DNA from: Stegostoma tigrinum
Lineage: Eukaryota
Assembly: GCF_030684315.1 (NCBI RefSeq)
Contig: NC_081365.1
Location: 72,781,603-72,845,602, forward strand
Direction of reading: 5' to 3'
DNA length: 64,000 nt
This document shows, piece after piece, positions 1-64,000 of the stretch. How positions within the stretch are numbered: the stretch's first letter is position 1; every line of letters begins with the position of its first letter. A model generated the notes under the pieces. The model worked only from the letters and a program-made list of their open reading frames with translations, did not search any database and was not told where the DNA came from. Both the position numbers and the translations under genes were made by a program.

Positions 1-610
1 GCAGCAACATTATGTACATATTTTACTCAATGCTGTTGAAGAAATATCTTGATGTCTGGCTTGAACTAATAAACCCATATTAAAATGGTTAGAAGCCATG
101 TGGTCCCAAATGGGCAGGCTTTTGCAGAGTTCATGCTGCTTGACAACATTGTCAATATCATCCTCCACTACTTTGGTGATGATTAAAATTAAGCAAATGG
201 GATAGCAATTGCTAAGGCTGGATTTGTTCTGCATCTTGTGCAAAGGGCATACTTGAGCAATTTTCTATATTGTCAAGTAGATGCAAGTGTAATTGTTCTG
301 GAACAACCTAGCTAACTTAGTTGTAAATATGTCAGCCTTATCTTTTGCATCATCATTATTTGGTTCCACACACATTCTTTGCCAATCTCCACAACTTAAT
401 TGTTTATTGTTCATCACCAATCCTGAATCGATGGGAAAGGACTGCACAGCTTTGATCTGAGTTGTCGGTTGAGAAATCATTCTACTCTAGCATTTGCTGC
501 TTCCACTGTTTGGCATATAAACAGTCCTGTGTTGGAGCTTCACCAGGCTGATCTCATTTTTATACGTGCATGATACTGCTCCTGCTATATTGTTCTGTAC
601 GCTTCATTAT
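1..610 (-). mobile_element. Degenerate non-LTR retrotransposon (CR1/L2 group) ORF2 fragment
   Basis: Minus-strand ORF remnants such as SNCYPICLILIITKVVED resemble the (S)NYRPISLL..ISKVME region of LINE RTs; heavily decayed. Confidence 0.55.
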
Positions 611-656
611 TGTGAGCTTAGAAGCTTAATAGTAACAAATTTTCTTTAGAAGTTAC

Positions 657-791
657 CTCTTAAATTTTTCAAAGAGCGCAGTGAAAACAAGGCACTTCTT
701 CTCCAGTTTCAACACCAGTGAATTTACTTTAGTGCTAACAGTGTCCAAGTTCACATCCATTTTCTTCAGCAACTGCAAAAACTCAGTCACA
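657..791 (-). CDS. RB1: Retinoblastoma protein RB1, coding exon 4 (135 nt; gene continues beyond window start)
   Basis: Translates (N)VTEFLQLLKKMDVNLDTVSTKVNSLVLKLEKKCLVFTALFEKFK(R), similar to human [40 protein letters not shown]; acceptor ttcctgaag, donor gtaac; phases 2/2. Confidence 0.93.
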
Positions 792-2264
792 CTTCAGGAA
801 GGAGAGAGGAAAAAAAAATCATTTGTCAAAGAACACTTATCAGCACCACCCACATTATGTTATTACTTAGTTGAAACAGGCTTCTGTTAAACAGCGCTTT
901 TTTTTGAACCAAAGTATTTCAAAAGTATTCAGTAATCCAAATTAAGCAACTTTGCAAAAACCATAATAAATTAATACATTTGACATAACACACATTTATA
1001 ACTTTTCAGCAATAAAGCAAACTCCCTAAACATACAACAGAAACTGAAGGGTTAGGCCATTCAGCCCATCAAGCCAGTGCTACCATTCTAGATCATGGCT
1101 GATCACACACAAAAACAAGTTACTTCAATGTCTTTATGATTTTTGACCAGCCTATTGCAATGGTTCTGCTCTTAAAATTGTTTAAACATTTATTTACATA
1201 GAGAACAAAAATAAAATACTGTGGAACATAGAAAATACCGGCCAAACTCAACAGGTCTAGCAGCATCCACGGCAAGAGAAACTATCATAATGTTTTGAAT
1301 CCAGTATGACTCTAGTCAATACAGACTCCAAATGCTTAGCCTCTCTCGCCACCATACACTACCACACCTGCTGAGTTTCTCCAACATTGCCCATGTTTGC
1401 TACTGAATGATCTTAAAAATAAGATTTACCTGAGTCAAGTTCATTCACTTAAACATGTTTAAAATTAATGCTTACATTTTGATGTCAGAATTTATTTATT
1501 TTTTTAAAAAAGATTCATTTCTCAGGTGTGCTTTCTCTACCTGCAGGGGCAAGTTTCAGATTTAAATGAGTAGCATCATAGGTGCTCTCATGCTTGATTA
1601 TAATTTCACATTCCAGATCAGAAGGTTACGTGCCTTGATGGTGGTACACACCATTGGCAGAGATACTGCTACAGGATTTGTATTTATCATCAGACTTGTG
1701 TGTCAAATGTCTCAGCACTGTTTATTAATTCTTTTTCTTGAATTAACACACGAGTATTCTGGTTTTCTTCCCTTCATGTTATACTTCTTCCCTCTTAAAA
1801 CATTAGTTTCCCCTGGTATTTTGTCCATTGCATTTCCTGAACAAGATTCAGGTTGGATGTCAATGAATCTTGCATACTTGAGCACGCCACCAGGAGTATA
1901 TGCTTACTAATATTTCCTCCTTTCAGAGAAGCCACTGGCTTTTAATTCAATAAATCCAAAACTGACCATTGAGGACTGTGCAAGTGCAAATCTAATTGTT
2001 AATCATACATGAGCGATTTAATACAGTATTAATTCACTTTGGCCACTTTGTTTAACTTTTATTTTCAAAAATGAGCTCATCAACTGCATATTTGTTTGCC
2101 TATTTGGTCTCATGTGTTTGTTTTCCCTTTTACTATTTCCACAACTGATTACAAGGCCTTCTAGTGCCCATGAACACAAGCTTGCAGCCTACACAGAAGC
2201 TCAAAAACTTTGACTGATCAGAATACAGACCTAATTACTGCACCTAAATCAATATGCTGTGAAG

Positions 2265-2425
2265 GTGCCAGTGTTGGACTGGGATGAACAAAGTCAGAAA
2301 TCACATGAACCTGATATAGTCGAACAGGTTTATGAAGGCCTGAGAAAGGAGCAGCACTCCTAAAGCTTGAGATTTCAAATAAACCTGTTGGACTATACCC
2401 CGGTGTCATGCAACTTCTGACCTAA
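2265..2425. mobile_element. Short fold-back element (Penelope-derived type) with degenerate hammerhead-like core
   Basis: About 2293-2333 is an imperfect inverse of 2379-2420; centre ctgagaa-aggag-cagca-ctcc-taaagctt; related partial copies near 25878-25960 and 52790-52820. Confidence 0.55.
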
Positions 2426-2677
2426 ACTGTAAACTCTCAACAGTGTCCTGAACACAGTACACACAAATGTCATTACTCTGCATAAAAATTTGCAGGATGA
2501 ATTCAATGCACAAAGCCAGATATCAAAACACGGTTGAGCAATTCTTTCAAAAAGTTCAACTTCACAGCAATGATTTGTTTAAACTAATTAGAAGATTCCT
2601 GAATTTCAGCAAAAAATTATGTGAGATTAAATGACACCTTCAACAGAAATTAATAAAATGCAAATTCATAAACCTAC

Positions 2678-2781
2678 TTCAGATCTAATGTTTTCTGCAA
2701 ATCTGTCACAGTGAAGGAAACTGCATTCAAGTCTACGGCTGCAATGAAGATGCAGACACCCCAATACTTTCGTGTGGCCGC
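2678..2781 (-). CDS. RB1: RB1 coding exon 3 (104 nt)
   Basis: [34 protein letters not shown](N) vs human [33 protein letters not shown]; acceptor ctcttctag, donor gtaggt; phases 0/2. Confidence 0.95.
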
Positions 2782-3239
2782 CTAGAAGAGAGCATCCATT
2801 TTAACGTACTGAAAATATTAACAGAATAAAAATAAACATGAACATAAATGGAAACAGAGCACCTCAATGTATAAACAAAATCAAATAACTAGTGCCATTA
2901 GGTTTGAAACTGATTACAGCATAACGCAAACAAAAAGTGCAGAAATACAACAAGCAAATGTTTCTGGTTGATGGCCTTTCAAAAGGTGGAAACATAACAG
3001 GTTTAATCAGGAGAAATTGAAAAGGGTGGATAGAGAACTAAAGGAAAGATTTGAGACAGTGGAATGCACAAAACATTAAATGACAAAAAAAGTTGGTTGC
3101 ATGACAAAGGGAATGGAAATGGAACAAGCAAGGAAACAAATTATGTGTCCACAGTACATTGCACAATAATGAACTGCCACTCAAATGCAAATAATACAGG
3201 AGAAACACAAGATTAAGACCAAATATTGCCAAGAAATCA

Positions 3240-4620
3240 AAATGGGGATAAAGACTGTAGACTGAAACTGCTATATTCAGCGTTGAGCCTGAACGTTAAA
3301 GTGCCTCATCAAAAGACAAGGTGCAGTTCCTCAAATGCTTGAGGCTGAATGCAGACACTTTGCAAATTAGGTATCCCTTGTGTAGAACATAAATATTGAG
3401 AGGACGGAATGCAATGGACGAAATTGAAGGAAGCACAAACTGCAGCTTCACTCAGGAGTGTTTGGACATTAGATGGCGATGTGGGAGGAGATAAGAATGT
3501 AGGGGCTGCGTTTTTTGCACTTGCTTGAAAGGAGACTGGGTATTGAAGTGATTGAAAGGTGATTAAGAGCATATGATCTCATGGGAAGGCTGAAGGGGAA
3601 AGTGTGTTTGCATTAGAACCACAGAGACAACGGTAAATGAGTCATCCTCCAGAGTGAGACGTGAGGGTAAAGAGAACCTTGTCTTGGGTCTGGAAGGAAG
3701 GAAAATAGATGAATGTAGAAATGAGCATGGGAAATGAGTGATGCATGAAGGGGATGGAGCTTGTCAAGTAATGAGATGCATCAGTAACACCAGTGTGAAA
3801 GCTTGTAGCACCAGGTCGGTTGTATCAGAGAAGCAGGAAGAATAGTGATCTGAAAGGATGCAGGATGTAACGTAGAACTAGGTGTGGGAATCACTGGGCT
3901 CATAATGAATATATGCCGTTAGCCTATTTTCAGAAGAGAGGCAGGGCAGTAATGAAAGGGGAGAGTCAGCAATGGAAGGGACAGAGGGTAAGATCTGGAA
4001 ATAAGGTTAATCAACTTTCTCAGCTCAAAGCACAGACACAGTCATCAGTGCATTGCAGAAAGAAAAAAAGACAGGGTAGACAGAGGGTACCGGAGGAGGA
4101 GGACTGAAAGAAACTTTTTAATCCACATCACACAAAAATGGCAGGCTTGAACAAGTACCCACATGGATATCCATAACAACCTATTTTAATTCAAGGAAAA
4201 ATAACAGGGACGACGTAGTGCAGCAAGTTCAAAGGAACTGTTTGAAAGACAGAAGGCAGCAGATAAGCTAACAATGCCAGTATCATTGTCAATTCTTGAT
4301 GAAATGATCAAGAGAACGCAAGAGGCGGGTTGGGGGGGGGAAGCCGGGTCCAGACAGAAGGAACATCCTGCAGACAAGTGAGAGGATTCATTAAAAAAAG
4401 TTGCTGGAAAAGGTGAGCAGATCTGGCAGCATCTGTGAAAAAAAATTAGAGTTAACGTTTTAGGTCCATTGACCCTTCCTTAGAACTTAATTGTTTTTGT
4501 TTCTGATTTACAGCATCCGCAGATGAGCTCAAAGTGTCTTGCTGAGCATCAAGCTCAAGGTGTTGGGATAAGGGATATAGTGACTCCATCACTGTACCGA
4601 GATGGTTTTGGATTCGGGTG
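3240..4620 (-). mobile_element. Highly decayed Penelope-like element remnant, with a short fold-back element at about 4395-4520
   Basis: Purine-rich plus strand and patches resembling the reverse complement of the 21912-23299 element. Confidence 0.4.
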
Positions 4621-5344
4621 AGTCACAGGCATCGTGAATACTTCAGACTCCAAGCACCTGCACTATTGTGCTTTTGAAATAGATTACTCGAGTAAGTTTC
4701 CCACCAAAAATGCAAAGGGAAGGAGATTCTTTTAAAAATTGTGTTTATTTTACTTCTGTTTTTACTATCCAGAGTGAATGAATAGCTGAGACTCACTGCA
4801 GCACATTATGGATTTTGACAGGAATGAACAAAGCAATAACTAGTTGATGCCAAATTTCAGTTTTTAAAAAATTAAGGATAGCAGGATGAAGGAAAGACAA
4901 AAATACCTCCATTATAAGTCTACAGATTATGATATCCTACAAAAAGTGCAAGCAAGCACACCATACTACAAGCCCCGACTGACAATCCTAAGTTGATTGT
5001 CAGTGTAATTCTTTGTGCACTCAGGGGTATTTAGCAAATGTAATTCAATTACAGAACAGTATGATTAGATGTAATTTAGAGGTTTACAGGTGTGGATGTG
5101 ATCAGTTGGGGTCAGTGTGGTGCACTTGCATGCATTGGAAGCTACACGCATTATACACAGGATCTTGTTCTTTGCAGACAAAACATGCCATTACACTGTC
5201 TGCACCTACTCAATAAAATTGATAGGTAGTCACTTTCTGGTTGATTTATCAGGGCAATCCCTTGACAAGTGTAAACTTGTCGGGCTTAATATTTAATCAA
5301 TACTTGACAGTTAATTGTCAATCATCATTCTTCACAACAACACC

Positions 5345-6100
5345 TGTACCAGAGTTCATTTGAAACCCAGACCAACCACACAGACAATCATTGTTTATAG
5401 TAAGGCTTGCATGACATTAGAGGCTACAAGGCGAAGTTGAACAGAATCAGTGCATCGTTACCCAACGAGCTCAATGCATTCAATGCTCGCTTTGAACTGG
5501 AGGTTATTGAAATTATGTCACATATGCCAACAGCCTTGAATGCACCTGAACCCACAGTCACCCCTGCAGATGTTGGATTGGGCTTCTTGAGAGTGAAACC
5601 ACAGAAAGCGACTGGCCCAGATGGAATGCCTGCCCATGCACTCAGATCCTGTGCGAACCAGCAGGCAGGAGTATTCACGTACATCTTTAATCTCTCCTTA
5701 CTAAGATCTGAAGTCCCAAACTGGTTCAAGAAGACAACCATCATCCAAGTGCCTCATGACTACCACCCAGTGACTCTAACCTCCATAATTATGGAGCATT
5801 TCGAGAGGTTAGTCATGACTCACATCAACTCCAGCCCACCAAACTGCCATCTCCCTGGCCCTACACGTATGAACAGGTTTAAGAACAGCTTCTTCCCTGC
5901 TGTTATCAGGCATTTTAACAGACCTCTCAAATCTTAATTCTGATCTCTCTCTTTGCATCTTCTCTATGGCTGTAACACTGTATTCTACACTCTGTTCTGC
6001 TACCCTGGTGCACTTTTTGTATGTTACAATTTGCCAGTATAACATAAAAACAACACTTTTTGCTGTATCTCAGTATATGTGACAACAATAAATCAATCAA
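5345..6100 (+). mobile_element. Rex1/Babar-type LINE, internally deleted 3' fragment
   Basis: ORF 5407-5937 with KATGPDG, VFTYIFNLSL, FKKTTII, DYHPVTLTS and the C-terminal RFKNSFFP; ends aataaatcaatcaa. Confidence 0.8.
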
Positions 6101-6295
6101 TTTGTCAAACAATCAGCACTGTCCGCTCATACACTATTAATGTCGTTTTCCCCTTATATTAATGTTTCGTGCAAATTGTCCCAATGAGTCCAGAATGAAA
6201 AGCTTTGACCAAATGTGTCTCTTTTCCCAGGAATATTCAGACTATTGTTGCTTATTGAAATTCATCATTTCACATCCACTGCAAATTTGGTCATA

Positions 6296-7480
6296 AAATT
6301 GTCACAGCAAAAAGGTTGTCATTCGGCCCATCATATTCATGCTGGCCCTTTGCATCAGCAATTCATCCAGTGTAAGTCCCCTGCATTTCCCTGTAGCCCA
6401 ACGCATTTTTTTCTGTTCAGAAAATATTTCAATTCCTGTTGAAGGCCTCAGCTGAACCTGTCTCTGCTGCAGGTAGTATATTCCATGATTCCATACCCTA
6501 ACTGTTTGCAGTGTAAAAAAATGTTTACCCCTTATCATTGTTGCTTCTTTGGCCATTTACCTTAAATGTGTCCACTGGTTCTTGAACCTTCCAACAAAGG
6601 GAAAGTTTCTCACCATCCAGACACCTCATGATTTTGAACACCTCTAACAATTCCTCTCTCACCTTACTCTTCTCTAAGAGCAGCTTCACCAATCAATCCC
6701 CCTAATTGCAGTGCCTCATCCTTGAAATCAATCTTGTAAATCTTTGTAACACGTTCTGCAATATCTTCAGATCTTTCCTCAAGCTTGGGTCCCAGAACTG
6801 GACCCAAGATTACCGTTGTGCCTGAACCAGTCTTGAAATCTGAACCAGGTTTTAAATATATTATTTATTTGCTATTGTACTGTTACTCCTATTTAAATAG
6901 TCTAGAATTCTGCATGCTTTAGTAACAGTTCACTCAACGTGTCCTGCCATCTTTGATGGTTTACATACACATATACACGCAAATCTCTCTGTTCATGCAC
7001 CACCTTTAAAAATGTACCCATTAATTTATCCCGTCTCTCTGCAGTCTTTTTACCAAGATGAAATCTACTGGAGAAAAGCCATGAAGTATTTAAGCTACTA
7101 CGCGTCCACCCATTCCACGAAACCGTTTCTCCTCTCAAAGTTTGCAATACTTGCACATTTCACATCATCTGCAAATTGAGTCTTATCCAACAAAGGTCCA
7201 GGTCAAGATCATTAATATACATCAGTAAGGGTAGGTGCCCTAACCTTCCTCCAGCTTGAAGGCCAACTCTTCAATACAATACTTCCATGTCACAACATAT
7301 TTTATACTACCGTTCCTTTAATTCTGTGAGCTCTTCTTGTGCAAAGAAATCTGCTGACTGGCACTTTGACAAATACCAGTCAAAGTTCATGTAAACCACA
7401 ACCAGCTCATTCCTTTCATGAAGTCTCTGCATTAAGCCATCAAAAACTTGAGCATTTGGCCAAGGAAGATTTAATTTTGA
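6296..7480 (-). mobile_element. Old CR1 LINE 3' fragment
   Basis: Minus-strand remnants FFTLQTVRVWN and EQRDLRVYV; decayed CR1 3' tail near 6300-6340. Confidence 0.75.
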
Positions 7481-8650
7481 CAAACCTGTGTTGGCTTACT
7501 TAATTACTCAACTGACTATTAATACTGAGCCAAATTAACATTCTTAAAGCCTCTAACCATTGACATTAAGATATAAAATTAAAGAGAGTTAAGAATTATC
7601 TTTGCATTTTTTCAATAAGGATGCGCCTGGGATGCTGCTTGACCTGCTGTGTTCATCCAGCTTCACACTTTATTATCTTAATTGCTGATACTGTTCAGTT
7701 GTGCACTGGAAGGTGGTGGAGGCAAGCCAAATCACATCCCTTTGTCCTTAGCACCTTCTCTGTTCCATTGTACTGTTGGATTGTCTAGCTAATTAGATTT
7801 TTTTGTTGTTACGTCGTCGACGTTTTCACCTCTTATGTGCCCAATTGGAAATAATTTATGCTGCATCACACTTTGTTAATTTGAAAAATATTTGATTAAA
7901 TTTGTTGCTGTCATGAAATGTCACTTTCTGTATGTTCTAAGATATTTTCCATAAACACTTTTTAAATGTTGTTCCATTGTAATTGAGAGTGGAACTAACC
8001 TGCTTGTTACTTTTTGATGGTTAATGAGTCCCATATCAAAGCTCAGGATATGCAGATTCAGAAACCGCATCTACACTATCTGGTTAATGACTCTCTCTCT
8101 TTCAATACGCCCATTTCCACTGAGTGACATGATTGAACAGATTACCTGTGGTTTAACTCCTAATGTCAGTGAAACGCTGTTTGAATACTCTAATTTTGGC
8201 AATAATATTAATGTTCTTCATTAATTTTTCCATTTTACTGTGTAAGTATCATTGGTTGATGTTCTTTGATTTGCTGAATGAATGTACTGCCCTTTGCAAT
8301 GATTTACAGACAAAAAGGTGCCAGATATTGTTACTCACTCAACGTAAGGCAACATAGAAGCACTCCAGTATCTCTAGATTAGAAAGGGTAAAATCAAACT
8401 GCTGGACAGGGAACATGCAAACAGTTGGGACATCTTCCATGCTGAGATAGCTGCAGATATATATTGTGTGAGCACACCAATAAGAGGCACAAGTGAACTA
8501 AGAGTCCTAATGATTGCACTGGAATTTGAATGTTATGTGAGGGAGCAATTTTGGGGGAGACAATGGTCATGTCGCCAGACAGTACTCAAGGGACCCTGAC
8601 GAGGTGGATTCAAATTCCATTATGTCAACTGATGAAATTTTAATTCAGTA

Positions 8651-9647
8651 CCTGGAAGTCAGTGGTGAGTGGTGTTCCACGGGGCTCTGTCCTTGGGCCT
8701 CTACTGTTTGTAATTTTTATTAATGACTTGGATGAGGGGATTGAAGGATGGGTCAGCAAGTTTGCAGGCGACACAAAGGTTGGAGGTGTCGTTGACAGTA
8801 TAGAGGGTTGTTGTAGGCTGCAGCGGGACATTGACAGGATGCAGAGATGGGCTGAGAGGTGGCAGATGGAGTTCAACCTGGATAAATGCGAGGTGATGCA
8901 TTTTGGAAGGTCGAATTTGAAAGCTGAGTACAGGATTAAGGATAGGATTCTTGGCAGAGTGGAGGAACAGAGGGACCTTGGCGTGCAGATACATAGATCC
9001 CTTAAAATGGCCACCCAAGTGGACAGGGTTGTTAAGAAAGCATATGGTGTTTTGGCTTTCATTAGCAGGGGGATTGAGTTTAAGAGTCGTGAGATCTTGT
9101 TGCAGCTCTATAAAACTTTGGTTAGACCGCACTTGGAATACTGCGTCCAGTCGTGGTCGCCCTATTATAGGAAAGATGTGGATGCTTTGGAGAGGGTTCA
9201 GAGGAGGTTTACCAGGAATCTGCCTGGACTGGAGGGCTTATCTTATGAAGAGAGGTTGACTGAGCTCGGACTTTTCTCATTGGAGAAAAGGAAGAGGAGA
9301 GGGGACCTAATTGAGGTATACAAGATAATGAGAGGCATAGATAGAGTTGATAGCCAGAGACTATTTCCTAGGGCAGAAATGGCTAACACAAGGGGTCATA
9401 GTTTTAAGCTGGTTGGAGGAAAGTATAGAGGGGATGTCAGAGGCGGGTTCTTTACAGAGAGAGTTGTGAGAGCATGGAATGCGTTGCCACTAGCAATTGT
9501 GGATGCAAGGTCATTGGGGTCATTTAAGAGACTGCTGGACGTGCATATGGTCACAGAAATTTGAGGGTGCATACATGAGGATCAATGGTCGGCACAACAT
9601 CGTGGGCTGAAGGGCCTGTTCTGTGCTGTACTGTTCTATGTTCTATG
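8651..9647 (+). mobile_element. Young 5'-truncated CR1 LINE (RT C-terminal part), inserted next to a SINE-like head at about 8545-8650
   Basis: Open 300-aa ORF 8662-9564 (SGVPRGSVLGPLLF, KCEVMHFG, LYKTLVRPHLEYC, TRGHSFKL); catalytic FADD reads FAGD; tail ctgttctatgttctatg. Confidence 0.95.
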
Positions 9648-10089
9648 ATGTAACATTTGAAAATTTAAAAGAATTGCTTCAAAATTTTCAACAAAAGAAA
9701 AAATAAAAATCAGAAAGGAAGATCCACTTGTAACTTATTTTGAATGTTAAGTGCAGTTTTGGATTAACAAGGGTTTACAACATTGCGAAGACTATTTTGT
9801 AGTTTGAGGACTGGCTGCATCTTAATCAAAGGGTCTTCAAAAAGTTAGTTTACGTTCCAATGGAATGAAAACAAACTAGCCAGGAGTATAAAAACAGGTT
9901 GGAAGATTTTATTAATGTATGAAAAGAAAGAAATAAGCTTAATTTAATGCTGGTCCTTTCGAAATAGAGGTAGGAGAATTTTTAATTAGGAGTAAGCAAA
10001 TAGCAGACACGTTTAACAACGTCTTGTGTCTGTCTTCACAGAAGAACGCAGAGTTACATATGACAAATGGAAGGTAACCTTTATTTGAT

Positions 10090-10450
10090 TCTTTTGTGGG
10101 ATGTGAGCATCACTGGCATGGCCAGCATTTGCTGCCCAGCCCTAACTGTCCTTGAACTGAATGACTTGCTAGGCCATTTCAGAGGGCAGTTAACAGAGTC
10201 AACCTCATTACTGTAAACCTGGAGTCATATGTAGGCCAGAACAACCAAGGGCAACAGATTGCCTTTCCTAAAGAACATCAGTGAATCAAATGAGTCTTTA
10301 CAACCGTCAACCACCATTTCATAGTCACTTTTACTGTAGTCAAGCTCTCAATTCCTGGTTAACTGAATTTTAAATTCTACCAGTTACGGCTGTAAGCACA
10401 TTAGCCTGGGCCTTTATGTGGCAAGCTCAGGGAAATTACCACCATCTCCC
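10090..10450 (-). mobile_element. tRNA-headed SINE-like repeat, second family, nested in a decayed plus-strand CR1 (about 9790-10610)
   Basis: Reverse complement matches 41990-42325; other copies near 29300-29550 and 14693-14965. Confidence 0.6.
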
Positions 10451-10606
10451 CTTTACCTAGGGGGTAACAGATATAGGCAAATGAAGGTAATTAATAATAT
10501 CTGCAAAGAAAAACTAAAGTAACTAAAATTTGATGAATCACCAGGACCTGATGATCCATACCGTAAAAGAGATGAGTTCAGAGACAATGGATTTCTTGGC
10601 TATGTT

Positions 10607-11595
10607 CACAGAGTCATATAGAACAGAAACAGACGCTTTGGTCCAACAGTCCATACTGAACATAATCCCAAACTAAACTAGTCCCACCTGCCTGCTCCTG
10701 GCCTGCATCCCTCCAAATCGTTCCTATTCATGTACCTATCCAAATGTCACTTAAACGTTGTAAATGTGCCTACATTCATCACTGCCTCAGGAAGTTCATA
10801 CCACACACGAACAACCTTTGGTGTAAAAAAATTTGCCCCTCACGTCTTTTTTAAAATCTTTCTCTTCTCATGTTAAAAATGTGCCCTTGGTCTTGAAATC
10901 ACCCATCCTAGGGAGAAGACACCTACAATTAACCTTATTTGTACCCCTCATGATTGTAAACTTCTATAACGTCACCTCCTACGTTCCTGTCAAAGAAGTC
11001 CCAGCCTATCCAACCTTTCTTTAGGAGTCAAACTTTCCACACACAGCAACATCCTGCTAAATCTCTTCTGAACCTTCTCAAGCTTAATATTATCCTTCCC
11101 ATAACTGGGTCACCAGAACGGGACACACTATTCCAGAAGAAGCCTCAATGTCCTGTACAACCTCAACATGACTTCCCTATACTCAAAGGGCTGAGCAATG
11201 AAGGCAAGCATGCCAAACGCCTTTTTAACCCCCCTATCTATATGTGATGCAAACTTCAAAGAACTGTGCACTTGAGCCCCTAGGCGCCTCTGTTCTACAA
11301 CACTGCCCAAGGCCCTATCATTAATTGTATAAGCTCACAGTTCTTTGTTGTACCAAAAATGCAATACCTCGCATTTATCCAGATTGAACACCATCTGCCA
11401 TTTTTCCGCTCATTGACCCGTTGAATCAAGATCCCTTTGTAATCATAGAAAACCTTTACTGTTTACAATGACACCAATTTTGGTGTCATCTGCAAACTTA
11501 CTAATTATGTCTTCCTGTATTTTCCTTTATATAAATGATTTGGATGCCAAACGAAAAAGGACCCAGAGCCACATCTTGTGGAACACTACTGGTCT
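10607..11595 (-). mobile_element. CR1 LINE 3' fragment
   Basis: ORF 11128-11310 VVEQRRLGAQVHSSLK...VKKAFGMLAFI; FADDTK-encoding segment near 11480-11495; CR1 tail at left end. Confidence 0.88.
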
Positions 11596-12509
11596 TTGAA
11601 GAATTTAAAGAAAAGTATGCATTTCAATGTCTCAGCAAACAACTGCCATGTCAGGGACATCTGCCCAGGATAGTACTGAAGTCATGATCAGCAATGCAAT
11701 TATGAAGACAAAGTCTCAGCTTGAGTGAGGCCATCCTTCATCCAATGGCATTAACACAACATTAAATATTACAGGCAAAAATCAGATCGGCTCAAAAGCG
11801 CACATCCATGAGACACAGTTCATCAGAAGTAAAAGTTACACACAATCTCAATATAGGATTTCCTAGCCTGAGACGTCACTTAATCCTTCAAATTGCCATA
11901 AAGCAGGCTGATAAACACTAATGTTTAGAAAGGGCAATTAGTGCTATTTCATTTGAGGCATCTATGAAAAGATGGCAAAGGTCTGGCCAAAAAGGGATCC
12001 TATTAGTGGAACTGGCAAAGGGAGCTGCGAGAAGGGAAGCCAGCAAACAGGTGAGGGCAACAAGCAGGGCAGTGAGGGAAGGCACCATCAATGGGTGCAA
12101 TAATTCCTGTTCCATGACAGGTGCACTTCAGATTCCAGTGTATTGTCATCATTGTGTGACCACATCAATGGCACTAATTTTCTAATTAAGTATGCAAGTA
12201 CGAAAGTTGTTTGCTGAGACATTGAAATGCATACTTTTCTTCAAATTCTTCAAAGACCAGTCGTGTTCCGGGTCCTTTTTCGTTTGTCATCCAAATCATT
12301 ACTTCTTTACATCACTCATGTATAGTTCTGCCTCAGCCTATCTTCTCCACTACTGTGCCCAGGTAAAGTATACTAAACAAATACACAGGACCACAAAACA
12401 GCAGTTAGCAAAAGTGAGGCGGACGAGAGGCTGCAAAGCTGAGATGACAGTAGAAACAAACAGTGCTCCAGTCAAGTCTTACATGGAACTACTCTTCAGT
12501 AGTATCTTC

Positions 12510-12740
12510 AGCCAGAGTGATGGGCCTGTGGAACATCATTGCCACGGAGTGCAGTGGAGGTCGGGACATTAAATGTCTTCAAGGCACAGAGTGATAATTT
12601 CTTGATCTCGCAAGGAATTAAGGCTACGGGGAGAGTGCGGGTAAGTGGAGTTGAAATGCCCATCAGCCATGATTAAATGGCAAAGTGGACTCAATGGGCT
12701 GAATGGCCTTACTTCCACTCCCACGTCTTATGGTCTTACT
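12510..12740 (+). mobile_element. Short CR1 3'-end fragment
   Basis: tcttcagccagagtg...tggaa...gggctgaatggcct...tcttatggtctta tail. Confidence 0.7.
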
Positions 12741-13684
12741 CTTATATATAAGCACAGACTTACTGCAAGCAATGTCATGGCAGGTGCAATAAAGTAACCT
12801 TGAGCATGTATCCAATACACTTCATGTCATGAGTGCAACTGATTGATAGTATAGCTATTTTCATAACACACTGACAATCACTAGATAATGTAAATCAAAA
12901 AAGAAAAATTTCTTTTGATAATGATAACAATAATTACCAAGCTTCATGCAAAAGTAATGATTTTAAGATCCATGCAAAGTATGCACATTGGTCTCAATGC
13001 CAAATGCTAATTATTCCTGAAAGTCATATAATATTCACTAGACTTGCCACAGAGTTATTAGTCCTTAACAGATTAATGTGCTTTAAACTTAAGATAATGA
13101 ATTAACATATCAACACGTGTTTATATGCCTTTACATTGTACAATTCCCTAACACATTTTCAAACAAGAAAATGGATGCTGAAGAGTGATGACAGCATGAC
13201 GATAAGTGACCAAAAGACGGACTGTATATATACAACTTCCAGGAAGAATTTAAAATGCTTGAGGAAGTAGTGAGACAAAAGAGTTTAAACAATCTGCATG
13301 CATGTGCTGCCTTTCATTTCACAAAGTCAAAAAACACTTTATAGACAATTAATCATTTGAACAGTAAAGTGGAGAATCAGTGGAGCAATTGTTGGACAGA
13401 GGGCCAAGTCAAAAACTATTATCATAAAATAGTGGGGTTGCGTTTATAAGAATCTGAATTTTTTTCCCCTCTTTAAATATAGAATGAAGACAGAGCTGCT
13501 TATGTAGCTTACCCAAGTTAAGCCACTCGACTAAGTCAAAACTGGTTCATCTTTGTGCTGGCAAATCATATCATTTCATCACAATGATGCCTCGGAAAAA
13601 TAGCTATCGCTCTGGATACAAAGTCTTTATTATTGTGTATTCTAAGGTCCAAGAATAACAAAATAATAATGATAATCTGAACAA

Positions 13685-13773
13685 GCTCCTGGGATGCTGC
13701 TTGGCCTGCTGTCTTCATCCAGTTTCACACTTTGTTATCTCGGATTCTCCAGCATCTGCAGTTCCCATTATCA
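13685..13773 (+). mobile_element. Penelope-derived mini-element with 8-bp TSD
   Basis: gatgctgcttggcctgctgt...ccagcatctgcagttcccatt family; ctgaacaa at 13677-13684 and 13774-13781. Confidence 0.75.
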
Positions 13774-14356
13774 CTGAACAATTAGACAATATTAGCTTCT
13801 TACCCCAGCCCCCACCAAAAAAAAGAGCAAATTACATATAAAGCAAACCTAAGTACGCTCTTCATAATCTATAACCTTGAAGTATTGAGAACAAGTCTGG
13901 GTCAACATCACTAACAACTAACCTAAGAAGTTCATTGCAAACAGGTTTCTAGAAATATGAGTGCATGTACTGCTTTGTATGTAGCCTTAAGATAATGCTT
14001 TTAAATAATAATGTGATCAATTGCCAGGTATGTTCTTGTCTCTAGCTTTTGGAACTGGTTATTAAAATGGATTAGAATCATCTTAACAAAGATGCACAGG
14101 AAATAAGAATTAGAGGACAGAAACTACAGGATAGAATGAGAACTGCAGGTAAAATGGAACAAGACCTTCAAATTCAAAAATTAGCCTACAGTTAATAAGA
14201 ATTGGAACTAACTCTTCAGTAGATAATGTTTCCACCATTTCCAAAGTAATCCCGTACATATTATTTTAATTACAACCATGTAGAAACCAGATCCTGTTTT
14301 TCATCAATCAATCAATAAAGCTAGAGTCCAAAGCTTCCAAAAAATTATAAACTTAC

Positions 14357-14483
14357 CAATACAATACTATCATTTAAAAGTACCGATACTGACTCCCAAA
14401 TCTTCCAAGCCCTCTCATTCACATTTTCTCCCACTTTAAGGCTTTGGCACAGTAAGACAAAGTCTGTGTCTTTGTGATCAGGT
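14357..14483 (-). CDS. RB1: RB1 coding exon 2 (127 nt)
   Basis: (R)PDHKDTDFVLLCQSLKVGENVNERAWKIWESVSVLLNDSIVL vs human [30 protein letters not shown]; acceptor tttttag, donor gtaagt; phases 2/0. Confidence 0.95.
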
Positions 14484-14745
14484 CTAAAAAGAAAAAGACA
14501 ATGTGAAAAACAAATACGAAATCACATTACAAAGACGAGTCCTTAATTTCTGTGGCACTCAGCTACTCAGTAACAATTATTTTTATGAATTAAAACTTCA
14601 GGTTCTATGCTCCAGCATAATAAATGGTGCCAATGGTAAATGAATTACAAAACAATGGATCATTCTTAATTGTAAATTTTTATTTTGTACTCAGCGTGGG
14701 CATTACCGCCGAGGCGAGCATTTACTGCCCGTCCCTAATTGACCC

Positions 14746-16028
14746 GAAAATAAGGCACCGTTTGAAGGTCCAGTGAGAAACTTTAATCTGGGACCATGGT
14801 TGTTTGATTGATGCCTCGCATGCTCAGCAGCAGCAAAATCTGTAGATATCTTTGACTTCTTGGTGAATGTCTGTGAACTGCAAACTGCAGAAGCAGCCAA
14901 TGTCTTCCAAAAGGCTGGGAGAAACCAGGGGAAGGACTTCCAGTGGGTCTGGAGTCACATGTAGTAATGATGTAAATTTGGTTTGAAAGGGGTGCACAAG
15001 GACCTTAGGGACTGAAGGAGTTCAAAGCATTAAATGCAATAAATTGACCTGCTTAATCATATTCACAGACTTAATGATCATCACTGTAATTGCCAAATGA
15101 ATGGTAACTGCCAAAGCCACTGTGCTACCACTGAAGATATAATAAAGCTAACATACGAAATTACATGTAAAGGAAGTCACTGAATTTGAAATATCTGAGA
15201 TCACGACAATTCTACCAAGCAAACGAATCTGATGAACAAAGACAAATTCAACAATTACAGGATGGAGTATTTAACCCTGCAGTGGAAAAACTTTCAGAAA
15301 CAATAATCCAAGACAAAATTAAGTTATTTGAACATACATGAATAACAGAAATCAAGTGTTTTCCAAAGACAAAAAGAGTTTTTACTACTTTTTAAAAAAT
15401 TAGTAACAGGTTTTTCATAAGGGTAATATGATTCACGTGGTCCATATGGACTTTCAAAAAGTGTGCACCAGCAAAACTGAAGCATGTGAATAAAAAGGAC
15501 AGTGCCAGCATGATTTTAAAGTTGGTTCAGTGACAGGAAACCGTGCAATGGTTATGAAGTTGATACGAACAGAAAATGCTATAAACACTCAGCAGGTCAG
15601 GCAGCATCTAGAATTAAAAAGAGAGTTAACGTAAGGTTGATGACCTTTCATCAGTGCCTTTCTGGAAGTTCTATATAGTGGAACAAAAGACTCACCCTTA
15701 CAGCGTCCAATCTGAGAGAAAGATAAAGCCAGCTGCAGAAATAAGCAAATGCAGCATATTTCAAGCAACAGCTTTTGGGCAAAGTAGAAAGGAATAATGG
15801 GTTTCTAAGAATAGAACTGGAAGCGCTCTCTCTCTCGCCCTTCCCGTGGTTTCTACCAGCCTTTTGGAAGACATTGTCTGTGAACTGCAAATTGCAGAAG
15901 CAGCCATTAACCAAGAAGTCAAAGATATCTACAAATTTTGCTGCTGCTGAGCATTCAAGGCATCAATTAAACAACCATGGTCCCAGATTAAAATTTCTCT
16001 TTGGACCTTCAAACGATACATCATTTTC
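14746..16028. repeat. Inverted duplication: 190-bp arms at 14746-14935 and 15839-16028, with a nested 30-bp micro-inversion
   Basis: Direct comparison of the arms; see findings. Confidence 0.92.
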
Positions 16029-16031
16029 TTG

Positions 16032-17077
16032 GATAACAAGGTGTAGAGCTGGATGAACACAGCAGGCCAAGCAGCATCACAGGAGCAGGAGAGCTGACAT
16101 TTTGGGCCTAGACCCTTCTTCAGAAATGGGGGAGGGGAAGGGGGCTGTGCAATAAATAGGGAGAGAGGAGGAGGTGGCTAGAAGATGGATACAGGAGAAC
16201 ATAGGTGGAGAGGAGACCGACAGGTCAAAGAGGTGGGGATGGAGCCTGTAAAGGGGAGCATAGGTAGGGAGGAGATAGGTCAGACCAAGGAGCACGGACA
16301 GACAGGTCAGGGGGTGGCGGGATAAAGTTATGAGGTAGGAGATGGGGGTGGGGCTTGAGGTGGGAGGAGGGGATATGTGGGAGGAAAGACAGGTTAGGGA
16401 GGTGGGTACAAGTTGGGCTGGTTTTGAGATGTGGTATGGGGAAGGGAGATTTTGGAGCTTGTGAAGTCCATATTGATACCATTGGGCTGCAGGGTTCCCA
16501 AGCAGAATATGAGTTGCTGTTCCTGCAACTTTCAGATAGCATCGTTGTGACACTGCAGGAGGCCCAGGGTGGACATGTCATCTATGGAATGGGACAGGGA
16601 GTTGAAAATGGTTCATGACTGGGAGGTGCAGTTGCTTAGTGTGAACCGAGCATAGGTGTGCTGCAAAGCGGTCCCCAAGCCTCCGCGTGGTTTCTTCAAA
16701 ATCTCTCCGCCGTCCTCCCCACGCTCCACCACCACCACCACATCTCAAAACCAGCCTGTCCTTCCTCCCACCTCAAGCCCCACCTCCATCTCCTCCCAAC
16801 TAACATACACTTTTACTGGCACCATCCCCACCTCTTTGACTGGTCTGTCTCCTCTCCACCTATCTTCTCCTCTATACATTTTCTATCTACCTCCCCTTCT
16901 CTTCCTATTTATTTCAGAACCCTCTTCCCACCACCCCCCACCCAATTTCTGAAGAGGGGTCTAGGCCCGAAACATCAACCTTCCTGCTCCTATGATGCTG
17001 CATGGCCTGCTATGTTCATCCCGCTCTACACCTGGTTATCTCAGATTCTCCAGCATCTGTAGTTCCTACTATCTGAA
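16032..17077. mobile_element. Penelope-like element insertion made of two inverted 3' fragments, with 14-bp TSD
   Basis: About 16032-16692 minus and 16693-17077 plus; TSD acatcattttcttg (16018-16031) / acattattttcttg (17078-17091); hammerhead-like core near each end. Confidence 0.85.
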
Positions 17078-18060
17078 ACATTATTTTCTTGTCTGTACTT
17101 GGCACTTGTCCCCTTTTAAAATGTAAAATCTGTAAGAATACAATGTGTTTTATTGATTTTTCGTCAGACTTAGCAAGTTGCAAAATTCCTTTTTCTTTCA
17201 CTCACTCAAGAAAACCTTGGAATTAGCTCCTTAATGCTGAACTACCAAACTATGTTTTAAGTGTGAAAGAGTAGTGTGCTAAAACAGAAAGGGAGCCAGT
17301 TCAGCCTTTCTCACCTCGTCAACATTTTATCACACTGCTGTTGAAGGGAGTTGCCTGTGAGGAATTGACTGTCAGAAACCCTTCACTATCTTACGGTTCA
17401 AAAGAAATTCATCAGGGTATTGCGCTGTCGAGAAAGGCTCTGTATAAATCGAAGTCCTCTTTCCCCTAAAGTAAATTGTGAATTAAAAGGCTGTTGCCAA
17501 GGAATGATGCATTATACTATATTCCAGCTACTACCGATTACCCTATATTTGAAGGGTCGTCTGCTAGCTTCTCTGGGTAATGACTATCGTCAAAAACACT
17601 ACATGTGATAAATACGGTGTTTTGGAAGATTACCCTAATGCTACCTACGGAGGATTATGCCCTTTTTTAACTGCCACAACAGTAGAAATTGGACATTTAG
17701 CACAGAGTCGGTCTCACAGAATTAGCACTGAGTCAGCAGTGGGGTTCTGCACCAGGTTACTGCGGTGCTGCGATCCGACTTAAAAGTTCCCGGGGATTTT
17801 GCACAATGAAGGAAAAGGCTAGTAGCCAGGTAAAGGGCCACAAAACTGAAGCACAGGGCAACGACAAGTGCAGCGAAAAAGAGAGACAGAAAGATGTCGC
17901 GTGGGGGCGGGGATTAGCTGCTCTCGAGAGCCACTTTACAGGTAACCACCCAAGTATTCCCCACACCTCTTGCACCCTCCCAGTGCCCAGGCCGCGGCTG
18001 GCTGAGGTGGGAGCTCGGCCGACGAAAGCAACAGCTGCTGCCCTGTTACCCCGTCCTTAC

Positions 18061-18125
18061 CTGGCCGGAGAGATGCTCTCCTCGGAGCCACCAGCGGCCG
18101 TTCTCCTCAGCGACTTGGGGGGCAT
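18061..18125 (-). CDS. RB1: RB1 coding exon 1 (65 nt)
   Basis: MPPKSLRRTAAGGSEESISPA(R) vs human MPPKTPRKTAA; donor gtaagg; phase 2 joins exon 2. Confidence 0.92.
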
Positions 18126-18255
18126 GATGTGTGGACAATGGTGGGTGGGGCTCGGCGGCGGCAACCGTTCAGCTCGCGCTCGAGGCCACCGCTTTCGAAT
18201 GTTTAAAAGGGTGCAAGATTCTAAACCGAATAGACGCCACCACAGCCCAGAGACC

Positions 18256-18295
18256 GCGCCAAACTCACGCCGCTTCCGACTTGTGCGTCACTTCC
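18256..18295 (-). promoter_or_regulatory. RB1: RB1 core promoter module: ETS/ATF composite, second ETS site, E2F site
   Basis: Minus strand GGAAGTGACG (18295-18286), CGGAAG (18278-18273), TTTGGCGC (18263-18256). Confidence 0.8.
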
Positions 18296-18609
18296 TTAGC
18301 AGCGCCGCCAGCCCAGCCACAATGAGTCTGATTCTGGCAGCGGTGAGTCACGTCTTCGCTACATCCATAGTAAACGGTCTAGCTCCGTTATACTTCCAAA
18401 TGCTCACCGTTCTAATCCCCAGGCGATGGCGTTTACTCCGTTCGACAAAGACGATTTGGAAAAAGGAAACGAAAGAATACGGATGCTGTAAATCAGGAAC
18501 AAAAAAAACAGAAGTTTCTGGAAAAGTTCAGCAGGTCTTGGAGTTGAAAAAGATATTCAGATGATTTTGAGAATTCTCGAGGCTGAGCGGTTTGAAACGG
18601 TCAACCCTT

Positions 18610-19587
18610 TGTTAGGAAGCAGAGGTCGAACCCCTCTTATTTAAAATCGAAACACAAGCCTGCAAATCTGTTAAGGCAGGAGTCGAGGTTCCTTTCGAAT
18701 AATTAAACTGGAAACATTCCGAGAAGCTCGCCTCACCTCACCTAAAAGGGAGTAAACTTAGAGAAGGGGCAGCTAAATGAAAGAAAAACCATGATATTTG
18801 TTTTATAAGTAATAATTTATTTACTTAACCCTAACAGTGAACAAACTAACAGAATTACAACCAAACTGCACAATTCCCCTTCACTACTATTCCCTAACTG
18901 AACTGAATTCTACTGCTATGCTGTTCCAAAAATCACAAGTCCCACTTATATAAACCCAAGTAATAAGAAAATAATTTAAAATTTACTCTGTCAAAGTCTA
19001 AGTATCTTTCTTCTGTCGTTCTCCAGTCGTAAATGTCTTTCTTCCGCTGATCTGGCTGTCAGGGATGTTTTTCTGTGAGAGCTCTTAGTTGGAAATGCTG
19101 TAGTACCTTTTTTATGGATAAATGGTGCTTACGTTGAGAACTTAGTGATTTCTTGTGAGAGCTAAACGCTTATTTCTCAAATGGCAGTTCACTCACTTTT
19201 TTAAATATCCTTTTCTTATATACCTTTTGTTGAAGTATCAATTTTTCTTCAAATAGCATTGGTCTCAGATTGTCCAAACCATCAGATTTAAATTCAACTT
19301 TCTTTCAATCGCTAAGTGCTTGGTTTAAATTAGTTAACTGATTCCAGCTATTTGCCAAAACATCAAAACCAGTCTAAGGTTTCCAATCACACAGCCAATA
19401 GATATGTTTCAATTTCAGAACTGTCTGCACCATCTTCAGCTACTGACATGTTCTGTATAAATCTCAAAGCTTAGAAAAGCACTTTACCTCTTAAAAGGAG
19501 CCACATACTCCTTTCCCCATCATTTTTACAAACAAATTCTAGCTTCCTGTCTTTTGATTCATGATTACTCTACACAACTTCATAACA
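18610..19587 (-). mobile_element. Solo-LTR-like element
   Basis: TGTTA...TAACA termini; minus-strand CCAAT (19262-19258), TATATAAG (19222-19215), AATAAA (18821-18816); homologous to 24959-25711; no clear TSD. Confidence 0.6.
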
Positions 19588-19589
19588 TC

Positions 19590-20040
19590 CTACTGATGAA
19601 GAGTCATCTAGACTCAAAACGTTAGCTTATGCTGTCTGACCCACTGTGATCTCTAGCATTTATTGTTTTCAGTACAGGTTCCAGCATCTGCAGTAATTTG
19701 TCTCAACTGATTCATGTCAATTTCATTAAAGTCTTTCCAAGTGATGGTGAGGATTCTCTAAGACCAGTTCTCACTTTCCAGCTCACCAGCCTCCACACCC
19801 AAAGTACCATAAGCTGCCATTTTTACCACCTCCAGAAGCATAGTCCCATCCTCTGTTCTCCCTAGCCAGCATTCTGCAGGAACTATTCACTCCAGGCCAC
19901 CCTGGTCCACTCCCATTACCCCCATGACAGCTTCCGATGCAATTGTGGAAGGTGCAACACTTACCTGTTTCACCCTTCATTATCTCAGACCCTGGACACA
20001 CCTTTTCAGGTAAAGTGGCAATTTACCTGCACCTCATTCA
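19590..20040 (+). mobile_element. Hammerhead-like mini-element (19593-19700) followed by a decayed Penelope fragment
   Basis: ctgatga-a-gagtc-atcta-gactc-aaaacgtt; 19850-20040 resembles 22540-22710. Confidence 0.6.
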
Positions 20041-20598
20041 TGGGAACAGCAGTAGGCCATTCAGCCCCTTAACCTTGTTCCACCGTTCACTGAGATCATA
20101 GAATAGAATAGCCTTTATTGTCACATGCACTTAAATGAGCGCAGTGAAAAATTTGTAATGGTGCCTGTTGATGCCATCTTAGGTACAGGGTAACCAAGTA
20201 CAGATACTTGTCATAGAACTGAAATAGTAGAAACAAAAACTAGGATTGTAATAGAGTTTTAAACTCTGGAGTGAGAATAAAAAGTGTCTTTAAAGTACTC
20301 AAGTTATAGTCCTTTTCTACCAAGTCTGCACCTACCAGGTTACAGAACACACCTCCACTCTGTCCTTTTCTCGGATACGTACCCTGAGCCAGCCATGGCT
20401 GATCTGTGGCCTAATTCCATATTCCTTTGCTTAACCAAAAAAATTACTGTTTCAGATTTAAAATTAATTGATCAAGCATCCACTGCTGTTTGTGCAAGAT
20501 CATTCCAAACAATTACCACCCTTTGTGTATAGAAGTGCTCCTTAACATCTCTTACGAATGATTTGGCCCAAATCCTCAGACCATGACCCCTAGTTCTG
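20040..20598 (-). mobile_element. CR1 3' tail interrupted by another LINE 3' end (about 20100-20392)
   Basis: CR1 gagatcat|ggctgatctg is split; the insert ends on the minus strand in aataaaggctattctattc and resembles 53700-53880. Confidence 0.6.
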
Positions 20599-20700
20599 GT
20601 GTGTGTGTGTGGGGGGGGGGGGGTGTGGGGTGGTTGTGGGGGGGTGGTGGTGTTGGGGGAGGTGGTGGTTGTGGGGGGTGGTGGGTGGCGGTCCGGTGGG
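20599..20700 (+). repeat. (GT)n plus G-run low-complexity tract
   Basis: gtgtgtgtgtgt, a G13 run and repeated ggggtggt units. Confidence 0.9.
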
Positions 20701-20756
20701 CGCTCGGCAGTAGGGAGCTAAATTAGTGGGGTTGGGTGTCAATAAAGCACTTCAAG

Positions 20757-21010
20757 TAGGCCTGAAACGTCTGCTTTTGTGCTCCTGAGATGCTGCTCGG
20801 CCTGCTGTGTTCATCCAGCTTCACACTTTATTATCTTGGATTCTCCAGCATCTGCAATTCCCATTGTCTCTGATCACAAGCTTTCCCACCGAGGGTCTGT
20901 TTTAGTTTTTTTTCTTTAAAATGAAGGGTCTAGGCCCGAAACGTCAGCTTTTGTGGTCCTGAGTTGCTGCTGGGCCTGCTGTGTTCATCCAGCTCCACAC
21001 TTCGATATCA
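20757..21010 (+). mobile_element. Two head-to-tail copies of the Penelope-derived mini-element
   Basis: About 20757-20875 and 20921-21010 both read ...ggcc(t/c)gaaacgtc..cttttgtg.tcctgag.tgctgct.ggcctgctgtgttcatccagct. Confidence 0.8.
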
Positions 21011-21911
21011 ACCACTACCAGTTTCATCATCTCATTTAGCCAATTAGTTATTTACATGCAGAATTTGTTACTAGTGAGGGAGAGTAGGAAGTGACTAAAT
21101 CAACATGGAGTTGAAGAGGGAGATAAAGCACTATATCCCCCACTGTGCCTACCTCTCTCAAGACACTGAGCGCATTGATGGAAGCTGCATGCTCCCTCTC
21201 CCTGGGTCTGCTTTTTCAAACGTGATCCATTGGGTCACGGCCGTGACCTGGGTATGCTTTATTTTCTGTTGTTTTCTAAGCAACCTGTTCAAGTACAGCA
21301 AGTAGGACTTGAACCCATCTCCTGCCTCATACTATCATTGTATTATTGGCATTCAGCTGAATGCATATTTATTCTACAGCATTTCTTTTGCATTTGAATT
21401 GCTAATATCATTTTCTTTCACTGAAGAGAGTTCTGTTATCCAGCATTGATCTTTTACATTAAAAAAATCCTTTTTAATGCCTTGCAACATTGTTTTTTTG
21501 TTTTGGTTTCTTTACTTCCTTCAGCACACACTCAAGATCTAGTAAGCAGTTCCTCAGATACTCCCTCACCCTAGCACACACTGCTGTCCTCCTCCTCCTC
21601 CTCCTCATAATATGCTACCATTACTGTGTGTCTGGAAAATCAATAAAAAGGACATGCTAGCCTTGCTCCCCTGCCCACCAGGTTGCCAAACCTCCACAGT
21701 ACCACATCTATCTCTGATTATTCTAGAACAGGGTCAACTCCTTTTACATTGAGAATATAAGCACACAATTTTCCTTGACATTCACTGACCATCACCATTC
21801 ACTGTTCTGCCCATGACTGCTGGGATGGAGATGAGAGCAAATCCCACATGGTATCAGGTTGGATTTATTTTTGTATTTATAACCAGAAGTTCCATTCACA
21901 TGTGTGACTTT

Positions 21912-23299
21912 CCCCACCACCAAATCCTGTTTGTAGGATACATGGAACAGTCCCTCTTCCACAGCTACACTGGCACTATCCCCCTCTGCTAAATTGATGA
22001 TGATCAGTGCTACCTCATGCTTCCACTAGGAGCTTGAACAGTTCATCAACTTTACTAATAACTTTCATCCCAACCTCAAGCTCATCTGAACTCTCTGATA
22101 CCTCTCTCTCCTTCTTTGATCTCACTGTCTCCATCTCTGATGACCGTCTTGAAACGGACATCCATTTCAAGCCCACTGACTCCCACAGCTACCTAGATTA
22201 CACCTCCTCTCACCCACCTTCCTGCAAGAACGAGATCTCCTACTCCCAATTCCTCCACCTCTGTCTTGTCTACTCCCACGATGGGGCATTCTAGTCCTGA
22301 ACATCCCAGATGTCCTCTCAATTCAAAGACTGCAGCTTACCTCCTTTGGTCAGATATGGTCTCAACTGCATTTCCAACACCTTGCCCTCACATCCCCTCC
22401 CTGAAACAAAAACAGAGACAGACAAAAAACAGAACTCCGCCCTTGTCCTCACATATCACCACACTAACCTCTGGATTCAACATATTCTCTGCCACCTGCA
22501 ATCTGACCCCACAAACAAAGATATCTTTCCCCTTCCCACCTCTGCCTTCTGTAGGGACCTCTCTCTGCAACTCCCTCATCCCCTACCACTCTGGCACCTT
22601 TCCCTGCAACTGCAGAAAGTGCTACACCTGCCTCTACACCACCTCCCTCGCCTCCATCCAAGGCACCAAACAAAACTTTCATATCAGATAGAGGTGCACC
22701 TGCATATCCATCAATGGTCTGTTGTATCCATTGCTCCCGATCAGGCAGCCTCTATATTGGAGAGACCAAGCGGAGGCCCGGAGACCACTTTGTGGAGCAC
22801 CTTTGCTCTGTTTGCGCTAAACAACACCTTCCAGTCGCGAACCATTTCAACACCCCCTCCCACTCCCTGGGCAACATGTCCATCCTTGGCCCTTCTCCAG
22901 TCTCACAATGATGCCCCCTAGAAACAGAAGGAGCAGCACTTCATATCTGCCTTGGGAGCCTCCAAACCAATGGTCTCAAAGTGGACTTTATCCATTTCAA
23001 TATCTCCCCACTCCCAGCTTCATCCCATGACCAACTCTCCCTCTCATCCCCATCTCCTTGACCTCAGGCAACCTGTCCATCTTCTCTCCTGTGTCTTTGA
23101 CCAATCCCCACCACTGCCTACGTGCACTCACCTATTACCATCCCACCTACCTTCCCCAGTCCCACCCCTCTACTTATTTTGGAGCTCCCTTCCCCCTCCC
23201 CATTTCTGAAGAAGAGTCCTGACCCAAAACATCAACTTTCCTGCTCCTCTGCTGCTGCCTGGCCTGCTGTACTCCACCAGCTCCACACTTTGTTATCGT
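21912..23299 (+). mobile_element. Penelope-like element, 5'-truncated and decayed (RT thumb + GIY-YIG endonuclease + 3' repeat)
   Basis: Decayed YIDD (taa att gat gat near 21990), FFDLTVSISDDRLETDIHFKPTDSHSYLDYTSSHP, CIHCSRSGSLYIGETKRR..D.FVEHL; 9-bp TSD tgtgacttt at 21903-21911 and 23300-23308. Confidence 0.9.
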
Positions 23300-24958
23300 T
23301 GTGACTTTTAGTTTTATTTAAAAGAAACTAATGACCAACAATCATCAGCCAGTTATATTGATAAGCAAAGCCCATTAAGCAGAATGCAAATATCATAAAT
23401 GGAGAGGGTTGCAGGGGCTAAGGAAGAATAGGAAGGCACTAAGTCAAAGTGGAGTTGGAATGGGGCAAGTCTACATATTTTTTAAAAAGTTGAACTATTT
23501 TTCAAATCATCTTTTTCAGAGATGTTATACAGCTCTGTAGCAGCTGACATTTTAACCCAGGCCTCCTCTTCCAAAGGTAGTCCAGATGGGCAGGCTATTC
23601 CTGTTTCAAGGGAACTTTCACTCAACAATACCAGACGAGAGATTAATTAGTGATTTCACATGGACCCTAAAGATGTTATCACATGCAAGAAAGAGAGAAT
23701 TCCTTGTGGCTTAATATTAGTGAAAGAGAAACATTCCAGAAGCACAAGGATACGGAACAGCAGTTAAATAATGCATGGTTTTAAAAAAAAACTGTCCTAG
23801 CAGTTTAAAGGAGCTCCAGAAGAGACAGTGAAGAAAATATCAACTCAAAGCAGAATTTGCCAAAGTACAGCCATGCCAACTGACCAAGAAATGTTAAAAT
23901 GAAAGTTCTGTGTAAAACAGGATTCTTTCTATCCCTGGTATCCAATAGACTCTGACATTGGAAGTACATTGGCAGTTTATGTTTAATAACTGACTGTGTT
24001 AAACAAATTACAAAAATACCACCTACGGTCTATCAAAAACTGCCATTCAGTAACAGTGGACAATTCAGATTCCAATCAGCTGTGATCATCACAGGTAGCA
24101 AAATACATTTTCCCATGGATTCACTGGTGTTATAGTCACTATTTAAACCGTAACATATTTGGTTGATACTGCTTTAATTAGAAACTCATTGATAATATGT
24201 GGAATCACAACATTGCTATGTTAATATAAATGGGTACAAAGTATCCAAATATTATTGAAAGTTAAATTTTGAAGCACATCCAAAGTAATCAGAACGTGAA
24301 TCAAAAGCAGCTAGTCAACACCTAATGAAAAAAATTTAAGCTACAAAGAAAACCTAATACAACAGGGAGGGGAAAAAAAGCAGATCCCACAGGAAAAAAA
24401 ATTCAATTTGACTAAAATATTTCAGTGGAAAGTGGAAAGATACTTGCCGAGGTCCTCAAAATGCTATTCACCGGGAATTAGGTGGTTTGCAGTGCAAGTG
24501 ATGCCCTGCCTCTGAACCAGAAGATCAAGTCCCTTCAAGTCAAAGAGAAAGTGCATGAAGGTTGCTGTTGTTTCACAAACACAGCATCAGCCAATGGCCA
24601 GAAAACTGAGGCATGGGTCAAGCTTTTAGCGTGAACAGATGTGTGCACAAAATGGTCATCATATTTGCATTAAGTGTCCCCCATGTAGAGGAGACCATAT
24701 TGAGAACTGCAATTACAACTGAAGTGCAAATAAATCATTCCTTCACTTGGAAGGATTGTTTGAGGCCTGGGCAGCCATTTGGTGAGAGAGGTGGTGTTCA
24801 TCCCCTGTTCATATAGGAACATTGACCAAGGAAAGGCAGAGGTTTTGGGTGACTGAGGAGTGAACTCAGGTTTTGTGTCCTAATTGCTGCAAAGTTGGGT
24901 AGAGTATTTGTGGATGGAAGACAGGACATTAGAATTTGATGTTTATAAAATGATAGGG

Positions 24959-25711
24959 GGTGAAGACTGCAGGTCCTTTTAAAAGATGTCCTTATTCTTC
25001 TGTGCTTACAGATTAAAAAAAATGTCTGTGCGCACCTTGTGGATTGCAGGCACAGAGTTTCTGAAATTAAAACATTTGTATCAAAGGCTCTTTGGTTAGC
25101 AATCTAGGCAGCCGTTCTGTTAGCAAGGCAACCAGTTTAAACCATGAATTTAGAGATTAAAATTCAATTAAATTAAATCTGGGTTTGACAACATAGGACC
25201 AATCCTATTGTGACATTGATGTCATCAAGGGTATAAGAGGGCATTTGAAAATCTGTGACAGCAACTGCCGTCTGATTGAGTTAACAATCAGCTATAGAGA
25301 GAAAAATCACTGACTCTCTCAGAATAACCACCATGTAACAGTAGGTACAGCAGCATTCTTAGCTAATATTCTTCACAAGAATTCAGAGAAAGGCATTCCG
25401 GACTGAAGATCAGCAGAGAAAATTCAGACGTTCCAGATGATGTATCCCGGTCGTAATTTTGAGAGACTAAGTTTCAATTTTTAAATTTTGATTTATATTT
25501 AGTTTGTATTTGTATTTATTGGAACAGCATACCAGTTAGAATTTTGTTTTTACTCTGGAATAGTTAATAGCTAAGGGGAATTGTTCAATTTGTTCACTGT
25601 TAGACTTAATGTATAATCAACAAATCAATGAGTAAAAACGACTTCATTTCACTTAACCGCTCCTTTATAAAACAGCCAGAGGGTGAGAGGCAGGTTATAC
25701 CACGTTTCACA
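24959..25711 (+). mobile_element. Solo-LTR-like element, diverged relative of 18610-19587
   Basis: CCAAT 25199-25203, TATAA 25232-25236; shared blocks ttggaacagcat, aaggggaattgt, tttgttcactgttag; ends ttcaca. Confidence 0.55.
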
Positions 25712-26225
25712 CATTATAGCGAGAAGCAAGCCTCTCTGTGTGTTTCAATTTCAGTCATATGGGGGAAATGGCAGTCAACCTCCACTTCAGAACACCATCA
25801 AATACTGAACTGAGCAGGGGTGGGGTAAGATACTGCATGAGATTGTTTGGTATTTGTCATGAAGTTGGAGGACAAAGTCAGAAGGCACATGATACCAGGT
25901 TATAGTCCAACAGGTCTATTTGAAATCACAAGCTGTCAGTGCTGCTTCTCCAGTTGAAGTCAGGTGAGGGAGTGAGTGCAGAGATGTACAAAATGACACA
26001 CAGGACCCTCCAATCAACCTTTCAGGAGGATGGGGTATATGTAAAAGGAATAGAGTCCTTGAGCAAAGGAGGATATGAGGAAAGTTCATCACGCAAGAAT
26101 GGTGCACAAAAGAACTCAAAAGTTCAGACCAAATTGCAAGTTTCAGTATCATTACAACTGCAAATTTGATCATTCTGACCAGAAACTCTTCATCCGTACA
26201 AATCAGCATGCAAGTGTAAAGTCCA

Positions 26226-26384
26226 AATAAAAACGTAAAGAACTATGGATGCTGTAAATCAGTAAGAGAAACAGAAGTTGCTGAAAACTCAGTGGGTCTG
26301 GCAGCATCTGTGAAGAAAAAGAAATCAGTTAACGTTTCGGATCCAGGTGACCTGAGACGTTCTGAAGAAAGGTCACCGGGTCCT
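26226..26384. mobile_element. Fold-back mini-element (second Penelope-derived family) with 14-bp TSD
   Basis: aagtgtaa(a/t)gtcca at 26212-26225 and 26385-26398; internal gttaacgtttcgg...ttctgaagaaaggtcacc. Confidence 0.75.
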
Positions 26385-28289
26385 AAGTGTAATGTCCACC
26401 TATCTAAAAACCAAATCAAGTCGTTCAAATATTGTTTAGCCTCCTATTCTCTTAATGTACTTTCTGAACCCAGAATATTTTATGAAGAAAACATCCATGG
26501 AATTCCATAGAGTACCTTTAAGCATCTTTTGGGAAGTCCATTCGTGTACTTTAATGTCCATAGTGTGAAATTGACAGTTTGGCTACAGATATTACCAATT
26601 AAATCTGCTTATTACCACAAAGCCACATGCAAAATTTTTGCAGTATACTTATACCAATGCAGTTCTCTGTGGAACTGTGTCTATTTCTGCTGCAGACAAA
26701 ACAGTTGTATTTTCTTTAGAATTATTTTCACCCAGCTTTTGAACTAAAAAGAAAGCAATCATGGAAAATTTTTTTCTTTCCTTCAAACAAGAAGGTTTTA
26801 ACAAGTGACAGGCATATACAAAGACCAAGGCATAATGAGGAAAGTGCTCTATTTGCTGTTACAAACAAATACAATTAGCTTGCATAATGATAAGTTTGTC
26901 TTTCCATGTGAGAAAGTTTTTGCCCTTAAGAAAATGGTCACTAGAATTTTTCCACAATTTGAAAAAAAATTATAATCTTGTAGAATGGAATAACTTCTTT
27001 CCAGTTTGCAGGGCAGATTTTATTTATTTCCATAGTGGCACATATGCTTAGGAGTGGTTTGCAGCCAGATCTTTCCTCATCAGGAGCAACTGCAGTCAGT
27101 ATGTCCTGGGTGGGTGTTTGTATTCAGGAACGAATAAAGCTTGGGAAAAATATAATGAGACACTTTACGTGTAGAAAAAGGGAATTGTTTAAAGAGGAAT
27201 AACAGGAAGAGGTTTGGCACTTCTGCAAATAACAATGAAAACAAATTAAGTTTTTTTAAAAGAAAGTGTACATAAAACAGGTCAGAAAGCCTTTTCACAA
27301 CTGTTATAAAAGGAGATAGGACCGGTCAGTTTGGTTTTAGAAAAAGTGAGAAATTCCCAAGGAATAGCAAAATGACAAGTGCACAAGATTCAGGAAATAC
27401 CAGGAAACGACACAGCCTTAATTTTAGCACTTGTTTTGAATGGGACTTGTCTGGGAGGGGAAAAATGCTGCCCATTCCTAATTTCAATGGGCAATAAGAA
27501 TTAACCATAGCACCAGATCTGTGGCACATGCAAACCAGGCCGGTTACAGAAAGCAGGACATGCTTCCCTTGGGTGCTTACACCAAGTACTGACAGCTCTA
27601 ACTCCAGCCTAAAATTTATCAAGATTTATTGAATTCATCTTCGACAGTGCAATTAACTACCTCTGGACTGCTAGTCCTGTAACCATAAGAACACTGCACA
27701 GATCATACATAGCTGATGCCTTCAACACCCTCTAGCTTTTGTTGCCTCTATAGCAGTAAATCAACATGCATCAATCACGTACATAGTCAAATGAAGCTTT
27801 TTCCTGTGTTCAAGTTTAAAAAAAAATAGAAAGGGGAGCTACAGATAATTACTGTTTGTTTCCTCTTAAGTTTAGATGGTAAAATGTAGAAATTGCATTC
27901 AGCAATGTTTTAGAATAGAACTCAGTAATTTAGTACAAAGGAAATGAAACAAAAACCAAGTATAATAGCAGAACATGTAATGAAAGCAAAGTTACAATAT
28001 ACGGGAGCCAAATAAAAAGTGGCAAGGAACACAAAATTCTACTATGTACTGGACAATTGAAGTGACCAGAAAAACAGCTATACAGACAGAATCAAAAACT
28101 GCTCTTCCCACTGTAGAGCAGATCACACTAATCAAAGTAGACAGTGCAAAGTTTTTTAAAAAACTAAGGAACACCTGGGGCCCTGGATATCAAGATGAAA
28201 GGGTGAACAAATGAGGACGAAGTGAAAAGACCACCTAAACAAGGTCATGCGAATCCTCATTGTCCTGTTCAACTCAGCTTTCTAAAAAT

Positions 28290-28770
28290 TCTCTCATGGG
28301 CACGTCAGCTATCTGACATTTATTACCTGTTCCTACTTGGCCCTGAAGGTGGTGGTGGACTGCCTTTGGAGCTCCTACAGCCCATCTGCTGTAGGTGAAC
28401 CTACAATGCCATTAGAAGGGGAATACCAGGATTTTGACCCAGCAGTGAAGGAAGAGATATTTCCAAGTCAGGACAGTGAGTGGCTTGGAGGGGAATTTGA
28501 AGGTGTTCCCATGAATCTCTGCCCATATCCTTCTAGGTGGGAGTGGTTGAGAGTTTGGAAGGTGCTAAGGATCTTTGGTGAACTTCTGCAGTGCATCTTC
28601 TAGATCATATACACTTGCTGAGCATCAGTGGAGAGGGGAATAGATGCTTGTGGATGTGGTGCTAAAGGGGCTGCTCTGTCTTAGATGGTCTCAAGCATCT
28701 TCAATGTTATAGCTGATGGGAAGTGGGAAGCATTCCACCACACTGCTATCTGGTCTTGTGGATGGTGAGA
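28290..28770 (-). mobile_element. Decayed LINE 3' fragment (L2/CR1 group)
   Basis: Left end shares the tail of the second SINE-like family; body reads like a decayed RT C-terminus on the minus strand. Confidence 0.45.
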
Positions 28771-29771
28771 GTATCCTCACTTCTTATTAATCAGCTAGAT
28801 TAATTGCCTTAAAAAGAGGCTTTTACAAAATACCTGCCCCGTCAACCTGTCCAAAATGTGGTTGGTCATGCCTTATTTTATTATCATCTTAGCAGATCAG
28901 TCCTCGCTGATGTCCCGACACCAGTTTCACAATTAATTATTAATTTCAATCCTAGTTTCAAAGTCCCATTGTCCCTCAAACCACCAATTCTCTGCAGTCT
29001 CAGATCACCTCCAATTAAATAGTCAGTGTGTTTGCAATCACATTCACTTCTCCCAAGCATTGGTAGCACCTTGCAGGGTCTTGGGGCTGCTTCTCTCAAA
29101 CTCTTCCTGTCTGTAGACATAAACTACAGAAAGAAATTCTCCCAATGACTCTTTTGGCTAGCCAACGATTCAGTATCAGTTTTTCTATTTACCTCAAGAC
29201 ATGGGAGGGTTAGTAACTAATTTGCTAAATATACTGTTATTTTTCTTTTAATGCTAATGAATGGGAAATGGGGATCAGTTGGTAGGCAAGCATTATGTAT
29301 TCTAATTGCCTAACAGTTCAGAGCAAACTACATTTAAATTGTCTGGGTCATACCAGCTCAGGTAAGAACAGCAGATTCATTTTCTAAAAGGCATTACTGA
29401 ACCAGATGGGTTTTTCTGACAATGGTCAAAAATACTTAATCCTAGACTTGTACTGAATTCAAATTCCACGACATGCCATGACAGGATTTGAATTCAGATC
29501 CCAAGAAAATTACCTGGGTCTCTGGATCAGTAGGCTGGCAATAATACCACTAAGCTTGTGTAGAGTGCTGGCCAACTAATCACAGAATATTACTACCCAC
29601 CATTGGAACAATTTCCATCTTATATCCTAGGATGTCCTGCCTTTGGAAAATCTACCTCCAAACAAGCAGCTTGGCGTCTTTCCCAATATTTCTTTTGGGA
29701 AATCTTCTTTCACTGATTACAATGTGAAGCTCCCTGGGATGCTTTCCTATATATTGAGATGTTATGCATGA

Positions 29772-30097
29772 GTGGCACATTGGCTCAGTGGTTAGTGTTG
29801 CTGCCTCTCAGCGCAAGGGACCCATCAATCCCTCTGGCATCTGTGTAGAGTTTGCACATTCTCCCGTTGTCAGTGTGCATTTCTGCTAGGTGCTCCAGTT
29901 CTCAGTCCAAAAGTATGCAAATTACCTGGATTGGCCATGCCAAATTACCCATTATGTTCAGGGATGTATAGTTTAGGTGGATTAGCCATGGGAAATGCAA
30001 GGTTACAGGGAAAGGGTAGGCAGATGGGTCTTGGTAGGATACACTCCAAACTGGACTTAGTGGGCTGAATGGCCTGATTCCACACTGGAGAGATTCT
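29772..30097 (+). mobile_element. tRNA-derived SINE (HE1-like) with CR1-type tail
   Basis: A-box tggctcagtgg, central tgtgtagagtttgcacattctccc, tail gggctgaatggcctg.ttccacactg. Confidence 0.85.
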
Positions 30098-30148
30098 TTG
30101 TTTTTTTAAAAAAGTTGTTAAACATTTCAGAGAATAAATTTAAAAGAT

Positions 30149-30154
30149 TTTATT
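30149..30154 (-). terminator. ITM2B: Candidate ITM2B polyadenylation signal AATAAA
   Basis: tttatt on plus strand, about 450 nt downstream of the stop codon. Confidence 0.55.
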
Positions 30155-30606
30155 TTGTTACCTTATACCGTATACCATTTATATATACAATCAATATGAG
30201 TTTATCGTAATTTATCTTTCCCACACCCACCCCAGTGTATATAGGTTAACACAGCATGTATTTGAAATGGAAAAGAACAAGGTGGGATAGTCTCCAGTTT
30301 CTTCCCACCTATGCAAAGAAAGGTGTTAATTGTGATAGATTAAATTCCAGTCTAATACATAGTCTATTAGAATGAGTAAAAATAATCTCAATGGCTAGCC
30401 TTTTCTTACAGTCTACTATTGCACCTTTAGAAATCTGCCTGAATCTTACACTTCCAATAGTAGTTAAGCTGAGATGAAAATTGCAGATGTACAAAATAAA
30501 CCCTGTTTTCATCACTGTTTTTAAAAAGATAAATGCATTGCACACCAGATAAAAGGAAGTGATTTTCTGGGATGAGCTCTGAGCCTGCACTGGTTGTCTT
30601 CTGTAA

Positions 30607-30695
30607 TTACTGCTCACAAATAAGTGTTTCTACCGCAACCCGGCTTTCAAAATGGAAAATTGAGAAACATTTCTTTACATCTCGCTTTTGGATAC
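30607..30695 (-). CDS. ITM2B: ITM2B (BRI2) exon 6, last coding exon
   Basis: (G)IQKRDVKKCFSIFHFESRVAVETLICEQ* vs human GIQKREASNCFAIRHFENKFAVETLICS; acceptor ccctttag. Confidence 0.96.
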
Positions 30696-32633
30696 CTAAA
30701 GGGAGAAGAAGAAACTTATTAAGTAGGTCATTCCTATAAAATAGGTCAACATTGAATTTAAATTCATAAAAGGCAGTTGGGCATAACTGGTTCCTAGGTA
30801 ATGAAAAGAATCCACCTGACAATCAAACAGCACCCTTGCCATACACAGTACAAATTGTTATTCCCTCAAATTTGTAATTTGTGCATCTCTCCTGAGGACT
30901 AAGACGAACAGTTTTAACGTTGTTTCTATTGTTGAAGGAGACACAAATTGAATAAACTAATTCTAAATCCAGGTACCTCTAATGCAAAGATCAAAGATGA
31001 GGAGAAAGGATGGTTATGGGACATGACTGAAGACAAATGGGAGTTGATTGAGGGGTTTTGAATTGGGAGACACATACAGCCAGGCAAAGATGTTATGTAG
31101 TAGGGCATAGACTTATACATCTATCTAGTTTCTGGAATTTGTCTAAGTGAATTCATGCAATCAAATCTGAGTATTGGACGCAGGTGATGTAAACATAATT
31201 CAGAGCTGTGTGCTTTAATATTTCATTTTCTGTATGGAAAAACTTGGCATGAACTTAATGCCTAATCATTTTCCAAATTGATGAAGAAATGTGAGAAAAT
31301 GAAGCAAATTTCTACTTAAATCACACTTTACTATTACTGTGGTGGCTGAAGTGTTTTATCTACAATGTTATTTTCTCCAATTTAAATTGACATGGTTCAA
31401 ACCATGCTCTTCGGTTCCACCAATCTTCACCAGTTAGACTCTATACCCTAGCATTCCACAGCTGGATGTGAGTGCCAAATTTAAAGGTCTGCAAGATTGG
31501 TGTCCTGTTTGGCTTTTGAAGAGATTTGAAACCCCCATGGCTGTCTTAAGGATCTACCCCCAAATTCTCCTTCATTCTCAATTTATGTAAAATTATTCCA
31601 AACTATTCTCCTGGGCCTGGATAAGTTATAACTTGTCAAAACCTCTTCTGCTCAAATCCTGTTAAGGCCCATTGCTCTTGTAATAGAAACCAAAATTCAC
31701 AATCCTTAAGGATCCTTTGCAACTCTCAATACACTGCCCAAATTTGAACTTTCTTCTTAAAAGCAATAAAGAACCTTGTCAATCTACTGTCAGATGCCTG
31801 CTCTCTACTTTTGAAAGTCTTTAAGCACCCTGGTCCCACACATCTTTGCCTGGCTATCTGCTTCTCCCAATTCAAAGCCACTTAATCTACCCCGGTCGTC
31901 TTCAGTTGTGACCTTTAACCATCCTCTCTCCTTGTCTACCTTAATAAAATTGCCAAAACCTGACATTACTGTATAAACAGTAGTTGCTGTATTTTACCAC
32001 ACAGCTCAATCATTCAGAAGATAAAGTCCTATTTGCAATATACTGGCTTAAAGTGTAGCTAAGTTTTCTCCTGTTTGATGCATACATGCTTTTTCACTTT
32101 CCACTGAAAATTGTGAATTTGGAGAACCTGATTAAATAGTGCCAATGATGCATCACTGTGCTTTTAAACTACTCTCAGTTCATCTTTAATGAAGAAACTA
32201 CAGAGTATTATACTTTAAGCAATATTGCTTAAAGTCAGTCAACAGTATTTAAAATTAGTCAATCCAATGTATATTCTCAAAAGCACAAGACAGGACCAGA
32301 CTACACGTAGATGCACTTTGTTGCATTTTCCAAAATGGAACATATTACTTGCTGCCACTGGCTAAATTTGAAGTCCCTTCTGGTGTATCAAGTGCTCCAG
32401 CAGTTTGATGCAGAAAGCATTGGATGATGCATGGGTGTAAGGTAGCTGCAAACACTTTTTGGCCACTCACTTGCCCTTCTTCAAACTCTGACTTTAAGCT
32501 GGCAAATATTAAAAATTATTCCAATGAATGAAATTGTTAAGAAAAAAGTCCTTTATATCCTCCAAATATCACCCCCACATCTTTAAATGGCTACATATAC
32601 TAATTTTCCCTTGCAGCCTTTGGGGCTGTCACT

Positions 32634-33456
32634 ACAAGTGTGAGGTGATGCACTTTGGTAGGAGTAACCACAAGTGTGAGGTGATGCACTATGGTAGGAG
32701 TAACCGGAAGGCAAAGTACAGGGCTAATGGTAAGATTCTTAGTAGTGTAAATGAGCAGAGAGATCTCGGTGTCCACGTACACAGATCCTTGAAAGTTGCC
32801 ACCCAGGTTGACAGGGCTGTTAAGAAGGCATACAGTGTTTTAGCTTTTATTAATAGAGGGATTGAGTTCTGGAACCAAGAGGTTATGGTGAAGCTGTACA
32901 AAACTCTGGTGCGGCCGCACTTGGAGTATTGCGTACAGTTCTGGTCACCGCATTACAAGAAGGATGTGGAAGCTTTGGAAAGGGTGCAGAGGAGATTTAC
33001 TAGGATGTTGCCTGGTATGGAGGGAAGGTCTTACGAGGAAAGGCTGAGGGACTTGAGGCTGTTTTAATTAGAGAGAAGAAGGTTGAGAAGTTACTTAATT
33101 GAAACATATAAAATAATCAGAGGGTTAGATAGGGTGGATAGGAAGAGACTTTTTCCTGGGCTGGTGACGGCAAGCACGAGGGGGCATAGCTTTAAACTGA
33201 GGGGTGAAAGATATAGGACAGATGTCAGAGGTAGTTTCTTTACACAGAGAGTAGTAAGGGAATGGAACGCTTTGCCTGCACCAGTAGTAGATTTGCCAAC
33301 TTTAGGTACATTTAAGTCATCATTGGATAAGTATATGGACGTACATGGAATAGTGTAGGTTAGATGGGCTTGAGATCGGTATGACAGGTCGGCACAACAT
33401 CGAGGGCCGAAGGGCCTGTACTGTGCTGTTATGTTCTATGTCTATGTCTATGTCTA
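32634..33456 (+). mobile_element. Young 5'-truncated CR1 LINE with a 36-bp tandem duplication at the 5' junction
   Basis: KCEVMHFGRSN twice, LYKTLVRPHLEYCVQFWSP, TRGHSFKL; one premature TAA at 33065-33067; (tctatg)n tail. Confidence 0.95.
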
Positions 33457-33885
33457 CACATTCAAAAAAAATAGAACACACCCATGGTGACACCAATATT
33501 TTTGCTGCAGGTTAGTCATAAGAAAAAGACTGTTTGATTTCTCCTCTTCACCCATTTTACCTTCAAACTGTTAGTAACTGCCATACCTCATCCAGAATGA
33601 CCATTCCACACACAAGCCTAGTTATGGAGGTTACTGTAAATTATTCAGTTGAGAAGGGCATGATAATTACACTTGATTTTGTCCCACTCAACAGTCATTT
33701 TATAGGAGGACAACTTTTGAAGGATCTATGCCAATTGCTATTTATCCACCTCCCAGCAATGATGCCAGTTATAAAGTTCACAACTGATAATCAATTAAGA
33801 CATCAAACACAAGGGAACAAGCTTAGGCCAGTTTTAGAACTGTTAAATCAAGAGTTAAACCAGGATATTCATTTTTAAGAATTAC

Positions 33886-34036
33886 CTTTACCAAGCTCTC
33901 TGCGTTGAAGCTTGAAGGTCTCCTTCCCACGACAAAGACGTGCAATAAAGTATCCAAGCTCATCCACATTTTCAATGTAATCAGTAACCACCATCTCTTC
34001 ATGGATCAAGTAGGATTGGGGCAAGTACGTACCAGC
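33886..34036 (-). CDS. ITM2B: ITM2B exon 5 (151 nt; BRICHOS C-terminal part)
   Basis: AGTYLPQSYLIHEEMVVTDYIENVDELGYFIARLCRGKETFKLQRRELGK(G); acceptor aacag, donor gtaatt. Confidence 0.96.
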
Positions 34037-34629
34037 CTGTTTAATTAAGTACAGTTTAAATTGTTAGCAAAACACTTGATTCTCATCACTATCCAGTTAC
34101 GGTCAGCCAAGTTCAAAGTTGACTGATACTTGCGAGATAGATTTTTTTCTCATCTCCATGGGACACTCCATCAGCAATACCTCTCAATTTGACTCTTTAC
34201 TGTCCAGCTAGCTTTCATTCAATTTTGCCTTCATTTTTAGTCACTCATTTGCTGGTTTCTAGAGTTTGTCAAATCTTCTCTCATATACTAACAGCATGCT
34301 CTCTGGTTGGCTCTTGAACATTTGGCTCTAAGAAATTACATTGAATTGATGGCACTGCGTAATGATGGAAAGCCAGAACATTTGCATGACTGCCAGTGTA
34401 AAGATAGTCTTGAAAGGAAAAAATTATGACAGATCTAGACTTGCATACTTTTAACTGGAACTGTCAAATAATTTAGAATAATCAAAATCATTAAGAAAAC
34501 AGCATTTAAACTAATTAGAATAATCTAAAAGTGATAAAACTTCAGGGAGCTTTGTGTGCATATGTACACAAATCCTAAATTCCATTGGCATGTCCATTTA
34601 CACAACATAATGGGAAGCAAATGAAGCAG

Positions 34630-36185
34630 ATAAAAATAGCAGACATAAACGTATCCCTCCCTGACTTGCTCAATGCTTCTTACGCTCAGTTAGAACAGAA
34701 TGCCAGTGGTGTGGTGTGGTGTTGCCTGCCCCAAGAGCCCCTCAGACTCCCTTCAGTCACCGTTGCAGACGTCAGATCAGCCTTCTTGACAGTAATCCAG
34801 AGGAAACTGACTGGCCCAGACAGAGTCCCCATCGTGCGTTCATATCCTGTGCAGACCAGCTGGCAGAAGTACGTGCTAACATCTTTAGTCTCTCCTTGCT
34901 ACAATCATCAAGATGACTAGCATCATCCCAATACTAAAGAAAGTACGTGCATCATACCTCAATAATTACCACCCAGTGGCTCCGATCTCCATTATCAAGT
35001 GCTTCAAGGAGTTAGGCACAGCCCACATCAACTCAGTCTGCTTACCAGCAAAACAGATAGCAGACACCATTTTCCTACCCCTACGTGCATCCCTGGAACA
35101 TCTAGACAATAAGGATATCTACGTCAAGCTCCTTATTGACTACAGCTCTGCCTTCAATGCTATAATCCCAACCATCTCAAAACTCCGAGGCACAGGTATT
35201 GGCCTTGACCTTTGCAACTAGATCCTCAGTTTCTTGAACGGCAGACCAGAGTGAAAATAGACACCAGCACCTCCTCCATGATAATCCTCAACACCAGCCA
35301 TCTGCAAGGATGTGTTTCAGCCCCGACTATTCCCTGTACTCTCACAACTGAGACCAAATTTTGTACAAATGCCATCTACAAGTTCACTGATGACATCACC
35401 ACTGTAGACCAGATAGCTAACAATGGTGAGTCAGAATACAGGAACGGGAGATTGTGATTGTTATCATTGCACCACAACATCAAACACTTTCTCAAAATCA
35501 GCAAAAAGAATTGATCACTGGCTTCAGGAAGAAAGGTGGAGGATAGGCCCACTGTCTACAATCGACAGAGATGAAGTGAAGTGGAGAGGATCGAGAGTGT
35601 CAAGTCCCTTGGAGTGACAATAAACAACAATCTGTCCTGGATCTCCCAAGCAGATGGTCAAGGCGGCACGACAACTTCTTCCTCAGGCTGAGGAAATTCA
35701 GAATGTCAATAAGGACACTCACCAACTTTTGTAGAATGCTTTCTTTTTATGGTGCATCTATCTGGGGTATAAAACACTTGGTGGAACAACGGCTTTGGCC
35801 AAGACAAGAAGAAACTACAGAAAATAGTGTACATAGCCCAGACCATCAAAGACCAATATCTCATCCGTGGACTCCATTTTCACTTCTTGTTGGCAGCACT
35901 TCTGCAGCAACGTAAAAGACCTCTCCCAGCCTGGTTATAATCTCTTCCAACCTGTGTCAGGCAAAAGATACAAAAGCTTGGACGTACATACCAACAGGTT
36001 TAAGAGCAACTTCTTCTCTGCTGTTGGATTGCTGAATTGATTTGAAATTAGAGATCTAATGTTGATCTTCTGCAGCCATAACTTTTATATGCCTCACTGT
36101 CTAAACACCTTATGATTTGTATGACCTTGTATGATTTGCTTGCAAAGCAAAATTTTTCACTGGACCTAGGTATGTGACAATAAAT
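34630..36185 (+). mobile_element. Rex1/Babar-type LINE 3' fragment, decayed
   Basis: LNNYHPVAP, SLEHLDNKDIYVKLLIDYSSAFNAIIP, IYKFTDD; ends gtgacaataaat; related to 5345-6100. Confidence 0.85.
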
Positions 36186-37304
36186 CGAGTGCAAGAGCCT
36201 TTATAAAATGAAGAGGAAGATTCCTTAAATTACCTAAACCTAGAGTAGTAATTTCATTTAAAAATCAGAGCGAGCGCATGTCTGGTTCTTCCGCATAAAT
36301 GAAAAAAATTGCACTGTACATCTAATTCTATTTTAATCCTGAGCAAATTTACACAAATGCAAGCCATTTAGCTGATATTACCATCCAATTATGTCTCATC
36401 AAGTAACTTCCTGAGGATACAGAAAGAAACATTCTATGCAAAATGCAAATAACGAAAATGGGCAAATTTCTCCTTTCAAAGTGTGGGCGTCGTCATTATT
36501 TGTGGTATCCACCATTGGGTAATAAAAGTTTCATCACTTTCAGTTAATACCAACCTACCAATCTGCATGACTAGAATCCACCCTGCATAGCAGTGCTGTT
36601 TTACCACTGGTGATAAACATCAAGTTTCCAGCGGTGGTGAGATGTGTCACCTATTTTCTACTGCCCAGTATGCCTTATCTTCCTTACCAAATAAGGGAAA
36701 GCAGGAGTTTAATTGCACAAAAAAAATTTCCTGTACACTAACAAAAATCATGAAAATTAGGAGTATAGCATAAAACCCAATGAAGGTGGAGTAGAGAAGA
36801 CAAATTCAATAATTGAGAAGAATAATTGGACTGCAAAGTCAACCCAAATATTTGCTCAGTCAAGACACATTAGCTGACTTAAATTGGATATCCGGGCGTT
36901 TGGAGTTAAGACAATGAATTAAGAGATATTTTGATACCATTAAATAGGTAAACTGTTACAATACAGGTCCACAACTACAAGTCCCAGTATCTGAAGAAAA
37001 TTTTGTTAGACCTAACAACAAGATAGCAGGACAATGGAGGCTTCAACTTGCATCCACAATAAGCTTCTGCAGACAATGTAACTTAACAATTTTGTCTTTT
37101 CTCATTCTCCTGCAATCTTGAAAATAGATTAACTATAATTAAGAACCAAGTCAAGGCCATTTTAACCAAGGGTTAAATTCAAGAACTAAACAGAGTACTT
37201 TACCATCTTCCAGACAGGGATTAGAATACATTTTCTAAATATTACACCTTCAAATGATCTGCATTACGTAGAATTTTGGGTCAATTTCCACTACCGGATT
37301 TTCA

Positions 37305-37439
<135 letters not shown>

Positions 37440-37760
37440 CTAGGAAAGAAAATTTGAGAGCTCTAAGCCAGTTTCAATTGGTTTCAATAAGCATGCAAAA
37501 CACATTAGATTAGGAGTGCAAGTTGATTGAAAAAAAGTCTCATTAAAGTAGATGTGTTTCCCAAAGCAACACAATTATCCTACTTTCTCGTTTTTGGGTA
37601 TTTTTTACTTTTTTATGCATGTACGTAATCTATACAGACACTGAATTCAATTTTGATTTTTTGTAAAGTATATCATAAAGCAAATTTATAAAAAGCTCAT
37701 TAAACAAACTAAAATGCAACTCGCTATGAAAAGCACATCTGTATGACAGTTAATACAGAC

Positions 37761-37970
37761 CCTGTGGAAATCATGAACAATATCTGCTGGATCGCCATCA
37801 GCAAATTCAGGGACAAGAACATTGATCAATTCAACTCCATCATCCTCGAGGATCCGGATGTTTTCTTTAATCGATTGGTAAGGAGCCAATTGTGGATCAA
37901 CGTCAACATCTGGGACATGATAATCTTTAGGATCACTGTACTTTAAGCCACAAAAGAAGACTTCACCTTC
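37761..37970 (-). CDS. ITM2B: ITM2B exon 3 (210 nt)
   Basis: EGEVFFCGLKYSD...YQSIKENIRILEDDGVELINVLVPEFADGDPADIVHDFHR; acceptor cccccag, donor gtctgt. Confidence 0.94.
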
Positions 37971-39429
37971 CTGGGGGAAAAAATCATGGGAAATGTTTAC
38001 TTTTCATAGGGTTAAAACTAAATTTGAGGAGAGTTTGATTTTTTTTAAACCAGAGAAAGATGACATAGGCCAGGAAAAGAATAAAGTCAACTTTCAACTT
38101 AATTCAAAAGAACCTGCAGACCATCTCAGATTATTACAGCAGCATTAGAAATAAATAACTTTGGTAAGGGTACACAGTTCTTACTTTAGAAGTTAGTGTT
38201 GTCAAAAGTGTACTGATTAAAAAGGAGGAGATGCCTGCAGAGTCGAAATAGAAACAACCTGCATTTGGAATTCACATAGGAGCTGACACAAGATCAAGCT
38301 AAAATGCAAGTAAATCAGATTTCCAACTGCTCACCTCAAGTCCCAACTGATATGGGCCACATCATTGGAAACCGTAACATCAAATGAAGCAATATTGTAC
38401 AAATCAGGTTTTTACCATTATAAAGTAAAAATAGTACTTAAAACCTATCGAACTTGAAACCTTAAGTTATCATGCTTTACAATGCTAAATTCCTATACTG
38501 GTAAATGAAATGTGTTTTGATATTTATTTCAGAAGGAAGGAAAGAAATATCATGAACTTGCTTTCCTTCCCCCCCAAGTTCCACTCTGGCAGAGGGCTAC
38601 AAGTTAAGGAAACAGAATGAGTAACATTGAGTTGCTCAAGAGGCTGGTCACACCTAGAAGAGTCAGGGCATGGAGGTCACTGCAAAATGGCAATCATTTG
38701 AGTCATGTGACTCCACATCAAATCCAAGGTAAAAGTGTTTAAATTTAGAACTCCCCAGTTGCTAATGATGAAAACAGGGCCTATTAAATGATTGTTTAAA
38801 GAGAACAACTTAAACACAGCTTACCACTTATGTTTGGCAATTTTTAAAGACAGTTATCCTTTTAACTAAAAAAAGTGGTCCCAAGGCACAGATGCATTGC
38901 ACACCATTTTTAGCGCTCACCACTCAATACTTTAACTACTGCAACCTACTTTTTGTGATGAACCAAAAACTGGAAGAGACACAGGCTGGATCATTTGTTT
39001 CAAACACAAGAAGTCTTTTGTGCTACACATTTCTATGATTTACCATCTTCCAACCTGCAATTTAGGCAAAATTAGGCTAGCACTATGGATTGATTCATTT
39101 AAATATTAACATGGAAAGTGTAGATCATTAAGTTATTTAGAAAACAATTGGACAGATAAAGGCTTTGGTTCATATCTGTGGTCACCATGTCCTTAAAGAC
39201 CTTGTCACAGTACTAGCTTGACCACCTCAAGACTTTTACATCTGCTCCCACAATACACAGTTAATCAAGGATTAAGGGGAACAGGCTGGAAAATGAAGTT
39301 CAGAATTATCAGAACAGTTATGATTTCACTGAATGGCAGAGCAGAATCAATGGACTATGGCGGCCTACTTCTGATCCTCTACCTGCCAGAAAGAATTATT
39401 CCTCCGGACTGCACCAGCTCTATGCTAGT

Positions 39430-41960
39430 TAGAATCATAGAATACAGAACAGGCTCTGTGGCCCATCAAGTCTGAACCACAAAATACATTACTACCTGTA
39501 CTAGTCCCACTGCCTTGAATGTTATCACATTTTAAGCACTCACCCTAGTACCTTTGAAAGGTTGCGAAGTTACAGCCTCAACTACCCTCCCACGCAATTC
39601 ATTCCAGACCCCACCAACCTCTGGGTGAAAAATAAGTCTTCCTCAAATATCTTCAATGTCTGCCTTTCACAAAAAAAATTTCCTTGTTCTTGACCCTTCA
39701 ACTAAACGTAACAGTTGCTTTCTATTCACCTTTTCCATGCCCCTCAAACAGATCCCTCCTCAACCTTCAATGCTCTGAAGAAAACAAAGTAAGCTTATCC
39801 AGTCTCTCTCAATAGCTGAAGTGTTCCATCTGAGACAACATCCTAGTAAATCTCTGCACCCGCTCCAGTGCAATCACATCCTTCCTTTGGCATGGTGACC
39901 AGATCGGCACACACTACACTGCTCCAACTGTAGCCTAACCAAAGTTCTGTACAGCTCCAACTTCATGTTTCTTCTCTTATAATCTATGCCTAACTGAGAC
40001 AGGCTTGTGTCCTTAATTACCTAATCAACCTGTCCAATTACTTTCAGGGATCAGTGGACAAGCACCATAAGATCCCTCCGAACTTGGTGTCCGACTGTTC
40101 ACTGAGGTCTTCCTTGTCTTTTTGCTTCTTTCAAGTGCATCATCTTACATTTATCAGGGTTAAAGGCCATCTGCCAGTCATCTGCCCAAATTCTGGTATA
40201 TACTCTAGTAACCAAAAGCCCTCACCCTCATTGTCAACCACCCCACCGGTGTCACCTGCAAACATAACATTCTCCCCACATTCTCATCTACATCATTTAT
40301 GAATATCAGACAGTTCAGGACCTACACATTCTGCAGAATGCCACTGCACACCAGACTCCAGTCACACAAACAGCCTTTTATCACCATCCACTGGATCCAA
40401 AATTGTCTCCTGCCTCTAAGCTAATCAGCCATCTAATACAGGATCCCATGAGGTTTTAAACCTTCTTTATCAGTATCCCATATGGGACTTTCACAAAGGC
40501 CTCACTAAAATCCATATCATGCTTTCATCTACACCCTCAAAAAAATTCAAACTCATGAAAAGTGTGACCACCCTTGACAAAGCCATGCTGACTACTTTGA
40601 TCAAATCATGCCTCACGAAATGGAGATTCAGAATATTTTCTAATGGTTTCCCTACCACTGATGTGGGAAACAATGGACCATCACCCTTCTTGTAAAGTGG
40701 AACCATATTAGCGGTCCTTCAGTACTTCTCCTTTGGCCAAAGAGGTCTTTTAAAAAAAAAAACAACTTTGGAACATGGCCCTCTTATTTCCGCTGTCATC
40801 TCTCAGAGCAGCCTGGGATGTAACTCATCAAGACCAGGGGATTCTATCTAATTTGAAACCCACCAAAACTTCCAACATCCTGGCTTCTTATATCAACCAG
40901 TACAAGGACACAGTCCACCTTTCCAAATCTGTACTTAGATCCTTCACCTTCCAAGTAAAGATATATGCAAAGCACTCATTTATTAATCTACCAATGTCCT
41001 TTGGCTTCATGCAGATTTCCTCTTTGGTCCTTACTGAGCCCCACTCTTTCCCTGATATATCCTACAAATATCTTGGGAATCTTCCTAATCTTGCTTGACA
41101 TTTTGTTTTTCTCTCCACACCAGCACCCCCCCAAACTCTGTTCTTCCAAATACTTTCAGGTGATATGCTAAATGAACTCTGTACATTCCGCTAGGTCCTA
41201 CATTGTTTTACCCCTTTAGTATCTGTTGTTATATTTGTCTCTTCTTCAGGACTGACTGTTCCTAAACAGACTATTCTCTGGGCTTGTTGCTCCTACACTT
41301 CACTCTAAAGGGAATATGTTGGGCCTGTACTTTTCCCAGAACCTTACACTCTCCCACTGTTCTGCTCTAGATTTATCCTTAAGTAGCTGTTCCCAGTCTA
41401 ATGTGGCCAGGTTTTAATAAAATCTGCCTTACCCCAATACAAAAAACGTTTTTCTACAGAACATTTCTCCCTTTCCACAACAAACTTCAAACATAGAGTG
41501 TTGTGGTCACTACCACTAAAATGCTCCCCCATCACGACCTCAAACACCTGTCCAGCTTCATTCCCTAGAATTAGGTCCAGCTGTGCAATGTCCCATGTGG
41601 GACCATCTATATGCTGATATGAAAAGCTCTCCTTTACATTTCAAGAAATCTGCCCCATTAAACCCTTCAGTTAGCTGAAATCCCTAATATAGTTACCCTT
41701 TTATTTTTACACAGCTTAGTGAGATGATTGATGAAGGCATAAGCCCAGAGGGGCTTTCAGTTTTATTCCTAAGATCTATCCATAAAGCCTCATTTAACAT
41801 CTCTTCCAAGTTATAATCCCTCCTTACTGTAATAACTGACTCCTTAACCAGATGTGAGACCATCTCCATTTCAGCACACTCACTGTCCCACATTCTTACA
41901 CCCCCAGGATGTTAAATTGCTGTCTTGTCGACCTGTCAACCACATCTCTAATGACAACAT
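39430..41960 (-). mobile_element. Long old CR1 LINE fragment (endonuclease to 3' tail), decayed
   Basis: Remnants VPLYKKG..TSVVGK.LE.I and EALWIDLRNK; CR1 tail near 39430-39480. Confidence 0.8.
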
Positions 41961-41989
41961 TGCAATTCATGCGGTCATGTTGGAGAGGT

Positions 41990-42325
41990 GATCATCTCGT
42001 GATATTAATCACTAGACTTAATCCAATGACCCATGTAATGGTCTGAGCGCTCTGGTTTGAATCCAGTCATGGCAGATGGTGGTATTTGGATTCGATAAAA
42101 ATCTGGAATTAGGAGTCCAAATGATTACTATGAATCTGTTGATGATTGTCAGAAAATGCCATCTCATTCACCAATGTCCTTTGAGGGAAGAAAGTGCCAT
42201 ACTTACCTGGTCTGACCTACGTCTGACTCCAGACCCACAGCAATGTGGATGACTTTTTGATGTCCTCTGGGCAAAAACTTGCTGGACTGGCCAGCAACAC
42301 CCTCATCCTATGAATGAATAAAAAC
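41990..42325 (+). mobile_element. tRNA-headed SINE-like repeat, second family
   Basis: B-box-like ggtttgaatcc; gactccagacccacagcaatgtgg; ends tgaatgaataaaaa. Confidence 0.7.
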
Positions 42326-42809
42326 CCCACACCCTTAACTTATCTGCATTATCTCTGATACTCCTAGCATTAGAGGCCATTCTGCATCGCATTACTCCCT
42401 TGAGACACAACAGCATCCAATTAACACTTACACCTCCTCCACACCCTTGATAATCATTTGCATTCAAATACTGTCTGTAACTAATTCTCTTTTGAATGTC
42501 ATTATTGGTGAATATAAACTTGCCGCAATCTTCTTTAAAGAAGATCCTCAGCCTCTCCAGTCTCAGAGTTGAACTGTCACAATCATTGTAACCTTCTTAT
42601 AAATCCTTTAGGCACCTTATCCCAAGATTGATATTGTTCCTGAAATATGTGCCTAGAGTTGGGTGATAGCCGGTTACACCACAGAAAGATGGAGAAAGGT
42701 ACATTAAAGTTAAAAAACTTTTACCTGATTTTCACACAAATTCGATGTCTCGTGGAAAATAAATTGTTTTATTTTACTGTCATAAAAAAGGCTAAAAACT
42801 GCTGAGGCT

Positions 42810-42980
42810 AAAGATGTAAAACAAAAATCTGAAACTGCTGGAGAAACTAAGGTCTGGCAGCACGTGGGCGGAGAGCAGAATTAACTACAGGTCAGCTTTC
42901 TGAAGAAGGGTTTCTGAACTTGTGATGTTAAGTGTGCTTCATCTCCACAGATGCTGCCAGACCTGCTGTGCATCTCTGAA
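42810..42980. mobile_element. Fold-back mini-element
   Basis: aggtctggcagca ... tgctgccagacct inverted halves around ttctgaagaaggg. Confidence 0.65.
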
Positions 42981-44060
42981 ACAAAAAGAAATTTCTAGTC
43001 TTCCAAAAATGTGTGTATACATTTAGTGTTCTTAGCACCTCTTTAATTTTGTATCATTAAGTTGTTCCTGTATCAACCAAAGTAATCTTTGCATTGTTAG
43101 TTCAGTTTTATTCCTGCGATGGTGGCATTATAGCATATGCCATGTCCATCCCTAACTGCCCTTGTACAGAGCAGTTGTCAGGCTTGATCGTAAATCAGTT
43201 AAGAATCTGTAGTTATGGTGTGGCCTAGTAGGTTGCCTCCGAGTTTTTACACAGCAGAGATACAGCCAAGAGACTAAGACAGAGACACCGAGTGGCTGGG
43301 TGGGGGTGGTTTGATATGGCAGTGACATGACATATTCCACTTCAAATGGACTTTGGTAGAAATCAGGATGTAAATCGATCCAAGCGTACTAAACCCAGCT
43401 TCTCCTGTTTCATATACATGACCAGACTCCGGTGATTTATTTCCAACAGCTATCTTATAAAAAGATGAAAAAGACTTGAGGTTGTAAGTCTTTTGCCCAG
43501 AATTGAAGACCACACTCCAGATGTTAACAAACTAGCATTTTATTGGCGTACAGCATAGTGTACTGTTTGTTTTGAACGCCATGCCTCTACTTACGAAGTT
43601 TAGGAGCCCACATTTTTTAAAACTCGGAACTATTGTGCCACCTTCAACAAAAGTGCATGACGTTGCACTTTTCTGCATTGAATTTGATTTGACATCTGTC
43701 CACTCCACTTGATAATTTCATCAAGAAGTTTGCGATGATACGGTTTTAACTTCAACCTTTCATCGCCACCAGAAATGCGTATATAAGAATTTACATTTTA
43801 AGTTACAATACAAAGATGGAATTTAGTATACAATACTGCATAGCAGGAAAATCTTTTAAATAATGCAGTGTAGTGCATGTTTTGGCTGTTTATTCATACA
43901 GAAAATATTCAACTTTACTGGATAAGATAACAAAATGTATTTAAATATGACTAATACCTGGACCTGGTCATCACTGCATCTTTGAAAACCTTTATTTCAG
44001 CTCACATTTAAAATACATGATACCAGTTAAACAAGCAAGTTCTATTTGGCATGCCCCTAC

Positions 44061-44195
44061 CTGCAAGATAAAATATCTGTAGAGATATGCACCACCAACC
44101 ACTACACCAGACAGCAAGAGAGCTAGTCCAAGGCACATGCACCAGCACCAGACACGAGACTGGCGTCGAAATGGAACAACATCTTCCTCTGGATC
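44061..44195 (-). CDS. ITM2B: ITM2B exon 2 (135 nt; transmembrane segment)
   Basis: DPEEDVVPFRRQSRVWCWCMCLGLALLLSGVVVGGAYLYRYFILQ; acceptor tgcag, donor gtaggg. Confidence 0.96.
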
Positions 44196-45494
44196 CTGCA
44201 TTTTAAAAACAGGCTGGTTCAGTATGGCAAAGTGTTCATGACATTGTAAATCTGCAGAACTCTACACTTTAGAGAACTTTGTATCGGACTCAAAATATCA
44301 GTTGCATCTGACTGAATGAATATGACTAGCTTTTACCAATAATGTGTTGATTGTGATTAATTTACAGTTAACTATTAACATCACAAACCAGAGATCTGCG
44401 CACTTAAGTTACATTAAATATTCAACGACAACACTGCACTGAGTTCAAAAAGGTGTCCGATTCAATGTTACTGATTTATTCACTACTCCCAAGTACAAAA
44501 CCAGAGTTCAAATTGTCTGGAGACTAAACACCAAACAAAATCAAGTTTGATTTTCAAAATCAGGATGCAATTCAATTCGTTATATTTGTAATTAACTGGG
44601 ACGGTTACCCCAACAGATCAATTTCTCTACAGAATATCTAAATTAAGGAACAAGCAAAGTCAAAATGAGAACACAGGAAAATCATCAAATAAATTAGCTG
44701 ACAGTCTGGGATTAAAAGATTCTGTTGCTTTAAATAAACTGGAGTGATGAAATGAATTCATATTGGAACAAGGGAGCTAAAGTGAGTGAGCACCCAGAAC
44801 AGGGATGTATGGCTGGAATTGGTTAAGAGGCCAACGGGGGTGTGGCTGTGCAAAAATTTAAGGAGGCAGGAATTAACTTTAGTAGTACAGAACTATTGAC
44901 GATCATGGAATAAGTAAGGAGCAGGCTAAGTAGGCTGGAAAACAGGTTTGAGGAATGGAAAACCAATATAGAACCTGTAAGTTGGAAAAAGATTCAGCAG
45001 GATTTTGGTTCCAGTCAGGCAAATTTGCCTGGAATGAGCTTGCCAATTTTGCAAAGACAGAAATAAGCATCATTTAATTTTACAGGCCGGTTTCCTTGGT
45101 TTAAACTTCGACTGGAAAGCCAATGTACTAATTTTAAAAAAAATCAACTTGCATCATTCAGTTGTAATGATAACATGTATATGATGCCTTGAAACATCCA
45201 AGATGCATAATGAAACTGAATGAACCATGTCACATAACGGAAATATAAACAGATGGATTAAAAATTTGGTCAAAGTAGTTTTTGAAGCACTATAGGAAAG
45301 ATATTGTTAAATGTGAAAGGGTTCAGAGAAGATTTACAAGGATGTTGATAGGACGACAAAGATTGAGCTACAGGGAGAGGCTGAAAGGGCTGGGGTTTTT
45401 CCCCCCTGGAAGGTCAGAGGCTGAGGGGTGACCTTATAAGGGTTTTTGAAATCATGAGGGCACAGAGGGTGAAAATCTCTCTTTTCAAAAGAAA

Positions 45495-45768
45495 AATCAA
45501 AGAATCTCAACAGTGTGGAAGCAGGTCATCAGCCCATCAAACTCACACCAACCCTTTGAAGAGTGTATCATTCAGAATCAACCCCCTACCCTATCCTTAT
45601 AGCCATGCATTTTCCATGGCTAATCCACCCAACCTACACATCGTTGGACTGTGGGAGGAAACCTACACAGACATGGAGAATGTGCAAACTCCACACAGTC
45701 AGGGGGTGGAATCAAATCCATGTCCCTGGCACCATGAGGCAGCAGTGCTAACCAGTGAGCCACTGTGA
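45495..45768 (-). mobile_element. HE1-like tRNA SINE, adjacent to a short plus-strand CR1 piece (about 45305-45470)
   Basis: Reverse complement of the 29772/52481 family. Confidence 0.82.
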
Positions 45769-46269
45769 CACCTGTAGCCAAGGTCATTTTGCTTTGGTAG
45801 GACAGTACAAAAGAGGGCATGGGTTTAACAATTCTACAACTATCTTAAAAGATGAAAAGCAAGATAGAAACATGAAGATACGTAGGGACGATATTCGAAA
45901 GCTTGGGGCCTCAGCAATTAAGGGTACTGCCATCAACTGCAAATGGGAAATGCTCAAGAGGTTAAGAATAAAGAGTGAAGATCTTTCAGATCTCAGGGCT
46001 GGAATTAAGTAGACACAGGACAGGGCAAGGTCTCAGCATAGTTTGAAAGCAAGAAAAGGGAGAATTTTAGAAGATGCATTAATTGTGAGTCAACTGAGTT
46101 AGTGCAGTTTGATGGCAAGGACATTTGGTGGGTATTATGATAAGCAGTGCATCTCAAGTTCACACAGGTAAAACTGAGGAGGGTGAATAGAAATTTACAA
46201 ACGCTAGAACAGTCAGATCTGGAAGTCTCAGAAATAACTGAAGGTGAACTAGAGATAGGCAACATTAGA

Positions 46270-46345
46270 GATAGAGATAACAAGGTGTGGAGCTGCATGA
46301 ACACAGCAGGTGAAGCAGCATCTTAGGATCAGGGAAGTGACATTG
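46270..46345 (-). mobile_element. Penelope-derived mini-element with 12-bp TSD, inside a decayed L2-like repeat (about 45790-46700)
   Basis: ggcaacattaga at 46258-46269 and 46346-46357. Confidence 0.75.
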
Positions 46346-48899
46346 GGCAACATTAGATCATGTGACTGAAAGCTAACCCCAGAGTCAAATATGACAAAGG
46401 TTGTTTATACTCTGGCTGAGGGTTAGTGCTGAAAGAGAGAAAGTGATGGATTTTGCAGCCAGGGAGCAGAGTTTGAGGTGGAGATAAGATTATGGCTTCA
46501 GATTTTCAAATTCTTAGGAATTTTCTGTTCATCCAATGCTGGATGTCAAATACCATACAGCAGTCTGAATTCAGGGAGAACAGGCAGAAGGGTCAAGAGA
46601 GGTAATAGTTCCAAACGTTGTCAATGGATAGTTTATGAAATCCACCTTAAACATTCTGCTCAATTGAAAATGTTCTCAATTTTCAAGTTTTTTCAATTCC
46701 TCACATCAAAAAGCATTCTAGGCAGTCTGGGCTGTATACTCCAATATCCTTCCAGAACATGGAAACTAAAATTGTACAATACGTGCAACTGTTATCTCAG
46801 GTTCAGAATCAGAAATCTCTGCAGCACAGCCTGGCTACACATCAGTCTTGAGGTTGTTTATGTAAACCAAAAGTTTACAGCTGGAATTCACATATGCACA
46901 CAGGAGTTGCTGATTAAGTTGTGTTTCATGCCCAATTAATAGCATTCAGCAGAAGCACTACCCTAATATCATTCATTAGCATGACAGGAGTTGGAAATGA
47001 AGCCTAACAATTATAACACGACAAACTGCCATGGCATTACCAATGAGCCTGAGATCACATCAGTGTCAGAGATGTTTTTGGCTAATTGTCGATAGCATGC
47101 TTCAAGTTATTGGACAAACAAAACACAGCATAATGTACATCAGCTAAAGGGACTAGATGTGTCACCAACATGGTGCAGGTCAGTGAGTGCGAGTATTTTA
47201 GAGTACCACCAACCACCTATCCTTGTTGATGCCATTGTCTCTGGTCCTTCAACTTTAAACTTATTATGCCTATTTTAAACTTTAACCACCTCTACCAAAT
47301 TCTCCACATTACAGTAATGTGCTGTCGCCCCACAAAGCTCCAAGATATTTAAAAAGTGAATTTATGAGAATCCCCAAATTTAATTTCTTCCATTTTGTGG
47401 CTATACCAAGGTCCTAAGCATTCTGTCTTCCAAACTCTCCTTACCTCCACTGTCCTTTAATATTTTTCTTAAAGCCTTCTGTACCAAGCTTTCAGAACTC
47501 ATCATCAACTGGTGTTCCATAGTAGTCTAATGTAGGGTCTCAAGTTGTATGCTAAGGGAACCACTCCAATCTATACAGCAAACCTCTTCGACCACATCAG
47601 CTAGAAGGACACCTAGATCTCACATTCTTGGTTCCTGCCACAAAGCTTCCACCTTTCCTCAAATCAAAAGAAAACCATTTTATAAAATTTGTTTTATTCA
47701 AAATAAAAAATCATTTGACAAACCTTTAATCACTACTGTGTTCCAAATACAGACAAGACCATTTTAGTTTTGAAAACTACATTTTTAAGACGTGGTTTAA
47801 ATTTTGAAAAGGCAGTCTATTAAAACCAAGTTATTAGATAGGCGTGAATTCCTGGATTTGGTCAGCAGGGAGAAGAGGGTGAAGAAAGAGTTCTACTGTG
47901 TTGCTGGATTGGTGGCAAGGCATTCATGCCTTGGATTACAATGGCTTCTCTAAATATCTTGAGAAGACAGGCCATAAGCACTTTGCAAGAATATTTCATA
48001 TTAAATTGAAAGCCAGTAAAAACAAAAACAGTCAGGGCGTAGGAGGAGCAGTTTAAATTATTCTTGCAATTAAAATGTTTGTAGACATCAAGACAATAAG
48101 ACATCAAGTATTCACTTCTTCCTCAAATAACAGTTTACAGGTGTTTGGGAACAGGCCATGTGCACTACCATTGCCCAGGTTATGGAAATGGGTCCATAGA
48201 GTTTAGCAAGGTTCTTTTGTCCTAACATTGCCTCTATAGGCAAAGTGTCTTTATGTGCCTCCTGCATTTTGAAAAATTAAAATTGCCAGATCTACCAAGT
48301 TGGTAATGAAACTGGCAGAGTCCTTGCAGAAACAGGAGATTAGGAAATCTGAATGCCAAGCTAGCAAACTAAGCAGAATCTTTTGCGAGCAAGAGTCCAA
48401 AGTAGCTTGGTTCCAAATTAGAACAGAACTTCGGGTCCCGTCATGTAGCTACGAAAGTTGAAAGTGCAACCAGAACAGGCGGAAAAGTCGAGTGGGGAAT
48501 TTTGGTTCGAAGTGCAAGTACTTACTAGTTAGTTAACAGAACTTTCGCTTTTTTTTGTCAAGTTCGAATTTTCTGCCACCTAAAAGATCTAATGCATGGT
48601 CTTCTCTATGCTAAACCATTTCAAAAGTTGACTTTTTTAAAAAAAAAATCCAGTTCATCAGAAATTGTAACAATTGATAATCTCTCCCGTTGTTTTCCCC
48701 GAACCCGACGTACTTCAACAATGTGACAGAAGATTTGTGCAGACACCCTGATATTGAATCTGAAAGTTGTAAGAGCGTGCACCAATAGGATTTTTTTAAA
48801 AAGTGACTTTTTTTCCCTGTACCACCCCACCTAGTGAGGGAACATTCACCAGTCCCTGATCGGATTTCCCCAAATCCAAAAGCAGAAGTGGGGTTGGCC

Positions 48900-49740
48900 C
48901 ATATGCAGGGTATTGGGCGATCGCCAAGCGTGCGTGGACTTTTCCCAACGACGCCGATGCCTCCTCCGCGGGGGGGGGGGGGGGAGGGAAAGAGACAGAC
49001 AGTCAGGACGAAGAGGATGGGCCCCAGCCACACCGTCAGCCATTTTACAGCGAACGGTCGAAGTCGACTCCTTCCCACATCCGAGGACAGGGACTATGAC
49101 CCGGGCTCAATATCCAGGGACAGCTGATGCACGGAAGGGCAAAGAGATCAGGCCACCAAAGGCCGCATTCCGGGTCACAAACTGGAAATCGAAAGCCCAG
49201 TCCCTGGTTCCAAAAACACTGTCCAGACTTTGTCCAAGGTCCGGCAATAAACTGAAAAACCACGGACAGTTCATCCCCCTCCTTTCCCCAAACAGCCCCC
49301 GCCCCCGGTAAACGTACCTTCTCGTGGATGACGAGCGCCTCGTTGTTCTCCTCTTTTTTAGGCTCCTTCTGGCTCAGCGAAGAGTTAAAGGACACTTTCA
49401 CCATGGTGGCAGTACGAGATGGCAGCGCAAACCCAACAAAAACACAACTCTCGGCTCGGCGCACTCCGGACTAAAACCCACCCCGCTTCACTTCCAGCTG
49501 GACCTCGGAATCATCCGCATGACGCAGCTCACAAACATAAATATCCGACCGCGTTCAGCAAGAAGATCCCAGGGAACGCTGCCCCGCCCCCATGTGTCGT
49601 GTGTGTGTGGGGGAGGAGGGACCTATGAGCCCCGCCCCAGGGAGGAGGGACCACCCAGTGGGCGGCACGCCCCGTCCCGCCCTTAGGGTAAAGGACTCCT
49701 GCCCCGTATGCCCAGTGGGCGTTCGAAGGGAACGTTGCCC
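48900..49740. promoter_or_regulatory. ITM2B: ITM2B CpG island and promoter
   Basis: CpG-rich; GC boxes ccccgcccc near 49581 and 49629; CRE-like tgacgca near 49520; minus-strand TATTTAT 49543-49537. Confidence 0.8.
49318..49404 (-). CDS. ITM2B: ITM2B coding exon 1 (87 nt)
   Basis: MVKVSFNSSLSQKEPKKEENNEALVIHEK vs human MVKVTFNSALAQKEAKKDE; Kozak gccaccATGg; donor gtacgt. Confidence 0.96.
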
Positions 49741-49764
49741 TCAGGTAGGTGAAGGTAAAGGTAA

Positions 49765-50022
49765 TCAGTGATAATGGGATCTGCAGATGCTGGAGAATCC
49801 GAGATAACAAAGTGTGGAGCTGGATGAACACAGCAGGCCAAGCAGCATCCCCGGAGCACAAAAGCTGACGTTTCGGGCCTAGACCCTTCATCAGAAAAGG
49901 GGGATGGGGAGAGGATTCTGAAATAAATAGGGAGCGAGGGGGAGGCGGACCGAAGATGGATAGAGGAGAAGATGGGGAGGCGATAGGTCAGTCCCGGGAG
50001 GACGGACAGGTCAAGGAAGCGG
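49765..50022 (-). mobile_element. Young Penelope 3' fragment with the best-preserved hammerhead-like core (49867-49894)
   Basis: Minus strand CTGATGA-A-GGGTCTAGGCCC-GAAAC-GTC; CpGs retained. Confidence 0.85.
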
Positions 50023-50371
50023 AATGAGTCGTTTATCTGCAAGTCGCTCGAATTGGGTTTTCGTGGTGCAGTGGTAACTTTAGACTAGGAGACCTAGGTA
50101 TTTCCAGTCTGGCAGTTAGATGCACCATTCTTCTGCCATTCTGATATTCCTATCACTTAATCTAAACTATCAACAGCCTTTCTCCCCCAGCACTCGAACC
50201 CCTCCCCAACTGTTGCAGAAGTGCTGCTCCCCCCCCACACCTGACTTCAGTTCTGATAAGCTCATCTAGACTCTTAAACGTTAGCTTGCTTTCTCTCCAT
50301 GGACGCTACCTGACTTGTTGTAGTCTCCAGCATTCCCACAAGCCCCAAAGATATCCAATAACATCTCTGAA

Positions 50372-50541
50372 CAGAGATAGTAGGAACTGCAGATGCTGGA
50401 GAATCTGAGATAACAAGGTGTAGAGCTGGATGAACACAGCAGGCCAAGCAGCATTGGAGGAGCAGGAAGGCTGGTGTTTCTGGCTTAGACCATTCTTCAT
50501 AAATCTCGAGACTCAAAACGCAGCCGTCCTGCTCCTCTGAT
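50372..50541 (-). mobile_element. Penelope-derived mini-element with short fold-back end and 11-bp TSD
   Basis: acatctctgaa at 50361-50371 and 50542-50552. Confidence 0.8.
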
Positions 50542-50689
50542 ACATCTCTGAATGTGTTGATTAGAGAATAAAATAAGACACTAGAAATACAGCAGGCTAT
50601 TGAATGAAATGTAGAAAGCTAAGGAGCAATTCGAAAATAAGGAAGGGAGCTATGATGTGGACATCAGAGTTTTTGGGTAAGCACAATGT

Positions 50690-50998
50690 TATTAGATTAG
50701 ATTCCCTGCAGTGTGGAAACAGGGCCTTCGACCCAACAAGTCCACACCACCCCTTGGAGCATTTCACCCAGACCCATCCTCATCCCCCTATAACCCACAC
50801 ACCCCTGAATACTATGGGCAATTTAGCATGGCCGATCCACCTAGCCTGCACATTTTAGACTGTGAGAGGAAACCAGAGCACCCGGAGGAAACCCACGGAG
50901 AGAATATGCAAACTCTGCACAGACAGTTACCTGAGCCTGGAATCGAACCCAGGTCACTGGTGCTGTGAGGCTGTAGTGCTAACCATTGAGCCACCGTA
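50690..50998 (-). mobile_element. HE1-like tRNA SINE
   Basis: Minus-strand A-box tggctcaatgg and B-box ggttcgattcc; tail ending tctaatctaa. Confidence 0.9.
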
Positions 50999-51042
50999 CG
51001 TAGAGAGGAAGCTGGGAGATCAGTCAGAGAATGCAACGATCA

Positions 51043-51732
51043 GATACCGTTGGGCTGCAGGATTCCCAAGCAGAATATGAGTTACAACGACGCCACCCGA
51101 AGGTTGCAGGAACAGCAACTCATATTCCGCTTGGGAACCCTGCAGCTCAATTGTATCAATGTGGACTTCACAAGCTTCAAAATCCCTCTTCCCCCACCAC
51201 ATCCCAAAACCAGCCTAGCTCATCCCAGCCTCCCTAACCTGTTCCTTCCTCCCACGTATCCTCTCTTCCCACCTCAAGCCCCACCCCCATCACTTACCGA
51301 TTAACCTCAACCCGCCACCTTTTTCTGATGAAGGGTCTAGGCCAGAAACGTCAGCCTTCCTGCTCCTCTGATGCTGCTTGGCCTGCTGTGTTCATCCAGC
51401 TCTGCACCTTGTTATCTCGGATTCCCCAGCATCTGCAGTACCTATTACCCTTGACCTGTCTGTCCCTCCTGGACTGACCTATCTCCTCCCTACCTCCCCA
51501 CCTACACTCACCTTTACTGGCTCCATCCCTGCCTCTTTGACCTGTCTGTCTCCTCTCCAACTATTTTCTCCTCTATCTATCTTCTATCTGCACCCCCCCC
51601 CCACCGTCTCCCTATTTATTTCAGAACATCCTTTCCTTCCCCCATTTCTGAAAAAGGATCTAGGCCTGAAACATCAGCCTTCCTGCTCCTCTGATGCTGC
51701 TTGGCCTGCTGTGTTCATCCAGCTCTACACCT
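51043..51732 (+). mobile_element. Penelope 3' fragment with 5' fold-back hairpin and nested mini-element (about 51322-51448)
   Basis: RRLQEQQLIFRLGTLQ..INVDFTSF C-terminus; hammerhead-like cores at 51325-51352 and 51648-51675. Confidence 0.85.
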
Positions 51733-52521
51733 AGTGCTGTGAGGCAGCAGTACTAACCACTGAGTCACCGTTCTTTGGACCTCACTGACAACTTGTATTG
51801 CAATGCTCCTGACAGGCCATTAGAGACAGACCCATCTCTTGCATGGGAGCAAGCTGCATCTCGAGGCTTTTTGCTCGTTCCCCTTAGCATTTTGGGACTG
51901 TCTGGATCCTCACAGCACGTCTGTCCTGCGTTGCCTTCCTGCATATTGCCGTATCATTCAGAAAGGGTAACCCTTTAATATTTCTGTCTTGCCTGTCTTT
52001 CATCAGGGACACAAAGCTAGGCAGCTTGTCATGGTTCAACAGTTACCTTTGACTTGAATGAGGACTACTGTCTTTAAACTTTGAAACATGGCATTCAGTT
52101 AAGGCACACTTAGTGCTTTAATCACACAAGCTGCCTACAGGCTGTAAGTATGACATTGATATAGCATGATGCAAGACAGTTTTATGTCCACCCCCTTGAC
52201 TGATCACTTCTGACAACCATGACAAGCTGCCTAGCTTTGTGTCCCTGATGAAAGACAGGCAAGACAGAAATATTAAAGGGTTACCCTTTCTGAATGATAT
52301 GGCAATATGCAGGAAGGCAACGCAGGACAGACGTGCTGTGAGGATCCAGACAGTCCCAAAATGCTAAGGGGAACGAGCAAAAAGCCTCGAGATGCAGCTT
52401 GCTCCCATGCAAGAGATGGGTCTGTCTCCAATGGCCTGTCAGGAGCATTGCAATACAAGTTGTCAGTGAGGTCCAAAGAACGGTGACTCAGTGGTTAGCA
52501 CTGCTGCCTCACAGCACCAGG
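51730..52521. repeat. Long near-perfect inverted repeat: arms 51730-52036 and 52215-52521, 178-bp spacer
   Basis: 307-bp arms, no indels, 4 transition mismatches by manual comparison; identical 67-aa ORFs on opposite strands. Confidence 0.97.
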
Positions 52522-52790
52522 GACCCGGGTTTGATTCCACCCTTGGGCAACTGTCTGTGTGGAGTTTGCGTATTCTCCCTTTGTCTGAATGGGTTTCCCA
52601 GGGTGTTCTGGTTTCCTCCCACAGTTCAATGACGTGCAGGCTAGGTGGACTGGCCACGCTAAATTGCCCATGGTGTTCAGGGATGTGTAGATTCAGTGGG
52701 TTTTTGGGGGATGGGTCTGGGCGGGATGCTGCAAGGGTCGGTGTGCACTTGTTGGTTCGAAGGGTCTGTTACCACACTATAGGGATTCTA
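52481..52790 (+). mobile_element. HE1-like tRNA SINE; its head forms the outer 41 bp of the palindrome arm
   Basis: cggtgactcagtggttagcactgctgcctcacagc...gggtttgattcc...gaagggtctgttaccacactatagggattcta. Confidence 0.9.
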
Positions 52791-53481
52791 TAACCTGGTT
52801 TCATGTGACTTCTGACCTTGATTTACAGATGTTCAGAATAAATGAGATCAGTCTTCAAGCGATAAGTCTATCATTCTCCCAAGTCTGAAGGGATTGGGGG
52901 TTTTGGGGAATTGTGAACTGTCTAGATTGCCTGAATTTGTGAAGTCAGGCACTTTGGGGGAGATGGGGTAATAGTAAATGTATTATAATTAATTGCAAGA
53001 TTGCGTAAATGATTAACTGTGGGGGATAACAACTTGTGGTTAGAAGTACATTAACTCCTACAGTCATCAATTTTAATATTTATCTTGCCCTGATGTCTAC
53101 CCCATTTGATAATGTCTGAATTTGTGAGAGAAGCCAACATGCTCTGCATAGCTTCTGACAGTCCTAAGTAATTCTGTGGAACAAGATAATGTAAATTGTA
53201 ACTATTGCTATCATGTGAAACAAAACTACCTTGTTATGTAAAACAAGTGCCTCTTCTGTTTGGACTCACAATTTTGATTTCCTCTAATATTGTTTTCTTC
53301 TGCGCTGATCTTTGAAGTCTGTACACAGCAGAGCCTGAAGTCAGTGCTAGAAATTGCAAGGCACACTAATCAGTGTGTTCAGATCCTTGGAGTGGCGAAA
53401 CAGCCATTCAGATTCGAGGGCACATGCTCACAGAGGATCTATCTTCTATTACTGATAATTAGACAGGTCCTGGACTCAGCA

Positions 53482-53624
53482 AATAAAAACTGAAAGAACT
53501 GTGGATGCTGTAAATCAGTAGTAGAAACAAATTTCTGCAAAATCTCAGCAGGTCTGGCAGCATCTGTGGAGAGAAATCAGAGTTCACGTTTCAGGTCAAG
53601 TGACGCTTCCTCAGAACAGACCAT
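53482..53624 (-). mobile_element. Mini-element (second Penelope-derived family) with 14-bp TSD
   Basis: tcct(g/a)gactcagca at 53468-53481 and 53625-53638; minus-strand ctgaggaagcgtcacttgacctgaaacgtg. Confidence 0.75.
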
Positions 53625-54079
53625 TCCTAGACTCAGCATATTGGTGGCCACAAACTATCCAAACCAGAATGCAACACTATCCCAACTAGGAAACACAGGT
53701 GTTGGAATAGAAATATGTTTATTTATTTTTCTAATTATTCCTGTAAACTGTAATGCTGGACATTTTATTTATTTTTTTCCCTTAAGAATGTGAACTTAAT
53801 ATGTATCTCGGTATCTTTGTACCTACGTGGCGACTTGTAAACTTTTCACTCATTTGAGTACAATAAAACTAATCCAAATTACAGTTGAACTCCATGGAAT
53901 TGTAGGTAAAGGTTGTGAATGGTCTGAAATAAAAACAGAAAGCGAGGAATCAGCAAATCAGGCAACATCTAGAGTTTGTATTAATATATATTCATGATGA
54001 TAACACAAACTGTGAATTACTGTATTTCTATACTGTTATTCCTAGTAGAACAGAGTAAATTTGGCACCAGCTGTAGCTC

Positions 54080-54340
54080 CCACAGCCTGACCTGAGACGC
54101 GCAGACGCAGTGGCGGCAGTCAGCTGGCGGTAATGGCGGCTTCGGAGAGGAGTACCAAGGAGAAGCTTTTGGCTCTGCTGGACGATCTGGAAGTGTTGTG
54201 TCGGTAAGAGGCCGTATTTTGCGCCCCGAGGAGTGGATTGTGATAGAGTGTCTGCCTATTTTATTTACAAGGGATTTCCGGCCCTCGGCTCCAACGTCCA
54301 GGGCCCTCTGACTGGCTGGAAAATACCGCGGGGGAGACAA
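54080..54340. promoter_or_regulatory. MED4: Small CpG-rich MED4 promoter/exon 1 region; YY1-like AATGGCGGC over the start codon
   Basis: Local CpG enrichment around the ATG. Confidence 0.65.
54133..54203 (+). CDS. MED4: Mediator subunit 4, coding exon 1 (71 nt)
   Basis: MAASERSTKEKLLALLDDLEVLC(R) vs human MAAS...STRERLLSALEDLEVLSR; donor gtaaga; phase 2. Confidence 0.93.
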
Positions 54341-54949
54341 AACATTGAAACAGGGATGTGGAAGGAAGCTCTGGAGCACTGAGGCTGAATAAAAGATGAT
54401 GGGACGGGAGAAAGCATTTGGTGAGGGATATAAGGCAGAGGGAAGGAAAAGCGTGTTTTTTAATTTGAAGGAGTTGAGAAGCCAGTCGAGCTCTGGGTGT
54501 TCAGATTTCAGAAGATGGGAAGTTGGCATTTCAGAATAGTCTAGAGAATGATTTGAATACCACCAAACCTGTGTAAGATTTTGTATTACTTTTCAAAATA
54601 AATTAAGGATTGGTGCCAGTAAAAAATGACCGTGGACTTGATGTAAAAATCCAATTAGTTTAGTTTATAAATTTAAATACGAGAACTCGTTTCTCTGTGA
54701 TTCCATTCATGCATTCATACAGATGGTTCTTTTCTTTAAACTTAAGCAGGTGTGAAAGCCAGTTAAGTTGTATTAAGTTATTCCCTAAACACGAAGATAA
54801 GTCTCAGAATAACTAGGGACAATAAATGCCACTTGCACCCCCAATAATTAATTTAATTTATACAGTGTTGGTTCTTTGGCTGTTCTATTGATTTGCAACT
54901 ATAACTTCCAAAAGGAATGTGGAAAATTCTATTGAAATTCTATCGCCAT

Positions 54950-55820
54950 TTTAGAGATCCATGTGCAATACAGAAAAGGCCCTTTGGCCCATCAAGTCTG
55001 TGCTGACATTACTACCATTAAAAGTGTGTTAATCCCACTTTCCTGCACTCGTCCCATATCCTTGAACATTACGATATTTGAAGTATTCATCCAAATTTTA
55101 TTTTAAAGGTTGTAAGGGTTCCAGCCTCCACTACCTTTCCAGACAGTGGTTCCTGATTCCCACCAATAGCTAAGTTTCTCCAATCCCCTCTGAATCTCCT
55201 GCCCCTTACTCTAAAACTATGCTGTCCTGTGATTGACCCCTCAAGCAAGGGGAACAGTTGCTCTTTCTTCACCCTGTTATACCCCTCAATATCTTATACA
55301 CTTCAATCATGTGCATCCATCAGTATTCTCTGCTCTAAAGAAAATGATTCAAGCCTTTATAATCTCTCCTTAAAGCTCATTTTCTCCATCCCAGGCAACA
55401 TACTGGTGACCCTCCTCTGTAGCCCCTCTAAGTGATGTCACATCTTTCCTGCGGTGAGGTGACCAGAACTTCACACAGTTACTCCAGTTGTGGCCTGACC
55501 AACACGAAATACGACTCCATCATTATCTCCATGCTGTCATACTTGATGCCATGACTGATGAAAGCAAGTGTCCTATATGCTTTCTTAACTATCCTATTCA
55601 CATGCTTTGCTGACGTCAAGGATTTGTGAATAATTATTCCAAGATGCCTCTGTTCCCCTAAACTACCCAGTATTGTTAAATATTCCTTCCTCATGTTTCT
55701 TCTGCCAAAGTGCATCACCTCGCACTTTTTAGGATTAAATACCATTTGCCACTGGTCTGCCCATCTGACCAACCCAACTATTTCTTCCTGTAAAGCTACG
55801 AACCATCTTCACTATTAACC
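54950..55820 (-). mobile_element. CR1 LINE 3' fragment
   Basis: WADQWQMVFNPKKCEVMHFGR, LVRPQLE, TGQHSFRVRG. Confidence 0.88.
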
Positions 55821-57239
55821 CAGATATATGTAGACAATATTAGGCAGATTTTTAAATGGTTCAGGAGTGGAGTGAAGAGGTACTAACTTTTGAAAAGTTG
55901 TGGTGTTTTTCACATTGAGGGGAAATAACATTTCTACTTAGGTCTTTTGTATTTTTGGCAGCTTGATTGAATGCTCATAAAGAATTGAAACAAACAAATA
56001 TCTTGGACATAGGACAGCGTTTTCACTAAATTAGCTGAAACCTCACAAATTGTGAGGTCTTTCAGTTAGGTCCTTCTCATTCCTTTTTAGCATGTCATCT
56101 TTGCTTCCTTAAGAAAAATCTATACTTAAATAACCATGTTGTTTCATATTTGCCCACTGTTTCTCTTTGGCAAGAGCAAAATGTTACCAGTTGCATGTTA
56201 CTTACGATGAACAGTGTTGAGGCATAGCATATCTGTTTTCATGGCCATGCCCAGCTGTGCATCTTCCCCAGAAGTACTGAACATCCATCTTCCATCTTTC
56301 CATCCATACCTTACACAACTGATTATTCATTTTGATTGAACCTGGGCTTTGAGTTTCAACAAACAGTTTGTCATTTGGGGCTGGGCATGGAGGTGGGGAG
56401 GGAAATTAATGACCTGTCTCACTCGACACCTTTTATCTAAATCATATCTTGTTCACAAAATACGTACAAGTACATTACATGACACTTCAGTTTTCCTCTT
56501 GATTTTACATGAAATGTATGTAAGGTCAGTTTCTTTCAATATGATAGTGGCACCCTGAGATACCTCACTACAACTTGAATTACTCTTGTATTTTCAATAT
56601 TTTGCTTGATGTTCACATTTGTCAGTAGGGACCACTGTTAGTGGATGTCAAGTGCACGTGTGCAACAGGCTATGATGCAGCATTGTACATAAAACACTGG
56701 AAGCCTCAATGTGAGACAAAATAGATCTCAGGGGAAGCAGGTACTACTACATCATTGTAATTCTTGCAGTATCTGAAGGGATGAATGTCTCTGCCCGTGG
56801 TAAAGATTTTGTCTGAAGTAAGTTTAAGCATTTTTTTTTACAGTTATTCCTGGGTGTGAGAACATGACGATGAAGTACTTATGATGTGACAAAAAAAATG
56901 CACAACTATGTCAGTTCATTGAGCCAGTCAATAATATTGACTGACCTAGATCGCTGCAGTAGAATATGTTGTATAAAAGTTGTTGCCACGTTGATTCAGA
57001 GCAGACACAAAGGAACATTTTCTTTATTTCTGACTGTGCCATACTTAACTTGGAAGTACTTCATGTTGTTGTTGGTTGCAAAAAATAATGTTCTTTTTCT
57101 GGTACTGAGGATATTTCAGCTTTGATAAATGTATGAAGTAATATGAATTTGTATGGCCAGGTTAGTGAAAAATGTTTTTCTCCAAGATCAGGAGTCATGA
57201 GTTAATTTCCTTGCTAATAATATTATTTTCTATCCTTAG

Positions 57240-57306
57240 GGAATTGATTGAACTGCTTGCACTATCCAGAAACCAGAAAATTGCACAACCAGGAGAGGAA
57301 AATCAG
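57240..57306 (+). CDS. MED4: MED4 exon 2 (67 nt)
   Basis: (R)ELIELLALSRNQKIAQPGEENQ; acceptor ccttag, donor gtgaga. Confidence 0.95.
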
Positions 57307-57322
57307 GTGAGAAATGAAAGAT

Positions 57323-57474
57323 TTTAAAAAATACAAAAGAACTGCAGATGCTGTAAATCAGAAACCTAAACAGAAGTTCAGAGGAAGGGTCACTGAACCT
57401 GAAACATTAACTCTGATTTCTCTCCCCAGATGCTGCCAGACCTGCTGAGCTTTTCCAGCAATTTCTGTTTTTGT
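57323..57474. mobile_element. Fold-back mini-element with 15-bp TSD overlapping the MED4 exon 2 donor
   Basis: tgag(a/g)aatgaaagat at 57308-57322 and 57475-57489. Confidence 0.8.
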
Positions 57475-58004
57475 TGAGGAATGAAAGATGACTACCTCGG
57501 GCATTGCATTTAATCTTGAATTATTTCTAAGATGCTATAACTCCCATCACTGCAGGAATAGTTGTTGTTCATTCAACCCACATTTGTAGCTGCTGGTTTG
57601 TGTGCAATTACTGTTGGCAGGATGGAATTTTTCTCTATCTGGACTACTATATTAAATCACATTTTGTAGACCTGCCTATTTATTACCACCTTGGATGAGA
57701 GTGAGTGGAGGTATTAATAAATACATCCATTGCCAATGAAGAAATGGCTTTGCCAACAGAGGCGTTAACACTGCTGACTCCTCTGCACCACTCTGACAAC
57801 ACCCACCCCCACTCTCACGTTGCCACGTTCTATAATATGTCAGACCGTGAAGATAATTTATATAAATTATTTTATTTAAATTCTACTTTACCCCCAGGAT
57901 ATTAAGGTTTTGTTCAGAGACCATGTACCAGTGAGTAGGTCATTTAAAATGTGTTTTGCTTGATTTTTACCAAAAATATAATCAATTCTCCATATTTTCT
58001 GCAT

Positions 58005-59200
58005 CAGTGGAACAAAGGAAGTAGGAGCAGGCTTAGGCCAATTGGCCTAAGAAGCGCATTCTACCAAGTCAAACAGAGCATGGCTGATTGTCTATCTCTA
58101 CATTTTCCCCAATGTCCTTACATCCCTGAATTTGTTCGTGTCCAGAAATCTTTTTATTTATATCTTGAATATGCTCCATAATTGAGCTTCCACAGACTTT
58201 GGGCTAGAGAATTCAAGAGATCTACAACCCTCTAAGTGAAAAGATTACTTCTAATCTTGTTTTTAGTGGCATTCCTTTTATTCTGATAATATGTCCGTGG
58301 TTCCAGACTCACCAGCCAGGAGAAACGTCCCTCAATATCTACCATATCACACCCTGTAAGAATTTTGTACGTTTCAATGCAATCACTTCATATTCTTTGA
58401 AGCTGTAGCAAATATAATTCCAATTTCTTGAATCACTTTTCATAAGATGCTTCTGTCAGGCCATTGATTAGTGTGGTAAATCTCTGTTGCACTCCCTATG
58501 TCAAGCACATCCTTACATAAGGAGACTATATAAAACTATACATTGTACTGCATGTGTGATCTCATTAAGGTTCCATATAATTGCAGTGAGACAACTTTAC
58601 TCCTGCATTCATGGGGACTAACATATTGTTTTCCATGCTAAGCATTTGATGCACCTGTACCCTAGCTTTTGAAAATCATGAAACAAGGACGCCCAGGTCC
58701 CTTTGGACAGCAACACTTCCCAAACTGTCATCATTTAAGAAACACTTCTTCTTTCTGTTTCTCCAACTGAAAATGTAATGTATGATCTGGCTGGATAGCA
58801 TGCAAAACAATACTTTTCACTGTATCTTCGTACATGTAATAATACTAAATCAAATCAAAATTGATAGCTTCACGTATATTCATATTTTATTCTATCTGCC
58901 ATGTTCTATGCCCTGCGGTCCTCACAAGTCAAATTCCAACCTCATTTTGTGATATCAACAAACTTGGAAATTTTACATTTGGTCCCACACAGTTATCATT
59001 GATATAGATTGCTACAACACATCTGATTCTTGTAACTCACTCACTGGTAACAGCATGTCGTTCTGAGAGTGACCCATTTATTCCTATTTTCTGTATATAA
59101 ACAATTCTCGATCTACAGCAATAGATCATCCACAATTCCTTGTGCTTTAATTTTGTTTATCTGTTATCTTTTATCTGTTGGACACTGGGAATCTCATTTA
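58005..59200 (-). mobile_element. Old CR1 fragment with a small nested LINE tail (about 58775-58858)
   Basis: CR1 tail ggaagtaggagcagg..taggcca and decayed RT patches. Confidence 0.7.
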
Positions 59201-59874
59201 TTGAAATTTCCTGATTATTTATCTTCATTCCCTGAATTGTCAGATCATGCTAATAAATGATAGGTAAAGTGGAAATGTGAACTTGTAACTGTTTAAGGTC
59301 TGTGCCAGAGCTTAAAATACACAGAATGGTCACTGGATCCATTCTGGAAAGCAGCCAAATCACCCATGAAAATTCAATCACGAGGGCAACAGATCTGGAA
59401 AAAGTCATCACTGTATAACTTGAATAGTCACAATTGGTGAAGAGCTTCTCCTTGAATTACGGGGTAATCATGGTCTGTTTCTTGAGTTTGCTGTTGATGG
59501 GTTCACAGTGGACTCCTCAGCAGCAAACCTGAGAGAAGCAACATGTGACTGGAGGAGCAGCGCTGTGGTGAGAGGTGGAGGTTAACAAATCTGTTCGTGC
59601 TGGAGCATTGCCGAATGTAGGGTGGCCGGTGCAATCAGACCAAAGGAAATGTGGCTGGAGACCTGAGCAAGCAGTGACACAATTAGGTGGTCAGGGAATG
59701 TGAGACTGGAGGGAGCACTGGGCAAAGTAGGACTGCCAAGGCCAAAGATAGTGTAGCCTGAGATTAGCTAGTAAGCAAGGCCAGGGCCTAGAGACTGGTG
59801 CAAAGGGGTTGTGGAGAGGCACTTTAAAGTTGAAAGATGGGGATGAAGAGAAAAGGACTGCAAAAGTGGGGATG

Positions 59875-59982
59875 AGGAACTGAGGAAGGGTCACCGGATC
59901 CATAACATTAACTCTGATTTTTTTCTTTACAGATGCTGCCAGATCTGCTGAGCTTTTCCAGCAATTTCTATTTATGTTCCTG
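59875..59982 (+). mobile_element. Mini-element (second Penelope-derived family)
   Basis: ctgaggaagggtcaccggatcc...ttaactctg...gatgctgccagatctgctgagcttttccagc. Confidence 0.7.
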
Positions 59983-60639
59983 TAGTTAACATTTTAAGTT
60001 TTATTTCACAAAGGTATACATTTACGTGCCATCACCTCTTAAATTGTTTCATATACTGTCAGTTGTTTCAATTTAAATATTGTGATGACTGAAATTAATG
60101 CTCTTATTGAATGATGTGGCTTCAAGTTTAATGGAGCAGTGATGACTATTGAGTATATTTTGAATTCTTCCAATTATGCTTCTGTGCAAGTCCCAAATAT
60201 CCCATATGTCTACACAAACGCCAAAGGTAATATTACTATAAGACTGCTTCACCTATTAAAGGTATTAGTGTGAATTTAAATAGAGCCTTTGAAAACCAAA
60301 ACATAACCCCCAAATCTCAAGGGGAGTCCTCTGAACTGCGCAGAATTGATTGCATATGTCAGCCAACTTATTTGTTTTAATACAGCATTTGACACTGAGT
60401 ATTCTTGTTGAGGCACAAATAAACAGTCTTTCTAAGAAGACCATGTTGCTGACAGTCTTCAAATCTTATAAAAATTGATTAGATTTGTTTAAAAGAAAAC
60501 TCATGTCCAGATTGACTAACAAATTGGTGACCGTTACTTAGTGTAAAGATGTAAGCTTAATGACATTGCTGGGTATAATTGCTTCCAGTGTTTCCGTGTT
60601 ATTATTGATTCTAGCTATGGCCTACATTGGCACATGATG

Positions 60640-60915
60640 AGTATATGTTTCCCCTCATGGGGGAGTCCAAAACTGGACGCTGTTTAAGAATAAGGGTCAC
60701 CTGTTTAAGACACAAATAAAGAGAATTTCTGCTCTTAGAGGGAACGCTAATCTTTGGAATTCTCTTCCGCTGAGGGTAGTGGAGGCTGGATCATCAAATA
60801 TATTCAAGGCTGATTTTGATCTACAAGGGAGGGGGTCAGTAGGAAGGAAGTCCCAAACAGATGAATAGGTAGCAAGTTCAATGGACCGCTGAATGGCCTA
60901 CTCTCGTTCCTATTT
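60640..60915 (+). mobile_element. CR1 3'-end fragment
   Basis: atgtttcccct..gggggagtcc...tttggaattctct...gaatggcctact. Confidence 0.7.
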
Positions 60916-61069
60916 TTTTTATAGTACTAAAATCCAGTAAGTATGAAACTAATGCATAGAGGATCTCAAAACAACTTTCTACCACCAATTTTAAAACCCA
61001 ATTAGTTTAAGTAACTGAATAATGCCAAACAATGGCAGTATCATTTATATTGTAATATTTGTTTTTCAG

Positions 61070-61240
61070 ATCCTGGATCTGTTGATTCAGAAAGATGGAG
61101 AATTTCAAGAAATAGTAAGAGTAGCAATGGAACAAGGCAAAATCCAAGAGGAAATGCATCTTCTGGAGAAAGAGGTAGAAAAAAGAGATGGTGATATCCA
61201 GCAGTTACAGAAACAGCTCAAAGAGGCAGAACACATATTG
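61070..61240 (+). CDS. MED4: MED4 exon 3 (171 nt)
   Basis: [57 protein letters not shown]; acceptor ttttcag, donor gtgagt. Confidence 0.97.
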
Positions 61241-61469
61241 GTGAGTTACAGCTATTTGGAAATGTACAAATTTAACAAGTCTTAAAACCTGAAGCGGACT
61301 CTTCTGTTGAATATTGGGAATTCACAGATAATTGAAGGTTCCCTTATCTTTCCCTTTGCCTTTCTAAGGTTTCAGTCAGATGTTGTAAATGAATCTAATC
61401 AAGTTCTCAAAATGTGGAGATAAAATATGACTTTTTCTACTTCATAAATCTCTTGAAACTGTTTCATGG

Positions 61470-62275
61470 GAGCTATAGAACTGGTTACAGCACAGTTGGA
61501 AGCTGTTCAATCCTCAAATCGATGTCTCCCCTGCACAATTTAGCCAACACTTTTATTCTTTCCCTGTAACTTTAACTGTTTTCGCCTCACGTGCTTTTCC
61601 AATTTCCTGCTGAGAAACCCAGATGAATCTCCATCCATGCCCCCTTCAATCAGTGAATTATAGATTGCAAGCAATCACTTTAAATGGGTGTCACCTGGTT
61701 TCTAATGCTTTGACCACTGGGAACTTACTGTGTAGACCCCACATCGTTTTGAACACCTCTACCACATCTGTCAATTTTATCCTCTCTAAGAAGAACAACT
61801 TCAGCCTCTCCAGTTTAACCAGCAAGTGAAGTGTCTCATCCCTCGAACCATTCTTGTAAATATTTTCTGCACCCTCCCTGTGCCTTCACATCCTTCGTTA
61901 AAGTGTGGTGCTCAGAATTAGATGCAATTCCGTATCACTACTCCAATTTATTTTTGAAACATCATCATGACCCCCTTAGTTTTGCAGCCTGCTCTGCCAC
62001 CTTCAACACTTTGTGCACGTATACTTCTCGAAGTCCTTCTGCTCCCACATAATGCATCTCCTTTTCTTTCCTACCAAAATGCATTACTTCACATTTCTGT
62101 GAATTAAATTTCCCCTGCTGCATATCCATCCACTCCACTGTCAACTTGAAGTTAATTACCATCTTCCTCACAGTTCACTATATTTTCAAGATTGTGCCAC
62201 CTTCAAATTCTTAAATTGTGCCCAATACAACCAAGTCTAAATCATACATAAATTCAAAAAAATGTAATGGTCCTA
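61470..62275 (-). mobile_element. Old CR1 fragment
   Basis: KFNSQKCEVMHFGRK..VYVHKVLKVA. Confidence 0.75.
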
Positions 62276-63547
62276 CCTAGTACATATGCTTGGAGGACTT
62301 CACTAAGAATATAAGAAAGGCTTGCTGACACCCATTAGTGTGCGCACTAGTAGTGATGTTTTTCATAAATATATTTAAACAAACACTAACATCTAAAAGT
62401 GAAACGAGAAGTGAAAATATATTGTGTAAGGGAAAGTATTAAACACAGGATTTTAATTTTATTTTTAATAATTAGCGTAATATTGCACAGGCATGTGCTT
62501 TTGGAAATAATCGGTAGTGAGCATACCGTGTCGGTGCTGATTATTTGGATATTTGTGTCAGCAAACATACTGTATTGCAGAAGTAAGTTTGTGAAGTAGA
62601 ATAGACAAGATGGTTCATTAAAGTTTTGGTAGTTGTAAATTATTGACTCCATTATTTTGGCTGTTCATGCTAAGAAATTGCTGCAGATGAAGAGGATATA
62701 GTTCATATCAGTTAGTTTTTCTTTGAAATTCTAAAGTTCGTTCATTAAGTAATCAGTCCCCACCTTGGAAAGTGCTATCAAATAAACGTTTTTTTCAGAA
62801 AATGTTATCGCCCACAGCCACACACTCTCAGCTTGCTGTTCAGTTTTAATGCCTTCTATTTTTGTACTTGATGTACCTAATTTAGTGACCTAACTTTTTG
62901 CTTCTCAACCTGTACATTCAATCAGTTATATTTTCCAGTGGGCTTTCATGCTGTACTTGCAATAGTTGCATTTCTCCATTTATTAGCCCCTTCAGATAAA
63001 CATTTCGCTTCAGTTATCCTATAGGACTGGTGGCTGACTTTGAACATCAGAATTTTGTTTTCATTCAACAAGCTACCAGTTGCAAAAGTCTGATTCTTTT
63101 GGCAGTGCTGCATATGATCATGGGACATACCTGGTTCCTTCATACTCTCAATCTATCATTTTTCCAGATACATAGGACAGTATCATAAGTTGAATGCTTG
63201 TCTTTATTACTTCAGCTCGTTGAAAGACTTCAGATAGAATTACTCACTAAGATGCCATAGAATTCATCTGAGCCTATGACTCTTATGTGGATACTATTTT
63301 GGTCTTCATTGCATCTTGCTCTTATTTTTCAGAAATTTGTTTGAAACCTATGTTAATATGTAAGCTTAACTTAATGTTTTTAAAAGTTGCCCTTTCCCAA
63401 GATTTCTCAATTAATGGGGCTCCTTAACCAGTTTAATAGTTGCTGTAGAATAGCAACATTTAAATCTGCACCTTTGGTCTATACTTAAAAAAAAAAAGTG
63501 AATTTGTTCCTGTTAAAAGAAGCACTAATTGTGTTCATTCTTTTCAG

Positions 63548-63605
63548 GCAACTGCTGTGTATCAAGCCAAAGAGAAATTAAAATCGATAGAGAAAGCAAG
63601 AAAAG
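63548..63605 (+). CDS. MED4: MED4 exon 4 (58 nt; gene continues beyond window end)
   Basis: ATAVYQAKEKLKSIEKARK(G), matching the human sequence as recalled; acceptor ttttcag, donor gtagac. Confidence 0.97.
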
Positions 63606-63719
63606 GTAGACATTTTCAACTGGAAAGAAACTTTGAACCATTGCAGTTACTGAACTGCAAAGACAATTAACAAAGGTCTAATAATAAGACTTATTTCTGA
63701 ATGAAGTTGTGATAATTAG

Positions 63720-64000
63720 AACACAGAATATAAGAACTAGGAGCTGGATTAGGCAGTTCTCTGTGAGCTTACTCTGCCATTTAATGAAATCAGTCTCTTT
63801 AATTTCATTTCAGCCTCAATTCCACTTTACTGCCCGCTCTCCAAAATCCTTCATCCCATCACGACTTAAAAATCTGTCCATTGGCTTCTTAAATTTACTT
63901 AATATCCCAAGATCCACTGCACTCTGACGTAGTGAATTTCACAGATTGACAAGACTTTGAGAGAAGTAATTTCTACTTGTCTGCTTTAAATATGCTATAC
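63720..64000 (-). mobile_element. CR1 3' tail fragment
   Basis: ataagaactaggagc...gaatttcacagatt...tttgagagaagtaatttct pattern. Confidence 0.65.

What the first reader, a model, noticed from the sequence alone, without database searches (positions are those of the whole stretch)
49867..49894. Minimal hammerhead-ribozyme cores in Penelope-derived repeats, best copy just upstream of the ITM2B promoter
Seen: the minus strand reads CUGAUGA-A-GGG(UCUAGG)CCC-GAAAC-GUC, i.e. both conserved hammerhead core boxes, a helix II and a GUC cleavage triplet. Related copies lie at 51325-51352, 16949-16976, about 16095-16123 (minus), 20921-20945, 19593-19623 (GAGUC/GACUC helix II), 57379-57408 and 51648-51675. 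Established: Penelope-like elements carry minimal type I hammerheads with a very short palindromic helix III and can cleave as dimers. Here helix III is the loopless palindrome ACGU, which could only form between two copies. Caveats: an extra A follows CUGAUGA, and helix I is weak in this copy. Inference: this copy is co-oriented with ITM2B about 460 bp upstream of the ATG, so it could cut read-in transcripts.
Basis: partly seen in the sequence, partly recalled or inferred. Interest (0 to 1): 0.7.

Follow-up and report, generated by a model that had tools for sequence, protein, structure and literature searches.

The report
Penelope hammerhead copy with cut-site fossils
The motif is real but is one of at least 90,000 identical copies of a known minimal self-cutting RNA motif at the end of a Penelope jumping gene, likely sitting near ITM2B by chance, while across the genome thousands of inserted copies begin exactly at the predicted cut, which likely records that the ribozyme cut the element's RNA in the germ line.

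Summary
Observation confirmed. Window 49894-49867 (minus) is an intact minimal type I hammerhead core in a solo, 5'-truncated pLTR copy (about 270 bp) of a Penelope-like element. The 'extra A' is a published hallmark, not a defect. The exact 30-mer occurs 90,316 times in the genome; copies decay neutrally. About 140-390 of 20,000 genes would have such a neighbour by chance. The copy has a 2-bp helix I and no intact same-strand partner, and the gene upstream (MED4) points away. A role at ITM2B is not supported. The interest lies in the family: 3,494 copies start exactly at the predicted cut, against 252-1,320 at four control positions (5-12 times lower per copy, including a second AGCU). A larger cluster starts 4 nt before the core with an extra G, likely the capped RNA start. 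A second family shows a weaker step at its cut; an older subfamily and a third family show none. Reverse-transcriptase pausing at an inactive hairpin is not excluded. No RNA data were available. This scan has noted the cut-site signal before, in this genome and in other genomes.

The parts
49867..49894 (-). Minimal type I hammerhead core: CUGAUGA, extra A, 4-bp helix II with palindromic loop, GAAA, ACGU half of an intermolecular helix III, GUC triplet
   Evidence: 90,316 exact copies of the core plus two bases
49866..49867 (-). Predicted scissile bond (after C17 at 49867); family-wide hot spot of insertion 5' ends
   Evidence: hammerhead geometry (established knowledge)
49895..49896 (-). Helix I 5' strand; pairs with 49865-49866 (U-A and U.G here, U-A and C-G in most young copies), only 2 bp
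49898..49899 (-). Position matching the family's likely capped RNA start, about 4 nt before C3
   Evidence: inferred from clustered 5' ends with an extra G
49762..50028 (-). Whole insertion: solo 5'-truncated pLTR of a Penelope-like element, from about -152 to about +130 (long 'tail' end); ends approximate; no target-site duplication seen
49318..49404 (-). ITM2B coding exon 1, in a CpG island (48701-50100)
   Evidence: read; CpG profile; BRICHOS exons
50372..50503 (-). Nearest same-strand family copy; core broken (no C3, helix II and ACGU altered), so not a dimer partner
51043..51736 (+). Older partial tandem of the same element (coding 3' end plus two pLTRs; cores at 51325 and 51648, both damaged)
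16031..17073 (.). Head-to-head pair of older copies (cores 16096-16123 minus, 16949-16976 plus), both damaged
20921..21009 (+). Short copy truncated inside the first core box
19593..19623 (+). Copy of another family (D), helix II GAGUC/GACUC, G12 mutated
57379..57408 (+). Copy of family B (4-bp helix I AGUU/AACU), damaged
54133..54203 (+). MED4-like coding exon 1, divergent from ITM2B (end approximate)
   Evidence: name from recalled motifs

Best explanation
This is a solo, truncated end piece of a very abundant Penelope-like retrotransposon that carries the element's known minimal hammerhead motif, likely inert at this locus and likely near ITM2B by chance, while in the element's own RNA the motif likely does cut, since thousands of inserted copies begin exactly at the predicted cut site. 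Shown: motif, host element, copy number, neutral decay of copies, two fixed 3' ends (+91 and about +127 from C3), and 5' ends piled at -4 and +28. Inferred: transcription starts in the pLTR 4 nt before the core and is capped. Reverse transcription starts inside the RNA at +91 or +127 on both nicked strands and runs back to the RNA's 5' end. That end is usually the cap (copies from -4 with a G) and sometimes the ribozyme's 5'-OH product (copies from +28, no systematic G). The two cDNAs join head to head. Cutting would need a second RNA (ACGU helix III) and likely the element's protein, as helix I is 2 bp and the lone RNA prefers an inactive hairpin. Most templates were uncut.
For: Host element: an RT-type YIDD motif and a GIY-YIG match (E 0.0011, under the Pfam cut-off) upstream in L099; partial tandem in L080 with an open frame starting downstream. 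Starts with two mismatches directly upstream: +28 3,494; +23 (ACGU) 252; +30 584; +55 (GGCC) 1,320; second AGCU at +73 278. Per tail copy (denominators from the 780-kb sample): 1.8% against 0.15, 0.29, 0.35 and 0.36%. In the first 100 of 6,504 truncations between +20 and +34, 43 are at +28 (hand tally; script on the first 30: 17); the 14 non-palindromic ones compare with a mean of 3.1 at eight neighbouring positions (Poisson p 5e-6). Of 26 distinct events in loci L129-L158, 24 are true +28 starts of four junction types; 8 perfect fold-backs had 7-21 bp target-site duplications and several subfamily versions. Family E, with no palindrome after its cut: 15 of 100 at the cut against 5, 1 and 6 at the three positions before it. 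Core invariant and helices covarying across families. RNA start: 55 of 188 tail copies start at -8..+1; 7,185 have a non-C at -5, 71 of 100 listed a G.
Against: No RNA was seen. The older subfamily shows no sharp peak (about 7 of 100 at +28, about 10 at +29, hand tally). Family B, with the better 4-bp helix I, has 0 of 100 copies at its cut (about 3 expected). In family E, +35 to +38 are also frequent (9, 15, 7, 10 strict, partly A-run artefacts), and the cut class was 0 of the first 30 but 15 of the last 70 (Fisher p 0.0045). In family A, +33 and +34 reach 12-13 of 100. More than half of the +28 starts are fold-backs on the AGCU palindrome. The lone RNA folds into an inactive hairpin (-11.4 kcal/mol) whose 3' edge lies at +27 to +29. 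Anolis RNA-seq showed no reads at the cut site (PMC11167929).
Confidence: 0.62

Rival explanations
1. Same element and same inert copy, but the +28 excess comes from reverse-transcriptase pausing at the inactive hairpin (CUGAUG paired with CGUCAG) combined with joining on the AGCU palindrome; the ribozyme need not cut in vivo.
For: The hairpin has pair probabilities of about 0.4-0.5 in RNA starting at -4. Its inner 4 bp end at C17 in families A and E. The older subfamily (mostly A at N7) and family B (mostly G at N7) cannot form it fully and lack the peak.
Against: In the young family the stem runs to +29, which predicts stops at +30, where the rate is 6 times lower. It is a weak stem. Three other 4-nt palindromes, including the same AGCU at +73, give 5-12 times fewer starts. 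Blunt fold-backs at the cut occur in family E.
Confidence: 0.3
2. One reading: this copy was kept to cut read-in transcripts ahead of the ITM2B promoter.
For: Intact core, same strand as ITM2B, 463 nt from the ATG, at the edge of the CpG island. Private and subfamily changes give a 7-bp distal clamp around the motif.
Against: Chance expectation of 140-390 genes. No intact same-strand partner; helix I probability 0; fold z-score +0.33. MED4 is divergent and the next same-strand gene (NUDT15-like) lies about 35 kb away. Copies are not under selection.
Confidence: 0.03
3. The copy acts on ITM2B as a promoter, not as a cutter: it keeps the pLTR's likely start site and could begin alternative ITM2B transcripts.
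For: It spans -152 to +130 and so includes the -4 start. Drosophila Penelope pLTRs hold the promoter and can drive downstream genes (PMC2377424, passages).
Against: No RNA data. The same holds for tens of thousands of copies. CpG decay suggests methylation. ITM2B has its own CpG island.
Confidence: 0.05

Closest known systems
Metazoan PLE minimal hammerheads (Cervera and de la Pena 2014, PMC4209133; parts 1-2 of 4 read, figures and supplements not seen)
   Same: Core boxes, unpaired base after A9, G10.1-C11.1, palindromic 15.2-16.2 with no loop 3, place in the pLTR, many solo copies, opposite-strand pairs, covarying families.
   Different: Helix II 4 bp (7-8 in Schistosoma). Helix I 2 bp (4-5 there; 2 in D. 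virilis). At least 90,316 identical cores against about 9,000 in X. tropicalis and 4,000 in coelacanth. That paper had no in vivo evidence of cutting.
Poseidon of Anolis carolinensis, PAc (Frangieh et al. 2024, PMC11167929; passages and section 3 part 2 read)
   Same: Two internal reverse-transcription starts that bound the 'tail'; both target strands extended; mostly uncut RNA used; an AUG about 25 nt before the cut.
   Different: No reads at the cut site were found there. Here the AUG in the core opens only 13 codons in young copies. The clade of this element was not determined.
EN+ PLE insertion units with inverted pLTR (PMC3846280 and PMC8557442, passages read)
   Same: Inverted 5'-truncated arm, palindromic junction, 30-40 bp tail on one side, target-site duplication.
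   Different: The passages read do not link junctions to the ribozyme cut or to a capped start; PMC8557442 calls HHR function in EN+ PLEs unclear.
Non-LTR retrozymes (bioRxiv 10.64898/2026.07.22.740005; part 1 and passages read)
   Same: PLE-derived type I hammerheads; one chondrichthyan genome was sampled; L080 is a three-unit array of that kind.
   Different: The focal copy is solo, not tandem.
R2 HDV-like ribozymes (recalled; PMC6765202 passages)
   Same: A ribozyme cut that sets the 5' end of inserted copies.
   Different: Different ribozyme and element class; there it makes the normal full-length end, here a minority end.

Membership tests
Metazoan PLE minimal hammerhead | CUGANGA, GAAA and UH core | tested here: met
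Metazoan PLE minimal hammerhead | Unpaired base between A9 and G10.1; G10.1-C11.1 pair | tested here: met
   feature list
Metazoan PLE minimal hammerhead | Palindromic 15.2-16.2, no loop 3 | tested here: met
   ACGU in families A, B, D and E
Metazoan PLE minimal hammerhead | Short helix I (4-5 bp in Schistosoma families, 2 bp in the D. virilis variant) | tested here: inconclusive
   2 bp in this family, so it fits only the D. virilis-like variant; 4 bp in family B, 3 bp in family E
Metazoan PLE minimal hammerhead | Covariation of helices across families | tested here: met
   17 hand-picked copies: 81% of cells paired, 5 of 9 pairs with changes on both sides, score 0.326 (1 of 500 shuffles; slid controls <=0.17). 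Rows were chosen with a helix II filter and family E is misaligned in helix II
Metazoan PLE minimal hammerhead | Lies in the pLTR of a PLE | tested here: met
   RT-like and GIY-YIG frame upstream, partial tandems, open frame downstream
Metazoan PLE minimal hammerhead | Self-cleavage as dimer, or with protein help | not testable with these tools
   Only indirect genomic evidence
EN+ Penelope-like insertion unit | Two 3' ends 30-40 nt apart (tail), inverted 5'-truncated arms, target-site duplication | tested here: met
   Family-wide: ends at +91/92 and +126-130, fold-backs with 7-21 bp duplications. The focal copy itself shows no arm or duplication
EN+ Penelope-like insertion unit | Clade (Penelope/Poseidon or Neptune) by RT phylogeny | not tested
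   No reference proteins were fetched
Non-LTR retrozyme | Tandem units each with an intact hammerhead | tested here: not met
   Focal copy is solo; no such array in the window
Domesticated host hammerhead (amniote intronic or 3' UTR types; recalled) | Stable helices I and III so that it works as a monomer | tested here: not met
Domesticated host hammerhead (amniote intronic or 3' UTR types; recalled) | Conserved orthologous position across species | not testable with these tools
   G000 has no relatives here

The most novel reading that the evidence does not exclude
The 5' junctions of this genome's Penelope copies are a base-resolution fossil map of the element's RNA ends: a capped start at the first bases of helix I and a ribozyme-made end at GUC. 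Several thousand germ-line insertions would then prove that a minimal hammerhead with only a 2-bp helix I cuts in vivo, removing the cap from a few per cent of templates, and that cut RNA is still reverse-transcribed.
Probability: 0.6. Interest if true: 0.65.

Novelty: new member of a known kind. Interest (0 to 1): 0.45.

Why it matters
The locus itself is ordinary. The family-level pattern bears on an open question: the papers read say PLE hammerheads have low in vitro activity, no in vivo evidence and unclear function (PMC4209133, PMC8557442, PMC11167929). If the +28 peak is cleavage, junction counting gives a sequence-only assay of ribozyme activity for any PLE family and points to a decapping or self-limiting role. 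I found no paper reporting this in four searches. Lunse et al. 2017 was not held and supplements were not read, so prior publication is not excluded.

Tried and rejected
Rfam scan: no hammerhead family at E<=10. BRICHOS search of the genome missed this locus; exons were then scored directly. No RNA holder listed. Laying contigs X1-X4 on the locus was swamped by repeats and gave no presence/absence call. Laying X1 on a young copy showed joins to the -4 position with G between in 5 of 12 rows listed, and three rows at or beside the cut; too few for a histogram, and possibly the same animal. Selection on inserted copies rejected: core 0.937 against tail median 0.976 (85 young copies), 0.898 against 0.951 (41 older); CpG positions decay most; truncated copies lower the first-box values. 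One amplified palindromic master rejected: fold-backs carry different subfamily letters and their own duplications. A second capped start at +28 is disfavoured: fold-backs there carry no added base. A LINE inserted at the site as source of the +28 class rejected for the 30 loci read: no shared foreign upstream sequence. A-tailed 5' cleavage products: 0 of 197 cores. The pattern AG at +28/+29 as a splice acceptor would give starts at +30, which are few. Translations of ITM2B exon 1 were out of frame; the exon was read.

Full report
Numbering: C3 of the core is position 0 (window 49894, minus strand); the predicted cut lies between +27 and +28.

1. Observation. A strict minimal-hammerhead descriptor finds it as the only intact core in the window, and 47 cores in 78 arbitrary 10-kb loci, against 0-1 in shuffles. 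The seven other listed sites are true relatives with damaged cores. The gene to the left is a BRICHOS-domain ITM2 gene on the minus strand, ATG at 49404. MED4-like exons start at 54133 on the plus strand, NUDT15-like exons lie about 35 kb away, and an RB1-like first exon sits near 18 kb (names from recalled motifs). That the animal is a shark-like fish is recalled from the repeat and from scan notes, not shown by a call.

2. What it is. The core plus two bases occurs exactly 90,316 times in 3.2 Gb (control 0). In the 780-kb sample 188 copies carry the tail; with the window and five neighbouring loci, 140 of 187 reach through the motif and 70 of these have intact cores. Long copies run upstream into a frame with an RT-type YIDD motif and a GIY-YIG match (E 0.0011, below cut-off). 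A tandem in L080 shows an open frame starting downstream of the tail. So the motif sits in the pLTR of an endonuclease-bearing Penelope-like element. 3' ends fall at +91/92 and +126-130, the published 'tail' (PMC11167929, PMC8557442). The focal copy runs from about -152 to +130 with no partner arm or target-site duplication.

3. The ribozyme. It meets the published minimal-hammerhead features, including the extra base after A9 (PMC4209133). At least four families in this genome keep the core while helices change. On 17 chosen copies, 5 of 9 pairs show changes on both sides, score 0.326, 1 of 500 shuffles (the rows were filtered for helix II, so this leans towards the structure). That is selection on source elements. 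Inserted copies decay neutrally, with CpG positions worst. In this family helix I is only 2 bp, and a lone RNA prefers an inactive hairpin.

4. The locus. A same-strand core within 500 nt is expected for 0.7% (exact) to 1.9% (intact) of points, or 140-390 of an assumed 20,000 genes. The nearest same-strand copy is dead. The upstream gene points away. The one PLE ribozyme tested with its protein cut only when the protein was present. I give a regulatory role at ITM2B about 3%, and a promoter role about 5%.

5. 5' ends, first cluster. 55 of 188 copies begin at -8..+1, and so do 41 of 100 family-B copies at -8..-1. 7,185 exact copies have a non-C at -5; of the 100 listed 71 have G, 25 T and 4 A (hand tally). 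I fetched 20 of the 71 G rows: 18 start at -4 (12 joined to an inverted arm, 6 to flank) and 2 are point variants. In some the G could come from the arm or the target. A reverse-transcribed cap is the likely source (recalled for other retroelements), which puts the RNA start at the first bases of helix I.

6. 5' ends, second cluster. Demanding two mismatches directly upstream, 3,494 copies start at +28, against 252 at +23, 584 at +30, 1,320 at +55 and 278 at a second AGCU at +73. Per tail copy this is 1.8% against 0.15-0.36% (denominators extrapolated; the sample overstates the exact count 1.45-fold, so ratios are safer than percentages). Perfect fold-backs make about 55 of the 100 listed at +28, about 25 of 100 at +55 and about 9 of 100 at +73 (hand tallies). 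In an unselected list of 100 truncations between +20 and +34, 43 are at +28 (29 fold-back arms from 19 events, which pass the filter about twice as readily, and 14 others), 0-4 at each of +20..+27, 4-6 at +29..+32, and 12-13 at +33/+34. The 30 loci hold 26 events: 10 fold-backs, 9 other inversions, 3 direct tandems, 2 joins to flank, and 2 artefacts.

7. Results against. The older subfamily has no sharp peak under a heavy mutational background. Family B has 0 of 100 at its cut. Family E shows a step at its cut (strict tally 5, 1, 6, 15, 9, 15, 7, 10 for +31..+38, the cut at +34), but +36 includes A-run artefacts and the first 30 rows had none at the cut. The inactive hairpin ends at +27 to +29, so pausing is a real rival, and it also fits the two families without a peak. 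It predicts +30 better than +28 in the young family.

8. Mechanism, most likely. Capped RNA starts in the pLTR just before the core (inferred). The element's protein primes at +91 and +127 on both target strands (fits PMC11167929) and copies back to the RNA's 5' end. Most templates are uncut. A few per cent have been cut by the hammerhead, assembled from two RNAs and likely helped by the protein (inferred). Identity as a PLE minimal hammerhead: about 95%. Chance placement: about 92%. Cleavage as the cause of the +28 peak: about 60-65%.

9. Novelty. Motif and insertion anatomy are published. The cut-site footprint was not found in four literature searches; Lunse 2017 and all supplements were unseen. 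I reached it before consulting the scan, whose unchecked notes report the same signal in this and other genomes with mixed verdicts; these are not independent support. Papers: PMC4209133 parts 1-2 of 4; PMC11167929 passages and section 3 part 2; bioRxiv 2026.07.22.740005 part 1 and passages; PMC8557442, PMC3846280, PMC2377424 and PMC6765202 passages only.

Noticed in passing
L080:7452-8431: Three-unit tandem (period about 440 bp), each unit with an intact hammerhead and the start of the PLE frame: a retrozyme-like array and a natural dimer substrate.
   Followed up: partly
window 49875-49886 (minus): Helix II plus loop of family A is a self-complementary 12-mer; cofolding gives a 12-bp duplex between two molecules, so helix II could also swap strands in a dimer. 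Loops of family B are not palindromic.
   Followed up: partly
window 51900-52351: Two near-perfect (99%) 137-bp inverted arms (51901-52036 and 52215-52351) that contain a CUGAUGA...GAAA-like stretch with no hammerhead helices; identity not worked out.
   Followed up: no
L154 and L155, around 1500: Direct junctions in which the start of the PLE frame is joined to the tail exactly at the predicted cut, as a template jump or circular RNA would give.
   Followed up: partly
fold-back loci L130-L157: In the fold-backs examined one arm usually ends near +91 and the other near +127, which suggests a fixed pairing of priming site and target strand.
   Followed up: partly
G000:C2:58043052-58044747 and G000:C1:187869899-187870703: Tandem arrays (208-bp and 46-bp periods) built from pieces of the pLTR tail; they inflate two control counts.
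   Followed up: no
window 17701-18700 and 54001-54600: CpG islands at RB1-like (minus) and MED4-like (plus) first exons; gene order NUDT15-MED4-ITM2B-RB1 matches recalled human synteny.
   Followed up: partly
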